32,000 nucleotides of DNA, taken from the NCBI GenBank assembly GCA_003144275.1, contig NJBF01000029.1, positions 1-32,000 on the forward strand. Direction: 5' to 3'. Within the stretch, counting starts at the first letter, position 1; the number at the start of each line of letters is the position of its first letter. The notes under the pieces were generated by a model that saw only the letters and a list, made by a program, of their open reading frames with translations, did not search any database and had not been told where the DNA came from. The position numbers were made by a program, and so were the translations under genes. This DNA comes from Candidatus Heimdallarchaeota archaeon B3_Heim (GTDB taxonomy: Archaea; Asgardarchaeota; Heimdallarchaeia; Hodarchaeales; Hodarchaeaceae). Of the stretch, positions 1-32,000 are shown piece after piece.

Positions 1-1
1 C

Positions 2-316
2 GAAGAGCTGTGGTTCCCCGAGTGGGACCGTGTCGGCACACCGTGGGATAATCCTGAAAACTACGAAAAACACAATCCGATCAACTTCGTCAAGAACTGG
101 AAGACGCCCATGCTCGTAATCCACGGAGCGCAGGACTTTCGCGTGGCAGATACCCAGGGTCTGGGTACATTTAATGCCCTGCAGCGGCGGGCAATTCCAA
201 GCAAGCTGCTCTACTTCCCCGATGAAAACCACTGGGTCCTGGAACCGGCAAATTCCATCCTCTGGCACGAAACCGTCATCGCCTGGCTCGACCAATGGCT
301 CAAAAATGATGATTGA
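2..316 (+). CDS. S9 family (prolyl oligopeptidase/acylaminoacyl peptidase-like) serine peptidase, C-terminal fragment; 5' end outside window
   Basis: Frame is open from base 2 (EELWFPEWD...NWKTPMLVIHGAQDFRV...FPDENHWVL). HGxxDxRV and FPDExH carry the catalytic Asp and His of S9 alpha/beta hydrolases. GC-rich (35/60 in bases 1-60). Confidence 0.85.
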   Translation, partial: EELWFPEWDRVGTPWDNPENYEKHNPINFVKNWKTPMLVIHGAQDFRVADTQGLGTFNALQRRAIPSKLLYFPDENHWVLEPANSILWHETVIAWLDQWLKNDD

Positions 317-443
317 TTCCAAAATTTCCCTGTTAAGAGATGACATCGACAGAAGATTTTGATAGTATATAGCTTGTGGAAGCCATTCAACGCAGTTTAC
401 GTTATGATAAATTGTTGAATACGCTTTTGGAGGAATTATTCTA

Positions 444-743
444 ATGAGGACGATACATTTTTTTCTTCTTGCGGGATTGCTGATATCATTCTTGCCCGGA
501 TTGGCATGGGCAAATTCTGCGCCGGTCGCAAGTAATGTAGCCACAGCCGAGCCGTCTGCTCGCCCGCCGGGGCGATTGGTCGTTTCGATTCTGTGGTTCG
601 AAGATAAGACCGGCGACCCACAGGCTGCGCACTGGCGCTACGCCATTGAGGGTATGCTCTCGAACCAATTCAGGCAAATCAAATCCTTCTTCGATCAAAG
701 ATTCAGTCGATATGATACAAAAGGAATTTTTTTCAGATATTGA
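444..743 (+). CDS. N-terminal fragment of a secreted bacterial-type protein; truncated or chimeric after about base 686
   Basis: Signal-peptide-like start (MRTIHFFLLAGLLISFLPGLAWA). VVSILWFEDKTGDPQAAHW resembles TolB-N/CsgG-like N-terminal segments. The last ~18 codons lie in AT-rich antisense sequence of the neighbouring gene. Confidence 0.5.
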   Translation: MRTIHFFLLAGLLISFLPGLAWANSAPVASNVATAEPSARPPGRLVVSILWFEDKTGDPQAAHWRYAIEGMLSNQFRQIKSFFDQRFSRYDTKGIFFRY

Positions 744-1061
744 ATCTTTAATTTCTGCAAAAATTTTTTGAAATAATGGGCTATTCTCAAGGGATTGATC
801 CTTAATCTCACTTTGGCCCTTTTTAAATAGCTTATCTAAAAATTGACCAGCTTGATCAAGATAAAATCGATTTTCTGAAAGAGGGATTTTCTTATTTTCG
901 GACTCAATCAAACCAATTGAGTTTTTTAGAATTTTCTGGTATTTATAATCTTGAAGGAGCTTCCTTATGAGGAGGAATGTCAGAATGAGTAATAAAATCC
1001 AGATGAAAACATAGAAATAAAATGAGAATAATAAATCTACAAAATCTGCAATAAAACTCAT
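486..1061 (-). CDS. Hypothetical membrane protein, third gene of the moxR cluster; only codons ~1-129 (1061 to ~676) look genuine
   Basis: N-terminal TM segment; ATG overlaps the stop of the DUF4129 gene. After IEEGFDL the frame runs into the antisense of the GC-rich segment. Confidence 0.55.
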   Translation of the reverse strand: MSFIADFVDLLFSFYFYVFIWILLLILTFLLIRKLLQDYKYQKILKNSIGLIESENKKIPLSENRFYLDQAGQFLDKLFKKGQSEIKDQSLENSPLFQKIFAEIKDSISEKNSFCIISTESLIEEGFDLPELVREHTLNGVAPVRSLWVAGLIFEPQNRNDQSPRRASRRLGCGYITCDRRRICPCQSGQE

Positions 1062-1951
1062 TCTTCTTCCTCCAGTGGATCGATCTCAATGTTAGAAAAC
1101 TCAAAAATAATTTTTTGTGAAACCACTTTCGCACGATTGACTGAACTTTGTGAGATTTCATGTTCTGAGAATTTTGCCTCTGAAAAGAGATCGGTAAGTT
1201 CATTAAAGTCCTCTATCTCTGTTAATTTCTTCTTTTCGACATCTTCATCAAACTCTACCGCAGTTAGGTGATCAGACTTATCTGCTCCTTTTCCCTCTAA
1301 ATATTCCGATGTTTGATAATAACATTCAATTATATTCTTTGGGGCATCTTCAAATTCTTTGGGTGTTCTATGATTCTCCTCTATCGATATCAAGGGTTCA
1401 GAACCCTCTTGCTTCCTTTTTCTCTCCGTTCGAAAGATAACGATGGCCGATATTAAAATAAGAATAATAAAAAATGAATTTTGAATATCACCTAGAATCG
1501 GTAAGACTAGGAGGGGTTCTCGAGTATATCGAGTAGTAGGTGCTGTTTCTGAACTATCTGTAAGTGTTTCTGTATCAGTAATAGAAGTAGAACTTAAGGG
1601 TACAGTTGTTGTGGATGATTCAATAGGATTAAAATCATAGGGTTTGTAATTAGCACCCGTAATTATCGATGCTACAAAAAATAAGAGCAACATCGCTACT
1701 AACCAAATTGTGATTGGTTTGAAAATGCGAAAAGGGAACTCCAATTTAAGGAGGATCCAAATAAGAATTAATAAGGGAATAATAATAGCGACTAATTCAA
1801 ATATCGGTAGATTAAGTTTTAGCACTGGATTTTCTTCTCTTCTCCCATGTAGTAATTCCATTGTTATCTGAAAAATCGCCAAACTTAAGAGTAGAAATAT
1901 TATTAGGAAAGTTTCCTTTCTTCTTAGCGATTTAAATCTTTGATTAACCAC
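1058..1951 (-). CDS. Membrane protein with C-terminal DUF4129-like domain (MoxR-associated)
   Basis: Several TM helices, a Ser/Thr-rich linker, then IIECYYQTSEYL...TAVEF...LTDLFSEAKFSEHEIS, typical of DUF4129. GTG start overlaps the moxR TAG. Confidence 0.7.
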   Translation of the reverse strand: MVNQRFKSLRRKETFLIIFLLLSLAIFQITMELLHGRREENPVLKLNLPIFELVAIIIPLLILIWILLKLEFPFRIFKPITIWLVAMLLLFFVASIITGANYKPYDFNPIESSTTTVPLSSTSITDTETLTDSSETAPTTRYTREPLLVLPILGDIQNSFFIILILISAIVIFRTERKRKQEGSEPLISIEENHRTPKEFEDAPKNIIECYYQTSEYLEGKGADKSDHLTAVEFDEDVEKKKLTEIEDFNELTDLFSEAKFSEHEISQSSVNRAKVVSQKIIFEFSNIEIDPLEEEE

Positions 1952-2913
1952 TACAATTCTTTCCTAGGAGCTTTAACGTTTGTTAAAATCCTTGAAACAA
2001 CCTCTTCAGACGAACCACCAGCAATAAATGACCCAATATTCAGAATAATTCGATGTGATAACGTAAGGGGTGCTAATTCTTTGACATCTTGAGGTATTAC
2101 ATAATCTCTAGCACTAAGTACTGCGTTGGCACGTGCAAGTGCCATGAGATCTAATGATCCTCGAGGAGAGGCTCCAACTCTTACTTGAGGAGCTTTTCGA
2201 GTACGATCCACAATCTCGACTATATAGTCCTTTATTTCGTCAGAAACAGATACGGTTTCGACAATCTGTTGCATCTTCCGAAAAACATCTTTTGTGATTA
2301 TTTGCGATAGTGAGAAAGACTTTGATTTGCGGTTGATTCGATTTGTCAATATTTTTGCTTCATCTGTCCTTGATGGATAACCAATTCGAATTTTACTTAA
2401 GAACCTATCAATTTGTGCTTCAGGAAGGGCAAACGTGCCTTCAAGTTCTAGAGGATTTTGCGTTGCGACCACTAAGAATGGTTTCTCTGAGCTAGTTAGG
2501 TGATAAGTCTTTCCTCCTATAGTTACTTGATACTCTCCCATTGCTTCCAATAAAGCACTTTGTGTCTTTGGCGTAGCCCGATTGATTTCGTCAGCTAAAA
2601 TAATATCGGCAAACAAAGGACCTGGTTTGAATTCAAAGTCGTTAACTTTTTGATTATAAATTTCGGATCCAGTGAGATCCTGAGGAAGTAAATCTGGAGT
2701 AAACTGGATTCGATTGAATTCACATCCAAGAACAGATGCAAAAGATCGACAAATCATTGTTTTAGCAAGACCAGGATAATCTTCGAATAATATATGACCA
2801 TCTGCGAGAAGACAAAGCATAACTTGCCGTAATACTGCGTCCTTACCGATGATATGACTACCGATTTGAGTTAAAATAATGTTACAGGTTTCAACGGTTT
2901 CTTGGATATTCAT
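1951..2913 (-). CDS. moxR: MoxR-family AAA+ ATPase
   Basis: GHILFEDYPGLAKT (Walker A variant), RIQFTPDLLPQD, ILADEINRATPKTQSALLEAM, ATQNPLE, LPEAQIDRF, GASPRG. AGGAGG lies upstream. Confidence 0.95.
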   Translation of the reverse strand: MNIQETVETCNIILTQIGSHIIGKDAVLRQVMLCLLADGHILFEDYPGLAKTMICRSFASVLGCEFNRIQFTPDLLPQDLTGSEIYNQKVNDFEFKPGPLFADIILADEINRATPKTQSALLEAMGEYQVTIGGKTYHLTSSEKPFLVVATQNPLELEGTFALPEAQIDRFLSKIRIGYPSRTDEAKILTNRINRKSKSFSLSQIITKDVFRKMQQIVETVSVSDEIKDYIVEIVDRTRKAPQVRVGASPRGSLDLMALARANAVLSARDYVIPQDVKELAPLTLSHRIILNIGSFIAGGSSEEVVSRILTNVKAPRKEL

Positions 2914-3196
2914 AGTAGAAGGATCCTCCTATTTAGAGTGTTAAGTAAGAAAGATTTTCTGGATTTCGCTAAATGCATTTTTGAAAAGCTGGTATTATGA
3001 TTATTTAGATAAAACATCGTATTAACACCATTACAGGTGCAAATTCATCTTCTGACTTGATTGATGTTGCAATAAGCAAATTTCCTAAAATTTAAAATAT
3101 AATTCAAGTGTATTCTAGTTTAGCAGTATTTCTAACTATAATAAGCCTCGTATTCAATAAAAGAAGAAAATAGAAGAGCTCATAATAACTTGGGAA

Positions 3197-3601
3197 TTAC
3201 GCTTCTTTCCAGTCCCAGATCCCCACTTTTATCCAACGGCAGTAGGCCCAGATCCATGTTTGAATCATAATTGCTGCATCATATGCAGTAAACGTGAAAT
3301 GCCAGTCTTTCTGTGGACGCAGATAACAAATTTCGGTATGGCCATACTCATCCCGTCCATAAACATGGTGTGCCCGACTGGATATTTTCGGTACAACAAT
3401 CCATGCACGTGGTGGAGCGTTAGGGTAATTGTGCGGAAATTCGATCAATACGGTGAATGTACCGTGAGCATATTGTCCAGTAGTGGAATATTTTACTTGA
3501 ACAGCAATGTTACCATTATTTAAGTAGTAAAAATCTTTTCGCGTTAACCCTGGAAATACTCCTTTCAATTCATGCAATTCGTTCTCGACAGTACGATTCA
3601 T
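3197..3601 (-). CDS. E2/UBC-fold protein (prokaryotic E2-like), paralogue 1
   Basis: FTVLIEFPHNYPNAPP matches the UBC F-x-I-x-FP-x-x-YP-x-x-PP signature. HHVY...ICYL places a Cys at the catalytic position, followed by the conserved W (KDW). Confidence 0.8.
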   Translation of the reverse strand: MNRTVENELHELKGVFPGLTRKDFYYLNNGNIAVQVKYSTTGQYAHGTFTVLIEFPHNYPNAPPRAWIVVPKISSRAHHVYGRDEYGHTEICYLRPQKDWHFTFTAYDAAIMIQTWIWAYCRWIKVGIWDWKEA

Positions 3602-3636
3602 TACCCTACTTCCTTGTTCTACTATACTCAGTAATT

Positions 3637-4071
3637 CTAAAATATATGATCAATTACACCAGCTTCTGGCCAGTCCCATACATTCGTCTTGGTCCATCTA
3701 CAATACGTTCTAAGCCAAATTTCTACCAAAAGAGCTGTTTCATAAGAACTAAAATTGAGACGCCAGTCTTTCTTTGGGCGGAGATAACAGATACTCGCAT
3801 GACCATCCTCATCCCATCCATAAACATGGGGGGTATTTTTCAGAATTTTCGGTTTTTGAACCCATACTTTGGGGGAGCCAACTGGATAATTATAGGGAAA
3901 TTCAATCAGGATATCAAAATGACCACAGGCATATTTTCCCGTAGTAATAAAGCTTAATTGAACACATTTATTTTTATTTTTAAGTTGAAGAAAATCTTTT
4001 CTTTGTAAATCAGGGAATATTTTCTTTAATTTTTCTAATTCCCTATCGACTAAATTTCCTCTTAATGACAT
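3637..4071 (-). CDS. E2/UBC-fold protein (prokaryotic E2-like), paralogue 2
   Basis: FDILIEFPYNYPVGSP, PHVY...ICYLRPKKDW. A hand ungapped alignment to paralogue 1 gives 68/134 identities (~51%). Confidence 0.8.
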   Translation of the reverse strand: MSLRGNLVDRELEKLKKIFPDLQRKDFLQLKNKNKCVQLSFITTGKYACGHFDILIEFPYNYPVGSPKVWVQKPKILKNTPHVYGWDEDGHASICYLRPKKDWRLNFSSYETALLVEIWLRTYCRWTKTNVWDWPEAGVIDHIF

Positions 4072-4116
4072 GAATTTTACACTTCAGACGTTAGTTGTTT
4101 TGAGGATTGATCCAAT

Positions 4117-5334
4117 TTACACTTCTTCAGTTTTCTTCTCTAAGTTTGGTCCGTGAAATGGACATCCTTTATCTTTCTCTAAATCTTCATAGTAAACAAG
4201 CTCAAGTCCTTCAAAATTAATTATCTCAGTATTCGGTTTCATTATATTTCTGTTGTACCAGAGATAGAAATTAAATGGAAAGTGGTACAACCTATGTTCA
4301 TGTCCTTCTAAGAGAGTTGCTAAGCAAAACTTTGAGAGAAGAATTGTCAAATTATCAATATCTAAACCCAATCCTGGTTGGGCAAGTTGCTCCTGCATAG
4401 ACCGATCGTAAACTATTTTCTTTTCCAATTCATTGGTTGTGGGAATGCTACCTTTTGTTCCTCCATCCGTTAAAGGATATGCAAGGGAGTCAGCATATAC
4501 ACAATGATAACATAAATCATCTTTACGCGGATCCACTTTAAACAACAATCCCCCTTTCACACCATCAAAGGTTCCTGCATAAATAACTGGGAACTTCAAG
4601 TCATTGGTGTGGATGAAATCATTTATAGCAAAATTAACATCATGTTCTCCAGAAACAGCTATCAGGAGATCAATATCAGTAAATAAATCCAAGAAATAAA
4701 CAGCATCAGCTTTTGTTTGTAAAACAAATTTCTTTTCTACCGTTGTTATTTCGGTTCCTGGTATTCTTGCATGAATATAGTCTTTAACTGCCCTTGTTTT
4801 ATATCTCCCAAGGTGTCCAAGATCTGAAATATGCCGAATAATATTGTGGACTTCAAGATAATCGTTATCAATAAAGATAAATTTTTTAATTCCTGTTTTA
4901 GCAAGATACAAAGCCAAAAGAGACCCACCTGATCCCATACCAATAATAGCCACTTTTTTTTCTCTTAGTATCTTTAATGGAGTTTCTTCTTGATCAATAC
5001 GTACAAATAATCGATTAAGATCAATCATTTCTATAGCAAAATCTTGGACAACAGTAATAATTTCTTCTTTTTCAAAAATTTCTATTTTAGCAATCTTAAG
5101 GGTTTTTGAATCAAGTATCAAGTTAATAAAAGGGAACTTAAGTGAGAAATTAGGATTTGTGTTTTCTAGCGAAATATATCCAATTTGTTTAACAGTATCA
5201 GAGGTAGATGATATTTCGACAAGGTGAAACACTGTAAAATCGTCAAATATTCTTCCATACAAAGGAAAAGGATCTTCCTGAAAGTTTAATTCATTTAGTT
5301 GAGCCTTAAATTCAGGATACATGAGAAACTTCAT
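4117..5334 (-). CDS. E1-like ThiF/MoeB-family adenylyltransferase with ~110-aa N-terminal extension
   Basis: KVAIIGMGSGGS (nucleotide-binding), IDNDYLEVHNIIRH, GRYKT, Zn ligands CYHC (4501-4512) and CPFH (4153-4164). ATG at 5334, five bases after the JAB stop, is preferred over the track start at 5367. Confidence 0.9.
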   Translation of the reverse strand: MKFLMYPEFKAQLNELNFQEDPFPLYGRIFDDFTVFHLVEISSTSDTVKQIGYISLENTNPNFSLKFPFINLILDSKTLKIAKIEIFEKEEIITVVQDFAIEMIDLNRLFVRIDQEETPLKILREKKVAIIGMGSGGSLLALYLAKTGIKKFIFIDNDYLEVHNIIRHISDLGHLGRYKTRAVKDYIHARIPGTEITTVEKKFVLQTKADAVYFLDLFTDIDLLIAVSGEHDVNFAINDFIHTNDLKFPVIYAGTFDGVKGGLLFKVDPRKDDLCYHCVYADSLAYPLTDGGTKGSIPTTNELEKKIVYDRSMQEQLAQPGLGLDIDNLTILLSKFCLATLLEGHEHRLYHFPFNFYLWYNRNIMKPNTEIINFEGLELVYYEDLEKDKGCPFHGPNLEKKTEEV

Positions 5335-5339
5335 TTTTA

Positions 5340-6290
5340 TCACTTTTTGTCCTGCAAAATTTGCCAAAGAGGTTGCTCCAGAAGAGAGGGGATATCATCT
5401 TCAATATCAGTTTTTAGTAGAAGCAAAAATGGATTTATTAATTCCTTGTCATTTAAAGTCTCTGCTGGGTGAGTTTTAAATGTTATATTTTTTGACATAT
5501 CCTCTGAAGAAAAATCACAAAAGATTTTACCATCAGGGAATTCTGGGGGAAAAGATATTAATATCAATAGATTTACTAATTCTAGTTGGTCTAAGAGTTT
5601 AATTGTAAATTGATATGGGAATGATAAGACTTTTTCATCTGGTGTTTGACCTGTTAACTCTTCGATCTCATCCGTTGAAGTTAAATGATCAAAAATATTC
5701 ACAAGCTCATGTTTAACCTGTGTTAAAATATCACTTGGTACTCCTTTTTCTTCCTTTAGAGGTGTAGACATTTCTGTTCCTTCAATGGTGAAAGTCAAAT
5801 TACTTTGTGGAACACGACGAGTACGGAACGAATGGTTTTCAGTAAAACTTTCATCTCCTCGGAAGTAGACTTCAATAATTGGTTCGAACTCCACCTCTGA
5901 ATTGAAATTAATAATAAATGTCAAAATTACGTCAAGATGAGAATTTTTTCTGAAAAAATCCTCTATTTGTCTATGATCTCCGTGACTGGGACCACCGTAC
6001 CCAGGGTGCTTATGCCAATTTCCTAAATACTGTTGTTTCTCTTGCGATAAGACATTTTTTGCATATTCAGGATCTATTTCAAAATAAGCAGCTTTTCTGA
6101 CACAGTTATCGTCAGGAGGGATATGAGTCCTCACAATTTTTATAGTTAGTCGTGCTTCTTCCTCAATGACCTTCCCGAACAACATTCCACCAGTTTCTAT
6201 TTCTGGCCATAGGAAACCCTCTTTTACCATCTCATCGTATGTATCCTGAGTAATGTAGATAAATATGGACTCCGCTTGATAAGAGTACAC
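5340..6290 (-). CDS. JAB/MPN+ (JAMM) metallopeptidase with a C-terminal UBC/RWD-like domain
   Basis: ETGGMLFG (catalytic Glu) and GNWHKHPGYGGPSHGD (HxH...SxxD). GTG at 6290 follows GGGGAT; the track start is TTG 6317. The C-terminal LILISFPPEFP resembles the E2 ILIEFPYNYP. Confidence 0.85.
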   Translation of the reverse strand: MYSYQAESIFIYITQDTYDEMVKEGFLWPEIETGGMLFGKVIEEEARLTIKIVRTHIPPDDNCVRKAAYFEIDPEYAKNVLSQEKQQYLGNWHKHPGYGGPSHGDHRQIEDFFRKNSHLDVILTFIINFNSEVEFEPIIEVYFRGDESFTENHSFRTRRVPQSNLTFTIEGTEMSTPLKEEKGVPSDILTQVKHELVNIFDHLTSTDEIEELTGQTPDEKVLSFPYQFTIKLLDQLELVNLLILISFPPEFPDGKIFCDFSSEDMSKNITFKTHPAETLNDKELINPFLLLLKTDIEDDIPSLLEQPLWQILQDKK

Positions 6291-6341
6291 TGATATAATC
6301 CCCAAACTCTGGATCAAAAACTAAAAAAAGAGATATTTTAC

Positions 6342-6443
6342 CTAATAATGTTTCGATATTGGTACTGTATCTTTATTCTTTTCGGCATCTTCTGTTGCTT
6401 TCTCTTTTGACTCTGTGTCTACTCTTTTAACTGGTCGAGGCAT
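6342..6443 (-). CDS. 33-aa charged peptide MPRPVKRVDTESKEKATEDAEKNKDTVPISKHY, first gene of the JAB-E1-E2-E2 operon
   Basis: GGAG lies 9 nt upstream of the ATG, with an AT-rich TATA-like region further upstream. Same strand as, and immediately upstream of, the JAB gene. Confidence 0.55.
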   Translation of the reverse strand: MPRPVKRVDTESKEKATEDAEKNKDTVPISKHY

Positions 6444-6444
6444 T

Positions 6445-6505
6445 GTATTTTGCTCCATTAGTATGTAATTAAATACAGATTTAGTATATTTATTAATCTT
6501 TACTT
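6445..6505 (-). promoter_or_regulatory. Putative archaeal promoter and RBS for the peptide-JAB-E1-E2-E2 operon
   Basis: Minus strand reads gtaaagattaataaatata...taatggagcaaaatacaATG: purine-rich BRE-like element, TATA-like box, then GGAG. Confidence 0.4.
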
Positions 6506-6561
6506 CTGGGAATAGGAATAAGTTAGATGACATTCTGAAAAATTGTCGTGAATCACTTCTC

Positions 6562-6599
6562 AGGAAAAAAAGAGAAGAGTGAGAAATGACTTTTCACTC
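6562..6599 (-). terminator. Hairpin plus pyrimidine/T-run terminator after ccmE
   Basis: gagtgagaa/ttttcactc inverted repeat (6577-6599), followed on the minus strand by ttctctttttttcc. Confidence 0.55.
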
Positions 6600-6604
6600 G
6601 AATT

Positions 6605-6994
6605 TTAACTTGCATATTTGGAAGGACATTTTGTACTAATCATCGAAGCCTTGAACTGCCAGATATTCGAAATTGAAAGAAGTTTTCCTTCTACAACTAC
6701 TGTCTTGTCAACTTGAAATCCTGCTGGTCTTACTATATTGTTAGCAATTACTTGAATGAATAAACTGCCATTATTTTCCACCTGAGGATCAATAATTGTA
6801 AAATGAGTAGCGTTCATCTCCGTCACATTACCCACTATTTGTATTTTACGATCAATATAGGATTCTGGTTCAGGATGATCCATTAATTCTTGTACACTAA
6901 ATATTGGCACAGAGGAGCCTGTCAACAATATTAACAATGCTCCTGCACACACTAAAACAACAATGCCTGCTGCAATATTCTTGTTATTAACCAT
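6605..6994 (-). CDS. ccmE: Cytochrome c maturation heme chaperone CcmE, CxxxY type
   Basis: N-terminal TM, OB-fold-like core (IQIVGNV...VVVEGKL), C-terminal KCPSKY. ATG 6994 follows GGAGA; the track start is 7012. Confidence 0.92.
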   Translation of the reverse strand: MVNNKNIAAGIVVLVCAGALLILLTGSSVPIFSVQELMDHPEPESYIDRKIQIVGNVTEMNATHFTIIDPQVENNGSLFIQVIANNIVRPAGFQVDKTVVVEGKLLSISNIWQFKASMISTKCPSKYAS

Positions 6995-6998
6995 TTCT

Positions 6999-9608
6999 TC
7001 AATCTCCATCATTTATCTTTTCATCTAATTGAGAATCTATTTCCTGCTCTTTTTCTTTATCAGAGTCTTTCTTAGAATAAAGGTTTTTAAATATGACATA
7101 CCTAGCTATTACCAGCGGTACAATTGCAAAATGGAGAAAAAGACAACCAACCCAGAGAATATTAATGTATGATATTAGCTTGATTTGAAGAGTAGAAGCT
7201 GCGAATATACCTGATACATTGTCTTCATACACGGCAATTGTAACGATATAGATATCGAGAAGAATATCACTGATAAGAGTGACCGATTGATCTGGTCTAT
7301 TAGCTCGATCAAACGCTAGACGGCTTAATCCATAACCAACGATTCGATTACCAGATTTAATCAAAAATACGGTATCGTATCTGACAGCATCGTGTCCAGA
7401 TTCAGGATAGGTTCGATCTATATCTGTTATTTCAATTTTTAAGGAACTACCTGGAATTGGATATTCTCCACCCTGTCTAACCTCTTGAATTTCAGTTGTA
7501 ATTGTCATATTTGCACTGGTTATTGCTCCGAGGAGAATAAGTAATATTGATAGATGTAACATAGTTTGAGATGTTTTACGAAGTAAATGCTTCTCCTCGG
7601 TCATAGTGACATTGACGAATTCATATATTAGTCCGAATACTCCAAGAAGTAATAACGGTAACACTAAATTTGCTTTGTCACTCGAAGTCCAGAAATTAGT
7701 AAGGAAGGAGATTATTGGATTTCCACTGCCAAGAAAAGAAGGAAGGGACTCATTTCGATAAAAAATACCCCCTATCATAAATACAATTCCAACAATTCCT
7801 CCTCCAATGAGTAATTGGGTCTTACGTCGAACTGTAAATCGGGGGAAGAATGTACAGAAAAATTGAGCCAATAGCATTATGCCTCCAAATAATGTTAGTA
7901 TCGTGTTGTAAAAATATATATCTATTGTAATGTCATGTACAAATCCGTCTGGTCGGTATACTTCAATGCTATAGAGCATTCGCGAGATTGCATTTTCGAA
8001 ATACACTACGATTGGGTCTGTGAGAAGATGCCCAAAAATGTCATATATAACTGGAAAAAGCACGCTGAGAATTACTATATACATTCCAATTAATAATGCA
8101 ACGTTACGTCTATATTTTGTAACAGTAGGCTCAGAACTACTCAGAAAATTATTTATTCGTTTAATCTGATCCTTCTCAAAACCGATGTAATAGAGGAGAT
8201 ATAAGAAAAATCCCAGATAAATGATTAGAGAAAAGGTCGTTGGATAAAGTATTGTTTTACTAAACGCGATACCAAACAAAAGCAGAAGATCGTACAAAAA
8301 CGAGTACACTTCAAATAGTATTGGAGCTGTAAGAAGCAAACCAATGGCGTCATAAATGACTGGAAAAAGTAACCCCAGGATCATTGTATAGGTTCCAAGA
8401 AACAATGCTATGTATGATAATTTGAGAGCAGTACTTCGAATTTTTGAGGTTGTGAAGTCAGATCTTGTTAGAAAGTATGAAATTCTCCTGAATTGACCTT
8501 TTTTAAACCCAAGGTAATGTAGGAGGAACAAGAAAATCATCATACAAATGAAGAGAAATAGCATTCTTTCATCTGGTATTACTCTTAGAATCAATTTCAT
8601 GAGAAAGCTATCTGCTGGTATGAATGTCGATAATACTTGATCTAAGGAACCTCCGGGAGAAAATGTGTGGACACTTGAAATTATTGCGCTCCGTGTTAAG
8701 TAAGTGGCAGCTAAGGCACTTAAATAAGACATACTTATAATATAATTTCCAAGGTATTCGTTTTTCCTATGATAATTTGATTTTCCATGATAGAATATAG
8801 TAAGAAATAGCCAAGGCATTAAGGAAGCTGTTTCAACAGGATCCCAAGCCCAGAAACCACCCCAACCAAGTGTGATATAGGCCCAATACGCACCGATAAT
8901 GATTCCTGAACTCATGAATAGCCAAGCAAGCGAAACCAAGAATTCAAAGAATGAGTCCAGTTTTTCTTTACCTTCAAAGTCGGGTACTTTACCATCTTCT
9001 AGAATTGATATCCGAATGAACCCAATAACCATAGGTATCAGACATAAGATATATCCGAGTAGAATCATTGGTGGATGAATGATGTTCCATATGTTCATCA
9101 AGGTAGGATTTAATCCTGTTCCATCAGCTATTGTAAACGTGTTAATTTTGAATGGATCACTCATAATTGTTAGGGTGATGAAGATAGCTATTTGAGCAGC
9201 CAAGAGGACAAATGAGCGCCAAAAAAAAGTCTCATGGGCATATTCTCGAAACATTGTTCTGAATATGAGATAGAGAACTACGCCAAAGAAAGTCCAGAAG
9301 AAATATGAGCCAGCCTGGCCTGACCAAATAGCAGATAGCCTTAGGAAGAAGTCCATACTATTGCTAACATGCGCACTCACATATACAAAACTGTAGTCTG
9401 CTGTTATTACTGAGTAACCGAAATAGAAAAATGAGACAAGTACTGCTGAGCAACCAATAATTAAACCTAATTCAGAATAAGTTTCCCAATCTTCATATTT
9501 CTCTCCGAAAATCACGAATATCGCGTCAATGATAAAGGCAATCAAGCTTACTAGAAGCAAGAGTAAACCTAAATCGATTCCAAGTGTTCCTATACCGATG
9601 AAAATCAT
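6999..9608 (-). CDS. ccmF: Cytochrome c heme lyase CcmF/NrfE family, unusually long (869 aa)
   Basis: WSGQAGS, GLNPTL...IHPP, WGGFWAWDPVETASLMPW (WWD domain), SVHTF, HLSILL. Confidence 0.93.
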   Translation of the reverse strand: MIFIGIGTLGIDLGLLLLLVSLIAFIIDAIFVIFGEKYEDWETYSELGLIIGCSAVLVSFFYFGYSVITADYSFVYVSAHVSNSMDFFLRLSAIWSGQAGSYFFWTFFGVVLYLIFRTMFREYAHETFFWRSFVLLAAQIAIFITLTIMSDPFKINTFTIADGTGLNPTLMNIWNIIHPPMILLGYILCLIPMVIGFIRISILEDGKVPDFEGKEKLDSFFEFLVSLAWLFMSSGIIIGAYWAYITLGWGGFWAWDPVETASLMPWLFLTIFYHGKSNYHRKNEYLGNYIISMSYLSALAATYLTRSAIISSVHTFSPGGSLDQVLSTFIPADSFLMKLILRVIPDERMLFLFICMMIFLFLLHYLGFKKGQFRRISYFLTRSDFTTSKIRSTALKLSYIALFLGTYTMILGLLFPVIYDAIGLLLTAPILFEVYSFLYDLLLLFGIAFSKTILYPTTFSLIIYLGFFLYLLYYIGFEKDQIKRINNFLSSSEPTVTKYRRNVALLIGMYIVILSVLFPVIYDIFGHLLTDPIVVYFENAISRMLYSIEVYRPDGFVHDITIDIYFYNTILTLFGGIMLLAQFFCTFFPRFTVRRKTQLLIGGGIVGIVFMIGGIFYRNESLPSFLGSGNPIISFLTNFWTSSDKANLVLPLLLLGVFGLIYEFVNVTMTEEKHLLRKTSQTMLHLSILLILLGAITSANMTITTEIQEVRQGGEYPIPGSSLKIEITDIDRTYPESGHDAVRYDTVFLIKSGNRIVGYGLSRLAFDRANRPDQSVTLISDILLDIYIVTIAVYEDNVSGIFAASTLQIKLISYINILWVGCLFLHFAIVPLVIARYVIFKNLYSKKDSDKEKEQEIDSQLDEKINDGD
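8010..8528 (-). repeat. Internal tandem duplication within CcmF (aa ~362-430 and ~471-533)
   Basis: LLHYLGFKKGQFRRISYFL...ALFLGTYTMILGLLFPVIYDAIGLLLTAPI versus LLYYIGFEKDQIKRINNFL...ALLIGMYIVILSVLFPVIYDIFGHLLTDPI. Confidence 0.8.
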
Positions 9609-9610
9609 CC

Positions 9611-11857
9611 TTATGTCTCCATTGTGTTCTTAGTTCGTTGTTTTCCCTGTGTTCTCCTTTTTCTCCTTTTTCCTCCTCTCTGTTTAAAGCTAGCTCTTCT
9701 CATTCCCTTTAACGTTCGACGAGCACTCTTTTTCTTATATTCAACGTAAGTATAAAGTCCTGCAGGCACAAAAATCCCAAAAATTGCGAATAATCCAATG
9801 ATTATTGAAAATGGCAAAGGTGGTTTCTCGTGACCTAAAATGTAGAAATAGGAAGCTCCATCAAAATCAAAGTTCAATTCAAAATCAATCACTTCATAAT
9901 AGTAGGCATATGTACCAGGCACACCTAGGCCTTCAGGGAAAGTAGCTGTCCATAAGTGTTCAGCTATATGAACAAATTTTACTGATTTCTCATCCTGACC
10001 AGGGAGGTGATAATAGATACGTAAATATTTGACTTCTCCTTGGATTGGTACATCTTGAGCACTGACTGTTATAGAAAATTGTGTATTAATTGGTATTTCA
10101 TATCCAGGCTCAAACCCCAACTCTGTAACAATAGGAGCCCATTCGTCAAATTGCCACAGGAAATAATATGTTGCCCGAATAACATAATTACCTAAAGTGT
10201 CATTTACAATGATATTGAAAAAGATATCTGCCCCGTCATATTGATTGGGTATTGTTGTATTATACATATTTCCAATTCGAGAATCAGGAACCATCTCTAC
10301 AAGTTCATAAGGGTTATCGTCTATTGAATAATTAAGAAATACGTTTGAGATCCCGTCTGCATCAAATGCAGCTATCATAATCGTAACAGGATCCTGAGGC
10401 CGTGGTGTAGATGGTGACCAAATTGCATTCAAAACACCTGGTTTGCTATACAGCCAAAGATTGGAGAGAGCGAAAATTGCTAGCGTTTGTGTGACGGTTA
10501 ATTTATCTTCCCAGGCTGGATCACCGAATAAGCCATCCCTGTTTGTTAATAAATTGTACCCTGAGTGTTCTGCGTCATAAAGTTTGTTTGTTAAAATTTC
10601 GACAACGTCTAAAATAATATTATAATAAACGCTCATCCCTGATATTTCGTATGCCTTATCAAGGGCCCGTATAGCATAAAATTGACGTTCAGTATACTTT
10701 TTGTCATCTCTTTCTTCATTATTATAAGAGTACGTAGCATAAAAAGCACCGAATTCGTTATCCCAGAAATTTGTCATTACTGAATTTAGAAGCAGGAAAA
10801 AGTCATCGTAATATTTTGTTTCTTCTGTAACATTATAGAGGTCTGCCAGAAATTCGAGAACAAGTGAGTTAATAAAACTATCAGATACATATGGTTCAAT
10901 AAACCAATTATCTTTATCAACACCTGTGTAGAAAAGATGAGTTGTACTATTTCGACAAGTACCATTAATGGTGTCAAAAATTCTTAGTGCAGTTGTTAAA
11001 TATTTTTCATCTGATTCTATTTGATAAAGGTCTAACAATGCATTCCCCATTAAAACATTGTGGTCAACACGGTTTGATGTAGGGGTGTAAGGATCGGCTG
11101 TATTTGGATTAATTAACGAAATTTTTCCAGTATCAGACAATAGATAAGCATAGTATCCTTTAGTCTCATTCCATGCTTCACTATGTTGATAATCGTAGGT
11201 ATCTATTGCAGTTTGTCTGTAGGTTTCATTACCAGTAATCTCGTACAAAGCTAAAAATGCTTGAATGGCTTTTGCTTGATTCCCAGGTTTTCTATACTGG
11301 TTAGTATCACTTATAAAAAATCCATTGTTAGTATCATCATATAAACTAGTGAGAAGGTAATTTGCTGTCTTTACGGCTATTTCGATGGCAAAGTCTCTCT
11401 CCGTTTGATTAATCACTGCATCTGCAAGTTTTAAAAATGCTAAAATTGCCTGAGCATTATCATATGATCGTTTAATTGTATTAATGGATGATGCTTGCCA
11501 GTGAGCATCCGCAGAACCGTAAAACCCCCCCGAAGAATTATCGAATAAGTGATCTACTAATGCGTTGGCTATTTCAACCGAATAATATAGAAAATTAGGG
11601 AAATATGCCTCAGGGTCACTTTGTGTATGTGATTCTACACCATAATGAATCGAAGATCGATTAAGTGGTTCAGAGTCAAGGTCTCCAACTAATTCTAAAC
11701 TCTGGGGACTTGTACTACTCTGGTTGAGGTTCAGTGTTGAATTGGAGTCAAAGCTGGGAAAAAGAATTCCAAGCATCAGCAATGATAGGAAAGAAATGGT
11801 GGACCATTTCTTCTTTCTAAGGCCTAGATATGTCATTTTGTGCATAAATAATTCCAT
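9611..11857 (-). CDS. Membrane-anchored surface protein: (alpha/alpha)6 six-hairpin glycosidase-like barrel (AGE/GH76/YyaL-like), Ig-like domains, C-terminal TM and basic tail
   Basis: Repeats of the form D...GGFY...K..YDNAQAILAFL.L (three or more copies); N-terminal hydrophobic segment; C-terminal TM followed by a KR-rich tail. Start is uncertain (11857/11845; the track start is 11995). Confidence 0.65.
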   Translation of the reverse strand: MELFMHKMTYLGLRKKKWSTISFLSLLMLGILFPSFDSNSTLNLNQSSTSPQSLELVGDLDSEPLNRSSIHYGVESHTQSDPEAYFPNFLYYSVEIANALVDHLFDNSSGGFYGSADAHWQASSINTIKRSYDNAQAILAFLKLADAVINQTERDFAIEIAVKTANYLLTSLYDDTNNGFFISDTNQYRKPGNQAKAIQAFLALYEITGNETYRQTAIDTYDYQHSEAWNETKGYYAYLLSDTGKISLINPNTADPYTPTSNRVDHNVLMGNALLDLYQIESDEKYLTTALRIFDTINGTCRNSTTHLFYTGVDKDNWFIEPYVSDSFINSLVLEFLADLYNVTEETKYYDDFFLLLNSVMTNFWDNEFGAFYATYSYNNEERDDKKYTERQFYAIRALDKAYEISGMSVYYNIILDVVEILTNKLYDAEHSGYNLLTNRDGLFGDPAWEDKLTVTQTLAIFALSNLWLYSKPGVLNAIWSPSTPRPQDPVTIMIAAFDADGISNVFLNYSIDDNPYELVEMVPDSRIGNMYNTTIPNQYDGADIFFNIIVNDTLGNYVIRATYYFLWQFDEWAPIVTELGFEPGYEIPINTQFSITVSAQDVPIQGEVKYLRIYYHLPGQDEKSVKFVHIAEHLWTATFPEGLGVPGTYAYYYEVIDFELNFDFDGASYFYILGHEKPPLPFSIIIGLFAIFGIFVPAGLYTYVEYKKKSARRTLKGMRRASFKQRGGKRRKRRTQGKQRTKNTMET

Positions 11858-12000
11858 CTTTCTAATTTCAGGATTAGTTCCAGTTTGTTTCGTGATTTGA
11901 TAGTGAATTTCTGATTGGGCGGGGGGATTAATGAACGAAATCGAACAACATTCAAAGCTTATACAACGAGCGAATAACGCTAACTCAACTCCCAACCAAC

Positions 12001-12020
12001 TGAAGAAAAAAAAAGAAGAA
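12001..12020 (-). terminator. T-run terminator after the multiheme cytochrome gene
   Basis: Minus strand reads ttcttctttttttttcttca, ~60 nt past the stop. Confidence 0.45.
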
Positions 12021-12076
12021 TCAGCAAATAAATGCTGATCTTATTTGAATTTATTTTAGATATTAGCTTGTCTAAC

Positions 12077-13501
12077 CTATCGTCTCTTTCTTGTGAAAAG
12101 GACGGCTAAGCTAAGGATGCCAATAAGACCTAAAACACCTATTGCAGGAGCAGATGAAGTAGTTTCTTCTTCAGTAGTTGTTTCTTCAGTGGTTGTGGTA
12201 GTTGTAGTCGTCGTTTCAGGTTCAGGGATAAGGGCATCGACAATACCGTAGGCTTCATCTAATTTAGCCAAAGCTAACTTTAGCTTGTCCTCGGCAAGAT
12301 CTCCATTATGGAATCCTGTGCTCGGTTCACCCGTGACATCGTGAGCGAGATCGGCAGCTTCATCCAGTAGATCTTCGGCGTCGCCAATTAAGGTCATGTT
12401 GACACCTTCAACTGCTTTAGCTTCGGCAATTCTACCAGAGACATTCTCTAGTTGTGTTCCATAGCTAGCAATTAAGGCTTCAGTATCACCTTGAATAGCT
12501 TCCATCCATGCAATACGGGCTGCTTCTTCACCTTCGTGACAACCAGTTTGGTTACCACAGGCATCTTCAAGAACAAGAGTCCAATTGTGCAGGATTGAGG
12601 CTTCACCAACAGTGTCGTTACCATCCCAGTAATACCCATGACAGGTAGTACAATCATCAATGATTGCGTGGGGAGTAGCAAAGGTTGTATCAGTAAGGAA
12701 TTCTACAACATCACCGTGACAGGTTCCACAAAGCTCAACAGTACCATTCTTGCGAAGTTCATGTTCATATCTAACCCCATCTTCGTTGTGGGGGTCGTGA
12801 CATGTTACACAGTCAATGTTTCCAAAGGAAAGATCTTCATAGGTACTTTCACCAGCCATACAATGCATACAATAATCAAAGTCGCCTGTAGCGGCAAGGA
12901 GATCATCGAATGATTCAGAGTGACCAGTTTGTACCCAAGTTTTTCCTCGGGATCCAGGAATGTGACATCGTCCTGAACACGTCTTCTCAAACGGAAATCC
13001 TGTACCAGGATCGGTAAAGTATGTTGCTTCTGCACCTGGTTCTTCGTGACATGCTCCACAGGATACACCTATATCCCAAACGTTCCATTCACCTGATGCA
13101 TTAACAGATGTATCATTGTAACGTTGTGTAACGTGACAACATCCACCATCGTTAATAAATTCAGTTACGTTATAGTCGTCACCACTCGTAGTGTGCCTGA
13201 TATATGTACCAGTAGCGTTCGTATAATATTGGAGAATATACGAGTGTTTCGTGAGATTCCATCCGTCTACTTCAGCCTGATGACAAGGGACACAATCGTC
13301 TGGGTGATATTCCCCAGTAACGGGATCAGCGATAGCACTATGGTCATAGCCTTCAACACTATATTTAGGATTCAGTAGTGTTGAGCTTATACCAACCGCA
13401 GCACTTGACCCAAGGAAAACGATTGCGAACCAGTAGAATAGTATTATTCTTCTACCGTTCCACTTGCTTTGGCGAACTAGAACTTCTTTTTCTTCGTTCA
13501 T
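12077..13501 (-). CDS. Cell-surface multiheme cytochrome c with NrfA/c552-like helical C-terminal domain, Thr-rich linker and C-terminal membrane anchor
   Basis: Five canonical CxxCH (C70, C148, C231, C258, C284) plus CX3CH, CX5CH, CCH and CxxCM; STGFHN; N-terminal TM/signal; ends APAIGVLGLIGILSLAVLFTRKRR. Confidence 0.88.
   Translation of the reverse strand: MNEEKEVLVRQSKWNGRRIILFYWFAIVFLGSSAAVGISSTLLNPKYSVEGYDHSAIADPVTGEYHPDDCVPCHQAEVDGWNLTKHSYILQYYTNATGTYIRHTTSGDDYNVTEFINDGGCCHVTQRYNDTSVNASGEWNVWDIGVSCGACHEEPGAEATYFTDPGTGFPFEKTCSGRCHIPGSRGKTWVQTGHSESFDDLLAATGDFDYCMHCMAGESTYEDLSFGNIDCVTCHDPHNEDGVRYEHELRKNGTVELCGTCHGDVVEFLTDTTFATPHAIIDDCTTCHGYYWDGNDTVGEASILHNWTLVLEDACGNQTGCHEGEEAARIAWMEAIQGDTEALIASYGTQLENVSGRIAEAKAVEGVNMTLIGDAEDLLDEAADLAHDVTGEPSTGFHNGDLAEDKLKLALAKLDEAYGIVDALIPEPETTTTTTTTTEETTTEEETTSSAPAIGVLGLIGILSLAVLFTRKRR
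12153..12220 (-). repeat. Low-complexity Thr/Glu linker (PETTTTTTTTTEETTTEEETTSS)
   Basis: Directly visible codon repeats preceding the anchor; typical of O-glycosylated archaeal surface linkers. Confidence 0.8.
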
Positions 13502-14012
13502 TAATAAACCGCCGTAATTTAAATTATATATTGTACCTTTACAGTAAGGTAACTAACTTAATTCCCACAAGTCTCTCTAATAAAAGAATTGTCTAACACT
13601 AACGGAATCAAGTATTCCTGAAGTAACCTACTAATAAACATCAGAATTTTTTAATTAAAGGTGTAAAGGGCTATAATATAGCGTTAATAGAGTTTTAGTA
13701 TCACTTTGAAATATCTTAGCAAAGTCTGTGGAATTAACTATAGAAAACCATCAAAATCGCATTCATTTGTTTGGATGAGGTAGTTTAATTCGAATCACCT
13801 CTTTTCTAGTTCCGTAGAATTTGTTTCGAAAATTAATTTGTTCAGTAAAATAACTTTACACTTTGTAAAATTGTTTTTTAATGAATCAGACAAAATTCGA
13901 CTATAATCCTTTTTATCCTTCTATGAACATCTTAACAATAAATAAGAGTACCATGCGAAATTTAAGTTAAAAATATGTTTAATTTTTGAAGGATATTTCT
14001 GTCTTTAACAAA

Positions 14013-14636
14013 CTATCGTTTTTTTGTCCAATTAATAATGGTGACAGTACTAATGATAGCTATGATACTAGGTAATACAAGAAAGCTTGAAGAAGATTGA
14101 TTAGCATTTAGTTCGTCATTGGATGTACTAGTAGGTTGCTCACTTTCAGAGCTAATGGGAACAGTAAATGTAAAAACAGCTAATGCCCAATTGGCGACAC
14201 TATCTTCGGCATATACATACAGATTATGTGTCCCTTCGTCGTCAGGCACGGTGACATCATAAGGTGCATCAAGTGTGCTATTGGAGGGGGCATCATCCCA
14301 ATGGTAAAGAACAGTAATCAATTCAGTATCGACTTCAAATACATTTAAATTTATCAAGGCTCCACTACTAGTTATAGAATTATTTGTAGGTGAGATGAGC
14401 TGAATAACTGGGGGATTTATATCAACATGTCCACAACACTCATCTTGTGCAATTTGAAACTCTTTTTGAATGAGATTATCTGGAATCTCGACAGGAAGGG
14501 ATTCTATATCAGAACTCCCCACATAATCCAAGTGATAGGAGGGCGAAATTACGTTTTTTATTATTATTCCACCAATAAGCGAACTAATGGAAATTATTAA
14601 CGTCATTAGAATGATTCGGGTATATTTGCGTGACAT
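14013..14636 (-). CDS. Surface protein with a CCGHVD motif and one Ig-like domain
   Basis: N-terminal TM, QDECCGHVD, PPVIQLISPTNNS...YHWD...APYDV...GTHNLYVYAEDSVANW, Ser/Thr linker, TM plus KKR. Confidence 0.75.
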   Translation of the reverse strand: MSRKYTRIILMTLIISISSLIGGIIIKNVISPSYHLDYVGSSDIESLPVEIPDNLIQKEFQIAQDECCGHVDINPPVIQLISPTNNSITSSGALINLNVFEVDTELITVLYHWDDAPSNSTLDAPYDVTVPDDEGTHNLYVYAEDSVANWALAVFTFTVPISSESEQPTSTSNDELNANQSSSSFLVLPSIIAIISTVTIINWTKKR

Positions 14637-14719
14637 TGAACTACTTCCTACTCTGATTCTTTGTGAAGATTTTCAAGAAAGAAGAACTTACGAAGGACAG
14701 TTCTTCAAATCTTGATGAT

Positions 14720-15634
14720 TTATCTTCTTTTTTTCCATTTTATGAACAGGATAGAACCTAAGAAAACAAAGACCATCGGAATGAACAAGAAGCCTGATGT
14801 CCGCCTGCCCAACGTAGTAGAAGTAGGTTCTGTTGTCGTGGTGGCAATTACTACACTACTTGCGTCATCTGTTGCTCCGAAAACAAACATTGATTTGGAC
14901 CAATTCCCATCACCATTTTGAGCATATACGTACAAACGATAAGTTCCTATTTCATTGGGTAAAAATATGTCATAAGGAGCAGTAAAAGTTACATTTGTGG
15001 CATCATTCCAATGGAATAGACTTTGATTTACACCACTATAAATGTCTGCAATTTCCAGATCGATGGTTGTATTTAAAAGAATAACAGAAGTATTTGTCGG
15101 TGAAATGAGTTTTATGAATGGAGGGGGGAATCCAACGGTGAAATAGCATACAACTGATCCCCAATTACCCGCTGCATCTAAGGTATATACATATAGAACA
15201 TGAGATCCTTTATCTGTAGGTGAAAGTACATCATAAGGGGCACTAAGCGTTTTATTACTCTGCTCACCACTCCAATGAAAAAGTACTTGCTCTGCTAAGA
15301 AGTCTTCCATTGGATTATCGTCGGTAATTGTTAGATTTATATTTACCCCTCCAGGAGGAATTATATAAGAGTTATTAGCTGGTGATACCAATGTTACAAC
15401 AGGTGGAGTCTTATCTACATGTCCACAGCATGCATCTTGATTTGGGACGATCCCTTTTAGGATATAATTTTCTGGTTCATTAGAATTGCTTTCTAGGTCA
15501 GACCTTGATATGTCTCTAACATCCATATCAAAATTTGAGTAGCTTAGTTTAATCGCAAAAGCTCCAACAATGAAGATTGAAGCTGTAATCACTGGAAATA
15601 AAATTACCATTCGACTTATCATTCGGTTCAACAT
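14720..15634 (-). CDS. Surface protein with a CCGHVD motif and two Ig-like domains (paralogue of 14013-14636)
   Basis: AAGGAG RBS, QDACCGHVD, two copies of the ISP.N...FHW...APYD...LYVY...GNW module, TSGF-TM-KKRR end. Confidence 0.78.
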   Translation of the reverse strand: MLNRMISRMVILFPVITASIFIVGAFAIKLSYSNFDMDVRDISRSDLESNSNEPENYILKGIVPNQDACCGHVDKTPPVVTLVSPANNSYIIPPGGVNINLTITDDNPMEDFLAEQVLFHWSGEQSNKTLSAPYDVLSPTDKGSHVLYVYTLDAAGNWGSVVCYFTVGFPPPFIKLISPTNTSVILLNTTIDLEIADIYSGVNQSLFHWNDATNVTFTAPYDIFLPNEIGTYRLYVYAQNGDGNWSKSMFVFGATDDASSVVIATTTTEPTSTTLGRRTSGFLFIPMVFVFLGSILFIKWKKRR

Positions 15635-15852
15635 ATTTTCTCCTTATCAATTGCTATGAGAATGAGAATCTTTGATTGGATTCTAGAGTCATTTAAGATT
15701 CTATCAATTCGATCTGTTTGATTCAATATATCAAGCTTATTGAAAGCTATCTGATCAAATTGAATTTATCTGATGATTAATCCAACGAAAAATCCATTAT
15801 TTAGATTTTCTAAGATTTCAGTCAGCCAGTTACTTTGCAGTAACTACACTTC

Positions 15853-17004
15853 CTAGAGATTCATTTTGTGGGGCTTTTCTTTAAATACCAAGGACATTAG
15901 AATTAGGATAGCTAGGAGGGAGAAAAGTTCAATCAACCCTGCTACAAAGAATGTGCCAATAATATCTGTATATGTAACTAGTATCCCTCCAATCAGTGGC
16001 CCAGTTATTATACCAAAATTCCCCAAGAGATTAAAGAACCCCATCCCAACGGCATTTTCATCCTTACTAATTATGTCGCCTACTAATGCCATTGCAGGTG
16101 GTCCAGTTAGCCCATTTCCAATACCAAGGAAAATAAATGCGGCAATGATAATGCCTTATCCAAAAGGCGTAACAAATCCAATGGTTGCAGGAACTATCGA
16201 ATTTAATAAACTTCCAACAATGAGAAGTCTGAATCTACCCAATTTATCAGACCACTTACCGACAGGATATTGTAATAGAATGAAAGGGAGTGCAAATAAA
16301 CCTAATACCATTCCCCGTAGTTCAGGTCGAACTCCTAATTCTGTTTGTAGAAGTAGAGGCAAAACGAACAAAATAAAACCAATATGCAAACGATCTACGA
16401 AATTAAAAATACCAGGAATTAATAATCTAGGTTTTCTCACAACAACACTCAAATTATCTTTTAATAAGGGTTTAGAGGATAGACTTTGGGGTTCATTTAA
16501 TAAAATTATTGCGCTAATAAAGACAATCATACTCAAAATTGAAGCCGAGTAGTACGGAATGAGCACTCCGAATCCAGCGAGTACCCCTCCAAGTATGGGA
16601 CCTAATTCCATCGCTGAAGCTAGAAATACGCCAAAAATCCCCATATTTTTCCCGCGATTTAGTTCGGTGGATTGATCTAAAACCAAGGTCATAAGAGTTT
16701 GCCAACAGAGAACAGTGAAACAACCTTGTAAGAATCTGAACAGTAACAGTAATGGGAAGTTAAGTGTCATCGTCATTAAAACATAAAAAGTTGATGCGCC
16801 TGCACTTCCTATGAGAATGAAGATTTTTCGTCTACCTATCTTATTAGAAAAGAGCGCTAGGATGATCCCTGCAAAAAGATATGCTGAATATAAAACAGTA
16901 TCAAAAAATGATGCATCTGCAAATCCCAGTGTAAAACGTTCAACAATGAATTCATATTGGTTTGTATGCAAAAGAGCAGGGGCTAAAATGCTTAATAATG
17001 TCAA
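15853..17004 (-). pseudogene. MFS transporter interrupted by an in-frame TAA at 16156-16158 (pseudogene or base error)
   Basis: Reading through gives ...TPFG*GIIIAAFIFLGIGNGLTGPPAMALVGD, in the same frame as the 15853-16092 ORF. MFS motifs SNKIGRRK, RGKNMG and GKWSDKLGR are present. Confidence 0.75.
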
Positions 17005-17253
17005 TATTCCAATAATAATTATTTATATTATTGTAACTTAGCTCTTTTCCTTACGTGAACGTAGATATGAGTAAGGTGTCGATTTTTCTGTTTCCTTACA
17101 AATATTGTTTTTAGAGAAAAAATTTCTAAATTGGCTGTTCCTCTCAACTCCTAAGATCTTAAGTGAGAACTTTTCTTTATGAATGGGATCTCACGAAAAA
17201 TTATAGTTGAAATTTCAATATATGAGTTTGACCACACAAAAGGAGTTAGCAAT

Positions 17254-18282
17254 ATGACTGTCAAAAAGAACAGACAATGGCTCTTAAAAAGTCGACCAGT
17301 CGGTTTAACAAAAGAATCAGATTTTGAAATGGTAGAAAACGATATTTCTGGGTTGAAAGACGGAGAGATTCTCATTCGGAATATATATCTGTCTCTTGAT
17401 CCAACAAATAGAGGATGGATGAACCCTATCAAGACATATGTTTCACCTGTCAAAACTGGTAGTGTGATGAGAGGAATCGGTATTGGAATAGTAGAAGAAA
17501 GTAAAAATTCCCGGTACTCACAAGGAACCATAGTTACAGGATTATTAGGTTGGCAAGATTATGCCAGAAGTGATGGTTCAGGATGGTTAACGATAATTCC
17601 TTCTTTACCAAATGTTCCTCTGCCTGCCTTTCTTAATCTATATGGTATGATTGGTTTAACAGCATATTTTGGTCTTTTAGAAATTGGTGAGCCGAAAGAA
17701 GGTGAAACCTTGGTTATTTCCGCAGCTGCAGGAGCTGTTGGATCGCTTGTAGGACAAATCGGTAAAATTAAAGGATGTCGTGTTATTGGTATAGCAGGTA
17801 CTGATGAGAAATGTAACTGGTTGACTAACGACTTAGGATTTGATGCAGCAATTAACTATAAATCTGAATCAGTGTTTAACCGATTGAAAGATCTATGTCC
17901 TGAAGGTATTGATATTTACTTTGCTAATGTTGGTGGTAAAATCCTTGATGCAGCCCTTGGCAATTTAAACCTAAATGCTAGAGTCATCATCTGTGGTCTC
18001 ATTTCTCAATACAATGCTACCGAAAGAATGCCTGGCCCTTACAATTTTGCGAATATATTATTAAAACGTGCCTCTGTCACAGGATTTCTAGTCACCGATT
18101 ATTTACACAGAATGATGGAAGCAATTCCTGATCTGCACTCTTGGCACACAAGTGGAAAACTTCATTACCGTGAAGAAATTGTGGATGGATTAGAAAATGC
18201 TCCAAAAACTTTTAATAAGCTATTTGACGGATCAAATAAAGGAAAACTCATTATAAAAATATTTGAGGAACCAACCACATAA
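17254..18282 (+). CDS. NADP-dependent oxidoreductase, MDR/PTGR-CurA (YncB) family
   Basis: YLSLDP..RGWM, GMIGLTAYFGL, VISAAAGAVGS, GIAG..EKC, IICGLISQYN, GLENAP, NKGK. AGGAG precedes ATG 17254. Confidence 0.92.
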   Translation: MTVKKNRQWLLKSRPVGLTKESDFEMVENDISGLKDGEILIRNIYLSLDPTNRGWMNPIKTYVSPVKTGSVMRGIGIGIVEESKNSRYSQGTIVTGLLGWQDYARSDGSGWLTIIPSLPNVPLPAFLNLYGMIGLTAYFGLLEIGEPKEGETLVISAAAGAVGSLVGQIGKIKGCRVIGIAGTDEKCNWLTNDLGFDAAINYKSESVFNRLKDLCPEGIDIYFANVGGKILDAALGNLNLNARVIICGLISQYNATERMPGPYNFANILLKRASVTGFLVTDYLHRMMEAIPDLHSWHTSGKLHYREEIVDGLENAPKTFNKLFDGSNKGKLIIKIFEEPTT

Positions 18283-18290
18283 AATGGTTG

Positions 18291-18500
18291 TCATAATAAG
18301 CGTATGTTGGAGTCAAAGGATGGAACGACTCCATCAAATTCCACAAATCCTTTTTCTTTCATAGTTTTAAGACGTAAACGGATACCTTCAAATTTATCGG
18401 CTAAAATTTCATTTAATGTCCGATAATCTAGTTCCCCACCATATTCTTGAAGAACCCGTTTAATTTCTTCATATTCTGCTTCATAGTCAATCGGTTCCAA
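18291..18500 (-). CDS. Small hypothetical protein, possibly winged-helix
   Basis: TTG start after AAGGTG; predicted helices followed by LKTMKEKGFVEF, a wHTH-like pattern. Confidence 0.6.
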   Translation of the reverse strand: MEPIDYEAEYEEIKRVLQEYGGELDYRTLNEILADKFEGIRLRLKTMKEKGFVEFDGVVPSFDSNIRLL

Positions 18501-18545
18501 CTTTTTACACCTTTATTTTTTTCACGTATTCGTGAAATTTCTCTT

Positions 18546-19553
18546 TTACAATTTTCTTGCTAGTTCAAGAATTCGCTTAACATTGGGTAATATATTATCT
18601 TCCATATGACGATTATACGGAATCGTTGTTTCGGTACCAATCCTCCCAAATTGACATTTCAATCCATTTTCCTCTGCTAATATTGCTGCAATTTCACCTG
18701 ATAGACCGAATTGTAAATAATCTTCATCAACTACAATTACACGTTTGGTTTTCGATGCAGATTTGATGATAGTCCTTGTGTCAAGAGGAGAGACCCAACG
18801 TAAATCAATGACTTCAGTTGAGAAATCTTCCTTTGCAAGTATTTCAGCTGCTTCCATGCATCTATGAACTGAAACTCCAAGACTGATAAAAGTGAGATCA
18901 GAGCCTTCACGTAAACAAATTGCTTTCCCTACTGGTAAAGGCTCCCACTTTTCGGGAACCAATCCTTGGACTCCTGCTTGAGGAACATCGAAATTTACAT
19001 TCTCTCGACCTCCAGTCCCCATATAATCGAGCCAATAATCAGCTAGTAGTTTATGCTCCAGATAGATAACAGGATGATCAGCTTCGATGGCAGAAAGCAT
19101 TAATTGTCCCGCATCTGCTGGGTTTGAAGGAACTACGACATTTAATCCAGGAATATGAGCAAGCCACCCCCATAATGATTGTTCATGTTGTCCCCCATCC
19201 CCATATCCTCCTCCACAGCTAGCTCTTACTACTAGAGGGACATTCCATTTTCCTCCTGAAAATGAATATACTTTTGATGCATGATTAAGAAGTGCATCAA
19301 TTGCGACTCCAATAAAATCAATGAGCATGATTTCTACAACTGGTCGAAGACCAGCCATGGCCGCAGTCACACCAGCTCCAAGGAAAGCGCTTTCACTGAT
19401 AGGAGTCGATTGAACTCTTTCGTTCCCAAATTGAGCTAAAATATTGACTCGAAATGTATGTAGATCTTCTCCCATGAGGAAAACATTTGGATCTTCGCTC
19501 ATAGCCTGTTTCAAGGCACTTTCTATCGCATCAGCAAAGCTCATTTTTCTCAT
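18546..19553 (-). CDS. TPP-dependent 2-oxoacid/acetoin dehydrogenase E1 beta subunit
   Basis: MGEDL, STPISESAFLG, GLRPVVEIM, GGQHEQS, IPGLNVVVPS, EVIDLRWVSPLD. Confidence 0.93.
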   Translation of the reverse strand: MRKMSFADAIESALKQAMSEDPNVFLMGEDLHTFRVNILAQFGNERVQSTPISESAFLGAGVTAAMAGLRPVVEIMLIDFIGVAIDALLNHASKVYSFSGGKWNVPLVVRASCGGGYGDGGQHEQSLWGWLAHIPGLNVVVPSNPADAGQLMLSAIEADHPVIYLEHKLLADYWLDYMGTGGRENVNFDVPQAGVQGLVPEKWEPLPVGKAICLREGSDLTFISLGVSVHRCMEAAEILAKEDFSTEVIDLRWVSPLDTRTIIKSASKTKRVIVVDEDYLQFGLSGEIAAILAEENGLKCQFGRIGTETTIPYNRHMEDNILPNVKRILELARKL

Positions 19554-20599
19554 TGTGAGACCTCCTGTTTTAAAGTATTCATTACTCCTGTAACTAGAGC
19601 ATCAACTTCTGATTGTATTGCGAGTTGTATTTGAGAGAATTGCTTTCCCAATTCTGTTTGATCCTTCTCTAATCGTTTAATTGGATCTTTAGAGTCACTT
19701 AATTGCATTCTCGATTTAGCTATCAACGAGAGTACCTTTGCAACGCTTCCAATTCTTTTATCAATTCGTCCACCTTTGTAGTGAAGTACTGATTTCGTTA
19801 AAGGACCTGTAACCGCTCCAAATTCTTTCTTAGGTGCTCGATGAAAACGGAGTAACGGATCGCCTAACAAATGTCCTTCTTTATGGGTACAATGAGCCTG
19901 TATAAAATATGGCGATTTTTTGCCACCCCGCATCCTTGGAATAGCTGTTTTTGTAGCTTGCCAGACAGCCTTAACATCCGAACCATCAATTTCACGGGCC
20001 TCAATCCCAAATCCTTGGACTCGATCTAGTAACACTCCTCCTGTGACTTCATTGGACTGCGTTGTAATAGCCCAATTATTATCTTTGCAAACAAATAGGA
20101 CAGGAAGGTTCATTGATGCGGCTAAATTTAATGATTCTAACAACATACCTTGATTCATAGCACCTTCTCCAAAAAACGCAACAGCAATATTATTCGTTTT
20201 TCTATACTTTGCTGCCAGTGCAAAACCAACTGCTGAAGGACCAGATGATCCAACTATACCTGAAGATGTTAATAATAAATCTTGACTAAATAAGTGCATA
20301 TGCCCTCCCATCCCTGAGCATAACCCCTTTGGATGTCCTAATAATTCCAGTAATAACGCTTCAGGATCAACGCCTCTCATCACAAACGGGGGAGTACTCC
20401 TATGGTCAGTGGCTATTGCATCACCAGGAATTATATGCGAAAGAATCCCAGCAATGATTGCTTCCTCCCCAATACCGAGATGCATTTCTCCAAAAATATA
20501 GCCTTCATTCCAGAGGTGAGTAATCGCTTCTTCTAGAGATCGACTGCTCAACATGGCTTCATAAAGCTCTAGTATTGTCCTTTCCTGCATAAGAATCAC
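19550..20599 (-). CDS. TPP-dependent 2-oxoacid/acetoin dehydrogenase E1 alpha subunit
   Basis: GEMHLGIGEEA, GMGGHMH, GIVG, TPP motif FFGEGAMNQG...ESLN...DNNWA. The stop overlaps the beta ATG. Start may be ATG 20590. Confidence 0.92.
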   Translation of the reverse strand: MILMQERTILELYEAMLSSRSLEEAITHLWNEGYIFGEMHLGIGEEAIIAGILSHIIPGDAIATDHRSTPPFVMRGVDPEALLLELLGHPKGLCSGMGGHMHLFSQDLLLTSSGIVGSSGPSAVGFALAAKYRKTNNIAVAFFGEGAMNQGMLLESLNLAASMNLPVLFVCKDNNWAITTQSNEVTGGVLLDRVQGFGIEAREIDGSDVKAVWQATKTAIPRMRGGKKSPYFIQAHCTHKEGHLLGDPLLRFHRAPKKEFGAVTGPLTKSVLHYKGGRIDKRIGSVAKVLSLIAKSRMQLSDSKDPIKRLEKDQTELGKQFSQIQLAIQSEVDALVTGVMNTLKQEVSQ

Positions 20600-20645
20600 T
20601 TTCTTGTGATCCTCGTATAAGATTTATTTTAACTCTTTTGTCCGT

Positions 20646-22580
20646 TCACAAGAAACTAAACAAAATTAAGGGTATTAATACGGCGCTCGCACCTACACTT
20701 GCTCCAGTCAATATGGTTACCCCTTTATCTTTCACAAGTTTAGCACCATATCGCTTATTTGCGACTATTCTTAGAATACCTCCAAGGGTGATTGGAATTG
20801 CCATATGAGGAGGAAAGAAAAATGCAAGAACTGCGCCTAAACCGAGATTTGCACCACTCATCATACCTAATAGTCCTCCCATGATCAATTCCCCAAAGTC
20901 GATCACGGCACCTATATCTCCTGATGCAAAAACTGATACAAGAGCAGCTTCGAATGGAAATGTTGGTGCTGGAAATTCAGGAGTGCCAATTCCAATTGTA
21001 GACCAAAGAATCAAGGCAAAAAATGGTGTAGTTATTGCAGCAGCAAAGTAGCCAACTAGAAATGTCTTTAAAACAAACTTTTCATCGGTTTTTGTTAATT
21101 GAGCTAATTTAAAATGATTTACCAAAGTTCTACCTTCACGAATTTCGGGTACGGGGGAAGCGATAAAGGGTGTATAGCTGTTTCGTATTCCGACTAGATA
21201 AATTGGCAATAAATCGAATATAAATGGAGGAGAAATGGATGTTGAAGATTTTGCAGAGCTAGAAATAGACAGGTAGAATGTTACACCAGAACCTATTCCC
21301 ATAATCCAAAAAACAACTATAAATGTTACAAATAAATTATCTCCAAGAATTCTAAATTGATATACAAATCCAAAACAGAAAATGAATAAAACCATATAGA
21401 GGAGTATAAAATTCATATTTCTTAAGGAAAAAATCCTTTTCCTATTGGTGACGTTTTGGTGAACATTATTTTTCGCATTACTAGCCTCACTGGATGAATT
21501 AGCATCAGTGACAATATTTTTTTCATTCTCTGATGCTTTTTTTCTGTTAGTTTCAGTTTTGATTACCTTAGCATAAATTTTTCTGATAATAGAATAGAAA
21601 ATACCAGACAGAATTAGAGCACCAAGGAGAAAACCTATTGTAAACGATAAGTAAACGTCTTCTAAGCCAGATACAAAAAACGCATAGAATTCTGTTCCTT
21701 TAGGATATTTATTTAATAAGAGGGGTCCCAAGACAGGTCCATAGATGCAAACTGAAGTAATACCAGCTGAAAATGTCATTTTCGGACGATCAATAATAAA
21801 CCCAACTGAGAATAAAGCAACACCTATTATACCTAATGATAATCCAAGGATCCATCCATTCTGAGGTTGAGAAATGTCAATGTAACTAAAACCAAGGACT
21901 AATGTCAATGTATTGAAAACAAACCCAATTGAAGCAGATTTAATAAATAAAGGTAGTTTTTCGGTTTGTTCAGTTAAAACATTTATTACTTCAGTCTGTA
22001 TTATTTGATCTGGGAATGGATATTCTTTATCATCATTTATGAACTTATTTTTCAAAAACAATCCAAGAAGGATTCCCATCACACCTGGAACAAGCATTAA
22101 GAACCAGTGTACTAGGATTGGTTGTATCCATGCATCGCTAAATACGATTGTATCATTAATTATGTCATCTCCAGGGAGTAACCATGCAGGACGGTCAAAC
22201 CCAAAATCCGCGATACCATCGGCGTTTAGAGCTAACCAAATTAAAAACAGAAGTGTGCGACTGGCTTCAGCAGATAAACTGGCTCCAAATGCGATAGCTA
22301 TTAATGTGAGATTTGAACGTTTATCAATTCCTTTTTTACCTAGAATGAATTTTCCCAGTAAGAGGGCGAAAATACTACCTAAACCAATTGAGATAAATCC
22401 CATTGATATTGAAAGGTACAAATTTATGAAGTTAAAAAATAATCCGAAAGGCACAGCAATCATCAGGACATATTTTAAATCTACACTTTGACCATCTTGG
22501 TGCTCATCTTGACTTTTCTTGAGCTCTACAGACGTATTCATGATGAACGCAGGGTTGTTTAGATAATTTAAATAGTACAT
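20646..22580 (-). CDS. OPT-family oligopeptide transporter-like membrane protein
   Basis: About 16 hydrophobic segments, FPDQ..Q.EV.., F.APTFPFEAALV, LG.GAVLAFFFPP and ITILTGASVG patterns. Start may be ATG 22541. Confidence 0.65.
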   Translation of the reverse strand: MYYLNYLNNPAFIMNTSVELKKSQDEHQDGQSVDLKYVLMIAVPFGLFFNFINLYLSISMGFISIGLGSIFALLLGKFILGKKGIDKRSNLTLIAIAFGASLSAEASRTLLFLIWLALNADGIADFGFDRPAWLLPGDDIINDTIVFSDAWIQPILVHWFLMLVPGVMGILLGLFLKNKFINDDKEYPFPDQIIQTEVINVLTEQTEKLPLFIKSASIGFVFNTLTLVLGFSYIDISQPQNGWILGLSLGIIGVALFSVGFIIDRPKMTFSAGITSVCIYGPVLGPLLLNKYPKGTEFYAFFVSGLEDVYLSFTIGFLLGALILSGIFYSIIRKIYAKVIKTETNRKKASENEKNIVTDANSSSEASNAKNNVHQNVTNRKRIFSLRNMNFILLYMVLFIFCFGFVYQFRILGDNLFVTFIVVFWIMGIGSGVTFYLSISSSAKSSTSISPPFIFDLLPIYLVGIRNSYTPFIASPVPEIREGRTLVNHFKLAQLTKTDEKFVLKTFLVGYFAAAITTPFFALILWSTIGIGTPEFPAPTFPFEAALVSVFASGDIGAVIDFGELIMGGLLGMMSGANLGLGAVLAFFFPPHMAIPITLGGILRIVANKRYGAKLVKDKGVTILTGASVGASAVLIPLILFSFL

Positions 22581-22746
22581 GAAACTGGTAATAAACTACA
22601 TTTTCACATATGAACTATAGAATATTTTTTGAATTCCAAAATCTATGAGTCCCAAATTCGAAAAAAATTTTTACTCTTTTAGATATCGTAGGTAAATTAT
22701 CATCAACTAGTGAACACTACATCTAAATAATGAGAAGTGATTGTTT

Positions 22747-23301
22747 ATGACAAAGAATGGGAACACATCAATAGCTACTCTGGGTGGTGGATGCTTTTGG
22801 TGTTTAGAAGCAGTTTTTTCTGAAATACAAGGAGTTTATAAGGTAATTTCTGGTTATTCAGGTGGAAAAGTAACCAACCCTTCATACAAACAAGTATGTT
22901 CTGGTAAAACTGGCCATGCTGAGGTTGTACAAATCAGTTTTGATACAAAGCTTGTTTCTTTTGACGAACTTTTAGAGATATTCTTCACTATCCATGATCC
23001 AACACAACTTAATAAACAAGGGAATGATATAGGTTCTCAATACAGATCAGTTATTTTCTATCATTCTGAGGAACAAAGAGAGGAGGCTGCTTTTGCAATC
23101 AAGGTGTTAGAACAAAAAAACATTTGGAAAAAACCAATTGTGACAGAATTGACTCCACAAGAGATATTCTATCCAGCAGAGGATTATCATCAAAATTACT
23201 TCATGAATAATCCCACTCATTCATATTGTACCTTTGTTATCTCATCAAAAATATCAAAGATTCAACAGAAATTTAGCCACAAACTTAAAATTAATAAGTA
23301 A
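22747..23301 (+). CDS. msrA: Peptide-methionine (S)-S-oxide reductase
   Basis: [37 protein letters not shown]. The track start is TTG 22741. Confidence 0.96.
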
Positions 23302-23335
23302 ACTATAATCGATTAAGTATCTCGAAGGTTTAGGT

Positions 23336-24154
23336 ATGAAGGACTATATAGAAGCAAATAGAAAACGGTGGAATGAATTAGCGGACGTTCATTTCAAAAG
23401 TGAATATTACAATGTTGAGAAGTTCCGGGAAGGAGGTGTTTCTATTAGTGGTCTAGAAGTTAAGGAAGTTGGGGATGTAAATGGAAAAAATTTATTACAT
23501 TTACAATGCCACTTTGGTAAGGATTCACTTTCATGGGCAAGATTGGGAGCCCAGGTAACAGGTGTTGATTTTTCTGGCAAAGCAATCGAATTAGCAACAC
23601 AGTTAAGTAAGGAGGTCGGAATTAATGCGACTTTCATTCAGTCAGAAATTGAAAACTTAGATCAGTCTGAACTACCTGCAAATTCTTTTGATATTGTATT
23701 TACAAGTCACGGAGCGATTTACTGGCTTCCTGAATTGAAAAAATGGGCACAGCAAATCGTGTATTATTTGAAGCCAGGAGGGTTTTTCTATATTGCAGAA
23801 GGTCATCCAATGGCCATGATTTTTGATGATGAAAATGAAGACGATTTCAAGGTACTCTACCCCTATTTTCATCTCGCAGAACCCTTAGAATTCGATTATG
23901 ATGAGTCATATGCAAGTGGAGATGTAAAAATAAAAAACACGAAAGAATATGGGTGGGTACATGACCTGGGTTATATTGTTAATAACCTGATAGATGCAGG
24001 ATTACGAATTGATTTTATAAATGAGTATCCTTTTGTCTCATGGAAGATGTTTCCTTTTCTAGAGGAGAGAGAGGGATGGTGGTATCTACCTGAAAAATAT
24101 CAGAAAATTCCCCTAACTTTCACCTTAAAGGCCACGAAAGAAGAAATAAAATAA
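23336..24154 (+). CDS. Class I SAM-dependent methyltransferase
   Basis: LLHLQCHFG.D.LSWARLGAQVTGVDFS, FDIVFTSHG, LKPGG. Confidence 0.9.
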   Translation: MKDYIEANRKRWNELADVHFKSEYYNVEKFREGGVSISGLEVKEVGDVNGKNLLHLQCHFGKDSLSWARLGAQVTGVDFSGKAIELATQLSKEVGINATFIQSEIENLDQSELPANSFDIVFTSHGAIYWLPELKKWAQQIVYYLKPGGFFYIAEGHPMAMIFDDENEDDFKVLYPYFHLAEPLEFDYDESYASGDVKIKNTKEYGWVHDLGYIVNNLIDAGLRIDFINEYPFVSWKMFPFLEEREGWWYLPEKYQKIPLTFTLKATKEEIK

Positions 24155-24211
24155 ACTTAAGATCAGTTTAAAGGTTTTTTTTCTCAAAGAATTAAGAATT
24201 GTAACGAATAA

Positions 24212-24607
24212 CTAGGTTTTAGTGATCTTCCTCAGGGTTGAAAGAAGTTTTGTTCTGTCAAAAAATACTTCATTTCTTGTTATCTTGCCCTTCTTCATTT
24301 CAACGATGTCCATTCCATACTCTAGCACCTCTTCTTCACCTACAGGTATTCTTGCTTTCAATTTTACGATAAATCCCTTAAGAGTCAGATACAATTCCTC
24401 TTCCTCCCATCTCCAATTTGGATTAGATGCTAACAATTTCTTAAAATACGGTAAAATTTCTCTATGACCTTTTAACCCATGTTTATTTGCAGGATCTTGA
24501 TAGTAAGCATGTTCATCATAGAATTTAATTAATTCAGCAGGATTATTGCCAGTCCAAGCACTAAGCCAATCTTTACAATAAGTTTCTATATCTTGATCAA
24601 TATTCAA
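24212..24607 (-). CDS. SnoaL-like/NTF2-family protein
   Basis: WLSAW...FYDEHAYYQDP...GHREI..YF, GMDIVE...GKITRNEVFFD. Confidence 0.8.
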   Translation of the reverse strand: MNIDQDIETYCKDWLSAWTGNNPAELIKFYDEHAYYQDPANKHGLKGHREILPYFKKLLASNPNWRWEEEELYLTLKGFIVKLKARIPVGEEEVLEYGMDIVEMKKGKITRNEVFFDRTKLLSTLRKITKT

Positions 24608-24729
24608 TTTAAATCCACACGACTAAAGATCAGATTTTTCCTTATAGAATTTTTTATCCAACCTCGTTTTATCTTTCATTTTAGGAGAGAGCTAGCTATG
24701 AGATCTCAAACTAATAAAACAATTTCGAA

Positions 24730-25125
24730 TTACTTGTCTTCGAACTTTAGAGAAAGGGAATTGATACAATAACGTAATCCCCCCATTTCTTTGGGACCAT
24801 CTTCAAAGACGTGACCTAAATGGCCTCCACATTTTTTGCACAATACTTCAGTGCGATTCATCTCATGACTAGTATCACTTTTTTCATCAATAACATCATC
24901 TAAGGAATTAGAGAAGCTTGGCCAACCACAATTTGACTCAAATTTGGTATCAGAAGAGAATAATATGGTTTCACAACCTGCACAACGATAATGGCCAAGT
25001 TTAAAATGATTCCAAAACTCTCCACTAAAGGCTTGTTCGGTACCCTTTTCTCTTAGGATGTGAAAACGTTTAAGCGATAGTTTTTCTCGCCATTCTTTCT
25101 CTGAATGGGTAACTTTGTCCTTCAT
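24730..25125 (-). CDS. msrB: Peptide-methionine (R)-S-oxide reductase
   Basis: LREKGTE.AF, CAGC, KFES.CGWPSF, RTEVLC..CGGHLGHVF.DGP, RYCINS. Confidence 0.96.
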   Translation of the reverse strand: MKDKVTHSEKEWREKLSLKRFHILREKGTEQAFSGEFWNHFKLGHYRCAGCETILFSSDTKFESNCGWPSFSNSLDDVIDEKSDTSHEMNRTEVLCKKCGGHLGHVFEDGPKEMGGLRYCINSLSLKFEDK

Positions 25126-25203
25126 TTGAAATTAGATTATTATGGCAAAGAGTATGTACTATTCGATATTATTCTCGAAGAAAGGTGATTTAGCAGTTTT
25201 TAT

Positions 25204-25761
25204 TTATACTTCTAATTCAATAATATATTCTAAAATATCTTTGATATTCAACACTCGCAAAGGATCTCCCTCTATAATGGCATATGTATACCCGCCGACT
25301 TCCATCATATGAAGGGCATCTGCTACACAGTCATTTGAGCTCAAAATTTCAGGATTCTGTAACATTGCCTCTGCTATAGGTCTATCAATATTAATAGGTG
25401 AGTCCCCACATACTCGTTTGAGTAAAGATCGTTCTGTAAAGATTCCTTTGATTATGTTGTCTTCCATGATAACAACGGAGCATTTTTGATTCTTAAGCAT
25501 TAATTCTATTACTTCGCGTATCATCATCGCGGGAGGTACTTTAATTGCTATTGATTTTTCTTTACAAATTTGATCTAGCGTATCTTTCATGATTGCTCGT
25601 TCTATTTTGGATTCTGTTACTGGTTTAAGCTCCTCAAAAAAAATCAAATCAATATTACAGTTTTCACAAACTGATATTCCAGGTAAATTATTGAAGCCAC
25701 AGGCTGGACAGATCATCTTGGTTTCTTCCGTTTCCGTATTATTGTATAGAATTCTATTCAT
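25204..25761 (-). CDS. Zinc-ribbon plus CBS-pair protein
   Basis: CPACG..N...CENC followed by a CBS pair (GIFTERSLL). Confidence 0.8.
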   Translation of the reverse strand: MNRILYNNTETEETKMICPACGFNNLPGISVCENCNIDLIFFEELKPVTESKIERAIMKDTLDQICKEKSIAIKVPPAMMIREVIELMLKNQKCSVVIMEDNIIKGIFTERSLLKRVCGDSPINIDRPIAEAMLQNPEILSSNDCVADALHMMEVGGYTYAIIEGDPLRVLNIKDILEYIIELEV

Positions 25762-25780
25762 CTTTAAGATATTAGCAAGA

Positions 25781-26815
25781 TCATGTTACCGTCCAATTTT
25801 CTTCCCCGTTAATGATTTCCTGTAACGGTTTTGTGACGGCTTGTTTTGCTTCTTCCATTTGATTGTCAAGTAAATCATTGTAAGTCGGTTTCTGAATTGC
25901 TCTAAAAATACCTATCGGTTCAGGAAATTCAGGATAACGCATTCGTGATAAGAAGAATGCAAGGGTCGATTCCTGTGCATTTTCATCATGGTGTAATAAA
26001 TCTGTTTCATCAAATCCCGCCTGTTTATAATTAATCACTTTAGGGGTTAAGCCATGCAAAAAAATTCCTTTTTCTTGATCTCGACCAAATTTCATGGGGT
26101 TTCCATGCTCTAATTCAAAAATATTATCATATCGCATTTCTTTATCAGTGGCATAGCGAAAAGCTCCATCATTAAAGATAACACAATTTTGATAAATTTC
26201 AACAAAACTGACCCCACGATGTTCTGCCGCACGACGAAGAACTTGTTGCATATGGTCAGGATATTGAAAAATAGTCCTTGCAATGAAAGTCGCTTCCGCA
26301 CCTAAAGCCCAAGAAATTGGATTAACAGGATAATCTATTGACCCTGTAGGAGAGGATTTTGTCCGTTTTGATTGTTTGGTTGTGGGGGAGTATTGGCCTT
26401 TGGTGAGACCATAGATTTGATTATTAAATAGAAGGATTTTAATATCCACATTTCTCCGGATTGCATGCATTAGGTGATTCCCCCCAATCGAAAGTCCATC
26501 ACCATCACCAGTTACGACCCATACTGACAGATCGGGTCTACTACATTTGAGACCAGTGGCAATTGTGGGAGCTCTCCCGTGAATTGTATGCATCCCATAA
26601 GTATCCAGATAGTACGGAAATCTGCTACTACAACCAATCCCACTGACCACCACAAATTTTTCTTTAGGAATCCCTAGTGTCGGGAGTACACGTTTTAAGT
26701 TTGCAAGTATTGCATAATCTCCACAACCAGGGCACCATCGAACGTCAAATCCTGAGTCAAAATCCTTAGGTGATAACACTGATGACGGTGTAAGTGTATT
26801 TTCTTCATTAGTCAT
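25781..26815 (-). CDS. korB: 2-oxoacid:ferredoxin oxidoreductase beta subunit
   Basis: WCPGCGD, SGIGCSSR, HTIHGRA, GDGDGLSIGGNH, YGLTKGQYSPT, QNCVIFN. ATG 26815 overlaps the korA end. Confidence 0.95.
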   Translation of the reverse strand: MTNEENTLTPSSVLSPKDFDSGFDVRWCPGCGDYAILANLKRVLPTLGIPKEKFVVVSGIGCSSRFPYYLDTYGMHTIHGRAPTIATGLKCSRPDLSVWVVTGDGDGLSIGGNHLMHAIRRNVDIKILLFNNQIYGLTKGQYSPTTKQSKRTKSSPTGSIDYPVNPISWALGAEATFIARTIFQYPDHMQQVLRRAAEHRGVSFVEIYQNCVIFNDGAFRYATDKEMRYDNIFELEHGNPMKFGRDQEKGIFLHGLTPKVINYKQAGFDETDLLHHDENAQESTLAFFLSRMRYPEFPEPIGIFRAIQKPTYNDLLDNQMEEAKQAVTKPLQEIINGEENWTVT

Positions 26816-28712
26816 GATTAATACCTGCAATTAATTTTCTAATTTCCTTTTCAATCTCATCTACATGAAAAGGTTTACCTTGCACTTTAGTCATACTTTT
26901 TGCTCTGACGGAGTACCGAGCTTGTATAATTAAGTGGAGTTGTCCCTTATTCATTTCAGGTAGGAGAATACGTGTGAAAGAACCTAATATATCTCCTAGA
27001 TTGGATGGGAGTGGGTTTATAAAACGTAAATTCGTATTAGCTACAGACAATCCTTCTTTTCTTAAATTTTCGCTTGCTGTATGGGCAGCACCATGAGTAG
27101 ATCCCCAAGATAACACCAATACATCTCCTTCTGTCGGTCCGTTAATTTCTTGAAGCGGAAGATCTTTAACGATTCCTGCTATTTTTTGTTCTCTCAGATT
27201 TACCATTTCTTCGTGATTGAGGGGGTCATAACTCACATCACCAGTTATTTTCTCTTTTTCTAATCCACCAATACGGTGTTCTAAGCCTTTTGTGCCGGGT
27301 AGCACATATGGTCTTGAAAGATGCTCGTTTCTAGTATAGGGAGTGAATCGGTCATTACCGCTCTCAACTGATTTTTTAGGATGAAAAACCTCAATGGGTG
27401 ATTTATTGTCCAAATTAGGAATTTTCCAGGGATCTATATTGTTTGCTAGATAAGCATCAGAGAGAAGGACTACAGGCGTCATATATTTTATAGCCATTCT
27501 AACTGCTTCAATGCTAAGATCAAAACAGTCTCCTGGAGATTGAGGGGCTAATACTGGCAAAGGCGATTCTCCATTCCTACCGAAAAGGACTTGTAGAAGG
27601 TCGCTTTGTTCTGGTTTTGTCGGCATACCTGTGCTAGGCCCTGCTCGCTGCACATTTATTAATACGATAGGTAATTCTGTTATAACTGCTAGTCCGAGAG
27701 CTTCACTCATTAATGCTAATCCAGGCCCTGATGTACCTGTTACACCTATACTTCCCCCAAACGCAGCACCAATAATTGACCCAATTGCGGCAATTTCATC
27801 TTCGGCTTGAAAAGTTTTGATACCATATCCTCTTAATCGAACTAATTCATGTAAAATATCACTTGCAGGTGTAATAGGATATGCTCCGAAAAATAATTCT
27901 TTCTTGGCTAGATGAGCGGCAGTAGCTAGCCCTAGAGCTAAGGCTTGTGTTCCTGATATATATCTATACAGACCTGGCTCCATTGTTGCCTTGGGTACAG
28001 AATACTGAATCGCTAAGAATTCATTGGTTTCTCCAAAATAGTATCCCGCTTTAAGAGTATTAGTGTTGGCTTCTACAATGTTAGGACGATTTTTAAATTT
28101 AGATTTAATCCATTTAATTGTTGTATGAAGCGGTCTATCATATAGCCAAGAGATCAAACCTAATGCGAAGAAGTTTCGTGTCAAGTTAATCTGTTTTCCA
28201 GTCATTCCTTTTATTTTACTGACTGTTTCTTTGTTTAATTTTGTTATGTTAACTGAAAATAGACGATAATTATGTAATGAATTATCTTCCAATGGATTTG
28301 AAGCATACCCAGCCTTGGCTAATGTTCTTGGGGTAAATGAGTCCTTATCACAAATTAAGATTCCATTTGGTTTTAAATCTACAATATTGACCTTCAAAGC
28401 AGCTGGATTCATTGCTACCAAGGTATCGAGACGATCACCTGGAGTATAAATTTCCGTTGAAGAAAAATGTATTTGGAACCCTGACACACCTGCTAGAGTC
28501 CCTTGAGGGGCTCGAATCTCTGCTGGATAATCAGGAAAGGTAGATACATCATTCCCCAGCATAACAGATGCGGAAGTAAATTTTAAACCAGCTAATTGCA
28601 TTCCGTCACCGCTATCCCCAGCAAGACGAATAACAACTCGTTCTACTGTTTGTTTGGACTTGCGGGGGCGATTTTTGTCTTCTTTCTTCAGTTTTTGAAC
28701 TTCTTCCATCAA
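26808..28712 (-). CDS. korA: 2-oxoacid:ferredoxin oxidoreductase alpha subunit (gamma-alpha fusion)
   Basis: GDSGDGMQLAG, PAEIRAP, YPITPAS, QAEDEIAA, TSGPG, QRAGPSTGMPTK.EQSD, HRIGGLE, WGST. Confidence 0.95.
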   Translation of the reverse strand: MMEEVQKLKKEDKNRPRKSKQTVERVVIRLAGDSGDGMQLAGLKFTSASVMLGNDVSTFPDYPAEIRAPQGTLAGVSGFQIHFSSTEIYTPGDRLDTLVAMNPAALKVNIVDLKPNGILICDKDSFTPRTLAKAGYASNPLEDNSLHNYRLFSVNITKLNKETVSKIKGMTGKQINLTRNFFALGLISWLYDRPLHTTIKWIKSKFKNRPNIVEANTNTLKAGYYFGETNEFLAIQYSVPKATMEPGLYRYISGTQALALGLATAAHLAKKELFFGAYPITPASDILHELVRLRGYGIKTFQAEDEIAAIGSIIGAAFGGSIGVTGTSGPGLALMSEALGLAVITELPIVLINVQRAGPSTGMPTKPEQSDLLQVLFGRNGESPLPVLAPQSPGDCFDLSIEAVRMAIKYMTPVVLLSDAYLANNIDPWKIPNLDNKSPIEVFHPKKSVESGNDRFTPYTRNEHLSRPYVLPGTKGLEHRIGGLEKEKITGDVSYDPLNHEEMVNLREQKIAGIVKDLPLQEINGPTEGDVLVLSWGSTHGAAHTASENLRKEGLSVANTNLRFINPLPSNLGDILGSFTRILLPEMNKGQLHLIIQARYSVRAKSMTKVQGKPFHVDEIEKEIRKLIAGINHD

Positions 28713-28759
28713 TTTACCTCATTGAATATCTACATAGCATGAATCAGCATAGAAAGCAG

Positions 28760-29239
28760 TTATGCTCCTTCTCTCCGATCCTGTGTAGGTTGAGCTGGTT
28801 TTAGAGTATGAACACTCTCAGCAAAGTACTCTACTAAATAATGAATAAAATCACGAGCAGAAACAATCCCGATAAGATTACCTTCATCTAGAATTGGCAA
28901 ATGCATAAACGTATTTTTGTGTAGGGTTAATGCAATTTGTGCAATAGACTCTTGACACTCAATAGTATGGTAGTCAGTATTCATAATAGATACTGCTAGG
29001 GCTTTCTCATCCAGAGTTCCAGAACCAATATACCGAAGAATGTCACGCTCTGTAATAATACCCAGTAATTTCTTTTCCTCATCTAGTATACAGACATAAC
29101 TAGACCATTGAGATCTTAAAGCATCGATAGCTTCCCTTATTGATGCAGATTCAGGTAAAGCATTTAGTTCGGAACGGATAAGACGTTTACAATCATCTTT
29201 TCGAAAAATTGAGATAAGATAGTCTTCTTTAGGCATCAT
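28760..29239 (-). CDS. CBS-domain pair protein
   Basis: LLGIITERDIL and HLPILDEGNLIGIVSARDF. Confidence 0.85.
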   Translation of the reverse strand: MMPKEDYLISIFRKDDCKRLIRSELNALPESASIREAIDALRSQWSSYVCILDEEKKLLGIITERDILRYIGSGTLDEKALAVSIMNTDYHTIECQESIAQIALTLHKNTFMHLPILDEGNLIGIVSARDFIHYLVEYFAESVHTLKPAQPTQDRREGA

Positions 29240-29403
29240 ATTTCACTATCTATTTTGTTAGAATCGAAATAGTCACTATTCCTAGGTTGATCCCGAGTTA
29301 ATTAAACTCATTTCGTTAGGTCATACCAAAGAATGAGGAGCCGATGCTCAAATTAGTGAGTGATTTCTCCCAATCATAAATCTTTTTTTCCGAAAAGAGT
29401 GTA

Positions 29404-29640
29404 TGAATAGAAGTTTAGGTTATCACAAATGCTATCAAATGTAGTCATTTGTATTCACATGAGGTCATTAACTAGCTCGTTACCGAAGCTAGGCTCCATC
29501 AGATGGGGCATAACCCTATGCCCTCTATCCTGTCAGCATCCACCGCGTTCAGGAGTGCTTTTTTAGAATGGTATAACCACCATTCACTGGGTCACTTCCT
29601 GATGTTAGGAGTTAAAACCTTTTCAGGGAGAGCCTTCCTT
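29404..29640 (-). ncRNA. Candidate structured RNA or leader upstream of the CBS-korAB operon; family unassigned
   Basis: Several hairpins (29506-29523, 29566-29585, 29472-29492, 29618-29627, 29425-29452) and a long-range stem. GNRA loops and a U-G pair work only on the minus strand. Confidence 0.4.
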
Positions 29641-29806
29641 CTAAATTAGACAGTAATATTTCTCTTAATCCCTTCCCCTATCCCGTTGTTTTTTCTTCCA
29701 AATACTTATTTACTCTTGTTGTGCCCTCTCCCTCTCTTCCTCCTATTTGCCCCCTTTGATTGCCTCACCTGATCATACTTCTTATCATTATTACTATTTT
29801 TATTGT

Positions 29807-30472
29807 CTATACTACTGTCGGATATTCTGTGGGTCTTTGCAATTTTACCACAGGAATGGTAAGGATATGATATAAAAAGCATCCAAGGTAGAAAACGGAG
29901 TAGAATGTAATAACTGTAGCAATTGCAGTAAATAATAAAGAAAACTGATAAGTTGGGTAAGGGAGATTTATTATATCATGAAGAACAAGCCACATCCTAA
30001 AACCATCCGTAACGATACCTTCTGTAGGATAGGTAGGGAAAAGATTCGGAAGATCGAATAATAATCCAAAGAGAAAATATTTTTGAACATAAAGAGTCGT
30101 AGTTTTACTTATTCTCCTTATAATTAAGGTACTTACGATTATAGTCAGTATCACAGCAAAAACCCCTGATACTAACAAAAGTATTGATCCCCAACTATTT
30201 TCAATCCCCCCAATTGTCACACATCCACATGTCAAACCTTCCTTAAAGGTATGAAAGTGTATTTGGGGATTCTGCTCGGGAAAGAGAAGGACAGCGATTA
30301 TATAGTGGCCTAACTCGTGGATCAATGTGAAGGGGAAAAAAAGGATATTGAAAGCTATAGAAAATAAGGATGAGCTCAATTGAAGAAGTGGTAAGGTGAC
30401 TGCAAAAAGGAAAGAAAATAGAAAACTGACGTTTTGATTGTTAATAAAAGAAGGATTTTCCCTGTTAAACAC
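29807..30472 (-). CDS. M50-like membrane metalloprotease
   Basis: TLIHELGH (HExxH) within a hydrophobic segment, and a later NLFP...TDG. Confidence 0.7.
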   Translation of the reverse strand: MFNRENPSFINNQNVSFLFSFLFAVTLPLLQLSSSLFSIAFNILFFPFTLIHELGHYIIAVLLFPEQNPQIHFHTFKEGLTCGCVTIGGIENSWGSILLLVSGVFAVILTIIVSTLIIRRISKTTTLYVQKYFLFGLLFDLPNLFPTYPTEGIVTDGFRMWLVLHDIINLPYPTYQFSLLFTAIATVITFYSVFYLGCFLYHILTIPVVKLQRPTEYPTVV

Positions 30473-30643
30473 AATTAATCATTTAATAATTGGAAAAGGG
30501 TGCTATAAAAAGGCTACGGGTTTTTTACAATTATTTAACACTTTTTACATATAATTCAGTGTAAAGTTTCAAATTGAAGGTGATTACATCAATATTTCAT
30601 TAAGATGAAAAAGAGAGGAGAGGAAAGAAAATTATGATTAGTA

Positions 30644-31378
30644 TCATTTTTCCTTAAGTGGAATCTTTTCTTTCCCTGTGACCATTCCCCGTAGTCGTTC
30701 ACGATTTTGTGGAATGATCGCGAAGTAGAAGTGAACCATGGTGGTCATAAGGAAGTATAAAAACACAAAAAAATGGACTAAACGAATATCAATGGCAAAC
30801 CAATCTAAGGGTAGTAAGATTAGATTAAAAATATCAACAATTATACTCGGGACATATCCAGGATTTATCTGCTCTGAAAGAACCACTCCTGTAACACCCA
30901 TTGCCAATATCGCAAAGAGGTTGGTCAAGGAAAGAACTTTTTGAGCAGGATGGTATTTCATAACATACTTCTTCTCATCAACATTATAATAGTCATAATG
31001 AGGATATTTTGAGTCAGGAAGAATCCTTATTGCACAGAGAAAAATGATGAACATATCGAGAAAGTCTCTTGGGGTAGGAATAATTTCACCATACTTCTTG
31101 AATTTGATAACGATTGCAGGGAATATTATTAGATCCCAAAATCCTATAAATGCACTAAAGATAAGATGTAGTGTTCTAGTAGTGTGGTAATCACCCACAA
31201 AATACATCTTAATGAATAACTCGAAACCTGTAAAAAGGAAGAAGACCATAAGGATTACATGAATCCAATGATGAATTCGCTGGGAACGTTTATACCTTTC
31301 AACAACTAAAAGATTTTCTGGAATCTTTGTTTTCTTTTCTGTTTTTAATGTTTCTGTCTCATACATACGCAGTATCAC
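30644..31378 (-). CDS. Di-heme cytochrome b (FdnI/HyaC-like, formate dehydrogenase or hydrogenase b-type subunit family)
   Basis: ERY...RIHHWIH...LFTG, KYHPAQK, RLVHFF...MVHFYFAI...LRGMVTG; four TM helices with conserved His. Confidence 0.85.
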   Translation of the reverse strand: MILRMYETETLKTEKKTKIPENLLVVERYKRSQRIHHWIHVILMVFFLFTGFELFIKMYFVGDYHTTRTLHLIFSAFIGFWDLIIFPAIVIKFKKYGEIIPTPRDFLDMFIIFLCAIRILPDSKYPHYDYYNVDEKKYVMKYHPAQKVLSLTNLFAILAMGVTGVVLSEQINPGYVPSIIVDIFNLILLPLDWFAIDIRLVHFFVFLYFLMTTMVHFYFAIIPQNRERLRGMVTGKEKIPLKEK

Positions 31379-31434
31379 CTAAGAGTAGATAATCTTGTGA
31401 TTTAACATAAGAGAATTTTATCTTTTGCTTGCTA

Positions 31435-32000
31435 TTAATCTTCCGAAGTAAAAGTTTCTCGCCAACGTTCCATGAAGGTTGGTGGTTTATAAGAATTGCC
31501 AACTACTCTTTCATAACCATGTTGGATGGGACTTGTGAAAACACGACGGATAGCATGGAATATGATAAAAACAAATACACCTGCAGGAGTTACTCCTAAT
31601 AAGAGGAATTTTATTTGGCCAAGATTAGCACCGACAGGAATATCGACAATGGGATCTAAAGGAACCTCTCCTATAATTGAGTCAGTTATGAGTAGATAAT
31701 AATCAGTATGAGCTCCAAAGTGACTAGCCTTAGAAGCAAATTGTAACATGTTAAGGCTTCCATTGGAATAGGTGATATCAAATCCATCGGCATCTTCAGT
31801 ATCGAATGGACGAACTAATTCCACATAAGCTAAATTATCAACAAAAACACTCTCTATAGCAAGATTTTTTTGAGTATCATCTTCAGGTTTACGGATCCCA
31901 ATGAATTTTACATCCTTAGCTTCGACGGAATCAGGTGATTCACTAGTATAAAAACTCCATCCATCATTTAAGTTCGTCATACACGCTTCAGGGTCTGGCT
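31435..32000 (-). CDS. DOMON/ethylbenzene-dehydrogenase-gamma-like protein with C-terminal TM; 5' end outside window
   Basis: Frame stays open to the window edge (PDPEACMTNL...). YVELVRPFDTED.D.FDI resembles the DOMON E..R.L.T.D..D motif. Lies upstream of the cytochrome b gene. Confidence 0.55.
   Translation of the reverse strand, partial: PDPEACMTNLNDGWSFYTSESPDSVEAKDVKFIGIRKPEDDTQKNLAIESVFVDNLAYVELVRPFDTEDADGFDITYSNGSLNMLQFASKASHFGAHTDYYLLITDSIIGEVPLDPIVDIPVGANLGQIKFLLLGVTPAGVFVFIIFHAIRRVFTSPIQHGYERVVGNSYKPPTFMERWRETFTSED

What the first reader, a model, noticed from the sequence alone, without database searches (positions are those of the whole stretch)
3197..6443. Self-contained peptide-JAB-E1-E2-E2 conjugation operon with no ubiquitin-like gene
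Seen: five co-oriented genes with gaps of 35-52 nt or less, bounded upstream by the ccmE terminator and its own promoter/RBS and downstream by a T-rich tract. They encode a JAMM protease, a ThiF/E1 enzyme and two Cys-bearing E2 folds. No ORF ending in GG and no beta-grasp-sized ORF lies in or beside the operon; a 33-aa disordered peptide occupies the first position. Established: CBASS Cap2/Cap3 conjugate the CD-NTase, Bil systems use a Ubl with E1, E2 and JAB, and Asgard ubiquitin loci carry Ub, E1, E2, RING and JAB. This locus matches none of these: no Ubl, no CD-NTase, no RING. Inference: an undescribed activation-transfer-removal system that tags proteins with, or modifies, a non-ubiquitin peptide, possibly for defence.
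Basis: partly seen in the sequence, partly recalled or inferred. Interest (0 to 1): 0.9.

Follow-up and report, generated by a model that had tools for sequence, protein, structure and literature searches.

The report
Peptide-tag ubiquitin-like operon in Asgard archaeon
An Asgard archaeon carries a compact operon of ubiquitin-type enzymes (E1, two E2s, a JAB protease) whose "ubiquitin" seems to be a 33-residue unfolded peptide ending in Lys-His-Tyr; I found no paper describing this, and no experiment has tested it.

Summary
On the minus strand lie a 33-aa ORF (6342-6443), an active-site-intact JAB/JAMM protease with an extra C-terminal domain, a ThiF-type E1 shaped like Cap2 without its E2 domain, and two E2 paralogues that both keep the catalytic His and Cys.

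The new result is that the small ORF is the best-conserved gene of the cassette. It is 82-94% identical where the JAB is 41-67% identical. Differences between orthologues fall 129/49/744 on codon positions 1/2/3. It has a conserved promoter and a GGAG ribosome-binding site.

The same peptide-JAB-E1-E2 order recurs in Hodarchaeales and in Nitrososphaeraceae (ammonia-oxidising Thaumarchaeota). The peptide always starts MPR[PD] and carries T-[VI]-P-x-x-K-H-[YF], followed by nothing or by a variable tail (S, F, GN, RN, FNDS, YLLNDL and others). That pattern resembles a ubiquitin precursor. Chloroflexota relatives carry 59-62-aa peptides ending R-W-[FY].

No homologous operon carries a Gly-Gly-ended Ubl. 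Five Nitrososphaeraceae genomes with the cassette gave no ubiquitin-family hit.

Best reading (about 0.5): the JAB trims the peptide, E1 adenylates its C-terminus, and the peptide passes to an E2 cysteine and then to targets. No chemistry has been shown. Earlier notes of this scan describe similar "mini-modifier" operons in bacteria. I found no publication.

The parts
6488..6502 (-). Archaeal promoter element (BRE/TATA-like, taaagattaataaat) about 45 nt upstream of the peptide ATG
   Evidence: The element is nearly identical in 14 Hodarchaeales-type loci, while the surrounding sequence diverges. It was read directly.
6453..6456 (-). GGAG ribosome-binding site, 9 nt upstream of the peptide start codon
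   Evidence: Conserved upstream of the peptide start in all 11 loci compared.
6342..6443 (-). 33-aa peptide gene (starts MPRP, ends TVPISKHY-stop); the candidate modifier
   Evidence: - 82-94% identical across 11 loci; stops lie upstream of the Met in most of them.
- Differences between orthologues fall 129/49/744 on codon positions 1/2/3.
- Homologues sit in front of the JAB in Nitrososphaeraceae and in metagenome loci.
- 48 database clusters, none with a functional name.
- No Pfam or NCBIfam family.
- Single copy in the genome.
6291..6341 (-). Spacer between the peptide and the JAB, with T7 and T5 runs (a possible partial terminator)
   Evidence: Read. Runs of five or more T are present in 8 of 14 related loci, so the feature is not universal. 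The function is inferred.
5340..6317 (-). JAB/JAMM metalloprotease (MPN+ domain, residues about 13-185) plus a C-terminal alpha/beta domain (about 190-314). Probable true start is GTG 6290.
   Evidence: - Prok-JAB and PADLOC JAB hits.
- JAMM residues E41, H102, H104, S111 and D114 are invariant in 17 sequences.
- AF2 model, pLDDT 80.
- Structural matches: Cap3 9ild_A at Z 14.5, rmsd 2.5 over 137 residues, tied with Rpn11, Pyrococcus JAMM1 and others.
- The C-terminal domain gives only weak matches: Z 6.5-7, and hhalign to the E2 profile at probability 21%.
4117..5367 (-). ThiF-type E1: N-terminal beta-rich domain (about 12-114) plus adenylation domain (about 125-410). Probable true start is ATG 5334.
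   Evidence: - ThiF at 1.1e-23.
- The Gly-rich nucleotide motif (G143, G145, G147, G148) is invariant, as are R123, D167, D169, N175, R178 and K190 (alignment result; no roles were assigned here). C286-x-x-C289 and C402 are also invariant and probably form the zinc site usual in ThiF/MoeB-type enzymes (inference). No Cys is conserved in the crossover loop.
- Foldseek top matches are Cap2 7to3_A (2.5e-16) and Atg7.
- Among the 50 entries VIA-align listed, only Cap2 spans both domains: model 10-395 against Cap2 168-600, Z 21.1, rmsd 10.3, 310 residues aligned.
3637..4071 (-). E2a, a UBC-fold conjugating enzyme with catalytic Cys95 and His82. Its C-terminal tail ends D-H-I-F.
   Evidence: PADLOC CBASS E2 at 1.6e-9 and UQ_con at 5.9e-4. 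H82 and C95 are invariant across 19 E2s from archaeal and Chloroflexota relatives.
3197..3601 (-). E2b, a paralogue of E2a (about 52% identical) that also keeps the catalytic His and Cys
   Evidence: Both paralogues are present in every complete Hodarchaeales-type locus. Nitrososphaeraceae have one E2.
3157..3177 (-). T-rich tract after E2b, the likely operon terminator
   Evidence: Read. The function is inferred.

Best explanation
The cassette is a ubiquitin-like conjugation module related to Cap2/Cap3. Its modifier is not a beta-grasp protein but the 33-aa, probably unfolded peptide encoded by the first gene.

Proposed cycle (every step is inferred; none has been shown):
1. The peptide is made from its own strong promoter.
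2. Where a tail follows K-H-[Y/F], the JAB protease trims it to expose the aromatic C-terminus.
3. The homodimeric E1 binds the extended C-terminal tail and adenylates the terminal Tyr carboxylate.
4. Because the E1 has no crossover-loop cysteine, an E2 catalytic cysteine attacks the adenylate directly. The E2 is docked through the Atg7-NTD/Cap2-linker-like N-terminal domain of the E1.
5. The E2~peptide thioester is resolved on a target amine, probably a lysine.
6. The JAB also reverses the linkage.

The invariant N-terminus (Pro-Arg-Pro after Met removal) would then be displayed on targets as a recognition element.

The cassette is an accessory module with a patchy distribution. Its biological role is open: antiviral tagging as in Bil, or a degradation or regulatory tag as with Pup.
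For: 1. The peptide is a real gene and the most constrained one in the cassette. It is 82-94% identical where E1 is 54-76% and the JAB 41-67%. Codon-position differences are 129/49/744. The TATA-like element and GGAG are conserved.

2. It co-occurs strictly with the enzymes, as the first gene, in all 11 genome loci of the window's clade with upstream sequence. It is also present in 11 of 11 Nitrososphaeraceae loci with a complete JAB upstream region, plus L045 where the contig end cuts it. It is present in every archaeal-type metagenome locus that includes the JAB upstream region.

3. The termini carry the invariant positions: M1, P2, R3 at the start and T26, P28, K31, H32 then Y/F at the end. 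After K-H-[Y/F] the sequence either stops or continues with a variable tail: S, F, GN, RN, KLIHHV, LLL, FLL, FNDS, FNDC, SNDF, YNGT, YSDT, YDS, YTLQ, YLLNDL. Ubl precursors that are trimmed to a reactive C-terminus show this pattern.

4. The terminal motif changes with the enzyme clade: KH[YF]; DHY or EHY in loci L087 and L085; RW[FY] in Chloroflexota; RRHY in one Verrucomicrobia locus.

5. The enzymes are nearest to Cap2 and Cap3. Cap2 binds a disordered C-terminal tail of its substrate in the E1 site. Its E1 Cys is dispensable in vitro because the E2 Cys can substitute. Cap3 cuts exactly after the substrate's last residue (preprint 10.1101/2022.03.31.486616).

6. Invariant residues consistent with activity are kept: the JAMM motif, the E2 His/Cys in both paralogues, and the E1 nucleotide motif.

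7. No other conserved partner exists. The flanks differ between loci. No homologous operon carries a GG-ended Ubl. None of 5 cassette-bearing Nitrososphaeraceae genomes gave a PF00240 hit.
Against: - No biochemical or expression data exist.
- I know of no Ubl-activating E1 that takes an aromatic C-terminal residue. Ubls end in Gly. MccB acts on Asn and PaaA on Glu (my own knowledge).
- The E1 lacks the usual catalytic cysteine, so a full E1-to-E2 relay is not guaranteed.
- The peptide's invariant lysines (K13, K31) would equally suit an acceptor role.
- ThiS/MoaD-type Ubls were not excluded as trans modifiers in any genome. The window's own genome has ubiquitin-family genes elsewhere.
- The tail region overlaps the JAB start codon in Nitrososphaeraceae. 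Part of its variability could come from the overlapping frame rather than from lack of constraint.
Confidence: 0.5

Rival explanations
1. The peptide is an accessory factor (regulator, pseudo-substrate inhibitor or adaptor). The real modifier is a beta-grasp protein encoded elsewhere: ubiquitin or a Ubl in the Asgard genome, or a ThiS/MoaD-type SAMP in Thaumarchaeota.
For: The window's genome encodes an 80-aa ubiquitin-family protein with an internal GG followed by three residues. It also encodes two Ubl-tailed proteins ending in AG or AGWN. SAMP-type Ubls are common in archaea (my own knowledge).
Against: - Each of those Ubl genes lies next to its own E1.
- None of 5 Nitrososphaeraceae genomes with the cassette gave a ubiquitin-family hit.
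- No Ubl is ever linked to the cassette in more than 60 loci.
- A mere regulator would not be expected to keep an invariant extreme C-terminus followed by disposable tails.
Confidence: 0.15
2. The peptide is a RiPP-like precursor. The ThiF-type enzyme adenylates its C-terminus to build a modified peptide or peptidyl-nucleotide, as MccB does with MccA or PaaA with PaaP. The end product would be a small molecule, not a protein tag.
For: MccB and PaaA are among the nearest solved sequence relatives of the adenylation domain, at 4e-15 and 2.7e-15. ThiF, MoeB, UBA5 and Cap2 score similarly. The layout of a short peptide gene first and an E1-like enzyme with an N-terminal extra domain resembles MccA/MccB.
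Against: - Two E2s with invariant catalytic Cys and a JAMM isopeptidase have no role in known RiPP routes.
- The conserved block has no exporter, immunity gene or tailoring enzyme.
- The only listed solved chain whose alignment spans the E1 N-terminal domain is Cap2, over its linker domain (Z 21.1 but rmsd 10.3). No peptide-clamp (RRE) protein did, though the domain was not searched on its own.
Confidence: 0.12
3. The peptide is the acceptor, not the donor. The enzymes would attach something else to its conserved lysines or its N-terminal proline, or the cassette would act on its own components as a switch. One candidate donor is the E2a tail ending D-H-[IL]-F.
For: K13 and K31 are invariant. 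E2a has a conserved C-terminal extension ending D-H-[IL]-F in 4 of 5 sequences compared, which resembles the peptide terminus.
Against: This does not explain the variable tails after K-H-[Y/F], nor the change of the terminal motif with the enzyme clade. Nitrososphaeraceae E2s lack the D-H-x-F tail.
Confidence: 0.08

Closest known systems
Type II CBASS conjugation module (Cap2 E2-E1 fusion plus Cap3 JAB), acting on the CD-NTase C-terminus
   Same: - Best PADLOC hits for E1, E2 and JAB are CBASS models.
- The E1 fold matches Cap2 best, including the linker/Atg7-NTD-like domain.
- The JAB matches Cap3.
- In CBASS the substrate element is also a disordered C-terminal tail, not a beta-grasp surface. 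The E1 Cys is dispensable in vitro.
   Different: - No CD-NTase and no effector.
- E2 and E1 are separate genes, and there are two E2s.
- The E1 has no crossover-loop Cys at all.
- The candidate substrate is a free 33-52-aa peptide ending in Tyr or Phe, not a protein ending in Gly.
- The hosts are archaea.
Bil (BilABCD) and Bub operons of bacteria
   Same: These are also four- or five-gene stand-alone operons with E1, E2 and a JAB-type peptidase and no separate effector. In Bil the conjugation itself is the output (papers read).
   Different: [quoted passage not shown]
- The Bil E1 has a CYS domain with a catalytic cysteine.
- Type I Bub fuses Ubl to E2 and JAB to E1 and adds a DUF6527 protease.
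- None of these features is present here.
6A-MBL anti-phage system (E2-E1-JAB triple fusion 'cap2_3' plus a metallo-beta-lactamase protein)
   Same: NF058523 is the best NCBIfam hit for the E1 (8.2e-17) and the JAB (1.7e-9), and the only hit for E2a (2.3e-3).
   Different: Scores are far below the model cut-off: at most 61 bits against 320. The genes are not fused and no MBL gene is present.
MccB/MccA (microcin C7) and PaaA/PaaP: ThiF-like enzymes that adenylate short ribosomal peptides
   Same: A short ribosomal peptide with a non-Gly C-terminus would be the substrate of a ThiF-fold adenylating enzyme. The adenylation domains are similar in sequence.
   Different: Those pathways have no E2 and no JAB, and they end in a secreted antibiotic. 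In the one listed alignment that covers it, the E1 N-terminal domain here lies over the Cap2 linker rather than a peptide clamp.
Pup/PafA/Dop pupylation, and the Asgard/Caldiarchaeum ubiquitin-E1-E2-RING-Rpn11 operons
   Same: Pup is a disordered tag whose C-terminus is processed before ligation (my own knowledge). The archaeal Ub operons show that Asgard lineages run E1/E2/JAMM cascades (PMC5654768, listed but not read).
   Different: Pup uses a glutamine-synthetase-fold ligase, not E1/E2. The archaeal Ub operons have a beta-grasp ubiquitin and a RING E3. This genome keeps such ubiquitin genes at other loci.

Membership tests
Type II CBASS (Cap2/Cap3 with CD-NTase) | CD-NTase (cyclase) gene in the operon | tested here: not met
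   No cyclase hit in the five genes apart from a chance-level PDLC00808 match at E 0.039. The conserved block in 11 or more loci holds only the peptide, JAB, E1 and E2s.
Type II CBASS (Cap2/Cap3 with CD-NTase) | E2 and E1 fused in one protein (Cap2) | tested here: not met
   They are separate genes. The E1 aligns to Cap2 residues 168-600, that is, the linker plus E1 without the E2 domain.
Type II CBASS (Cap2/Cap3 with CD-NTase) | Cap3-like JAB isopeptidase with an intact JAMM site | tested here: met
   E41, H102, H104, S111 and D114 are invariant. Cap3 9ild_A matches at Z 14.5.
Type II CBASS (Cap2/Cap3 with CD-NTase) | Effector gene activated by a cyclic nucleotide | tested here: not met
   No conserved neighbour lies outside the five genes, and the flanks differ between loci.
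Bil (BilABCD) | Beta-grasp Ubl gene in the operon, with a C-terminal Gly | tested here: not met
   The first gene is a 33-aa peptide without Gly or Cys. No ORF of beta-grasp size is conserved.
Bil (BilABCD) | E1 with a catalytic cysteine (CYS domain) | tested here: not met
   The only invariant Cys residues are the CxxC pair plus C402. None lies in the crossover loop.
Bub (Type I/II) | Ubl-E2 and JAB-E1 fusions (or an E2-E1 fusion) plus a DUF6527 protease | tested here: not met
   All genes are separate and there is no DUF6527 hit. BubCD matches the E1 only weakly, at 7.4e-5.
6A-MBL anti-phage system | E2-E1-JAB triple-fusion protein scoring above the NF058523 cut-off, plus an MBL partner | tested here: not met
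   Best score is 61 bits against a cut-off of 320. The genes are unfused and no MBL gene is present.
Asgard/Caldiarchaeum-type ubiquitin operon | Ubiquitin gene and RING E3 linked to E1, E2 and Rpn11-like JAMM | tested here: not met
   No PF00240 or RING hit at the locus. The genome's ubiquitin-family genes lie on other contigs.
MccB/PaaA-type RiPP pathway | ThiF-like enzyme with an N-terminal peptide-clamp (RRE) domain, plus tailoring, export or immunity genes, and no E2 or JAB | tested here: not met
   Two E2s and a JAB are present, and no exporter or immunity gene is conserved. The fold of the N-terminal domain on its own was not searched separately, so the RRE part is inconclusive.
E1/E2/JAB ubiquitin-like conjugation systems in general | Adenylating E1, E2 with catalytic Cys, and an isopeptidase with an intact active site | tested here: met
   
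E1/E2/JAB ubiquitin-like conjugation systems in general | Covalent transfer of the modifier's C-terminus to E2 and then to targets | not testable with these tools
   This needs biochemistry or mass spectrometry.

The most novel reading that the evidence does not exclude
Hodarchaeales and ammonia-oxidising Thaumarchaeota, with analogous systems in Chloroflexota and other bacteria, possess a previously unrecognised post-translational modification. A genetically encoded, unfolded peptide of 33-60 aa with an aromatic C-terminus would be processed by a JAMM protease and attached to proteins by E1/E2 chemistry. This would be a ubiquitin-like system that needs no ubiquitin fold.
Probability: 0.4. Interest if true: 0.9.

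Novelty: new variant of a known kind. Interest (0 to 1): 0.78.

Why it matters
Every E1/E2 conjugation system I found described uses either a beta-grasp modifier or, in CBASS, the tail of a folded enzyme. A free, unfolded, tyrosine-ended peptide as the modifier would show that the beta-grasp fold is not required for E1/E2 tagging.

It would add a new kind of tag to archaeal biology, in the Asgard order that some analyses place closest to eukaryotes and in abundant soil ammonia oxidisers. It would also bear on how Atg7/Cap2-like non-canonical E1s evolved.

The hypothesis is cheap to test. There are five small genes, a predicted mass shift, and predicted tryptic remnants on lysine.

Tried and rejected
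- **Complex prediction.** An E1 dimer plus the peptide gave no verdict (score 0.08 against a mark of 0.32). This counts neither for nor against binding.
- **Expression.** No RNA holder is listed for the stretch. Two runs labelled metatranscriptomic, but flagged as probably DNA, hold short contigs over the peptide gene and parts of the JAB and E1. This is not usable as expression evidence.
- **JAB C-terminal domain as a third UBC fold.** Evidence is weak only. Ubc9 scores Z 6.5, tied with type III secretion chaperones and Mediator chains. hhalign against the E2 profile gives probability 21%, E 0.001, over the N-terminal half. Pfam finds nothing. Inconclusive.
- **E1 N-terminal domain.** No Pfam family.
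- **Fused forms of the peptide.** The search among longer proteins gave no credible hit (weak evidence).
- **Exhaustive profile search with the peptide.** Only 8 representative clusters at E <= 0.001. At sequence level the family is small, and the Chloroflexota peptides were not reached.
- **Family libraries for the peptide.** Pfam, NCBIfam and PADLOC found nothing.
- **Literature.** Five full-text searches and four papers read in part turned up no description of a peptide modifier for E1/E2/JAB operons. The library is incomplete, so a prior description cannot be excluded.
- **Defence-island context.** Not seen. The window's neighbours are cytochrome c maturation genes and a MoxR/DUF4129 pair. 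Flanks in other genomes look like ordinary metabolic or regulatory genes.

Full report
**What is there.** The minus strand of window 3197-6443 carries five tightly spaced genes.
- The first is a 33-aa ORF at 6342-6443.
- The second is a 325-aa protein whose N-terminal half is a Prok-JAB domain. All JAMM residues (E41, H102, H104, S111, D114) are invariant in 17 relatives.
- The third is a 416-aa ThiF-family E1.
- The fourth and fifth are UBC-like E2s of 144 and 134 aa. They are about 52% identical to each other. Both keep the His and the catalytic Cys that are invariant in all 19 E2s aligned.

PADLOC places all three enzyme types nearest to the CBASS Cap2, Cap3 and E2 models.

Orthologue alignment suggests slightly shorter true genes than the longest ORFs. 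The JAB would start at GTG 6290 and the E1 at ATG 5334. This removes the apparent JAB/E1 overlap.

Upstream lies ccmE followed by a T-rich tract, then a TATA/BRE-like element and a GGAG. Downstream of E2b lies another T-rich tract.

**The organism and its other ubiquitin genes.** Public names on the closest E1 homologues are Hodarchaeales, Hodarchaeota or Heimdallarchaeota MAGs. The assembly is 3.9 Mb, 94% complete and 35-37% G+C here. It encodes ubiquitin-family proteins on two other contigs, each beside its own E1. "No ubiquitin-like gene" is thus true of the cassette, not of the genome.

**The peptide is the key result.** In 11 loci from the window's GTDB genus the order peptide-JAB-E1-E2a-E2b is fully conserved. 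The peptide is the most conserved gene:

| Gene | Identity across loci |
|---|---|
| Peptide | 82-94% |
| E2b | 73-93% |
| E2a | 58-88% |
| E1 | 54-76% |
| JAB | 41-67% |

- In most loci, stop codons lie just upstream of the Met, which fixes the ORF at 33 aa.
- Nucleotide differences between orthologues fall 129/49/744 on codon positions 1/2/3. That is the mark of purifying selection on a translated protein.
- A GGAG lies 7-11 nt before the start.
- A nearly invariant promoter element lies about 45 nt upstream in 14 loci, while the surrounding DNA diverges.
- The gene is single-copy in the genome.
- It matches no Pfam, NCBIfam or PADLOC family.
- In the protein collection it forms 48 clusters. 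Those that carry any name are called only "hypothetical protein".

**The cassette is self-contained and patchy.** Outside the three closest genomes, the ccmE and MoxR flanks are replaced by unrelated genes: TPR, short-chain dehydrogenase, DinB, wHTH regulators, flavin reductase and NosD-like. The E1 was found in 13 of 21 other genomes of the window's GTDB genus and essentially nowhere else in the class.

A second archaeal clade sits in Nitrososphaeraceae, with E1 34-42% identical. There it was found in 9 of 121 sampled genomes. This is the distribution of an accessory module, not a core pathway.

**Deep conservation of the peptide and its ends.** Nitrososphaeraceae operons read small ORF, JAB (about 330 aa), E1 (about 416 aa), one E2. 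Their small ORF is a 48-54-aa homologue of the window's peptide.
- The invariant positions are M1, P2, R3 at the start and T26, P28, K31, H32 then Tyr or Phe at the end. The middle differs in length.
- After K-H-[Y/F] the ORF either stops, as in most Hodarchaeales, or continues with a short tail that varies between close relatives. The tails seen are S, F, GN, RN, KLIHHV, LLL, FLL, FNDS, FNDC, FNDF, SNDF, YNGT, YSDT, YDS, YTLQ, YLLQ and YLLNDL/P.
- An invariant motif followed by a disposable extension is what ubiquitin-like precursors look like before a protease exposes the reactive C-terminus.
- Further clades keep MPRP at the start but end in D-H-Y or E-H-Y (loci L087 and L085).
- Chloroflexota relatives, including Oscillochloris trichoides DG6, place a 59-62-aa ORF ending K-P-x-R-W-[FY] (with or without a tail) before their E2.
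- One Verrucomicrobia locus has a 67-aa ORF ending R-R-H-Y just upstream of the E1.
- The terminal motif therefore changes with the enzyme clade.
- Five Nitrososphaeraceae genomes with the cassette gave no ubiquitin-family hit. ThiS/MoaD-type proteins were not excluded.

**What the enzymes look like.**
- *E1 model* (pLDDT 77). An N-terminal beta-rich domain (about 12-114) precedes the adenylation domain. The crossover loop (294-329) is disordered.
- *E1 fold matches.* Foldseek ranks Cap2 (7to3_A, 2.5e-16) and full-length Atg7 first. Among the 50 entries VIA-align listed, only Cap2 spans both domains: model 10-395 on Cap2 168-600, Z 21.1, 310 residues, with rmsd 10.3 reflecting a different domain orientation. 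The E1 thus looks like Cap2 without its E2 domain. Its N-terminal domain corresponds to the Cap2 linker/Atg7 N-terminal domain, which recruits E2s (paper read).
- *E1 cysteines.* The only invariant ones are a CxxC pair plus C402, probably a zinc site. None lies in the crossover loop.
- *Precedent from Cap2.* The Cap2 preprint reports three relevant points: the CD-NTase's disordered C-terminus lies in the E1 active site as an AMP conjugate; the E1 Cys is dispensable in vitro because the E2 Cys substitutes; and Cap3 cuts right after the substrate's last residue (10.1101/2022.03.31.486616). These make activation of an unfolded peptide tail, and direct E2 attack on the adenylate, mechanistically reasonable.
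- *JAB model* (pLDDT 80). The N-domain matches Cap3 (9ild_A, Z 14.5, rmsd 2.5, 137 residues), tied with Rpn11, Pyrococcus JAMM1 and the Caldiarchaeum Rpn11 homologue. The C-terminal domain (about 190-314; helix, four strands, two helices) has only weak matches. Whether it is a degenerate UBC/RWD fold stays open.

**Best explanation and its limits.** The most economical reading is that the peptide is the modifier. The JAB would trim it. The E1 would adenylate its aromatic C-terminus. It would then be taken up by an E2 cysteine, placed on target amines, and removed again by the JAB. I put this at about 0.5.

Against it:
- The chemistry has not been shown at any step.
- I know of no Ubl-activating E1 that takes an aromatic C-terminus.
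- The E1 has no catalytic cysteine.
- The peptide's invariant lysines would also fit an acceptor role.
- Tail variability in Nitrososphaeraceae may partly reflect overlap with the JAB start.

Rivals are a trans-encoded Ubl with the peptide as accessory (0.15), a RiPP-like product (0.12), and the peptide as acceptor (0.08).

The biological role is open. A stand-alone conjugation operon without an effector has a precedent in Bil antiviral defence. A disordered tag has a precedent in Pup. The patchy distribution fits an accessory or conflict function, but no defence-island context was seen.

**Comparison with known systems.** The cassette works most like the Cap2/Cap3 module of type II CBASS but fails that system's defining features: no cyclase, no effector and no E2-E1 fusion.
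- It is not Bil, which has a beta-grasp Ubl and an E1 with a CYS domain.
- It is not Bub, which has fusions and a DUF6527 protease.
- It is not 6A-MBL. NF058523 is the best NCBIfam hit, but at 61 bits against a cut-off of 320.
- It is not the archaeal ubiquitin-RING operon, and it is not an MccB-type RiPP pathway.

I found no paper describing a peptide modifier for such operons (papers read). The paper library is incomplete.

Earlier AI notes of this scan describe comparable "mini-modifier" operons in bacteria. One has a tag ending Arg-His-Tyr and one ends Phe-Phe. The scan has therefore met this theme before on other DNA. Those notes are unchecked leads, and I derived the present evidence independently. 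The archaeal MPRP...KH[Y/F] family is what is added here.

**Verdict.** It is probably a ubiquitin-like conjugation system whose modifier is an unfolded peptide. I class it as a new variant of a known kind of system. It is of high interest because it is directly testable.

Noticed in passing
window 1058-2913 (minus strand): A MoxR-type AAA+ ATPase (AAA_3 and AAA_lid_2) and a membrane protein with a DUF4129-like domain lie directly downstream of the cassette. The pair adjoins the cassette only in the three closest genomes (L018-L020).
   Followed up: partly
window 6605-9608 (minus strand): ccmE (Pfam CcmE) and an overlapping 869-aa membrane ORF at 6999-9608 lie upstream. I did not scan that ORF against Pfam; the ccmF call is by position and size only. 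These would be cytochrome c maturation genes in an Asgard genome.
   Followed up: no
L001 1477-2965; L002 3-1824 (other contigs of the same genome): The genome has an 80-aa ubiquitin-family protein with GG followed by three residues, next to a 349-aa E1 and a 266-aa ORF that I did not annotate. It also has two proteins with long acidic N-termini and Ubl tails ending AG or AGWN, next to another E1.
   Followed up: partly
window 3637-3663 (C-terminal tail of E2a): E2a, but not E2b, carries a conserved C-terminal extension ending D-H-[IL]-F in 4 of 5 orthologues aligned. This resembles the peptide's acidic-or-basic-His-aromatic terminus. It could be self-recognition, auto-inhibition or coincidence.
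   Followed up: no
L061 2912-3100, L059 2563-2742, L058 3257-3511, L120, L122, L030 4212-4397: Chloroflexota-type relatives, including Oscillochloris trichoides DG6, have the order peptide-E2-JAB (about 470 aa)-E1 in L059, L061, L120 and L122 (no JAB was called in L058). L030 and L031 have a different order, with a 585-aa JAB upstream. The peptide is 59-62 aa and ends K-P-x-R-W-[FY], sometimes with a short tail. In L030 and L031 the cluster continues with Band_7, a 961-aa protein and an Endonuclease_NS_2/YezG-like pair, which suggests a conflict system.
   Followed up: partly
L032 1835-4691: A marine metagenome contig has a JAB-E1 fusion (573 aa) preceded by an E2 and two 71-aa ORFs, one ending W-G-G-A. 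This is a different, possibly Gly-type, small modifier.
   Followed up: no
L087 1348-9013: A 29-kb metagenome contig has the peptide (ending D-H-Y), JAB and E1 surrounded by three small E2-like genes and a 413-aa protein with an E2-like region. This is an expanded version of the cassette.
   Followed up: no
window 6342-6444, in public runs: Several marine-sediment and cold-seep runs hold short contigs that match only the peptide gene and then diverge. This fits the gene's unusually high nucleotide conservation among related organisms.
   Followed up: partly

What the first reader, a model, noticed from the sequence alone, without database searches (positions are those of the whole stretch)
3197..6443. 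Self-contained peptide-JAB-E1-E2-E2 conjugation operon with no ubiquitin-like gene
Seen: five co-oriented genes with gaps of 35-52 nt or less, bounded upstream by the ccmE terminator and its own promoter/RBS and downstream by a T-rich tract. They encode a JAMM protease, a ThiF/E1 enzyme and two Cys-bearing E2 folds. No ORF ending in GG and no beta-grasp-sized ORF lies in or beside the operon; a 33-aa disordered peptide occupies the first position. Established: CBASS Cap2/Cap3 conjugate the CD-NTase, Bil systems use a Ubl with E1, E2 and JAB, and Asgard ubiquitin loci carry Ub, E1, E2, RING and JAB. This locus matches none of these: no Ubl, no CD-NTase, no RING. Inference: an undescribed activation-transfer-removal system that tags proteins with, or modifies, a non-ubiquitin peptide, possibly for defence.
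Basis: partly seen in the sequence, partly recalled or inferred. Interest (0 to 1): 0.9.

Follow-up and report, generated by a model that had tools for sequence, protein, structure and literature searches.

The report
Peptide-tagging E1-E2-JAB operon in archaea
An Asgard archaeon carries a self-contained five-gene cassette of ubiquitin-type enzymes whose partner is not a ubiquitin-like protein but an almost invariant 33-residue peptide, which is probably a new kind of small protein tag.

Summary
On the minus strand, window 3197-6443 holds five genes: a 33-aa peptide, a JAMM/JAB peptidase with a Cys-less E2/UEV-like C-terminal domain, a ThiF-type E1, and two paralogous Cys-bearing E2s. No Ubl, CD-NTase, RING or GG-ending ORF lies in or beside the cassette.

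The new result concerns the peptide.
- It is the best-conserved gene of the cassette. It is 85-100% identical across 14 Hodarchaeales loci, against 42-68% for the JAB.
- It is under strong purifying selection: 31 of 34 third codon positions vary and pN/pS is 0.09.
- It has its own conserved TATA-like box and ribosome-binding site.
- It co-occurs with the enzymes in 12 of 22 genomes of one genus and in none of about 378 other Asgard genomes searched.
- Homologous peptides (N-terminal MPR..., C-terminal ...P-x-x-K-H-Y/F) precede the JAB gene in every related operon that could be tested. These include four-gene operons of soil Nitrososphaeraceae.
- Many copies carry short, unrelated tails after the aromatic residue, as Ubl precursors do.

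Best reading, inferred rather than shown: the enzymes are Cap2/Cap3-like. The E1 adenylates the peptide's C-terminal Tyr, the E2 cysteines carry it, and the JAB trims tails and removes conjugates. Targets and biological role are unknown. I found no description of it in the literature library.

The parts
6488..6502 (-). Conserved TATA/BRE-like promoter element (AAAGATTAATAAAT), about 45-55 nt upstream of the peptide ATG. A GGAG ribosome-binding site lies at about 6453-6456.
   Evidence: The same element sits at the same distance in all 14 Hodarchaeales loci, although the surrounding DNA differs. That it is an archaeal promoter is inferred from the consensus. No transcript data are available.
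6342..6443 (-). 33-aa peptide gene (P0051). N-terminus MPRPVK, acidic/basic middle, C-terminus VPISKHY. It is the proposed modifier or substrate of the cassette.
   Evidence: It is 85-100% identical in 14 loci. Variable sites by codon position are 9, 5 and 31, and pN/pS is 0.087. It occurs once per genome and only together with the enzymes. Homologues are found in Nitrososphaeraceae and in other metagenome operons. It has no Pfam, NCBIfam, PDB or Atlas match.
5340..6290 (-). JAMM/JAB metallopeptidase (residues 1-175) fused to a Cys-less E2/UEV/RWD-like domain (residues about 178-316).
   Evidence: Prok-JAB and PADLOC JAB hits. JAMM residues are invariant. The AF2 model has pLDDT 86. The best structural match is Cap3 (9ild_A): Z 13.7, rmsd 2.7, 138 residues aligned. 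The C-terminal domain matches Tsg101 UEV (Z 6.2, 113 aligned) and the Cap2 E2 domain (Z 5.9, 98 aligned). This is a weak, middling Z. hhalign places its FPPEFP motif on the E2 FPxNYP motif (E 0.005, probability 7%). A sister-family JAB carries a faint RWD hit.
4117..5334 (-). ThiF-type E1 adenylating enzyme (residues about 112-405) with an N-terminal beta-rich domain (1-105) of unresolved fold.
   Evidence: ThiF at 1.1e-23 and PADLOC CBASS 'E1-E2' models down to 4e-28. Structural matches: MoeB Z 20.8, Atg7 19.7, MccB 19.0, Cap2 19.0. The GxGSGG motif, D156, R167 and K179 are invariant. C275xxC278 plus C391xxH394 looks like a Zn site (inferred). There is no invariant cysteine in the crossover region.
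3637..4071 (-). E2a: an E2-fold protein with candidate catalytic Cys95 and a paralogue-specific C-terminal tail PEAG-x-x-D-H-x-F.
   Evidence: PADLOC E2 at 1.6e-9, weak UQ_con, RWD and Prok-E2_E hits, and E2-CBASS in relatives. H82 and C95 are invariant.
3197..3601 (-). E2b: the second E2 paralogue, 52% identical to E2a. It is the best-conserved enzyme of the cassette.
   Evidence: PADLOC E2 at 3.1e-9. It is 73-93% identical among loci. H82 and C95 are invariant.
3153..3196 (-). T-rich tract after E2b, the likely end of the transcription unit.
   Evidence: Read directly from the sequence. That it is an archaeal terminator is inferred.

Best explanation
The cassette is a stand-alone relative of the Cap2/Cap3 (6a/6b-type) E1-E2-JAB conjugation machinery. 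Its substrate is the co-encoded, probably disordered peptide of about 3.8 kDa rather than a beta-grasp Ubl or a CD-NTase.

Proposed cycle, with every chemical step inferred:
1. Where the peptide is made with a short C-terminal tail, the JAB peptidase trims it and exposes the conserved aromatic residue (Tyr33 here).
2. The E1 dimer binds the extended C-terminus and adenylates its carboxylate.
3. The E1 has no conserved crossover-loop cysteine. The acyl-adenylate is therefore attacked directly by Cys95 of E2a or E2b, giving a peptide~E2 thioester.
4. The E2 passes the peptide to an amine, probably a lysine, on targets that are not yet known.
5. The JAB peptidase reverses the conjugates. Its Cys-less E2-like domain may dock on the peptide, on the E1 or on the conjugates.

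What is shown: the genes are real, their catalytic motifs are intact, and the peptide is a strictly co-inherited, strongly constrained partner across two archaeal phyla.

What is not shown: any adenylation, thioester or conjugate, the targets, and the biological role (defence or regulation).
For: 1. The peptide is a real, constrained coding gene. Variable sites by codon position are 9, 5 and 31, pN/pS is 0.087, and the promoter and RBS are conserved.

2. It is the most conserved gene of the cassette. Identity to the window is 85-100% for the peptide, 73-93% for E2b, 58-88% for E2a, 54-76% for E1 and 42-68% for JAB.

3. Co-occurrence is strict. The peptide is in 12 of 400 Asgard genomes and the JAB protein in the same 12. 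A 13th genome has the JAB gene cut by a contig start. All lie in one GTDB genus.

4. The partnership survives deep divergence and gene rearrangement.
- Nitrososphaeraceae have a four-gene operon of peptide (51-54 aa), JAB, E1 and one E2, with overlapping genes.
- Other forms are a JAB-E1 fusion preceded by the peptide, the order E2-peptide-JAB-E1, and a sister family peptide-E2-JAB/RWD-E1.
- All 41 loci with the JAB 5' end and at least 110 nt of upstream sequence had a peptide HMM hit, apart from 7 distant sister-family loci with JAB at most 35% identical.

5. Conservation is concentrated at the C-terminus: P-x-x-K/E/D-H-Y/F.
- Most Hodarchaeales copies stop right after Tyr.
- Other copies carry unrelated tails: S, RN, GN, HFGE, RQ, KLIHHV, FLL, and NDS/SDT/NDT/TLQ/LLNDP.
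- This is the pattern of Ub/Ubl precursors, and BilC is a JAB that pre-processes its Ubl (10.1101/2023.09.26.559546).

6. There is a precedent that this enzyme type needs no beta-grasp. Cap2's E1 site binds only the last 7 residues of cGAS. Its E1 cysteine is dispensable in vitro because the E2 cysteine can take over (10.1101/2022.03.31.486616).

7. No other gene is conserved beside the cassette, and no Ubl lies on this contig.

8. Complex prediction (two copies of E1, the peptide and ATP) gave weak support only.
- ipSAE was 0.40 (runs 0.40, 0.44, 0.01) and the best of 3 controls was 0.02.
- The mark was reached by 58 of 80 solved complexes and 2 of 110 mismatched pairs.
- At 0.60 or under, it was reached by only 7 of those 80 solved complexes and by both mismatches that passed.
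- The runs agree in at least 22% of contacts, and the partner's pLDDT is at least 30.
Against: - There is no biochemical or expression evidence at all.
- The complex score is in the range where passes are more often wrong than right unless the guess was already likely.
- A C-terminal Tyr or Phe is bulky. Known E1 substrates end in Gly, and a bulky charged replacement of the terminal Gly (G436E) abolished CBASS defence (10.1101/2022.03.31.486616).
- The E1 adenylation domain was modelled with only moderate confidence (mean pLDDT 66), so the pocket could not be inspected.
- No target, E3 or effector is encoded, so the output of the system is unknown.
- In Nitrososphaeraceae the exact processing site (after F, or after the following F/Y) is ambiguous.
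- The window's neighbours are housekeeping genes, which gives no support for a defence island.
Confidence: 0.55

Rival explanations
1. The peptide is a precursor of a modified peptide product (RiPP-like, as MccA is for MccB). The E1 adenylates or otherwise modifies its C-terminus. The JAB acts as a maturation protease that removes the tail. The E2s act as carriers or scaffolds. The product acts as a free molecule rather than as a protein tag.
For: The E1 model matches MccB (Z 19.0) and PaaA (Z 17.7) about as well as it matches Cap2. The substrate is a short linear peptide with a conserved C-terminus and variable follower tails. The E1 has an extra N-terminal domain of unknown fold, where MccB has its peptide clamp.
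Against: Cysteine-bearing E2s are retained in every operon: two in Hodarchaeales and one in Nitrososphaeraceae. That points to thioester transfer, which MccB-type pathways do not use. No transporter, immunity or further tailoring gene is conserved beside the cassette. The best sequence matches of all three enzymes are CBASS-type Cap2/Cap3 models. A reversible isopeptidase-type JAB with Cap3 as its best structural match fits deconjugation.
Confidence: 0.12
2. The peptide is not transferred. It is a regulator, pseudosubstrate or assembly cofactor of the enzymes, for example plugging the E1 or JAB active site. The real modifier is supplied in trans: the genome's ubiquitin or ThiS/MoaD-type proteins, or the C-terminal tail of E2a.
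For: The genome encodes ubiquitin and five ThiS-family matches elsewhere. E2a ends in a conserved tail, D-H-x-F with an optional R or RG, that resembles the peptide's C-terminus. Bulky C-terminal residues are unusual E1 substrates.
Against: The ubiquitin gene lies about 320 nt upstream of its own candidate E1, a weak ThiF-type match at E 3e-6. Nitrososphaeraceae operons have a single E2 without the E2a-type tail and still keep the peptide. The pattern of variable tails after an invariant aromatic residue suggests that a free C-terminus has to be generated, which an inhibitor would not need. Peptide and enzymes are gained and lost together.
Confidence: 0.18
3. The small ORF is only a leader (uORF) or an acceptor substrate. 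Either its translation tunes expression of the downstream genes, or its six lysines receive a modification.
For: It is the first cistron, and in Nitrososphaeraceae it overlaps the JAB start. It is lysine-rich, with 6 K in 33 residues.
Against: A uORF would not keep its amino-acid sequence at 85-100% identity while synonymous sites are near saturation (mean pS 0.61). Nor would it keep N- and C-terminal motifs across two phyla. Only K6, K13 and K31 are invariant in the nine-sequence Hodarchaeales alignment, and the strongest conservation is at the extreme C-terminus, not around lysines.
Confidence: 0.05

Closest known systems
Type II CBASS Cap2/Cap3 (family 6b of Iyer/Burroughs/Aravind)
   Same: The E1, E2 and JAB proteins hit the PADLOC CBASS E1-E2, E2 and JAB models best. 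The E2s belong to Pfam E2-CBASS in relatives. The JAB domain's best structural match is Cap3 (Z 13.7), and the E1 matches Cap2 at Z 19.0. Like Cap2, the system has no beta-grasp Ubl and would act on an extended C-terminal tail (10.1101/2022.03.31.486616).
   Different: There is no CD-NTase and no effector. E1 and E2 are separate genes, and the E2 is duplicated. The E1 has no conserved crossover-loop cysteine. The JAB carries an extra Cys-less E2-like domain. The substrate is a dedicated peptide of 33-54 aa ending in H-Y/F, not an enzyme ending in Gly.
6A-MBL system (E2-E1-JAB triple fusion plus metallo-beta-lactamase)
   Same: It is the best NCBIfam hit for the E1 (61 bits), JAB (36.8 bits) and E2a (16.5 bits). 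It is also an Ubl-less E1/E2/JAB module.
   Different: The scores are far below the 320-bit cut-off. The genes are not fused, and no MBL gene lies in any locus.
BilABCD and Bub bacterial ubiquitination-like systems
   Same: Both have an E1 + E2 + JAB/DUB + small modifier logic, with the DUB pre-processing the modifier's C-terminal extension (10.1101/2023.09.26.559546). The Bil DUB (8tyy_B, Z 12.0) and BubCD (9ea5_A, Z 12.0 and 18.3) are structural matches.
   Different: Bil and Bub modifiers are beta-grasp proteins ending in Gly. BilD is a pseudo-dimeric canonical-type E1 with a Cys domain. Here the modifier candidate is too short for a beta-grasp, and the E1 has the single ThiF-type adenylation domain of the homodimeric MoeB/Cap2/Atg7-type E1s (its dimer state was not tested here).
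Pup (prokaryotic ubiquitin-like protein) of actinobacteria
   Same: A short, charged, disordered peptide serves as a covalent protein tag and is made with a C-terminal residue that must be processed. This comparison rests on my own knowledge.
   Different: The enzymology is unrelated: PafA and Dop are glutamine-synthetase-like, with no E1, E2 or JAB. Pup ends in GGQ/GGE and is linked through a side-chain carboxylate. There is no sequence similarity.
ATG7-ATG3/ATG10 (non-canonical eukaryotic E1 with two E2s acting in trans)
   Same: Both have a homodimer-type E1 with an extra N-terminal domain and two separate E2s. Cap2-type enzymes are reported as the closest prokaryotic relatives of ATG7, ATG3 and ATG10 (10.1101/2022.03.31.486616). 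The E1 model matches Atg7 at Z 19.4-19.7.
   Different: The ATG substrates are beta-grasp Ubls (ATG8, ATG12). ATG7 has a crossover-loop cysteine. Homology of the N-terminal domain here could not be established. The patchy distribution, in one Hodarchaeales genus, does not suggest vertical ancestry.
MccB/MccA (microcin C7) and PaaA
   Same: A ThiF-type enzyme acts on the C-terminus of a short ribosomal peptide (fold match Z 19.0 and 17.7).
   Different: Those pathways have no E2 and no JAB. The MccA peptide ends in Asn and is exported. No export or immunity genes are found here.

Membership tests
ThiF/MoeB/E1 adenylating superfamily | Rossmann-type adenylation domain with a GxGxxG nucleotide loop and conserved Arg/Lys/Asp | tested here: met
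   PF00899 at 84 bits against a cut-off of 28.1. G132, G134-G137, D156, R167 and K179 are invariant. MoeB Z 20.8.
JAMM/MPN+ metallopeptidases | Glu ... HxH ... S-x-x-D zinc motif on an MPN fold | tested here: met
   E32, H93, H95, S102 and D105 are invariant in 23 sequences. Cap3, Rpn11 and BRCC36 match at Z 13-13.7.
E2/UBC-fold conjugating enzymes (E2-CBASS type) | E2 fold with a conserved catalytic cysteine after a conserved His | tested here: met
   PADLOC E2 models at 1.6e-9 and 3.1e-9. PF26395 in relatives. H82 and C95 are invariant in 22 sequences. The E2 fold itself was not modelled here.
Type II CBASS | CD-NTase (cyclase) and effector genes in the operon | tested here: not met
   The flanks are ccmE and a MoxR ATPase. 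No cyclase family was found in the window. Only JAB, E1 and E2 are conserved between loci.
Type II CBASS | Cap2 as a single E2-linker-E1 polypeptide with an E1 catalytic Cys on the crossover loop | tested here: not met
   E1 and E2 are separate genes. The only invariant cysteines in the E1 are C275, C278 and C391 of the CxxC...CxxH motif.
6A-MBL system | cap2_3 triple-fusion protein reaching the NCBIfam cut-off, plus an MBL-fold partner | tested here: not met
   NF058523 scores 61, 36.8 and 16.5 bits against a cut-off of 320. No MBL gene is in any locus.
Bil / Bub / Asgard-eukaryotic ubiquitin systems | A beta-grasp Ubl gene ending in Gly (GG) in the operon | tested here: not met
   No GG-ending frame lies near the operon. 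PF00240 and PF02597 matches are only on other contigs. Relatives carry the peptide instead.
Asgard/eukaryote-type ubiquitin system | RING-type E3 and a canonical UBC E2 with an HPN motif | not tested
   No RING family appeared in the Pfam scans of the cassette. The genome's ubiquitin/E1-like locus on contig C10 was not analysed further.
Pupylation | Pup ending in GGQ/GGE, with PafA/Dop ligase genes | tested here: not met
   The peptide ends in K-H-Y. PafA/Dop were not searched for in the genome, so only the motif was tested.
MccB-type peptide-nucleotide RiPP clusters | A peptide ending in Asn, an N-terminal peptide-clamp domain on the E1, and export/immunity genes | tested here: inconclusive
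   The peptide ends in Tyr or Phe, and no transporter is conserved. The fold of the E1 N-terminal domain (1-105) is unresolved.
Covalent protein modifier (functional class) | ATP-dependent adenylation, thioester formation and an isopeptide bond to targets | not testable with these tools
   The only indications are comparative and a weak complex prediction.

The most novel reading that the evidence does not exclude
The 33-aa peptide and its 32-54-aa homologues are a previously unrecognised class of covalent protein modifier. They would be intrinsically disordered, lack a beta-grasp, and be activated at a C-terminal Tyr or Phe by a Cap2/ATG7-like E1. They would be carried by E2s acting in trans and removed by a JAB isopeptidase. 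Their precursor tails would be processed as in ubiquitin. The system is present in Hodarchaeales (Asgard) and in soil ammonia-oxidising Nitrososphaeraceae.
Probability: 0.45. Interest if true: 0.9.

Novelty: new variant of a known kind. Interest (0 to 1): 0.82.

Why it matters
All protein tags known to be handled by E1/E2 machinery are beta-grasp proteins. The one exception is CBASS, where a whole enzyme is conjugated through its tail. If a dedicated peptide of 33-54 residues is the modifier here, the E1-E2-JAB chemistry can run on a minimal linear tag.

This would give a third solution for protein tagging besides Ubls and Pup. It would also add a post-translational system to two ecologically important archaeal groups. 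One is proposed as the closest relative of eukaryotes (PMC10307638), and the other comprises the main soil ammonia oxidisers.

The system is small enough to reconstitute directly: four or five genes and a peptide that can be synthesised. After trypsin digestion the tag should leave a diagnostic His-Tyr remnant on lysine, calculated at +300.12 Da. Existing proteomes can therefore be re-searched for it.

The finding also shows that gene callers and domain databases miss the key component. The peptide is unnamed or uncalled in every record seen.

Tried and rejected
- **Expression.** No listed holder of the stretch is on record as RNA. Two runs labelled metatranscriptomic are probably DNA and were available only as contigs. 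Nothing can be said about expression.
- **Peptide homology search.** I used exact look-ups, genome searches, an HMM built from fetched loci, and the 52-aa Nitrososphaeraceae homologue instead.
- **Known families for the peptide.** Pfam, NCBIfam, PDB sequences and the ESM Atlas gave nothing usable.
- **E1 N-terminal domain (residues 1-105).**
  - My idea that it is a degenerate MPN domain was not supported: hhalign against the JAB alignment gave E 0.24.
  - Atlas features gave only sub-threshold hints to the Cap2 linker (score 0.76).
  - BLASTP against a 589-aa relative aligned only the E1 core, and Pfam found no linker family.
  - The structure searches barely tested this part. The fold is unresolved.
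- **JAB C-terminal domain.** Pfam found nothing. The E2/UEV assignment rests on middling Z scores, a weak hhalign match and the secondary-structure order.
- **63-aa reading of the first ORF.** Rejected, because the upstream part is not conserved.
- **Sigma-70 promoter and hairpin terminator scans.** These do not apply to archaea and found nothing above shuffles for promoters.
- **Literature.** Nine full-text searches and six papers opened (a seventh look-up, by DOI, was not held) gave no description of a peptide partner for E1/E2/JAB operons in archaea. The library lacks most subscription journals, so prior description cannot be excluded.
- **Conserved effector or target gene.** None was found.

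Full report
**1. What is there.**
The feature lies on the minus strand of the window.
- From 5' to 3' it comprises:
  - a 33-aa ORF (6342-6443, P0051);
  - a 316-aa JAB protein (5340-6290, GTG start, identical to database protein P0001);
  - a 405-aa E1 (4117-5334, using the ATG shared with relatives);
  - two E2 paralogues: E2a (3637-4071, 144 aa) and E2b (3197-3601, 134 aa), which are 52% identical to each other.
- The gaps between genes are 51, 5, 45 and 35 nt.
- ccmE (6605-7012) and a ccmF-like gene lie upstream. A MoxR-type ATPase lies downstream.
- The organism is a Hodarchaeales (Heimdall-group Asgard) archaeon, judged from the names of the closest database proteins and of related contigs.

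**2. The enzymes.**
- *JAB.* It passes the Prok-JAB cut-off. E32, H93-x-H95, S102 and D105 are invariant in 23 homologues.
  - The AF2 model (pLDDT 86) matches Cap3 best: 9ild_A, Z 13.7, rmsd 2.7 over 138 residues. Rpn11, BRCC36 and archaeal JAMM1 follow.
- *JAB C-terminal domain.* Residues about 178-316 have the order helix, four strands, helices.
  - They match the Tsg101 UEV domain (Z 6.2, 113 residues) and the E2 domain of Cap2 (Z 5.9). These Z values are middling.
  - hhalign places their FPPEFP motif on the FPxNYP motif of the operon's own E2s (E 0.005, probability 7%).
  - The domain has no invariant cysteine. I read it as a catalytically dead E2/UEV/RWD-like domain with moderate confidence.
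- *E1.* It hits ThiF at 1.1e-23 and CBASS 'E1-E2' models down to 4e-28.
  - Its model matches MoeB (Z 20.8), Atg7 (19.7), MccB (19.0) and Cap2 (19.0).
  - The nucleotide-binding residues are invariant.
  - The only invariant cysteines belong to a CxxC...CxxH motif, probably a zinc site. Nothing corresponds to the crossover-loop catalytic cysteine of Cap2 or ATG7.
  - The N-terminal 105 residues form a beta-rich domain whose fold I could not assign.
- *E2s.* Both keep an invariant His82 and Cys95 (I-C-Y-L-R-P).

**3. The peptide is the key component.**
- In the first three relatives examined, the flanking genes all differed but the same cassette was present. A 33-aa ORF with an almost identical sequence preceded the JAB gene.
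- Across 14 Hodarchaeales loci, identity to the window falls in this order: peptide 85-100%, E2b 73-93%, E2a 58-88%, E1 54-76%, JAB 42-68%.
- In the codon alignment, 31 third positions vary against 9 first and 5 second positions. Mean pS is 0.61, mean pN is 0.053, and the ratio is 0.087. The amino-acid sequence is what is being kept, so this is a translated peptide and not an RNA or DNA element.
- A TATA-like AAAGATTAATAAAT box and a GGAG are conserved upstream, while the rest of the upstream DNA is not.
- In metagenome contigs of other strains, similarity of at least 85% starts and stops at the borders of the peptide ORF, 6344-6444.

**4. Distribution.**
- Among 400 Asgard genomes, the peptide is found in 12. 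The JAB protein is found in the same 12, plus one genome where the contig begins inside the JAB gene. All belong to one GTDB genus, and 12-13 of its 22 species carry it. None of the other families do.
- The peptide occurs once per genome.
- Only the JAB, E1 and E2 genes (ORFs of 80 aa or more were compared) are shared among 11 Hodarchaeales loci. The cassette is therefore self-contained and has moved or been lost repeatedly.

**5. Relatives further out.**
- An exhaustive HMMER search with the E1 gave a graded series of relatives. Their contigs and two collection scans show the same partnership in other lineages.
- *Soil Nitrososphaeraceae.* The peptide was found in 13 of 201 sampled genomes.
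  - They have a four-gene operon with overlapping genes: a peptide of 51-54 aa, a JAB of about 337 aa, an E1 of about 418 aa and a single E2 of about 151 aa.
  - Their peptide starts MPRDLK, against MPRPVK here. It ends T-I-P-N-I-K-H-F, followed by F or Y and a variable tail.
- *Other metagenome forms.*
  - MPRG...T-I-P-V-T-K-H-Y with tail FLL or LLL.
  - ...T-V-P-V-T-K-H-Y with tail KLIHHV.
  - A JAB-E1 fusion preceded by ...I-P-V-T-K-H-Y with tail RQ.
  - Operons ordered E2-peptide-JAB-E1, whose 32-33-aa peptides start MPRP and stop after E-H-Y or D-H-Y.
- *A more distant sister family.* It has the order peptide-E2-JAB(+RWD)-E1. Its peptides end in H-T-F-Y, with or without a tail.
- All 41 loci in which the 5' end of the JAB gene and at least 110 nt upstream are on the contig gave a hit to the peptide HMM. 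The exceptions are 7 distant sister-family loci with JAB at most 35% identical. Some of the 41 are the same contig reached by two tools.
- The peptides have no Pfam, NCBIfam, PDB or Atlas match. They are 'hypothetical' or uncalled in every source.

**6. The C-terminal pattern.**
- Most Hodarchaeales peptides stop immediately after the invariant Tyr.
- Independent variants continue with S, RN, GN or HFGE.
- All Nitrososphaeraceae and most intermediate forms have unrelated tails of 2-6 residues.
- An invariant residue followed by disposable sequence is what ubiquitin-family precursors look like. In the Bil system a JAB enzyme does that trimming (10.1101/2023.09.26.559546).
- This is the main reason, beyond gene linkage, to think that the peptide's C-terminal carboxylate is the reactive end.

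**7. Mechanism.**
Cap2, the closest characterised relative, binds only the last seven residues of its substrate in the E1 site and adenylates them. Its linker domain resembles the ATG7 N-terminal domain that recruits E2s. Its E1 cysteine is dispensable in vitro because the E2 cysteine can attack instead (10.1101/2022.03.31.486616).
- Transposed to this cassette, the steps would be:
  1. the E1 adenylates Tyr33;
  2. Cys95 of E2a or E2b takes the peptide as a thioester;
  3. the peptide is passed to an amine on targets;
  4. the JAB trims precursors and reverses conjugates.
- A complex prediction of two E1 copies, the peptide and ATP gave weak support only.
  - ipSAE was 0.40 (runs 0.40, 0.44, 0.01), against 0.02 for the best of three controls.
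  - The mark was reached by 58 of 80 solved complexes and 2 of 110 mismatched pairs.
  - At 0.60 or under, it was reached by only 7 of those 80 solved complexes and by both mismatches that passed.
  - The runs agree in at least 22% of contacts, and the partner's pLDDT is at least 30.
- All chemical steps are inferred.
- Points against the mechanism:
  - the C-terminal residue is bulky;
  - no target or E3 is known;
  - there is no expression or biochemical evidence.

**8. Alternatives.**
- *RiPP-like reading (MccB-type).* It is weakened by the E2s, which are always present, by the Cap3-like JAB, and by the lack of export genes.
- *Regulator or pseudosubstrate reading, with a modifier in trans.* It is weakened by three points:
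  - joint gain and loss of peptide and enzymes;
  - the ubiquitin gene having a weak E1-like (ThiF-type) match of its own just downstream elsewhere in the genome;
  - the tail pattern.
- *uORF reading.* It is excluded in practice by the protein-level conservation.

**9. Role.**
The role is unknown.
- The patchy distribution, the variable neighbourhoods, the fast-evolving JAB and the kinship with CBASS accessory genes would fit a conflict system. One locus sits beside HEPN/nucleotidyltransferase genes.
- The window itself is ordinary chromosome: cytochrome c maturation, a multihaem cytochrome, Msr enzymes and 2-oxoacid oxidoreductases.
- I leave defence as a possibility, not a conclusion.

**10. 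Novelty.**
- The enzymes are a known kind: the E1/E2/JAB families 6a/6b.
- A dedicated short non-beta-grasp peptide as their partner is not among the families described in the papers I could read. These were Iyer et al. 2006 (PMC1779556), the Cap2 preprint, the Bil preprint and an Asgard defensome survey (PMC13700489).
- No paper in the library describes it.
- I rate it a new variant of a known kind. If the peptide is shown to be conjugated, it would be a new class of protein modifier.

Noticed in passing
window 3637-3666 (the C-terminal 9-10 residues of E2a); alignment A3: E2a, but not E2b or the single Nitrososphaeraceae E2, ends in a conserved tail P-E-A-G-x-x-D-H-x-F. Three genomes add R or RG after it. 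This resembles the peptide's H-aromatic C-terminus with optional tail. E2a might itself be an E1 substrate or an autoinhibitory mimic.
   Followed up: partly
window 5340-5760 (JAB residues about 178-316): The JAB protein carries a C-terminal Cys-less E2/UEV/RWD-like domain. Counting it, the cassette holds three E2-fold modules. A sister-family JAB has a faint Pfam RWD hit (L080).
   Followed up: partly
G000:C10:25333-26134 (own genome, another contig; loci L002, L033): A ubiquitin-family gene (PF00240, 54.9 bits) lies about 320 nt upstream of a weak ThiF-type (E1-like) match (E 3e-6, 32% identity over 92 residues). This looks like a separate ubiquitin-E1 pair, but the E1 call was not verified. 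A second pair of ubiquitin-like matches lies on C86.
   Followed up: no
L080:253-4292 and L106:1221-4340: A sister operon family has the order peptide-E2-JAB(+RWD)-E1. In L080 a class I methyltransferase follows. Its peptides of 46-51 aa are acidic and then basic, and end in H-T-F-Y with or without a tail.
   Followed up: partly
L044:132-2162 (P0078, 676 aa): A natural JAB-E1 fusion protein is preceded by the peptide gene in a low-GC soil metagenome contig.
   Followed up: partly
window 6344-6444 in runs X1, X4, X5 and X8: Contigs of other strains or species in marine sediment samples match the window at 85% or more only across the peptide ORF. Loose ends lie at its start and stop codons.
   Followed up: partly
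window 6605-13501: This Asgard genome carries ccmE, a very long (869 aa) cytochrome c assembly protein (ccmF-like), and a 474-aa protein with paired CXXCH/cytochrome c7 motifs. Together these suggest multihaem cytochrome maturation.
   Followed up: no
JAB model residues 1-164 (ranks 38, 40, 48): The MPN domain model also aligns to the Atg7 N-terminal domain (3vx8_A Z 7.3, 3vh2_A Z 6.6). In the Atlas it aligns to the N-terminal regions of some ThiF proteins. This may only reflect a common arrangement.
   Followed up: no
L041:6755-7622: In one Hodarchaeales relative the cassette lies next to a HEPN / nucleotidyltransferase pair and an Hcp-like gene. This is the only defence-island-like context seen.
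   Followed up: no

What the first reader, a model, noticed from the sequence alone, without database searches (positions are those of the whole stretch)
3197..6443. Self-contained peptide-JAB-E1-E2-E2 conjugation operon with no ubiquitin-like gene
Seen: five co-oriented genes with gaps of 35-52 nt or less, bounded upstream by the ccmE terminator and its own promoter/RBS and downstream by a T-rich tract. They encode a JAMM protease, a ThiF/E1 enzyme and two Cys-bearing E2 folds. No ORF ending in GG and no beta-grasp-sized ORF lies in or beside the operon; a 33-aa disordered peptide occupies the first position. Established: CBASS Cap2/Cap3 conjugate the CD-NTase, Bil systems use a Ubl with E1, E2 and JAB, and Asgard ubiquitin loci carry Ub, E1, E2, RING and JAB. 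This locus matches none of these: no Ubl, no CD-NTase, no RING. Inference: an undescribed activation-transfer-removal system that tags proteins with, or modifies, a non-ubiquitin peptide, possibly for defence.
Basis: partly seen in the sequence, partly recalled or inferred. Interest (0 to 1): 0.9.

Follow-up and report, generated by a model that had tools for sequence, protein, structure and literature searches.

The report
Peptide-tagging E1-E2-JAB operon in Asgard archaeon
A Hodarchaeales (Asgard) archaeon carries a self-contained five-gene cassette in which ubiquitin-type activating, conjugating and removing enzymes are paired with an almost invariant 33-residue disordered peptide instead of a ubiquitin-like protein, which suggests an undescribed way of tagging proteins.

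Summary
On the minus strand of 3197-6443 lie a 33-aa peptide gene, a JAMM/JAB protease with an extra UEV/E2-like C-terminal domain, a ThiF-type E1 with an unassigned N-terminal domain, and two paralogous Cys-bearing E2s. The peptide is a real gene. It is the best-conserved product of the operon (85-100% identity, against 41-67% for JAB), and its variation is almost all synonymous. The same cassette occurs in 12 of 21 sister species at different chromosomal sites. A one-E2 form occurs in 14 of 238 Nitrososphaeraceae. In all of them the peptide keeps MPR at the N-terminus and T-[VI]-P-x-x-[KH]-H-[YF] near the C-terminus, followed by a variable tail of 0-14 residues. That pattern is typical of a C-terminally processed modifier. 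Bacterial relatives place a 60-66-aa small protein (…DG[FY][FA] plus variable tail) next to the homologous E1. The enzymes are closest to CBASS Cap2/Cap3 and 6A-MBL, but no CD-NTase, effector, MBL, β-grasp Ubl or RING is present. I found no description in the searched literature. The most likely reading is an E1-E2-JAB system whose modifier is the peptide. Conjugation, its targets and its biological role are all inferred. The neighbouring genes are housekeeping genes and give no sign of defence.

The parts
6486..6502 (-). Promoter-like BRE/TATA box (TAAAGATTAATAAAT), about 45-60 nt upstream of the peptide start codon.
   Evidence: The sequence is shown. The same box is present upstream of the peptide gene in all Hodarchaeales orthologues, although their flanking genes differ. 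Promoter function is inferred.
6453..6456 (-). GGAG Shine-Dalgarno-like site, 9 nt upstream of the peptide ATG.
   Evidence: An AGGAG or GGAG is conserved at the same place in the orthologues.
6342..6443 (-). Gene for the 33-aa peptide MPRPVKRVDTESKEKATEDAEKNKDTVPISKHY, the proposed modifier or substrate.
   Evidence: ORF listed. Purifying selection is shown. Orthologues are 85-100% identical. Relatives in Nitrososphaeraceae and in locus L025 share MPR…T[VI]P..[KH]H[YF] followed by variable tails. It has no Pfam or NCBIfam family. It is rich in Lys, Glu and Asp and has no hydrophobic core.
6316..6329 (-). T7 and T5 runs directly after the peptide stop codon, possibly a partial terminator or attenuator that raises the peptide:enzyme ratio.
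   Evidence: T-rich runs follow the stop codon in most Hodarchaeales orthologues. The function is inferred.
5760..6266 (-). JAMM/JAB metalloprotease domain (JAB residues 18-186), with catalytic E41, H102, H104, S111 and D114.
   Evidence: Pfam Prok-JAB and PADLOC JAB models. The motif is invariant in 24 homologues. The model has pLDDT 87. It matches PfJAMM1 at Z 15.7, Rpn11 at Z 15.7 and Cap3 (9ild) at Z 15.6.
5346..5756 (-). C-terminal domain of the JAB protein (residues 188-324). It is probably an inactive E2/UEV/RWD-like fold carrying an FPxxFPxG motif and lacking the His…Cys pair.
   Evidence: The model has alpha-beta4-alpha topology with pLDDT around 90. Its best structural match is the Tsg101 UEV domain, Z 6.6 over 116 residues, which is weak. 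hhalign against the operon's E2 family gives E 1.9e-4 and probability 48%, with the FPPEFP and FPYNYP motifs in register. The assignment is tentative.
5020..5334 (-). N-terminal beta-rich domain of E1 (residues 1-105), of unassigned family. It sits where Cap2 has its linker domain and Atg7 its NTD.
   Evidence: Model. Whole-chain alignments to Cap2 7to3 (residues 1-384) and Atg7 3vh2 (1-399) have high rmsd. There is no sequence link to JAB or to PDB chains. A weak Atlas lead points to Cap2_linker at score 0.76.
4141..5013 (-). ThiF/MoeB-type adenylation (E1) domain. It has a GxGxxG motif (G132, G134, G137), R112, D156, D158, N164, R167 and K179. Its Zn-site residues are C275, C278, C391 and H394. 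The crossover loop has no Cys but has a conserved Tyr309.
   Evidence: Pfam ThiF 1.1e-23. Invariant columns are listed. The alignment to ThiF and MoeB covers both CxxC motifs. The fold matches UBA5 at Z 22.7, MoeB 22.1, Cap2 20.7 and MccB 20.3. The crossover loop is shown.
3637..4071 (-). E2a, a UBC-fold conjugating enzyme with His82 (3826-3828), Cys95 (3787-3789) and the conserved C-terminal tail GVIDHIF.
   Evidence: Its orthologue carries Pfam E2-CBASS.
3197..3601 (-). E2b, a paralogous UBC-fold E2 that is 52% identical to E2a, with His79 (3365-3367) and Cys92 (3326-3328).
   Evidence: Its orthologue carries Pfam E2-CBASS as a weak hit. E2a and E2b each form their own orthologous series across the genus.
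3155..3180 (-). T-rich tract downstream of E2b, the likely end of the transcription unit.
   Evidence: The sequence is shown. The function is inferred.

Best explanation
The cassette is a stand-alone ubiquitin-type conjugation system of the Cap2/Cap3 lineage. Its modifier is the co-encoded 33-aa disordered peptide rather than a beta-grasp Ubl or a CD-NTase.

Proposed cycle:
1. The peptide is made in excess from its own promoter.
2. Where a C-terminal tail is present, the JAMM protease trims it at the conserved His-[Tyr/Phe] position. In this genome the gene already ends at Tyr33.
3. The ThiF-type E1 uses ATP to adenylate the peptide's C-terminal carboxylate.
4. The acyl group passes to the catalytic Cys of E2a or E2b. 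It may pass directly or through the conserved crossover-loop Tyr309, because E1 has no loop cysteine.
5. The E2 transfers the peptide to amino groups of target proteins.
6. The JAMM protease reverses the modification, possibly guided by its UEV-like domain.

What is shown: the gene set, intact catalytic motifs, strict co-occurrence of peptide and enzymes, and the selection pattern. What is inferred: every chemical step, the identity of the targets and the physiological role. The role could be defence or proteostasis signalling.
For: -
- The peptide is a true gene under strong purifying selection. It is more conserved than any enzyme in the operon: peptide 85-100%, E2b 73-93%, E2a 58-88%, E1 54-76%, JAB 41-67%. 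Ubiquitin systems show the same ranking; that comparison is my own knowledge.
- Every locus not cut by a contig end has the peptide directly upstream of JAB: 11 Hodarchaeales loci, 13 Nitrososphaeraceae loci and L025.
- The conserved motif T[VI]P..[KH]H[YF] is followed by nothing, or by S, RN, GN, NYRLKR, a 14-residue tail, LLNDL, NDS, NGT, SDT, TLQ or DS. Processed Ubl precursors behave this way, for example the BilA pre-processing by its DUB described in PMC10557695.
- Bacterial E1 homologues of the same clade are preceded by a 60-66-aa small protein ending DG[FY][FA] plus a variable tail.
- No other conserved neighbour exists, so the cassette is self-contained.
- Only one locus in the genome carries the C-terminal motif.
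- There is precedent for a non-beta-grasp substrate of this enzyme lineage: Cap2 adenylates the disordered C-terminus of CD-NTase (10.1101/2022.03.31.486616; PMC10097602).
Against: - No biochemical evidence exists.
- The C-terminal residue would be Tyr/Phe (or His), not the Gly/Ala seen in all characterised E1-E2 substrates (PMC10097602). Whether the adenylation pocket accepts such a residue is unknown.
- E1 lacks a crossover-loop cysteine, so the route to E2 is unclear.
- Homology between the archaeal peptides and the bacterial small proteins could not be demonstrated.
- The genome has canonical Ub/E1/E2 loci elsewhere, so a Ubl acting in trans cannot be formally excluded.
- The UEV-like assignment of the JAB C-terminal domain is weak: Z 6.6 and hhalign probability 48%.
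Confidence: 0.55

Rival explanations
1. The enzymes conjugate some other substrate encoded elsewhere, such as one of the genome's canonical ubiquitins or another protein's C-terminus. On this reading the peptide is a regulator, pseudo-substrate inhibitor or adaptor rather than the modifier.
For: Canonical Ub genes with their own E1/E2 exist on contigs C10 and C86. The peptide's C-terminus is not Gly or Ala. E2a has a conserved C-terminal tail …DH[IL]F that resembles the peptide's end. This shows that His-aromatic termini occur on other components of the system.
Against: The canonical Ub loci carry their own E1 and E2 genes. The cassette sits at different chromosomal sites and in two archaeal phyla, and the peptide is the only constant partner. 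No other ORF in the genome ends with the motif. Variable tails after a conserved motif fit a processed C-terminus better than an inhibitor.
Confidence: 0.2
2. The cassette is a RiPP-like peptide maturation pathway. The E1-like enzyme modifies the peptide's C-terminus chemically, as MccB, PaaA or AclA do. JAB trims the precursor. The product is a small bioactive molecule, not a protein tag.
For: The E1 domain resembles MccB (Z 20.3; profile E 2e-19), PaaA (Z 19.5) and AclA (Z 17.9) about as well as it resembles Cap2. As in MccB and PaaA, an extra domain precedes the adenylation domain. A short precursor gene lies next to the enzymes.
Against: One or two E2s with invariant His and Cys always accompany the E1, and RiPP pathways do not use E2s. 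No exporter, immunity gene or other tailoring gene is conserved nearby. The peptide is highly charged and more conserved than the enzymes. This is the opposite of typical RiPP cores; that comparison is my own knowledge.
Confidence: 0.1
3. The small ORF is a regulatory leader peptide (uORF or attenuator) that controls expression of a Ubl-less E1/E2/JAB module whose substrate is unknown.
For: It is the first ORF of the unit and is followed by T7/T5 runs that could terminate archaeal transcription.
Against: The whole 33-residue sequence is conserved at the amino-acid level while synonymous sites are saturated. Motifs are shared between two archaeal phyla. In Nitrososphaeraceae the ORF overlaps the JAB start and no T-run follows it. 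In bacterial relatives the small gene lies inside the operon, between E2 and E1.
Confidence: 0.05

Closest known systems
Type II CBASS Cap2/Cap3 (operon type 6b of Iyer et al. 2006)
   Same: It has the same enzyme lineage. PADLOC CBASS E1-E2, E2 and JAB models hit all four proteins. Orthologous E2s carry Pfam E2-CBASS. The JAB model matches Cap3 at Z 15.6 and the E1 model matches Cap2 at Z 20.7. In both systems the substrate is not a beta-grasp protein. In CBASS it is a disordered C-terminus that is adenylated (10.1101/2022.03.31.486616).
   Different: There is no CD-NTase and no effector here. E2 and E1 are separate genes, and there are two E2s. JAB has an added UEV-like domain. The putative substrate is a free 33-aa peptide ending in His-Tyr, not a Gly/Ala-terminated enzyme. 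E1 has no crossover-loop Cys.
6A-MBL antiphage system (E2-E1-JAB triple fusion plus metallo-beta-lactamase; operon type 6a)
   Same: The best NCBIfam hit for JAB, E1 and E2a is the cap2_3 fusion model. The three hits are colinear with its E2, E1 and JAB segments.
   Different: All scores are far below the cut-off (17-61 bits against 320). There is no fusion and no MBL gene.
Bil systems (BilABCD, types I and II; operon types 6d and 6c)
   Same: Both have separate E1, E2 and JAB genes plus a small modifier gene, and a DUB that pre-processes the modifier's C-terminus (PMC10557695).
   Different: [quoted passage not shown] The Bil E1 has an inactive plus an active adenylation domain and a CYS domain (PMC10557695). 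The structural matches are weaker: E1 against 8tyz Z 16.6, JAB against 8tyy Z 13.5.
Bub systems (operon type 6e / DUF6527)
   Same: In both, the E1 crossover loop lacks Cys but has a conserved Tyr. BubCD Y370 forms an oxyester (PMC11601596), and Tyr309 is conserved here. The E1 model matches BubCD at Z 19.2.
   Different: Bub has beta-grasp Ubls, an E2 with Ser instead of Cys, and the BubE serine protease. Here the E2 Cys is invariant and no DUF6527 protein is present.
Pup (prokaryotic ubiquitin-like protein) tagging in Actinobacteria
   Same: In concept both use a short, intrinsically disordered, charged peptide as a covalent protein tag. This comparison is my own knowledge.
   Different: The chemistry and enzymes are entirely different. 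Pup uses the PafA ligase and Dop deamidase acting on a C-terminal Glu side chain, with no E1, E2 or JAB. No homology was tested or is claimed.
MccB/MccA (microcin C7) and PaaA
   Same: Both have a ThiF-like enzyme with an extra N-terminal domain acting on the C-terminus of a very short gene-encoded peptide. The E1 model matches MccB at Z 20.3 and PaaA at Z 19.5.
   Different: Those pathways have no E2 or JAB partner, and they carry export and immunity genes that are absent here.
Asgard / Caldiarchaeum Ub-E1-E2-RING-Rpn11 operons
   Same: The host phylum is the same. This genome has such canonical Ub loci on other contigs.
   Different: The cassette has no ubiquitin and no RING. Its E1 clade is separate from the genome's Ub-type E1 with 100/100 support.

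Membership tests
Type II CBASS | A CD-NTase (cGAS/DncV-like cyclase) gene in the operon | tested here: not met
   Pfam and PADLOC scans of the five products and of neighbours found no cyclase. No further gene is conserved next to the cassette in 26 archaeal loci.
Type II CBASS | A cyclic-nucleotide-activated effector gene | tested here: not met
   The neighbours are ccmE/ccmF and MoxR/DUF4129. There is no conserved extra gene.
Type II CBASS | Cap2, an E2-linker-E1 fusion protein | tested here: not met
   E2a, E2b and E1 are separate ORFs. Whether the N-terminal domain of E1 equals the Cap2 linker is inconclusive.
Type II CBASS | A Cap3-type JAMM peptidase with an intact metal site | tested here: met
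   E41, H102, H104, S111 and D114 are invariant. The model matches Cap3 (9ild) at Z 15.6, rmsd 2.5, 137 residues aligned.
Type II CBASS | An E2 of the Pfam E2-CBASS family (PF26395) | tested here: inconclusive
   Precomputed hits exist for the orthologous E2a (unmarked) and E2b (weak), and for the Nitrososphaeraceae E2. The model is not in the Pfam copy I could run, so the window's own proteins were not scored.
Bil (BilABCD) | A beta-grasp Ubl ending in Gly, encoded in the operon | tested here: not met
   The only small gene is a 33-aa charged peptide ending in Tyr. No ORF ends in GG.
Bil (BilABCD) | An E1 with an inactive and an active adenylation domain plus a CYS domain | tested here: not met
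   There is a single adenylation domain (residues 108-398) preceded by a 105-aa beta-rich domain, and the crossover loop has no Cys.
Bub (6E/DUF6527) | A BubE DUF6527 serine protease and an E2 with catalytic Ser | tested here: not met
   No DUF6527 hit was found among the operon products. The E2 Cys is invariant.
6A-MBL | An E2-E1-JAB single polypeptide plus a metallo-beta-lactamase gene | tested here: not met
   The genes are separate. NF058523 scores 17-61 bits against a cut-off of 320. No MBL gene is adjacent.
Canonical archaeal/eukaryotic ubiquitin system | A ubiquitin (PF00240) gene and a RING E3 in the locus | tested here: not met
   PF00240 hits lie only on contigs C10 and C86, not in the window.
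UBC/E2 superfamily (E2a and E2b) | A UBC fold with a conserved His and a downstream catalytic Cys | tested here: met
   The profile matches UBE2W at 1.4e-8 over positions 6-119, with PHVY and ICY aligned to HPHVY and ICL. His and Cys are invariant in 22 sequences. UQ_con alone is below the Pfam cut-off.
ThiF/MoeB/E1 superfamily (E1) | A nucleotide-binding GxGxxG motif, Arg/Asp adenylation residues and a Cys4-type Zn site | tested here: met
   Pfam ThiF scores 84 bits against a cut-off of 28. The alignment to ThiF and MoeB includes both CxxC motifs. Invariant residues are listed.
RiPP E1-like enzymes (MccB/PaaA type) | An adjacent precursor peptide plus export or immunity genes, and no E2 partner | tested here: not met
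   An adjacent peptide is present, but E2s are always present and no transporter or immunity gene is conserved.
Pup-proteasome system | PafA and Dop ligase/deamidase genes and a Pup ending in GGQ/GGE | not tested
   I did not search for PafA or Dop. The peptide ends …SKHY. The comparison is conceptual only.

The most novel reading that the evidence does not exclude
A 32-33-residue intrinsically disordered peptide ending in His or Tyr may be a genuine covalent protein modifier. It would be activated and transferred by ubiquitin-type E1/E2 enzymes and removed by a JAMM protease. That would make it the smallest known E1/E2-dependent modifier and the first without a beta-grasp fold or a Gly/Ala C-terminus. 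It would define a family shared by Asgard archaea, ammonia-oxidising Thaumarchaeota and, with 60-aa versions, many bacterial phyla.
Probability: 0.4. Interest if true: 0.85.

Novelty: new variant of a known kind. Interest (0 to 1): 0.78.

Why it matters
All E1-E2 cascades characterised so far move either a beta-grasp Ubl or, in CBASS, a whole enzyme, and always through a small Gly/Ala C-terminus. A system that moves a short disordered peptide with an aromatic or His terminus would widen what ubiquitin-type chemistry can do. It would give a Pup-like tag with Ub-like enzymology. It could also provide a compact, genetically encoded peptide-ligation tool.

The cassette is an accessory module in two archaeal lineages where protein-modification and defence biology are almost unexplored: Hodarchaeales, and soil ammonia oxidisers of the Nitrososphaeraceae. 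It also points to a large, unannotated bacterial sister family.

Its bearing on eukaryogenesis is probably small. Among 400 Asgard genomes it is confined to one genus.

Tried and rejected
- Complex prediction of the E1 dimer with the peptide returned no answer: score 0.01 against a mark of 0.32, and the controls were not run. It is evidence neither way.
- hhalign of the E1 N-terminal domain against the JAB family found no similarity (probability 0.1%). A profile search of that domain against PDB sequences found nothing below E 0.6.
- An Atlas feature search for the same domain gave only weak leads, including Cap2_linker at 0.76. The Atlas search for the JAB C-terminal domain gave nothing usable.
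- hhalign of the archaeal peptides against the bacterial small proteins found no detectable similarity. A PDB profile search with the bacterial small proteins found nothing.
- Pfam and NCBIfam gave no family for the peptides or the small proteins.
- Pfam models PF26395 and PF26398 could not be run because they are not in the library.
- I scanned the whole genome for other ORFs ending in the peptide's C-terminal motif. Only the operon's own gene matched.
- An exhaustive profile search for further peptide families found only 5 representative clusters, all of the Hodarchaeales or Nitrososphaeraceae types.
- A phage-collection search with E1 found no match. A plasmid search gave two distant ThiF hits in uninformative contexts.
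- I found no tRNA or Rfam element in the window.
- I considered an Atg7/Atg3/Atg10-like reading, because E1 has an N-terminal domain and there are two E2s. I rejected it as a membership claim. The E2 profile hits canonical UBCs, not Atg3 or Atg10. The Atg7 alignment is only positional, with rmsd 12.7.
- Eight literature searches found no description of such a peptide-bearing operon. The library is incomplete, so this is not proof of novelty.

Full report
**What is there**

The region 3197-6443 holds five co-oriented ORFs on the minus strand.
- A 33-aa ORF, 6342-6443: MPRPVKRVDTESKEKATEDAEKNKDTVPISKHY.
- A 325-aa JAB protein, 5340-6317.
- A 405-aa E1, 4117-5334.
- Two E2s, of 144 aa (3637-4071) and 134 aa (3197-3601), which are 52% identical to each other.

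Pfam gives Prok-JAB and ThiF above cut-off, and UQ_con, RWD and Prok-E2_E below cut-off for both E2s. PADLOC's CBASS accessory models (JAB, E1-E2, E2) hit all four enzymes.

The upstream genes are ccmE and ccmF. The downstream genes are a MoxR AAA ATPase and a DUF4129 membrane protein. The rest of the window encodes ordinary metabolism: a multihaem cytochrome, an MFS transporter, dehydrogenases, an OPT transporter, MsrA/MsrB and pyruvate:ferredoxin oxidoreductase. It is not a defence island.

The organism is a Hodarchaeales (Heimdallarchaeia, Asgard) archaeon, judged from the names attached to near-identical proteins and contigs.

**The peptide is a real and central component**

Orthologous five-gene cassettes occur in 12 of 21 other species of the same genus. 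One further species has a contig-truncated copy (L024). Only the closest relatives share the ccm/MoxR flanks. In the others the neighbours differ, and no other gene family is consistently adjacent.

The 33-aa product is 85-100% identical across these species. The corresponding figures are 73-93% for E2b, 58-88% for E2a, 54-76% for E1 and 41-67% for JAB.

At the DNA level, 30 of 33 third codon positions vary, against 8 first and 4 second positions. Codon differences are 654 synonymous against 159 non-synonymous. The sequence is therefore selected as a protein.

A promoter-like box (AAAGATTAATAAAT) and a GGAG site precede the gene in all these loci, and T-runs follow it in most. This suggests an autonomous transcription unit, possibly with the peptide in excess. 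That last point is inference.

**The same module in another archaeal phylum**

E1 homologues of about 36% identity occur in soil Nitrososphaeraceae, in the order small ORF-JAB-E1-E2 with a single E2. They are found in 14 of 238 species genomes of that family.

A more divergent contig (L025) has small ORF-JAB-E1-E2 with the E2 fused to a C-terminal hydrophobic stretch that I read as transmembrane helices.

Among 400 Asgard genomes from 85 genera, the JAB protein is found only in the window's genus. The cassette is therefore a patchy accessory module. It was probably exchanged horizontally between archaeal lineages.

**The peptide family and its C-terminus**

All archaeal versions start with MPR and share K6, an acidic centre and the motif T-[VI]-P-x-x-[KH]-H-[YF] (invariant M1, P2, R3, K6, D19, T26, P28, H32).

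What follows the aromatic residue varies widely.
- Most Hodarchaeales peptides end there.
- Other Hodarchaeales peptides add S, RN or GN.
- L025-type sequences add NYRLKR or a 14-residue tail.
- Nitrososphaeraceae peptides add LLNDL, LLNDP, NDS, NGT, SDT, NDT, TLQ or DS.

A strictly conserved motif followed by a disposable tail is what modifier precursors look like when a protease exposes their C-terminus. An example is BilA processing by BilC (PMC10557695). I cannot tell whether the mature end is the aromatic residue or the invariant His before it.

The peptide has 6 Lys, 7 Asp/Glu and no hydrophobic core. It cannot form a beta-grasp fold.

No other ORF in the 3.9-Mb assembly ends with this motif. 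An exhaustive profile search of 1.8 billion representatives found only the Hodarchaeales and Nitrososphaeraceae types. Where public records name them at all, they are called 'hypothetical protein'.

**Bacterial relatives**

The E1, including its N-terminal domain, has homologues of 25-33% identity in Cyanobacteria, Bacteroidota, Caldisericota (Cryosericum), Verrucomicrobiota, Acidobacteriota, Desulfobacterota and Chloroflexota. The usual order is JAB (about 320-380 aa), E2 (about 148 aa), small ORF, E1.

The small ORF encodes 60-66 residues. It has a short helix-like N-terminal segment, a KKLVFDPxTGELV segment and a C-terminal D-G-[FY]-[FA] motif, again followed by tails of 0-10 variable residues.

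Profile comparison does not detect homology to the archaeal peptides. The parallel is therefore one of position and design only.

In an E1 tree the archaeal sequences form one clade with 100/100 support. Together with three bacterial clades they are separated from the genome's own Ub-type E1 and ThiF paralogue.

**The enzymes**

JAB:
- The model has pLDDT 87.
- Residues 18-186 form a JAMM domain matching PfJAMM1 and Rpn11 (both Z 15.7) and Cap3 (Z 15.6).
- The E…HxH…S..D motif is invariant.
- Residues 188-324 form an alpha-beta4-alpha domain with an FPxxFPxG motif. It weakly resembles the Tsg101 UEV domain (Z 6.6). It aligns in register with the operon's own E2 family (hhalign E 1.9e-4, probability 48%) but lacks the His…Cys pair. 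I read it as a probable inactive E2/UEV-like domain. This is tentative.

E1:
- The model has pLDDT 76.
- Residues 108-398 match UBA5, MoeB, UBA3, Cap2, Atg7 and MccB at Z 20-23.
- The nucleotide-binding and adenylation residues are invariant.
- C275/C278 and C391/H394 align with the structural Zn site of ThiF and MoeB.
- The crossover loop contains no cysteine but has a conserved Tyr309. In Bub systems a crossover-loop Tyr carries the modifier as an oxyester (PMC11601596). Whether that applies here is inference.
- Residues 1-105 are a beta-rich domain with no detectable family. It occupies the position of the Cap2 linker or the Atg7 NTD.

E2a and E2b:
- The family profile matches solved UBCs (UBE2W 1.4e-8), with His and Cys aligned.
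- His and Cys are invariant in 22 homologues.
- Orthologues carry Pfam E2-CBASS.
- E2a alone has a conserved C-terminal tail G[VFM][ILW]DH[IL]F.

**How it most likely works**

The gene set provides activation (E1), carriage (E2) and removal or processing (JAMM). The only constant partner is the peptide, whose conserved end looks processed. The nearest characterised lineage, Cap2/Cap3, already acts on a disordered non-Ubl C-terminus (10.1101/2022.03.31.486616; PMC10097602).

I therefore favour the following cycle, with confidence 0.55.
1. JAB trims the peptide where trimming is needed.
2. E1 adenylates the peptide's C-terminus.
3. The acyl group is passed to the Cys of E2a or E2b.
4. The E2 attaches it to amino groups of unknown targets.
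5. JAB reverses the modification.

The main objections are the unprecedented Tyr/Phe/His C-terminus, the missing E1 cysteine and the total lack of biochemical evidence.

The rivals are:
- a substrate supplied in trans, with the peptide acting as a regulator (0.2). The genome has canonical Ub loci on C10 and C86, but these carry their own E1 and E2 genes;
- a RiPP-like pathway (0.1). The similarity to MccB and PaaA supports it, but the always-present E2s and the lack of export genes argue against it;
- a leader peptide (0.05).

**Role**

The closest characterised relatives are antiphage systems: CBASS, 6A-MBL and Bil (PMC13276650, PMC10557695). The cassette is patchy and moves between chromosomal sites, as accessory or conflict modules often do. 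Some bacterial relatives sit beside AAA, AbiEii-like, HerA-like or SPFH genes.

In this window, however, the neighbours are housekeeping genes. No effector is associated with the cassette. E1 has no match in the phage collection and only two distant matches among plasmids. Defence remains a guess, and a proteostasis or signalling role is equally open.

**Comparison with known systems and novelty**

The cassette fails the defining features of type II CBASS (no cyclase, no effector, no Cap2 fusion). It also fails those of 6A-MBL, Bil, Bub and the canonical archaeal Ub operons (see the membership table). It does share their enzyme superfamilies, and it is nearest to the CBASS/6A branch.

The operon catalogues and recent work I could read list types 6a-6e, Bil, Bub and CBASS, and all Ubl-bearing types have beta-grasp modifiers (PMC1779556, PMC10557695, PMC11601596, PMC11601603). 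I found no description of a peptide-bearing E1-E2-JAB system. The library is incomplete.

I rate the finding as a new variant of a known kind. It is of high interest if the peptide is shown to be conjugated.

Noticed in passing
L058-L105 (for example L077:4390-4581, L064:4396-4590, L062:4426-4626): In bacteria of at least six phyla, a homologous E1 is immediately preceded by an unannotated 60-66-aa small protein. It contains …KKLVFDPxTGELV… and ends in DG[FY][FA] plus a variable tail. The surrounding operons have the order JAB-E2-small-E1. This may be a large undescribed sister family.
   Followed up: partly
L025:7494-8615: In one divergent archaeal cassette the E2 (373 aa) is fused to a long C-terminal region containing hydrophobic stretches that I read as transmembrane helices. 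This suggests membrane-anchored conjugation in that lineage.
   Followed up: no
window 3637-3660 (C-terminus of E2a): E2a, but not E2b, ends in a conserved tail G[VFM][ILW]DH[IL]F. Its His-aliphatic-aromatic end recalls the peptide's …KHY. The meaning is unknown.
   Followed up: no
window 4825-4827 (E1 residue 170): A Cys in the RHIC motif is conserved in over 90% of the E1 family. It is Ser in the window and in three closely related sequences (P0003, P0005, P0006).
   Followed up: no
window 6316-6329 and 6486-6502: T7/T5 runs lie directly after the peptide stop codon. A promoter-like box, AAAGATTAATAAAT, is conserved across species with different flanking genes. Together these suggest an autonomous unit with possible attenuation between the peptide and the enzymes.
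   Followed up: partly
window 6999-9608 (about 7990-8560): The 869-aa CcmF-like protein seems to contain an internal tandem duplication of about 90 residues (residues ~355-440 against ~455-540). It can be seen in the translation and as overlapping tblastn segments against orthologues.
   Followed up: no
window 6605-13501: ccmE and ccmF lie close to a multihaem cytochrome c gene (12077-13501) in an Asgard genome. This hints at c-type cytochrome-based electron transfer.
   Followed up: no
G000 contigs C10 (19617-29815), C86 (27433-30031), C57 (5171-7567): The same genome has canonical ubiquitin genes with UBC E2s and ThiF-type E1s on other contigs. These are separate from the cassette studied here.
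   Followed up: partly
L054, L057, and the contig carrying P0093: A Chloroflexota-type branch of the same E1 family has the order E2-JAB-E1, followed by an SPFH/Band_7 protein and a HerA/FtsK-like ATPase of about 950 aa.
   Followed up: no

What the first reader, a model, noticed from the sequence alone, without database searches (positions are those of the whole stretch)
4361..4512. E1 lacks the canonical crossover-loop catalytic cysteine
Seen: the protein has only four Cys: CYHC, one in SKFCL, and CPFH. The loop between CYHC and QPGLGLD, where MoeB/Uba-type E1s carry the thioester Cys just before the GV/GL motif, has none. Inference: the adenylate may pass directly to an E2 Cys, which could explain why there are two E2s (one as surrogate E1 Cys), or a non-thioester intermediate may be used.
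Basis: partly seen in the sequence, partly recalled or inferred. Interest (0 to 1): 0.62.

Follow-up and report, generated by a model that had tools for sequence, protein, structure and literature searches.

The report
Cysteine-less, tyrosine-bearing E1 enzyme
An Asgard archaeon's ubiquitin-type activating enzyme (E1) has no reactive cysteine but keeps one invariant tyrosine in the same loop, so it probably passes a tiny 33-residue peptide tag to ordinary cysteine E2 enzymes by a chemistry shown so far only in the bacterial Bub systems.

Summary
Window 4361-4512 (minus strand) encodes CYHC...QPGLGL. The E1 (405 aa from the ATG at 5334) has exactly four Cys and none in the crossover loop.

This is a family trait. 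No catalytic-position loop Cys occurs in 81 E1s from Hodarchaeales, Nitrososphaeraceae and many bacteria, or in 140 representative clusters at 50% identity. Four other ThiF paralogues in the same genome keep the loop Cys.

- **CYHC and CPFH:** these form the zinc site.
- **KFCL Cys:** it is Ile or Ala in other lineages, so it is not catalytic.
- **Tyr309:** it is the only conserved loop residue (81/81, 140/140). It recalls the catalytic Tyr370 of Bub BubCD.
- **E2s:** unlike Bub, every partner E2 keeps His...Cys.
- **N-terminus:** the first 110 residues fold as an inactive JAB/MPN domain.

Best reading (about 0.5): peptide adenylate, then Tyr309 ester, then E2 thioester. The main rival (about 0.3) is direct attack by the E2 Cys, as reported for Cap2 C548A.

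The "second E2 as surrogate" idea fails, because single-E2 lineages lack the E1 Cys too. Nothing here is biochemically tested. The scan reached the same reading earlier on orthologues in other Hodarchaeales genomes.

The parts
4117..5334 (-). E1-like enzyme, 405 aa from the ATG at 5334 (the listed ORF starts at a TTG at 5367). It consists of an inactive MPN domain followed by a ThiF-type adenylation domain.
   Evidence: Pfam ThiF 1.1e-23. PADLOC CBASS 'E1-E2' 4.5e-28. AF2 model pLDDT 78.5. VIA Z about 24 to UBA3, UBA5, MoeB, ThiF and MccB over residues 111-405.
5005..5334 (-). N-terminal domain of the E1 (residues 1-110): MPN/JAB fold without the metal-binding HxH...D motif, so presumably inactive.
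   Evidence: Domain model pLDDT 83. Foldseek top hits are all Rpn8, Rpn11, Mov34, CSN or JAMM1. The Foldseek-independent VIA-wide search gives Rpn11 Z 8.5, Caldiarchaeum Rpn11 homologue 6fjv Z 8.1 (rmsd 2.8 over 96), Cap3 9ild Z 7.9 and BubCD 9ea5 Z 6.3. No HxH is present in alignment A2.
4375..4500 (-). Crossover loop, residues 279-320, with no Cys. It is predicted to be disordered.
   Evidence: pLDDT is below 50 for residues 283-324.
4408..4410 (-). Tyr309, the only conserved residue of the crossover loop and the candidate catalytic nucleophile.
   Evidence: Tyr in 81/81 aligned E1s; it is the only column between C278 and G321 with at least 85% conservation. A Tyr lies within the last 20 loop residues in 140/140 representative clusters, mostly 10-14 residues before the Gly. 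Codon checked.
4501..4512 (-). C275-x-x-C278 (CYHC), the first half of the structural zinc site.
   Evidence: Invariant in 81/81. Aligns to the CYRC of ThiF.
4153..4164 (-). C391-x-x-H394 (CPFH), the second half of the zinc site.
   Evidence: C391 is present in 80/81. Position 394 is Cys in 67 and His in 13, the His being Hodarchaeales-specific.
4324..4326 (-). C337 (KFCL), in the helix after the loop. It is not conserved outside Hodarchaeales.
   Evidence: Hodarchaeales C 12, S 1. Nitrososphaeraceae I 13/13. Bacteria A 47, C 4, G 2, S 1, F 1. Helix 325-341 in the model.
4798..4941 (-). Adenylation-site motifs: G132xG134S135xG137, D156/D158, N164, R167-H168 and K179.
   Evidence: All are 80/81 or better. 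Aligned to the ThiF, PaaA and Cap2 motifs.
3637..4071 (-). E2a, 144 aa, with His82 and Cys95 (Cys codon 3787-3789).
   Evidence: PADLOC E2 1.6e-09; Pfam UQ_con below cut-off. The His...Cys motif is invariant in all E2s of the family.
3197..3601 (-). E2b, 134 aa, with His79 and Cys92 (Cys codon 3326-3328).
5340..6317 (-). JAB/JAMM peptidase with an intact HxHx7SxxD motif (HKHPGYGGPSHGD at 5976-6014) and an extra C-terminal domain that I did not analyse.
   Evidence: Pfam Prok-JAB 7.8e-06; PADLOC JAB 1.7e-12. Motif read from the translation.
6342..6443 (-). 33-aa ORF ending ...PISKHY, the likely substrate or tag of the E1.
   Evidence: Present just upstream of the JAB gene in all 10 Hodarchaeales loci examined, and nearly invariant. 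Pairwise differences fall 744 at codon position 3 against 129 and 49 at positions 1 and 2. A conserved GGAG and a TTAATAAATA box lie upstream.

Best explanation
The gene encodes a ThiF/E1-type adenylating enzyme from a large clade (Hodarchaeales, Nitrososphaeraceae and many bacteria) that never carries the crossover-loop thioester cysteine. The one fixed residue in its otherwise hypervariable, flexible loop is Tyr309.

Proposed mechanism:
1. The E1 binds the operon's 33-residue peptide and adenylates its C-terminal carboxylate, using the intact GxGxxG, Arg167 and Lys179 site.
2. The loop swings Tyr309 onto the acyl-adenylate to form a peptide-Tyr aryl ester.
3. The loop delivers the ester to the invariant Cys of E2a or E2b, giving a thioester.
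4. The E2 passes the peptide to an amino group on a target.
5. The separate JAB peptidase trims the peptide or reverses the mark.

The E1's inactive MPN domain may dock that active JAB, in the manner of the Rpn8-Rpn11 pair.

Shown here: absence of Cys, invariance of Tyr, the zinc-site assignment, the MPN fold, the E2 Cys, and co-occurrence of the genes. Inferred: every chemical step, including adenylation itself.
For: - **Loop composition:** no catalytic-position loop Cys, and an invariant Tyr, in 81/81 and 140/140 sequences. The rest of the loop varies in length and sequence.
- **Flexibility:** the loop is disordered in the model. The part of the BubCD loop that carries Tyr370 is also disordered.
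- **Published precedent:** BubCD and BubBD lack a loop Cys, their only invariant loop residue is Tyr, and Y-to-F abolishes conjugation.
- **Position:** the BubCD G-loop 184-229 aligns to our 124-169. That offset of 60 puts Tyr309 near Bub Tyr370.
- **Architecture:** an N-terminal MPN fold precedes the E1 domain, as in the BubCD JAB-E1 fusion.
- **Adenylation motifs:** invariant across the family.
- **E2 site:** His...Cys is invariant in all E2s, including E2 domains fused to E1.
- **Fusions in the clade:** JAB-E1 and E2-E1 fusions link the three activities.
- **Substrate:** a conserved small ORF accompanies the enzymes in archaea and bacteria despite different gene orders.
- **Chemistry (general knowledge):** a phenyl ester is an activated ester, so transfer to a thiolate is plausible.
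Against: - There is no biochemistry for this family.
- Sequence similarity to BubCD is weak: E 5e-6, G-loop only. The Tyr may therefore be convergent and may have another role, such as gating or binding the aromatic C-terminus of the peptide.
- The Tyr lies 10-14 residues before the Gly of PGL. Canonical Cys residues lie about 4-6 residues before it.
- I could not model a complex, so no geometry places Tyr309 at the adenylate.
- Cap2 C548A shows that an E2 Cys can take the adenylate directly.
- In both archaeal clades the canonical Mg-binding Asp (A-T-D-N) is Gly, with the acidic residue shifted by one position. Adenylation competence is therefore inferred.
Confidence: 0.5

Rival explanations
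1. There is no covalent E1 intermediate. The E2 Cys attacks the peptide acyl-adenylate directly while it sits on the E1. Tyr309 has a non-covalent role, such as closing the site, positioning the E2 or the peptide's aromatic C-terminus, or stabilising the leaving group.
For: Ledvina et al. report that Cap2 C548A still forms conjugates in vitro and that the E2 Cys109 'can function in its stead'. Cap2 is the best PADLOC match and shares the R-H motif. E2-E1 fusions with an E2 Cys exist inside this Cys-less clade, which would hold the E2 Cys next to the adenylation site.
Against: A purely steric role rarely gives 221/221 invariance of one residue in a loop that is otherwise free to vary. In Bub, the same kind of Tyr is required for transfer. 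In Cap2 the E1 Cys is still needed in cells.
Confidence: 0.3
2. The E1 is a peptide-maturation enzyme of the MccB, PaaA or TcdA kind. It adenylates the small peptide's C-terminus for an intramolecular or small-molecule reaction, and nothing is conjugated to proteins.
For: The substrate candidate is a short peptide rather than a beta-grasp protein. MccB and PaaA are among the sequence and fold matches. These enzymes need no catalytic Cys.
Against: Every operon also encodes an E2 with an invariant His...Cys and a JAB peptidase with an intact metal site. E2-E1 and JAB-E1 fusions occur in the clade. The N-terminal domain has an MPN fold rather than a peptide clamp.
Confidence: 0.08
3. The nucleophile is residue 170 in the adenylation core (R167-H168-x-C/S170). 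It is Cys in most family members and Ser in this protein.
For: Only Cys (75) or Ser (5) occurs at this position in 81 sequences, three residues after the Arg finger.
Against: It aligns with Leu in ThiF (RQIL) and Cap2 (RHAL), which points to a core or pocket position. It sits on a fixed helix and could not reach an E2. A Cys/Ser exchange among close relatives is unusual for a catalytic nucleophile.
Confidence: 0.05
4. The archaeal E1 is a catalytically dead scaffold, and the operon works without adenylation.
For: The canonical Mg-binding Asp position is Gly in both archaeal clades.
Against: An acidic residue follows immediately (E230 or D). All the other nucleotide-site residues are invariant under strong purifying selection.
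Confidence: 0.04

Closest known systems
Bub E1s: Citrobacter BubCD (PDB 9EA4, 9EA5, 9EAV) and E. coli BubBD (Ye, Gong, Chambers and Corbett, bioRxiv 10.1101/2024.11.21.623953)
   Same: Neither has a Cys in the crossover loop. In both, one invariant Tyr sits late in a flexible loop. Both have a single homodimer-type adenylation domain preceded by an MPN/JAB fold. Both are encoded with an E2 and a peptidase.
   Different: - Sequence similarity is confined to the G-loop (E about 5e-6).
- The MPN domain here lacks the metal ligands, and an active JAB is a separate gene.
- The partner E2s use Cys, not Ser/His.
- The substrate candidate is a 33-aa peptide ending in Tyr, not a beta-grasp Ubl ending in Gly.
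- No DUF6527 (BubE) was seen among the operon's ORFs.
- The host is an archaeon.
Cap2 with Cap3 of Type II CBASS (PDB 7TO3, 7TSQ; Ledvina et al., bioRxiv 10.1101/2022.03.31.486616)
   Same: Cap2/Cap3-type models are the best defence-library matches for the E1, the E2s and the JAB, and Cap2 is the top Foldseek hit. The R-H motif after the Arg finger is shared. Both act on an unstructured C-terminal tail rather than a Ubl. Cap2's E1 Cys is dispensable in vitro.
   Different: Cap2 is an E2-linker-E1 fusion with a crossover-loop Cys548. It conjugates the CD-NTase encoded next to it. Here the E2s are separate genes, the loop has Tyr and no Cys, no CD-NTase was seen among the neighbouring ORFs scanned, and the N-terminal domain scores higher against MPN (Z about 8) than against the Cap2 linker (Z 4.0).
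MoeB and ThiF (PDB 1JW9, 1ZUD)
   Same: These are the closest solved structures by sequence (profile E about 1e-18). They share the adenylation fold, the zinc site and the dimer-type architecture.
   Different: MoeB and ThiF activate the beta-grasp sulfur carriers MoaD and ThiS and carry a loop Cys just before AGV. They have no E2 or JAB partner and no MPN domain.
MccB and PaaA, peptide-adenylating E1-like enzymes (PDB 3H5A, 5FF5)
   Same: They use a short peptide as substrate, need no E1 thioester, and are good fold and sequence matches.
   Different: They have an N-terminal peptide-clamp domain rather than an MPN fold, have no E2 or JAB partners, and produce a modified peptide rather than a protein conjugate.

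Membership tests
E1-like / ThiF-MoeB adenylation superfamily (PF00899) | Rossmann-type fold with the GxGxxG nucleotide loop | tested here: met
   Pfam ThiF 84 bits against a cut-off of 28. G132, G134 and G137 are invariant. VIA Z about 24 to many E1 structures.
E1-like / ThiF-MoeB adenylation superfamily (PF00899) | Arg finger and Lys that bind the ATP phosphates | tested here: met
   R167 and K179 are 80/81 and align to the ThiF, PaaA and Cap2 equivalents.
E1-like / ThiF-MoeB adenylation superfamily (PF00899) | Mg-binding Asp of the (A/C)-T-D-N motif | tested here: inconclusive
   Asp in 55/55 bacterial members. Both archaeal clades have Gly at this position, followed by Glu (here S-G-E230-H) or Asp.
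E1-like / ThiF-MoeB adenylation superfamily (PF00899) | Structural zinc site made of two CxxC pairs | tested here: met
   C275, C278 and C391 are invariant. The fourth ligand is Cys in 67 sequences and His in 13, His in this protein.
Thioester-forming E1s (Uba1/UBA3/UBA5/Atg7/Cap2 type) | Catalytic Cys in the crossover loop or in a domain inserted into it | tested here: not met
   No Cys in residues 279-320 and no inserted domain. The same holds in 81 relatives and 140 representative clusters. Four paralogues in the same genome have the Cys.
Bub-type E1 (BubCD / BubBD) | Crossover loop without Cys and with an invariant Tyr | tested here: met
   The feature is as described.
Bub-type E1 (BubCD / BubBD) | The Tyr is required for transfer (Y-to-F is dead) | not testable with these tools
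   This needs biochemistry.
Bub-type E1 (BubCD / BubBD) | Partner E2 uses a catalytic Ser with His, giving an all-oxyester cascade | tested here: not met
   All E2s of the family have an invariant Cys preceded by a His.
Bub-type E1 (BubCD / BubBD) | Beta-grasp Ubl (BubA) and a DUF6527 peptidase (BubE) in the operon | tested here: not met
   No ORF of beta-grasp size lies between 2900 and 6700. There are no Ubl or DUF6527 Pfam hits among the operon's ORFs. A 33-aa peptide is present instead.
Bub-type E1 (BubCD / BubBD) | Sequence-level membership | tested here: not met
   Profiles of the archaeal set (A1) and of the bacterial set (A3) hit BubCD only at E 5e-6 and 3e-5, over the G-loop alone. 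This is far below the scores for ThiF, MoeB, UBA5, MccB and Cap2.
Cap2 (Type II CBASS E2-E1) | E2-linker-E1 fusion with catalytic Cys in both the E1 and the E2 part | tested here: not met
   The E2s are separate genes and the E1 loop has no Cys. Some clade members are E2-E1 fusions, and they also lack the E1 Cys.
Cap2 (Type II CBASS E2-E1) | Adjacent CD-NTase whose C-terminus is the substrate | tested here: not met
   The neighbours are CcmE and a large membrane protein upstream, and MoxR and a DUF4129 protein downstream. The flanks differ in other Hodarchaeales loci.
MccB / PaaA peptide-modifying E1-like enzymes | N-terminal peptide-clamp domain, with no E2 or JAB partners | tested here: not met
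   The N-terminal domain matches MPN folds. E2 and JAB genes are conserved in the operon.
MPN/JAB fold (N-terminal domain of the E1) | MPN fold | tested here: met
   38 chains score Z 5 or more, almost all MPN domains. The best are Z 8.5, 8.4 and 8.1, and the Foldseek list is all MPN. Z about 8 is only moderately above the background stated by the tool.
MPN/JAB fold (N-terminal domain of the E1) | JAMM metal site (E...HxH...S..D) | tested here: not met
   The motif is absent from alignment A2. The only invariant residues are P7, G27, D31 and P68.

The most novel reading that the evidence does not exclude
This is a third kind of E1-E2 relay. A widespread clade of E1s (Asgard, Thaumarchaeota and many bacterial phyla) would charge an unfolded peptide tag ending in an aromatic residue onto a loop tyrosine as an aryl ester. 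It would then hand the tag to a cysteine E2. That mixes Bub-type oxyester and canonical thioester chemistry in a ubiquitin-free protein-tagging system, present in the archaeal order commonly placed closest to eukaryotes.
Probability: 0.4. Interest if true: 0.85.

Novelty: new variant of a known kind. Interest (0 to 1): 0.68.

Why it matters
Until the 2024 Bub work, a thioester cysteine was taken as a defining feature of protein-conjugating E1s. This clade would show that the tyrosine solution is not confined to one bacterial system. At least 517 clusters at 50% identity score E <= 1e-30 against the family profile, and all 140 complete-loop members among the 150 best-scoring clusters I inspected carry the Tyr and lack the Cys. 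The clade occurs in Asgard and ammonia-oxidising archaea and in many bacterial phyla.

The tyrosine E1 is here combined with ordinary cysteine E2s and with a peptide instead of a ubiquitin fold. That bears on three questions:
- how E1 chemistry evolved;
- what the minimal requirements of a conjugation cascade are;
- which modifier systems were available in the archaeal lineage nearest to eukaryotes.

It also gives a compact four-protein-plus-peptide system that can be reconstituted and tested directly.

Tried and rejected
- **KFCL Cys as the catalytic residue:** rejected. It is Ile or Ala in other lineages and lies in a helix.
- **CYHC or CPFH as catalytic:** rejected. They are the zinc ligands.
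- **Second E2 as a surrogate E1 Cys:** rejected. Single-E2 lineages have the same Cys-less E1.
- **Membership in Bub:** rejected by sequence, by the E2 nucleophile, and by the absence of a Ubl and of DUF6527.
- **Operon types 6a-6e of Iyer et al. 2006 (PMC1779556):** none of the five descriptions fits. The bacterial relatives might overlap type 6d, and I could not settle that.
- **Residue-level alignment of BubCD's loop to ours:** I tried two PDB profile searches. HMMER aligns only the G-loop, so the Tyr309/Tyr370 equivalence rests on an offset estimate.
- **Whole-model fold search for the N-terminal domain:** the E1 core filled the hit list. A separate domain model was needed.
- **The look-up of encoding contigs:** Context came from the search for related loci instead.
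- **Literature:** six full-text searches found no paper on this clade, and only the Bub preprint covers a tyrosine E1. Burroughs et al. 2009 (Proteins), which classifies E1-like families, is not in the library and was not checked.
Full report
**1. What is at the coordinates**

Window 4361-4512 on the minus strand translates to CYHC...QPGLGL. It lies inside an ORF at 4117-5367(-). The likely start is the ATG at 5334, which matches the homologues' N-termini and gives 405 aa. All residue numbers below count from that Met.

The protein has four Cys: C275, C278, C337 and C391. None lies between CYHC and PGLGLD.

**2. The gene and its neighbours**

Five co-oriented genes lie on the minus strand:
- a 33-codon ORF (6342-6443);
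- a JAB/JAMM peptidase with an intact HxHx7SxxD motif and an extra C-terminal domain (5340-6317);
- the E1;
- two small E2-like proteins (3637-4071 and 3197-3601).

Pfam places the E1 in ThiF (84 bits). PADLOC's best matches for the E1, the E2s and the JAB are the CBASS Cap2/Cap3-type models (E1-E2 4.5e-28).

Homologues at 53-78% identity come from Hodarchaeales and other Heimdall-group Asgard MAGs, so the window is from such an archaeon. More distant homologues come from Nitrososphaeraceae (about 36%) and from many bacterial phyla (27-34%).

The cassette JAB-E1-E2a-E2b is conserved in the Hodarchaeales loci even where the flanking genes differ. Nitrososphaeraceae have JAB-E1-E2. Bacteria mostly have JAB-E2-small ORF-E1.

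**3. Is the missing Cys real and meaningful?**

In a single sequence a Cys-free 42-residue stretch is unremarkable. Three comparisons give it weight.
- In an alignment of 81 E1s (window plus 80 loci), the loop lacks Cys in all but L070. There a Cys sits three residues before the conserved Tyr, and the Tyr is retained.
- A profile search of 1.84 billion representative proteins found 517 clusters at E <= 1e-30. Of the best 150, 140 have a complete loop, and none has a Cys more than four residues past the CxxC.
- The same genome holds four other ThiF-family genes. All four carry a Cys 16-19 residues after their first CxxC, in motifs such as KACT, APCT, GACT and EGCD.

The loss is therefore specific to this paralogue and fixed across a large clade.

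**4. What the four cysteines do**

C275, C278 and C391 are invariant. Position 394 is Cys in 67 sequences and His in the 13 Hodarchaeales sequences. CYHC aligns with the CYRC of ThiF. These four residues are the structural zinc site that ThiF/MoeB-type enzymes build from two CxxC pairs (established knowledge of the family).

C337 (KFCL) sits in the long helix 325-341 that follows the loop. It is Cys only in Hodarchaeales, Ile in all 13 Nitrososphaeraceae and Ala in 47 of 55 bacterial members. It is not a family-wide catalytic residue.

**5. What is conserved in the loop**

Between C278 and G321 only one column is conserved at 85% or more: Tyr309, at 81/81. In the 140 representative clusters, a Tyr lies within the last 20 loop residues in every case, mostly 10-14 residues before the Gly. 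The loop otherwise varies in length and sequence. In the AlphaFold model it is disordered, with pLDDT below 50 for residues 283-324.

The positions where MoeB, ThiF, UBA5 and Atg7 carry their Cys lie about 4-6 residues before the Gly (my knowledge of those sequences). Here they are occupied by Leu/Ile and small residues.

**6. The published precedent**

Ye, Gong, Chambers and Corbett (bioRxiv 10.1101/2024.11.21.623953) report the following.
- The Bub E1s BubCD and BubBD lack a crossover-loop Cys.
- The only invariant loop residue is a Tyr (Y370 and Y342), which lies in the disordered part of the loop.
- Y-to-F abolishes conjugation.
- The partner E2 uses Ser/His, so the whole cascade runs through oxyesters.

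BubCD is also a JAB-E1 fusion.

Our E1 resembles this in three respects.
- It has no loop Cys.
- It has an invariant late-loop Tyr. The HMMER alignment of the BubCD G-loop (184-229 to our 124-169) gives an offset of 60, which maps Tyr309 to about position 369-370.
- It has an N-terminal MPN fold.

For the fold, a separate model of residues 1-115 (pLDDT 83) matches MPN/JAB domains almost exclusively. This holds both in Foldseek and in a search that does not depend on Foldseek: Rpn11 Z 8.5, Caldiarchaeum Rpn11 homologue Z 8.1 with rmsd 2.8 over 96 residues, Cap3 Z 7.9, BubCD Z 6.3. The domain lacks the JAMM metal ligands, so it is an inactive MPN domain. The active JAB is the gene upstream.

An MPN-minus/MPN-plus pairing like Rpn8-Rpn11 is an attractive inference, but it is untested.

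**7. Where it differs from Bub**

- **Sequence:** similarity to BubCD is limited to the G-loop (E 5e-6 with the archaeal profile, 3e-5 with a bacterial profile). ThiF, MoeB, UBA5, MccB and Cap2 score far better.
- **E2 nucleophile:** all E2s of the family keep an invariant Cys preceded by a His (ICYL, LCLY, ICHF). This includes E2 domains fused to E1s of this clade.
- **Operon content:** there is no beta-grasp gene and no DUF6527.
- **Substrate:** a 33-residue ORF ending in KHY precedes the JAB gene in all ten Hodarchaeales loci checked. It is almost invariant while the E1 drifts to 54% identity. Its differences are concentrated at third codon positions (744 against 129 and 49), and it has a conserved GGAG and a promoter-like box.

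Nitrososphaeraceae have a 52-residue ORF in the same place, ending KHFY plus 3-5 residues. Bacterial operons have a 61-64-residue ORF ending DGF(F/A), or QRWF, with or without a short extension.

None of the five operon types of Iyer et al. 2006 fits this combination.

**8. Mechanism**

The adenylation-site residues are invariant: GxGSxG, D156/D158, N164, R167, K179. There is one caveat. The canonical Mg-binding Asp of A-T-D-N, present in all 55 bacterial members, is Gly in both archaeal clades, with the acidic residue moved one position on. It reads S-G-E230-H here.

My preferred reading is: adenylation of the peptide C-terminus, attack by Tyr309 to give an aryl ester, transfer to the E2 Cys, then transfer to a target amine. 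The JAB would trim or reverse the mark. I give this about 0.5.

The main rival, at about 0.3, is direct attack of the E2 Cys on the adenylate, with Tyr309 in a non-covalent role. It has a direct precedent: Cap2 C548A still conjugates in vitro because the E2 Cys109 'can function in its stead'. Cap2 is the nearest defence-system relative.

Fusions inside the clade tie the three activities together and argue against a pure peptide-maturation role:
- JAB-E1 in P0108 and P0227;
- E2-E1 with an E2 Cys in P0225, P0235 and P0245.

A minor alternative is residue 170. It is Cys in 75 and Ser in 5 of 81 sequences, Ser in this protein. It aligns with Leu in ThiF and Cap2 and lies on a fixed helix.

**9. 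The two E2s**

E2a and E2b are a Hodarchaeales-specific duplication. Both copies keep the same His...Cys site. Lineages with one E2 lack the E1 Cys just the same. The duplication therefore does not compensate for the missing E1 Cys. What it is for remains open.

**10. Novelty and limits**

A tyrosine-type, Cys-less E1 is known from Bub. This clade is distinct in sequence, couples the Tyr E1 to Cys E2s, uses a peptide instead of a Ubl, carries a dead MPN domain, and occurs in Asgard and thaumarchaeal archaea. I rate it a new variant of a known kind.

I found no paper describing it. The library lacks Burroughs et al. 2009, and absence from a search is weak evidence.

Other agents of this scan reached the same Tyr and dead-JAB reading on orthologues in other Hodarchaeales genomes. 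I saw those notes only after my own, and they are not independent evidence.

Every chemical step is inferred. No complex could be modelled, and the loop is disordered in the model.

Noticed in passing
window 6342-6443 (-): A 33-aa ORF (MPRPVKRV...PISKHY) lies just upstream of the JAB gene. It is nearly invariant in 10 Hodarchaeales loci, shows third-position-biased substitutions, and has a conserved GGAG and a TTAATAAATA box upstream. It is the likely tag or substrate of the E1. Other reports of this scan already cover it.
   Followed up: partly
L015:6805-6966, L016:3733-3891, L020:6805-6963, L023:6780-6938 (+): Nitrososphaeraceae operons carry a 52-aa ORF in the same position. It starts with MPR and ends ...TIPNIKHF(Y/F) plus 3-5 variable residues. 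This suggests C-terminal trimming, perhaps by the JAB, to expose an aromatic end.
   Followed up: partly
L033:7419-7604, L039:7396-7590, L052:7390-7581, L045:7339-7590 (+): Bacterial relatives have a 61-64-aa ORF between the E2 and E1 genes. It carries a conserved FDPxTGE motif and ends DGF(F/A), sometimes with a short extension. L031 and L029 have a variant ending PQRWF.
   Followed up: no
L045:8847-10505, L041:8839-10503, L057:8839-10500 (+): In Flavobacterium loci an AAA+ ATPase of about 552 aa (Pfam AAA 6.7e-23) directly follows the E1. This hints at a link between tagging and unfolding.
   Followed up: no
window 4645-4650 (-): The canonical Mg-binding Asp of the E1 motif A-T-D-N is Gly229 here, followed by Glu230. 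Nitrososphaeraceae have Gly-Asp, and all 55 bacterial members keep T-D.
   Followed up: partly
window 4825-4827 (-): Residue 170, three residues after the Arg finger, is Cys in 75 of 81 family E1s. It is Ser here, in L001-L003 and in L079. No other residue ever occurs at this position.
   Followed up: partly
window 5340-5750 (-): The JAB protein has about 140 extra C-terminal residues containing an FPPEFPDG motif that recalls the E2/UEV flap. The region is conserved in Hodarchaeales (JAB_C hits at 1e-32 to 2e-60) but was not detected in Nitrososphaeraceae JAB proteins. I did not test its fold.
   Followed up: no
G000 contigs C15, C10, C86, C57 (L081-L084): The genome holds four further ThiF-family genes, all with a crossover-loop Cys. 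Two carry the eukaryote-like (P/A)CT motif.
   Followed up: partly
P0108, P0227, P0235, P0225, P0245, P0122: Members of the Cys-less, Tyr-bearing clade occur as JAB-E1 fusions, as E2-E1 fusions with an E2 Cys, and as an E1 with a C-terminal Cys-less E2-like domain.
   Followed up: partly

What the first reader, a model, noticed from the sequence alone, without database searches (positions are those of the whole stretch)
6342..6443. 33-aa Lys/Asp/Glu-rich peptide as candidate modifier or RiPP-like precursor
Seen: MPRPVKRVDTESKEKATEDAEKNKDTVPISKHY has 6 Lys, 7 Asp/Glu, no Gly and no Cys, and has a well-spaced GGAG. A T-rich tract (ctcttttttagttttt) separates it from the JAB gene, which could give excess peptide transcript. 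Established: Pup and UBact are disordered tags but use a PafA-type ligase, and MccB is a ThiF enzyme that adenylates a short peptide C-terminus. Inference: the E1 may activate a non-Gly C-terminus (Tyr, or a residue exposed by JAB trimming), or the Lys residues may be acceptors for cyclisation or polymerisation. Gene callers would probably miss this ORF.
Basis: partly seen in the sequence, partly recalled or inferred. Interest (0 to 1): 0.78.

Follow-up and report, generated by a model that had tools for sequence, protein, structure and literature searches.

The report
Conserved mini-peptide partner of E1-E2-JAB cassette
A 33-residue gene in an Asgard (Hodarchaeales) archaeon is real, more conserved than the ubiquitin-type enzymes (JAB, E1, two E2s) it always precedes, and looks like a tail-only stand-in for ubiquitin that ends in an aromatic residue instead of Gly-Gly.

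Summary
The ORF lies on the minus strand at 6342-6443 (33 codons plus TAG), and its composition, GGAG and T-rich spacer are as described.

It is a real gene. In 12 species of the genus the peptide is 85-100% identical, while the adjacent JAB is 41-67% and the E1 54-76% identical. Changes sit at third codon positions (pN/pS 0.08). The longer 63-aa reading is broken by stops in relatives.

The peptide is single-copy. It was found only where the JAB-E1-E2-E2 cassette is, and always directly upstream of it.

Homologous peptides precede related cassettes in Nitrososphaeraceae (51-54 aa), in an unassigned metagenome group (44-48 aa) and, in a longer form, in Chloroflexota. All share a C-terminal block ending [KR][HW][YF]. 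This is followed by nothing, by a short variable tail, or, in one bacterial case, by a second tandem unit. That is the pattern of ubiquitin precursors.

The enzymes score best against CBASS Cap2/Cap3 models, a system whose E1 binds only a disordered C-terminal tail.

Best reading (about 0.55): a peptide without a beta-grasp fold is trimmed by JAB, adenylated at the aromatic C-terminus by the E1 and passed to an E2 cysteine. No biochemistry exists, and co-folding gave no verdict. I found no prior description. The scan had not noted this on other DNA.

The parts
6488..6501 (-). Conserved A/T-rich box (aaagattaataaat), a candidate archaeal BRE/TATA promoter for the peptide gene
   Evidence: Nearly invariant in all 12 same-genus loci, about 45-58 nt upstream of the start codon, while surrounding DNA diverges. 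Its promoter function is inferred.
6453..6456 (-). GGAG Shine-Dalgarno-like motif 9 nt before the ATG
   Evidence: Read from the sequence. (A/T)GGAG is kept at the same distance in all 12 loci.
6342..6443 (-). 33-codon peptide gene plus TAG stop. N-terminal MPRPVK; acidic and Lys-rich middle; C-terminal TVPISKHY.
   Evidence: 85-100% amino-acid identity across 12 species; pN/pS 0.08; variable columns 7/4/30 by codon position. Single copy in the genome. No Rfam match, and RNA fold z-score -1.2.
6316..6333 (-). Pyrimidine- and T-rich spacer (T7 and T5 runs) between the peptide stop and the JAB gene
   Evidence: Similar T-rich spacers follow the stop in the other Hodarchaeales loci. A role as a partial archaeal terminator is inferred only.
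5340..6290 (-). JAB/MPN+ metalloprotease with an extra C-terminal region. The start is probably GTG 6290, preceded by GGGGA; the ORF listing begins the ORF at TTG 6317.
   Evidence: Pfam Prok-JAB and PADLOC CBASS JAB models, best E 1.7e-12. The ETGG Glu and the WHKH...PS.GD JAMM motif are kept across the archaeal clades. The start is inferred from the conserved AGGGGAT followed by TTG or GTG in relatives.
4117..5367 (-). ThiF/E1 adenylating enzyme with an N-terminal pseudo-MPN domain (about residues 12-115). The true start may be the ATG at residue 12.
   Evidence: Pfam ThiF 1.1e-23. PADLOC CBASS E1-E2 (Cap2) models, best E 4e-28. Best Foldseek PDB hit is Cap2 7to3_A. The N-domain model matches MPN proteins at Z 7.5-8.3. 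Many homologues start at the MK(I/F)L position.
3637..4071 (-). E2-like protein a (UBC fold, H...C motif)
   Evidence: Weak Pfam UQ_con and RWD hits; PADLOC CBASS E2 1.6e-9; His and Cys invariant in the alignment.
3197..3601 (-). E2-like protein b, a paralogue of a and the second most conserved gene of the cassette
   Evidence: It is 73-92% identical across the genus.

Best explanation
The ORF encodes a real 33-residue, probably disordered protein. I propose that it is the dedicated substrate (modifier or tag) of the adjacent Cap2/Cap3-like machinery. Proposed cycle:
1. The peptide is made from its own promoter and ribosome-binding site.
2. Where a C-terminal tail or a second unit follows the aromatic residue, the JAB metalloprotease cuts just after it. 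In this window the gene already ends at Tyr33.
3. The conserved C-terminal block (TVPISKHY) enters the E1 adenylation site, and the Tyr33 carboxylate is adenylated.
4. The peptide is passed as a thioester to the conserved Cys of one or both E2s.
5. It is then attached to an amine on a target, or on another peptide copy.
6. JAB can remove it again.

Shown here: the gene is real, it is strictly linked to the cassette, the C-terminal motif with variable tails is conserved across phyla, the enzymes keep their catalytic motifs, and they resemble CBASS Cap2/Cap3. Inferred: every chemical step, the cleavage site and the target.
For: 1. Purifying selection on the amino-acid sequence: pN/pS 0.08, and variable columns 7/4/30 by codon position.
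2. The peptide is the most conserved cassette gene: 85-100% identity, against E2b 73-92, E2a 58-88, E1 54-76 and JAB 41-67. Ubiquitin shows the same relation to its enzymes.
3. Strict linkage. It is single-copy in the genome. Among 400 genomes of the phylum it was found only in the 11 same-genus genomes that also have the JAB gene. It is always directly upstream. The flanking genes differ between species, so the five genes travel as a unit.
4. Homologous peptides precede related cassettes elsewhere:
   - Nitrososphaeraceae: 51-54 aa, MPRDLK...TIPNIKHF, then [YF] plus a variable 2-5 aa tail.
   - An unassigned metagenome group...T[VI]PVTKHY, ending there or followed by FLL or LRYHEP.
   - Chloroflexota and other bacteria...KP[ST]RW[YF].
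   - Two Hodarchaeales species add S or RN after the Tyr.
   - One bacterial gene holds two tandem units, each ending KPTRWF, directly upstream of E2-JAB-E1. This is the logic of a polyubiquitin precursor.
5. The enzymes look active. The E2 His and Cys are invariant, the JAMM motif is kept in the archaeal clades, and the E1 nucleotide-binding Gly motif and Arg are invariant.
6. The enzymes score best against CBASS Cap2/Cap3 models. In CBASS the E1 site holds only the last ~7 residues of a disordered tail, and Cap3 cuts exactly after the last residue (bioRxiv 10.1101/2022.03.31.486616).
7. The cassette has no beta-grasp gene. The two ubiquitin genes of this genome lie elsewhere, each beside its own ThiF E1.
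Against: - There is no biochemical or proteomic evidence of any kind.
- An aromatic C-terminal residue is not known from memory to be adenylated by any characterised E1. Known cases use Gly, Ala or Asn.
- The E1 has no conserved Cys outside its predicted zinc site (CxxC plus C..H). The nearly invariant Cys181 of homologues is Ser in this window. An E1 thioester step is therefore doubtful, and the transfer route is unclear.
- No target or effector gene lies in the archaeal cassette.
- In Nitrososphaeraceae the residue after KHF is itself a conserved aromatic, so the exact mature end is ambiguous.
Confidence: 0.55

Rival explanations
1. The peptide is a non-covalent regulator, adaptor or pseudo-substrate. 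It would bind JAB, the E1 pseudo-MPN domain or an E2 through its conserved ends, and gate or direct a cascade whose real donor is something else.
For: It is short, charged and probably disordered. Both ends (MPR... and ...KH[YF]) are conserved, not only the C-terminus. In several clades the ORF overlaps the JAB start, which suggests stoichiometric co-translation with JAB. The archaeal cassette holds no identifiable target.
Against: This reading does not explain why the conserved block stops exactly at an aromatic residue with variable or absent tails, nor the tandem two-unit precursor. No alternative donor is encoded in the cassette.
Confidence: 0.2
2. The peptide is a RiPP-like precursor. The ThiF enzyme would adenylate the peptide C-terminus for an intramolecular or nucleotide-adding reaction, as in MccB or PaaA, and JAB would act as the leader or follower peptidase. 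There would be no conjugation to proteins.
For: The E1 profile matches MccB and PaaA about as well as ThiF or UBA5 by sequence. Short-peptide substrates of ThiF enzymes are established (PMC12250964).
Against: One or two E2s with an invariant catalytic Cys accompany the system in every clade. The E1 N-domain resembles MPN domains and not a listed peptide clamp. The cassette holds no exporter, immunity or further tailoring gene. The whole peptide is under strong constraint, rather than showing a leader/core split. The ThiF-RiPP review mentions no JAB-containing clusters.
Confidence: 0.12
3. The peptide is the acceptor, a Lys-rich target, or a degron-like handle. It would be modified by a ubiquitin encoded elsewhere in the genome using this E1/E2 set.
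For: The peptide has six Lys, three of them invariant within the genus. The genome carries two ubiquitin genes.
Against: Each ubiquitin gene has its own adjacent ThiF E1. In the 400 phylum genomes searched, the cassette and peptide were found together in about half of the genus and not with this query outside it. Only K6 and K31 are broadly conserved across clades, whereas the C-terminal aromatic block is universal.
Confidence: 0.1
4. The ORF is a chance ORF, or a translated leader with only a cis-regulatory role.
For: It is very short, lies upstream of an operon and is followed by a T-rich tract.
Against: The amino-acid sequence is conserved at pN/pS 0.08 with near-saturated synonymous sites. 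Homologues occur in other phyla. There is no RNA family match and no significant RNA fold.
Confidence: 0.03

Closest known systems
Type II CBASS Cap2 (E2-E1) / Cap3 (JAB) acting on the CD-NTase C-terminal tail
   Same: The E1, E2 and JAB here score best against these models. In CBASS the substrate is not a beta-grasp protein, the E1 site holds only the last ~7 residues of a disordered tail, and Cap3 cuts exactly after the last residue. A free peptide that is essentially only such a tail fits this logic.
   Different: The cassette holds no CD-NTase and no effector gene. E1 and E2 are separate proteins, and Hodarchaeales have two E2s. The E1 carries an N-terminal pseudo-MPN domain. The substrate is a free 33-aa peptide ending in Tyr, whereas V. 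cholerae cGAS ends in Gly. The hosts here are archaea.
Ubiquitin/Ubl systems, including bacterial Bil and Bub and the Asgard ubiquitin systems
   Same: Operon logic of modifier, E1, E2 and JAB. The modifier is the most conserved gene. Relatives show precursor-like variable C-terminal tails and a tandem-unit gene.
   Different: At 33 aa the peptide cannot form a beta-grasp fold, and it has no Gly at all. The C-terminus is aromatic. The genome's true ubiquitin genes lie elsewhere with their own E1s.
Pup / UBact
   Same: A small, charged, probably disordered tag rather than a folded domain.
   Different: Pup uses a PafA/Dop ligase of an unrelated fold and a C-terminal Gln/Glu side chain. No Pup_ligase match was found in this genome, which is 94% complete. 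The neighbours here are E1, E2 and JAB.
MccB-MccA and PaaA-PaaP (ThiF enzymes acting on short ribosomal peptides)
   Same: A ThiF-family adenylating enzyme paired with a very short gene-encoded peptide whose C-terminal end is the likely reaction site.
   Different: Catalytic-Cys E2s and a JAB protease are present. The E1 N-domain is MPN-like. The cassette holds no export or immunity genes. The peptide is 33-60 aa and highly conserved along its whole length.

Membership tests
Ubiquitin-like (beta-grasp) modifiers | Beta-grasp fold of about 70-100 residues | tested here: not met
   The mature ORF is 33 residues. The longer 63-aa reading is broken by stops in relatives. No Pfam match.
Ubiquitin-like (beta-grasp) modifiers | C-terminal Gly-Gly (or Gly) as the activated end | tested here: not met
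   The peptide has no Gly. The conserved end is KHY, or [KR][HW][YF] across the family.
Ubiquitin-like (beta-grasp) modifiers | Encoded with E1, E2 and a deconjugating peptidase; precursors with variable tails or tandem units | tested here: met
   The peptide lies directly upstream of JAB-E1-E2(-E2) in every locus examined. Tails: S, RN, FLL, LRYHEP, [YF]NDS and others. A tandem two-unit gene exists.
Type II CBASS (Cap2/Cap3 with CD-NTase) | E1, E2 and JAB of the Cap2/Cap3 type | tested here: met
   PADLOC E1-E2 4e-28, E2 1.6e-9, JAB 1.7e-12. Foldseek top hit is Cap2 7to3_A. Relatives' E2s carry Pfam E2-CBASS.
Type II CBASS (Cap2/Cap3 with CD-NTase) | CD-NTase and a nucleotide-activated effector in the operon | tested here: not met
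   The cassette neighbours are CcmE/CcmF and MoxR/DUF4129 in this window, and differ in other species. No nucleotidyltransferase lies in the five-gene unit.
Pup / UBact tagging | PafA/Dop-type ligase | tested here: not met
   No PF03136 match in the own genome, which is 94% complete. None in the cassette.
Pup / UBact tagging | Disordered tag ending in Gly-Gly-Gln/Glu | tested here: not met
   The peptide ends in Lys-His-Tyr. Disorder itself was not measured.
ThiF-dependent RiPPs (MccB/PaaA type) | N-terminal peptide-clamp / RRE-like domain on the ThiF enzyme | tested here: inconclusive
   The N-domain model (pLDDT 80) matches MPN/JAB-fold proteins at Z 7.5-8.3, and MccB is not among the listed matches. 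An unlisted family is not excluded.
ThiF-dependent RiPPs (MccB/PaaA type) | Cluster with export, immunity or tailoring genes and no E2 or deconjugase | tested here: not met
   Two catalytic-Cys E2s and an active-looking JAB are present. No transporter lies in the cassette.

The most novel reading that the evidence does not exclude
These peptides form a previously undescribed class of protein modifier. They are short and disordered, have no beta-grasp fold, and end in an aromatic residue. They would be matured by a JAB protease from tailed or tandem precursors and conjugated by a Cap2-like E1 and E2 cascade. The class occurs in Asgard (Hodarchaeales), Nitrososphaeraceae and Chloroflexota. If true, E1-E2 chemistry needs only a C-terminal tail, and ubiquitin-type tagging can run without ubiquitin.
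Probability: 0.45. Interest if true: 0.9.

Novelty: new variant of a known kind. Interest (0 to 1): 0.8.

Why it matters
E1-E2 conjugation is normally tied to beta-grasp modifiers. The only established exception is CBASS, where a whole enzyme is attached through its tail.

A free 33-60 residue peptide that keeps only the tail would be the minimal form of a ubiquitin-type tag. It is better conserved than its enzymes and shows precursor features (variable tails, a tandem unit). It would also show that an E1 can accept an aromatic C-terminus.

It occurs in Hodarchaeales, a group discussed as close kin of eukaryotes, alongside true ubiquitin systems. It also occurs in soil ammonia oxidisers. This makes a simple, directly testable system: five small genes that can be reconstituted in vitro. 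It bears on how substrate recognition by E1, E2 and deubiquitinases evolved.

Tried and rejected
- **Co-folding.** I co-folded the E1 dimer with the peptide (complex prediction). The score was 0.03 against a mark of 0.32, so there is no verdict. It is not evidence either way.
- **Expression.** No listed holder run is on record as RNA. Two libraries labelled metatranscriptomic, but flagged as probably DNA, have contigs over the ORF. Contigs cannot show expression. Several contigs match only 6344-6444 and diverge outside it, which merely restates the conservation.
- **Database matches for the peptide.** Pfam, NCBIfam and PADLOC gave nothing. The ESM Atlas holds the exact sequence but gave no usable neighbour.
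- **RNA alternative.** There was no Rfam match, and the fold z-score was -1.2. An RNA-element reading is rejected.
- **The 63-aa ORF from ATG 6533.** Rejected, because relatives have in-frame stops there.
- **Literature.** Seven full-text searches and four papers read found no description of such peptides. This shows only that nothing was found in that library.
- **Spurious hits.** P0118 (a transporter clustered with the peptides) and P0124 (a repeat protein) were set aside.
- **Sequence search of the PDB with E2a and JAB.** Only weak hits to UBC and Rpn11.

Full report
**What is there**

The finding lies on the minus strand: ATG at 6443, 33 codons, TAG at 6344-6342. GGAG sits 9 nt before the ATG. 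T7 and T5 runs lie between the stop and the next gene.

Downstream on the same strand are four genes:
- a JAB/MPN+ protease, 5340-6290 or 5340-6317;
- a ThiF/E1 enzyme, 4117-5367;
- two paralogous E2-like proteins, 3637-4071 and 3197-3601.

Upstream are ccmF/ccmE-like genes. Further downstream are MoxR and DUF4129 genes. E1 homologues carry source names such as Candidatus Hodarchaeales, Hodarchaeota and Heimdallarchaeota, so the organism is an Asgard archaeon.

**Is the ORF real?**

Yes. A search of 60 related genomes found the JAB gene in 12 of 21 other species of the genus. In all 11 of those loci that include upstream DNA, the same 33-codon ORF lies directly upstream.

- Peptide identity to the window is 85-100%. 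JAB is 41-67%, E1 54-76%, E2a 58-88% and E2b 73-92%.
- Nucleotide differences fall on third codon positions: variable columns number 7, 4 and 30.
- Summed pairwise pN/pS is 0.08, with pS of 0.4-0.8.
- All three stop codons occur, and one species starts with TTG at the same codon.
- The alternative 63-aa reading from ATG 6533 is interrupted by stops in most relatives.
- There is no Rfam match and no unusual RNA fold.
- An A/T-rich box (aaagattaataaat) about 45-58 nt upstream and the GGAG are conserved in all 12 loci. This suggests the gene has its own archaeal promoter and ribosome-binding site; that is an inference.
- The exact sequence is already in public gene calls; one sequence of its cluster carries the name 'hypothetical protein'. 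The remark that callers would miss it is therefore wrong.

**Linkage**

The peptide is single-copy in this genome. With a peptide profile, 400 genomes of the phylum gave matches only in the same 11 species of the genus that also have the JAB gene. The twelfth JAB-positive genome has its contig end inside JAB. The flanking ccm and MoxR genes are shared only by the three closest relatives. Other species have different neighbours, so peptide-JAB-E1-E2a-E2b moves as a five-gene unit.

**A wider family**

I followed distant E1 homologues (31-37% identity) and a scan of one genome per species with an E1 alignment. Related cassettes turned up in Nitrososphaeraceae, in Chloroflexota and in unassigned metagenome contigs. 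Each has a short ORF next to the enzymes.

- **Nitrososphaeraceae.** In eleven loci a 51-54 aa ORF overlaps the JAB start. It reads MPRDLK..., a helix-like middle, then ...VTIPNIKHF, followed by Y or F and a variable 2-5 residue tail.
- **Unassigned metagenome group.** ORFs of 44-48 aa begin MPR[DE] and end ...T[VI]PVTKHY. They stop there, or continue with FLL or LRYHEP.
- **Alignment.** The archaeal forms share MPR[PD] at the start, an acidic stretch, and T[VI]P..KH[YF] at the end. The Hodarchaeales form lacks the middle segment.
- **Bacterial cassettes** (order E2-JAB-E1). Peptides of about 60 aa end ...KP[ST]RW[YF]. One widely sampled gene holds two tandem units, each ending KPTRWF. The first is followed by a spacer and the second by a 3-residue tail, and the gene lies directly upstream of E2-CBASS, JAB and ThiF genes.
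- **Hodarchaeales variants.** Two species add S or RN after the Tyr.
- **Profile search.** A search of 1.84 billion proteins returned 10 hits at E <= 0.001. Nine resemble the archaeal or bacterial peptide forms and one is a spurious repeat protein. The three hits whose genomic context I looked up all lie beside such cassettes.

In short, the conserved block ends exactly at an aromatic residue. What follows is absent, variable, or another unit. This is the signature of a processing and activation site, as in ubiquitin precursors.

**The enzymes**

- The E1, E2s and JAB score best against the CBASS Cap2 (E1-E2), E2 and Cap3 (JAB) models of PADLOC. They score weakly against the 6A-MBL fusion model of NCBIfam.
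- The best Foldseek PDB hit of the E1 model is Cap2. By sequence alone the E1 is equidistant from ThiF, MoeB, MccB, UBA5, PaaA and Cap2.
- The E2 His...Cys motif is invariant in both paralogues and in the other clades.
- The JAB ETGG Glu and the HxH...S..D motif are kept in the archaeal clades.
- The first ~115 residues of the E1, modelled at pLDDT 80, match MPN-fold proteins (Rpn8/Rpn11, BRCC36 partner, Cap3, a bacterial Ubl deubiquitinase) at Z 7.5-8.3. This domain has no HxH motif (read from the sequence). It is therefore a pseudo-MPN domain. Z near 8 is borderline, but the uniformity of the list is persuasive.
- Some distant relatives are true JAB-E1 fusions. By analogy with Rpn8-Rpn11-type pairs, the pseudo-MPN domain could dock the active JAB protein onto the E1. 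This is an inference.

**Mechanism proposed**

In CBASS the E1 site holds only the last ~7 residues of a disordered tail of cGAS, and Cap3 cuts exactly after the final residue (bioRxiv 10.1101/2022.03.31.486616). A free peptide that is little more than a conserved tail fits that enzyme logic.

I therefore propose the following. JAB trims any tail. The E1 adenylates the aromatic C-terminus. The peptide moves to an E2 Cys and then to an amine on a target or on another peptide copy. JAB reverses the attachment.

The genome's two true ubiquitin genes lie on other contigs, each beside its own ThiF E1. They are therefore unlikely donors for this cassette. No Pup ligase was found in the genome, which is 94% complete.

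**Weak points**

- None of the chemistry is shown.
- From memory, no characterised E1 uses an aromatic C-terminus.
- The only conserved Cys residues in the E1 look like a zinc site (CxxC plus C..H). The nearly invariant Cys181 of homologues is Ser here. The route from adenylate to E2 is therefore unclear, and direct transfer or an oxyester route as in Bub systems is possible.
- No target is evident.
- In Nitrososphaeraceae the residue after KHF is itself aromatic, so the mature end could lie one residue further on.
- Co-folding gave no verdict, and no usable RNA data exist.

**Rivals**

I considered a non-covalent regulator or pseudo-substrate (0.2), a RiPP-like precursor (0.12), an acceptor for an unlinked ubiquitin (0.1), and a chance or leader ORF (0.03). 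The arguments are given in the Rival explanations section.

**Novelty**

Full-text searches and the papers I read found no description of such peptides. These included the 2006 survey of prokaryotic E1/E2/JAB operons, the CBASS Cap2 paper and a 2025 review of ThiF-dependent RiPPs.

The enzymes are of a known kind. The partner, a peptide without a beta-grasp fold and with an aromatic end, is new. I file it as a new variant of a known kind, with high interest.

Noticed in passing
window 4984-5367 (-), E1 residues 1-128: The E1 carries an N-terminal domain whose model (pLDDT 80) matches MPN/JAB-fold proteins at Z 7.5-8.3 but lacks the HxH metal motif. It is a pseudo-MPN domain that might pair with the active JAB protein. 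Distant relatives (P0075, P0076) are true JAB-E1 fusions.
   Followed up: partly
L063:4364-4735 (P0129; also L064, L065): A 123-aa bacterial gene holds two tandem peptide units, each ending KPTRWF. It lies directly upstream of E2-CBASS, a 575-aa JAB protein and ThiF, in a polyubiquitin-like arrangement. It was seen on 12 contigs.
   Followed up: partly
L057:2319-3017: In a Dehalococcoidia genome a peptide-like segment (...KPVSTIKENIWY) is fused in frame to the N-terminus of the E2. A transposase-like ORF (3101-4396) sits between the E2 and the E1.
   Followed up: no
L030:2300-2515: Upstream of an E2 and a JAB-E1 fusion lies a 71-aa ORF. It has a similar D.G+L motif but ends ...REWGGA, a possible Gly-Gly-type cousin of the aromatic-ended peptides.
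   Followed up: no
own genome, contig C10 25333-26542 and contig C86 28210-30031: Two canonical ubiquitin-family genes (PF00240, over cut-off) each lie next to a ThiF E1. The genome has five ThiF genes in all. So the organism runs ubiquitin-type systems in parallel with the peptide cassette.
   Followed up: partly
window 4825-4827 (-), E1 residue 181: The residue after the HNIIRHI motif is Cys in over 90% of aligned homologues but Ser in this window's E1. Apart from the predicted zinc site, the E1 has no other conserved Cys.
   Followed up: partly
L045:3303-3387 and 7001-7020: In one Nitrososphaeraceae genome a tRNA-Ser gene lies about 420 nt upstream of the cassette. A 20-nt, 85% match to the tRNA 3' part lies just downstream of the cassette. 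This may mark a small integrated island, or may just be a T-arm look-alike.
   Followed up: no
window 5343-5750 (-), JAB C-terminal region: The JAB protein has about 150 extra C-terminal residues containing an FPPEFPDG stretch that resembles the E2/RWD core.
   Followed up: no
window 6323: Metagenome contigs from two DNA runs show a one-base shorter T run in the peptide-JAB spacer (strain variation).
   Followed up: no
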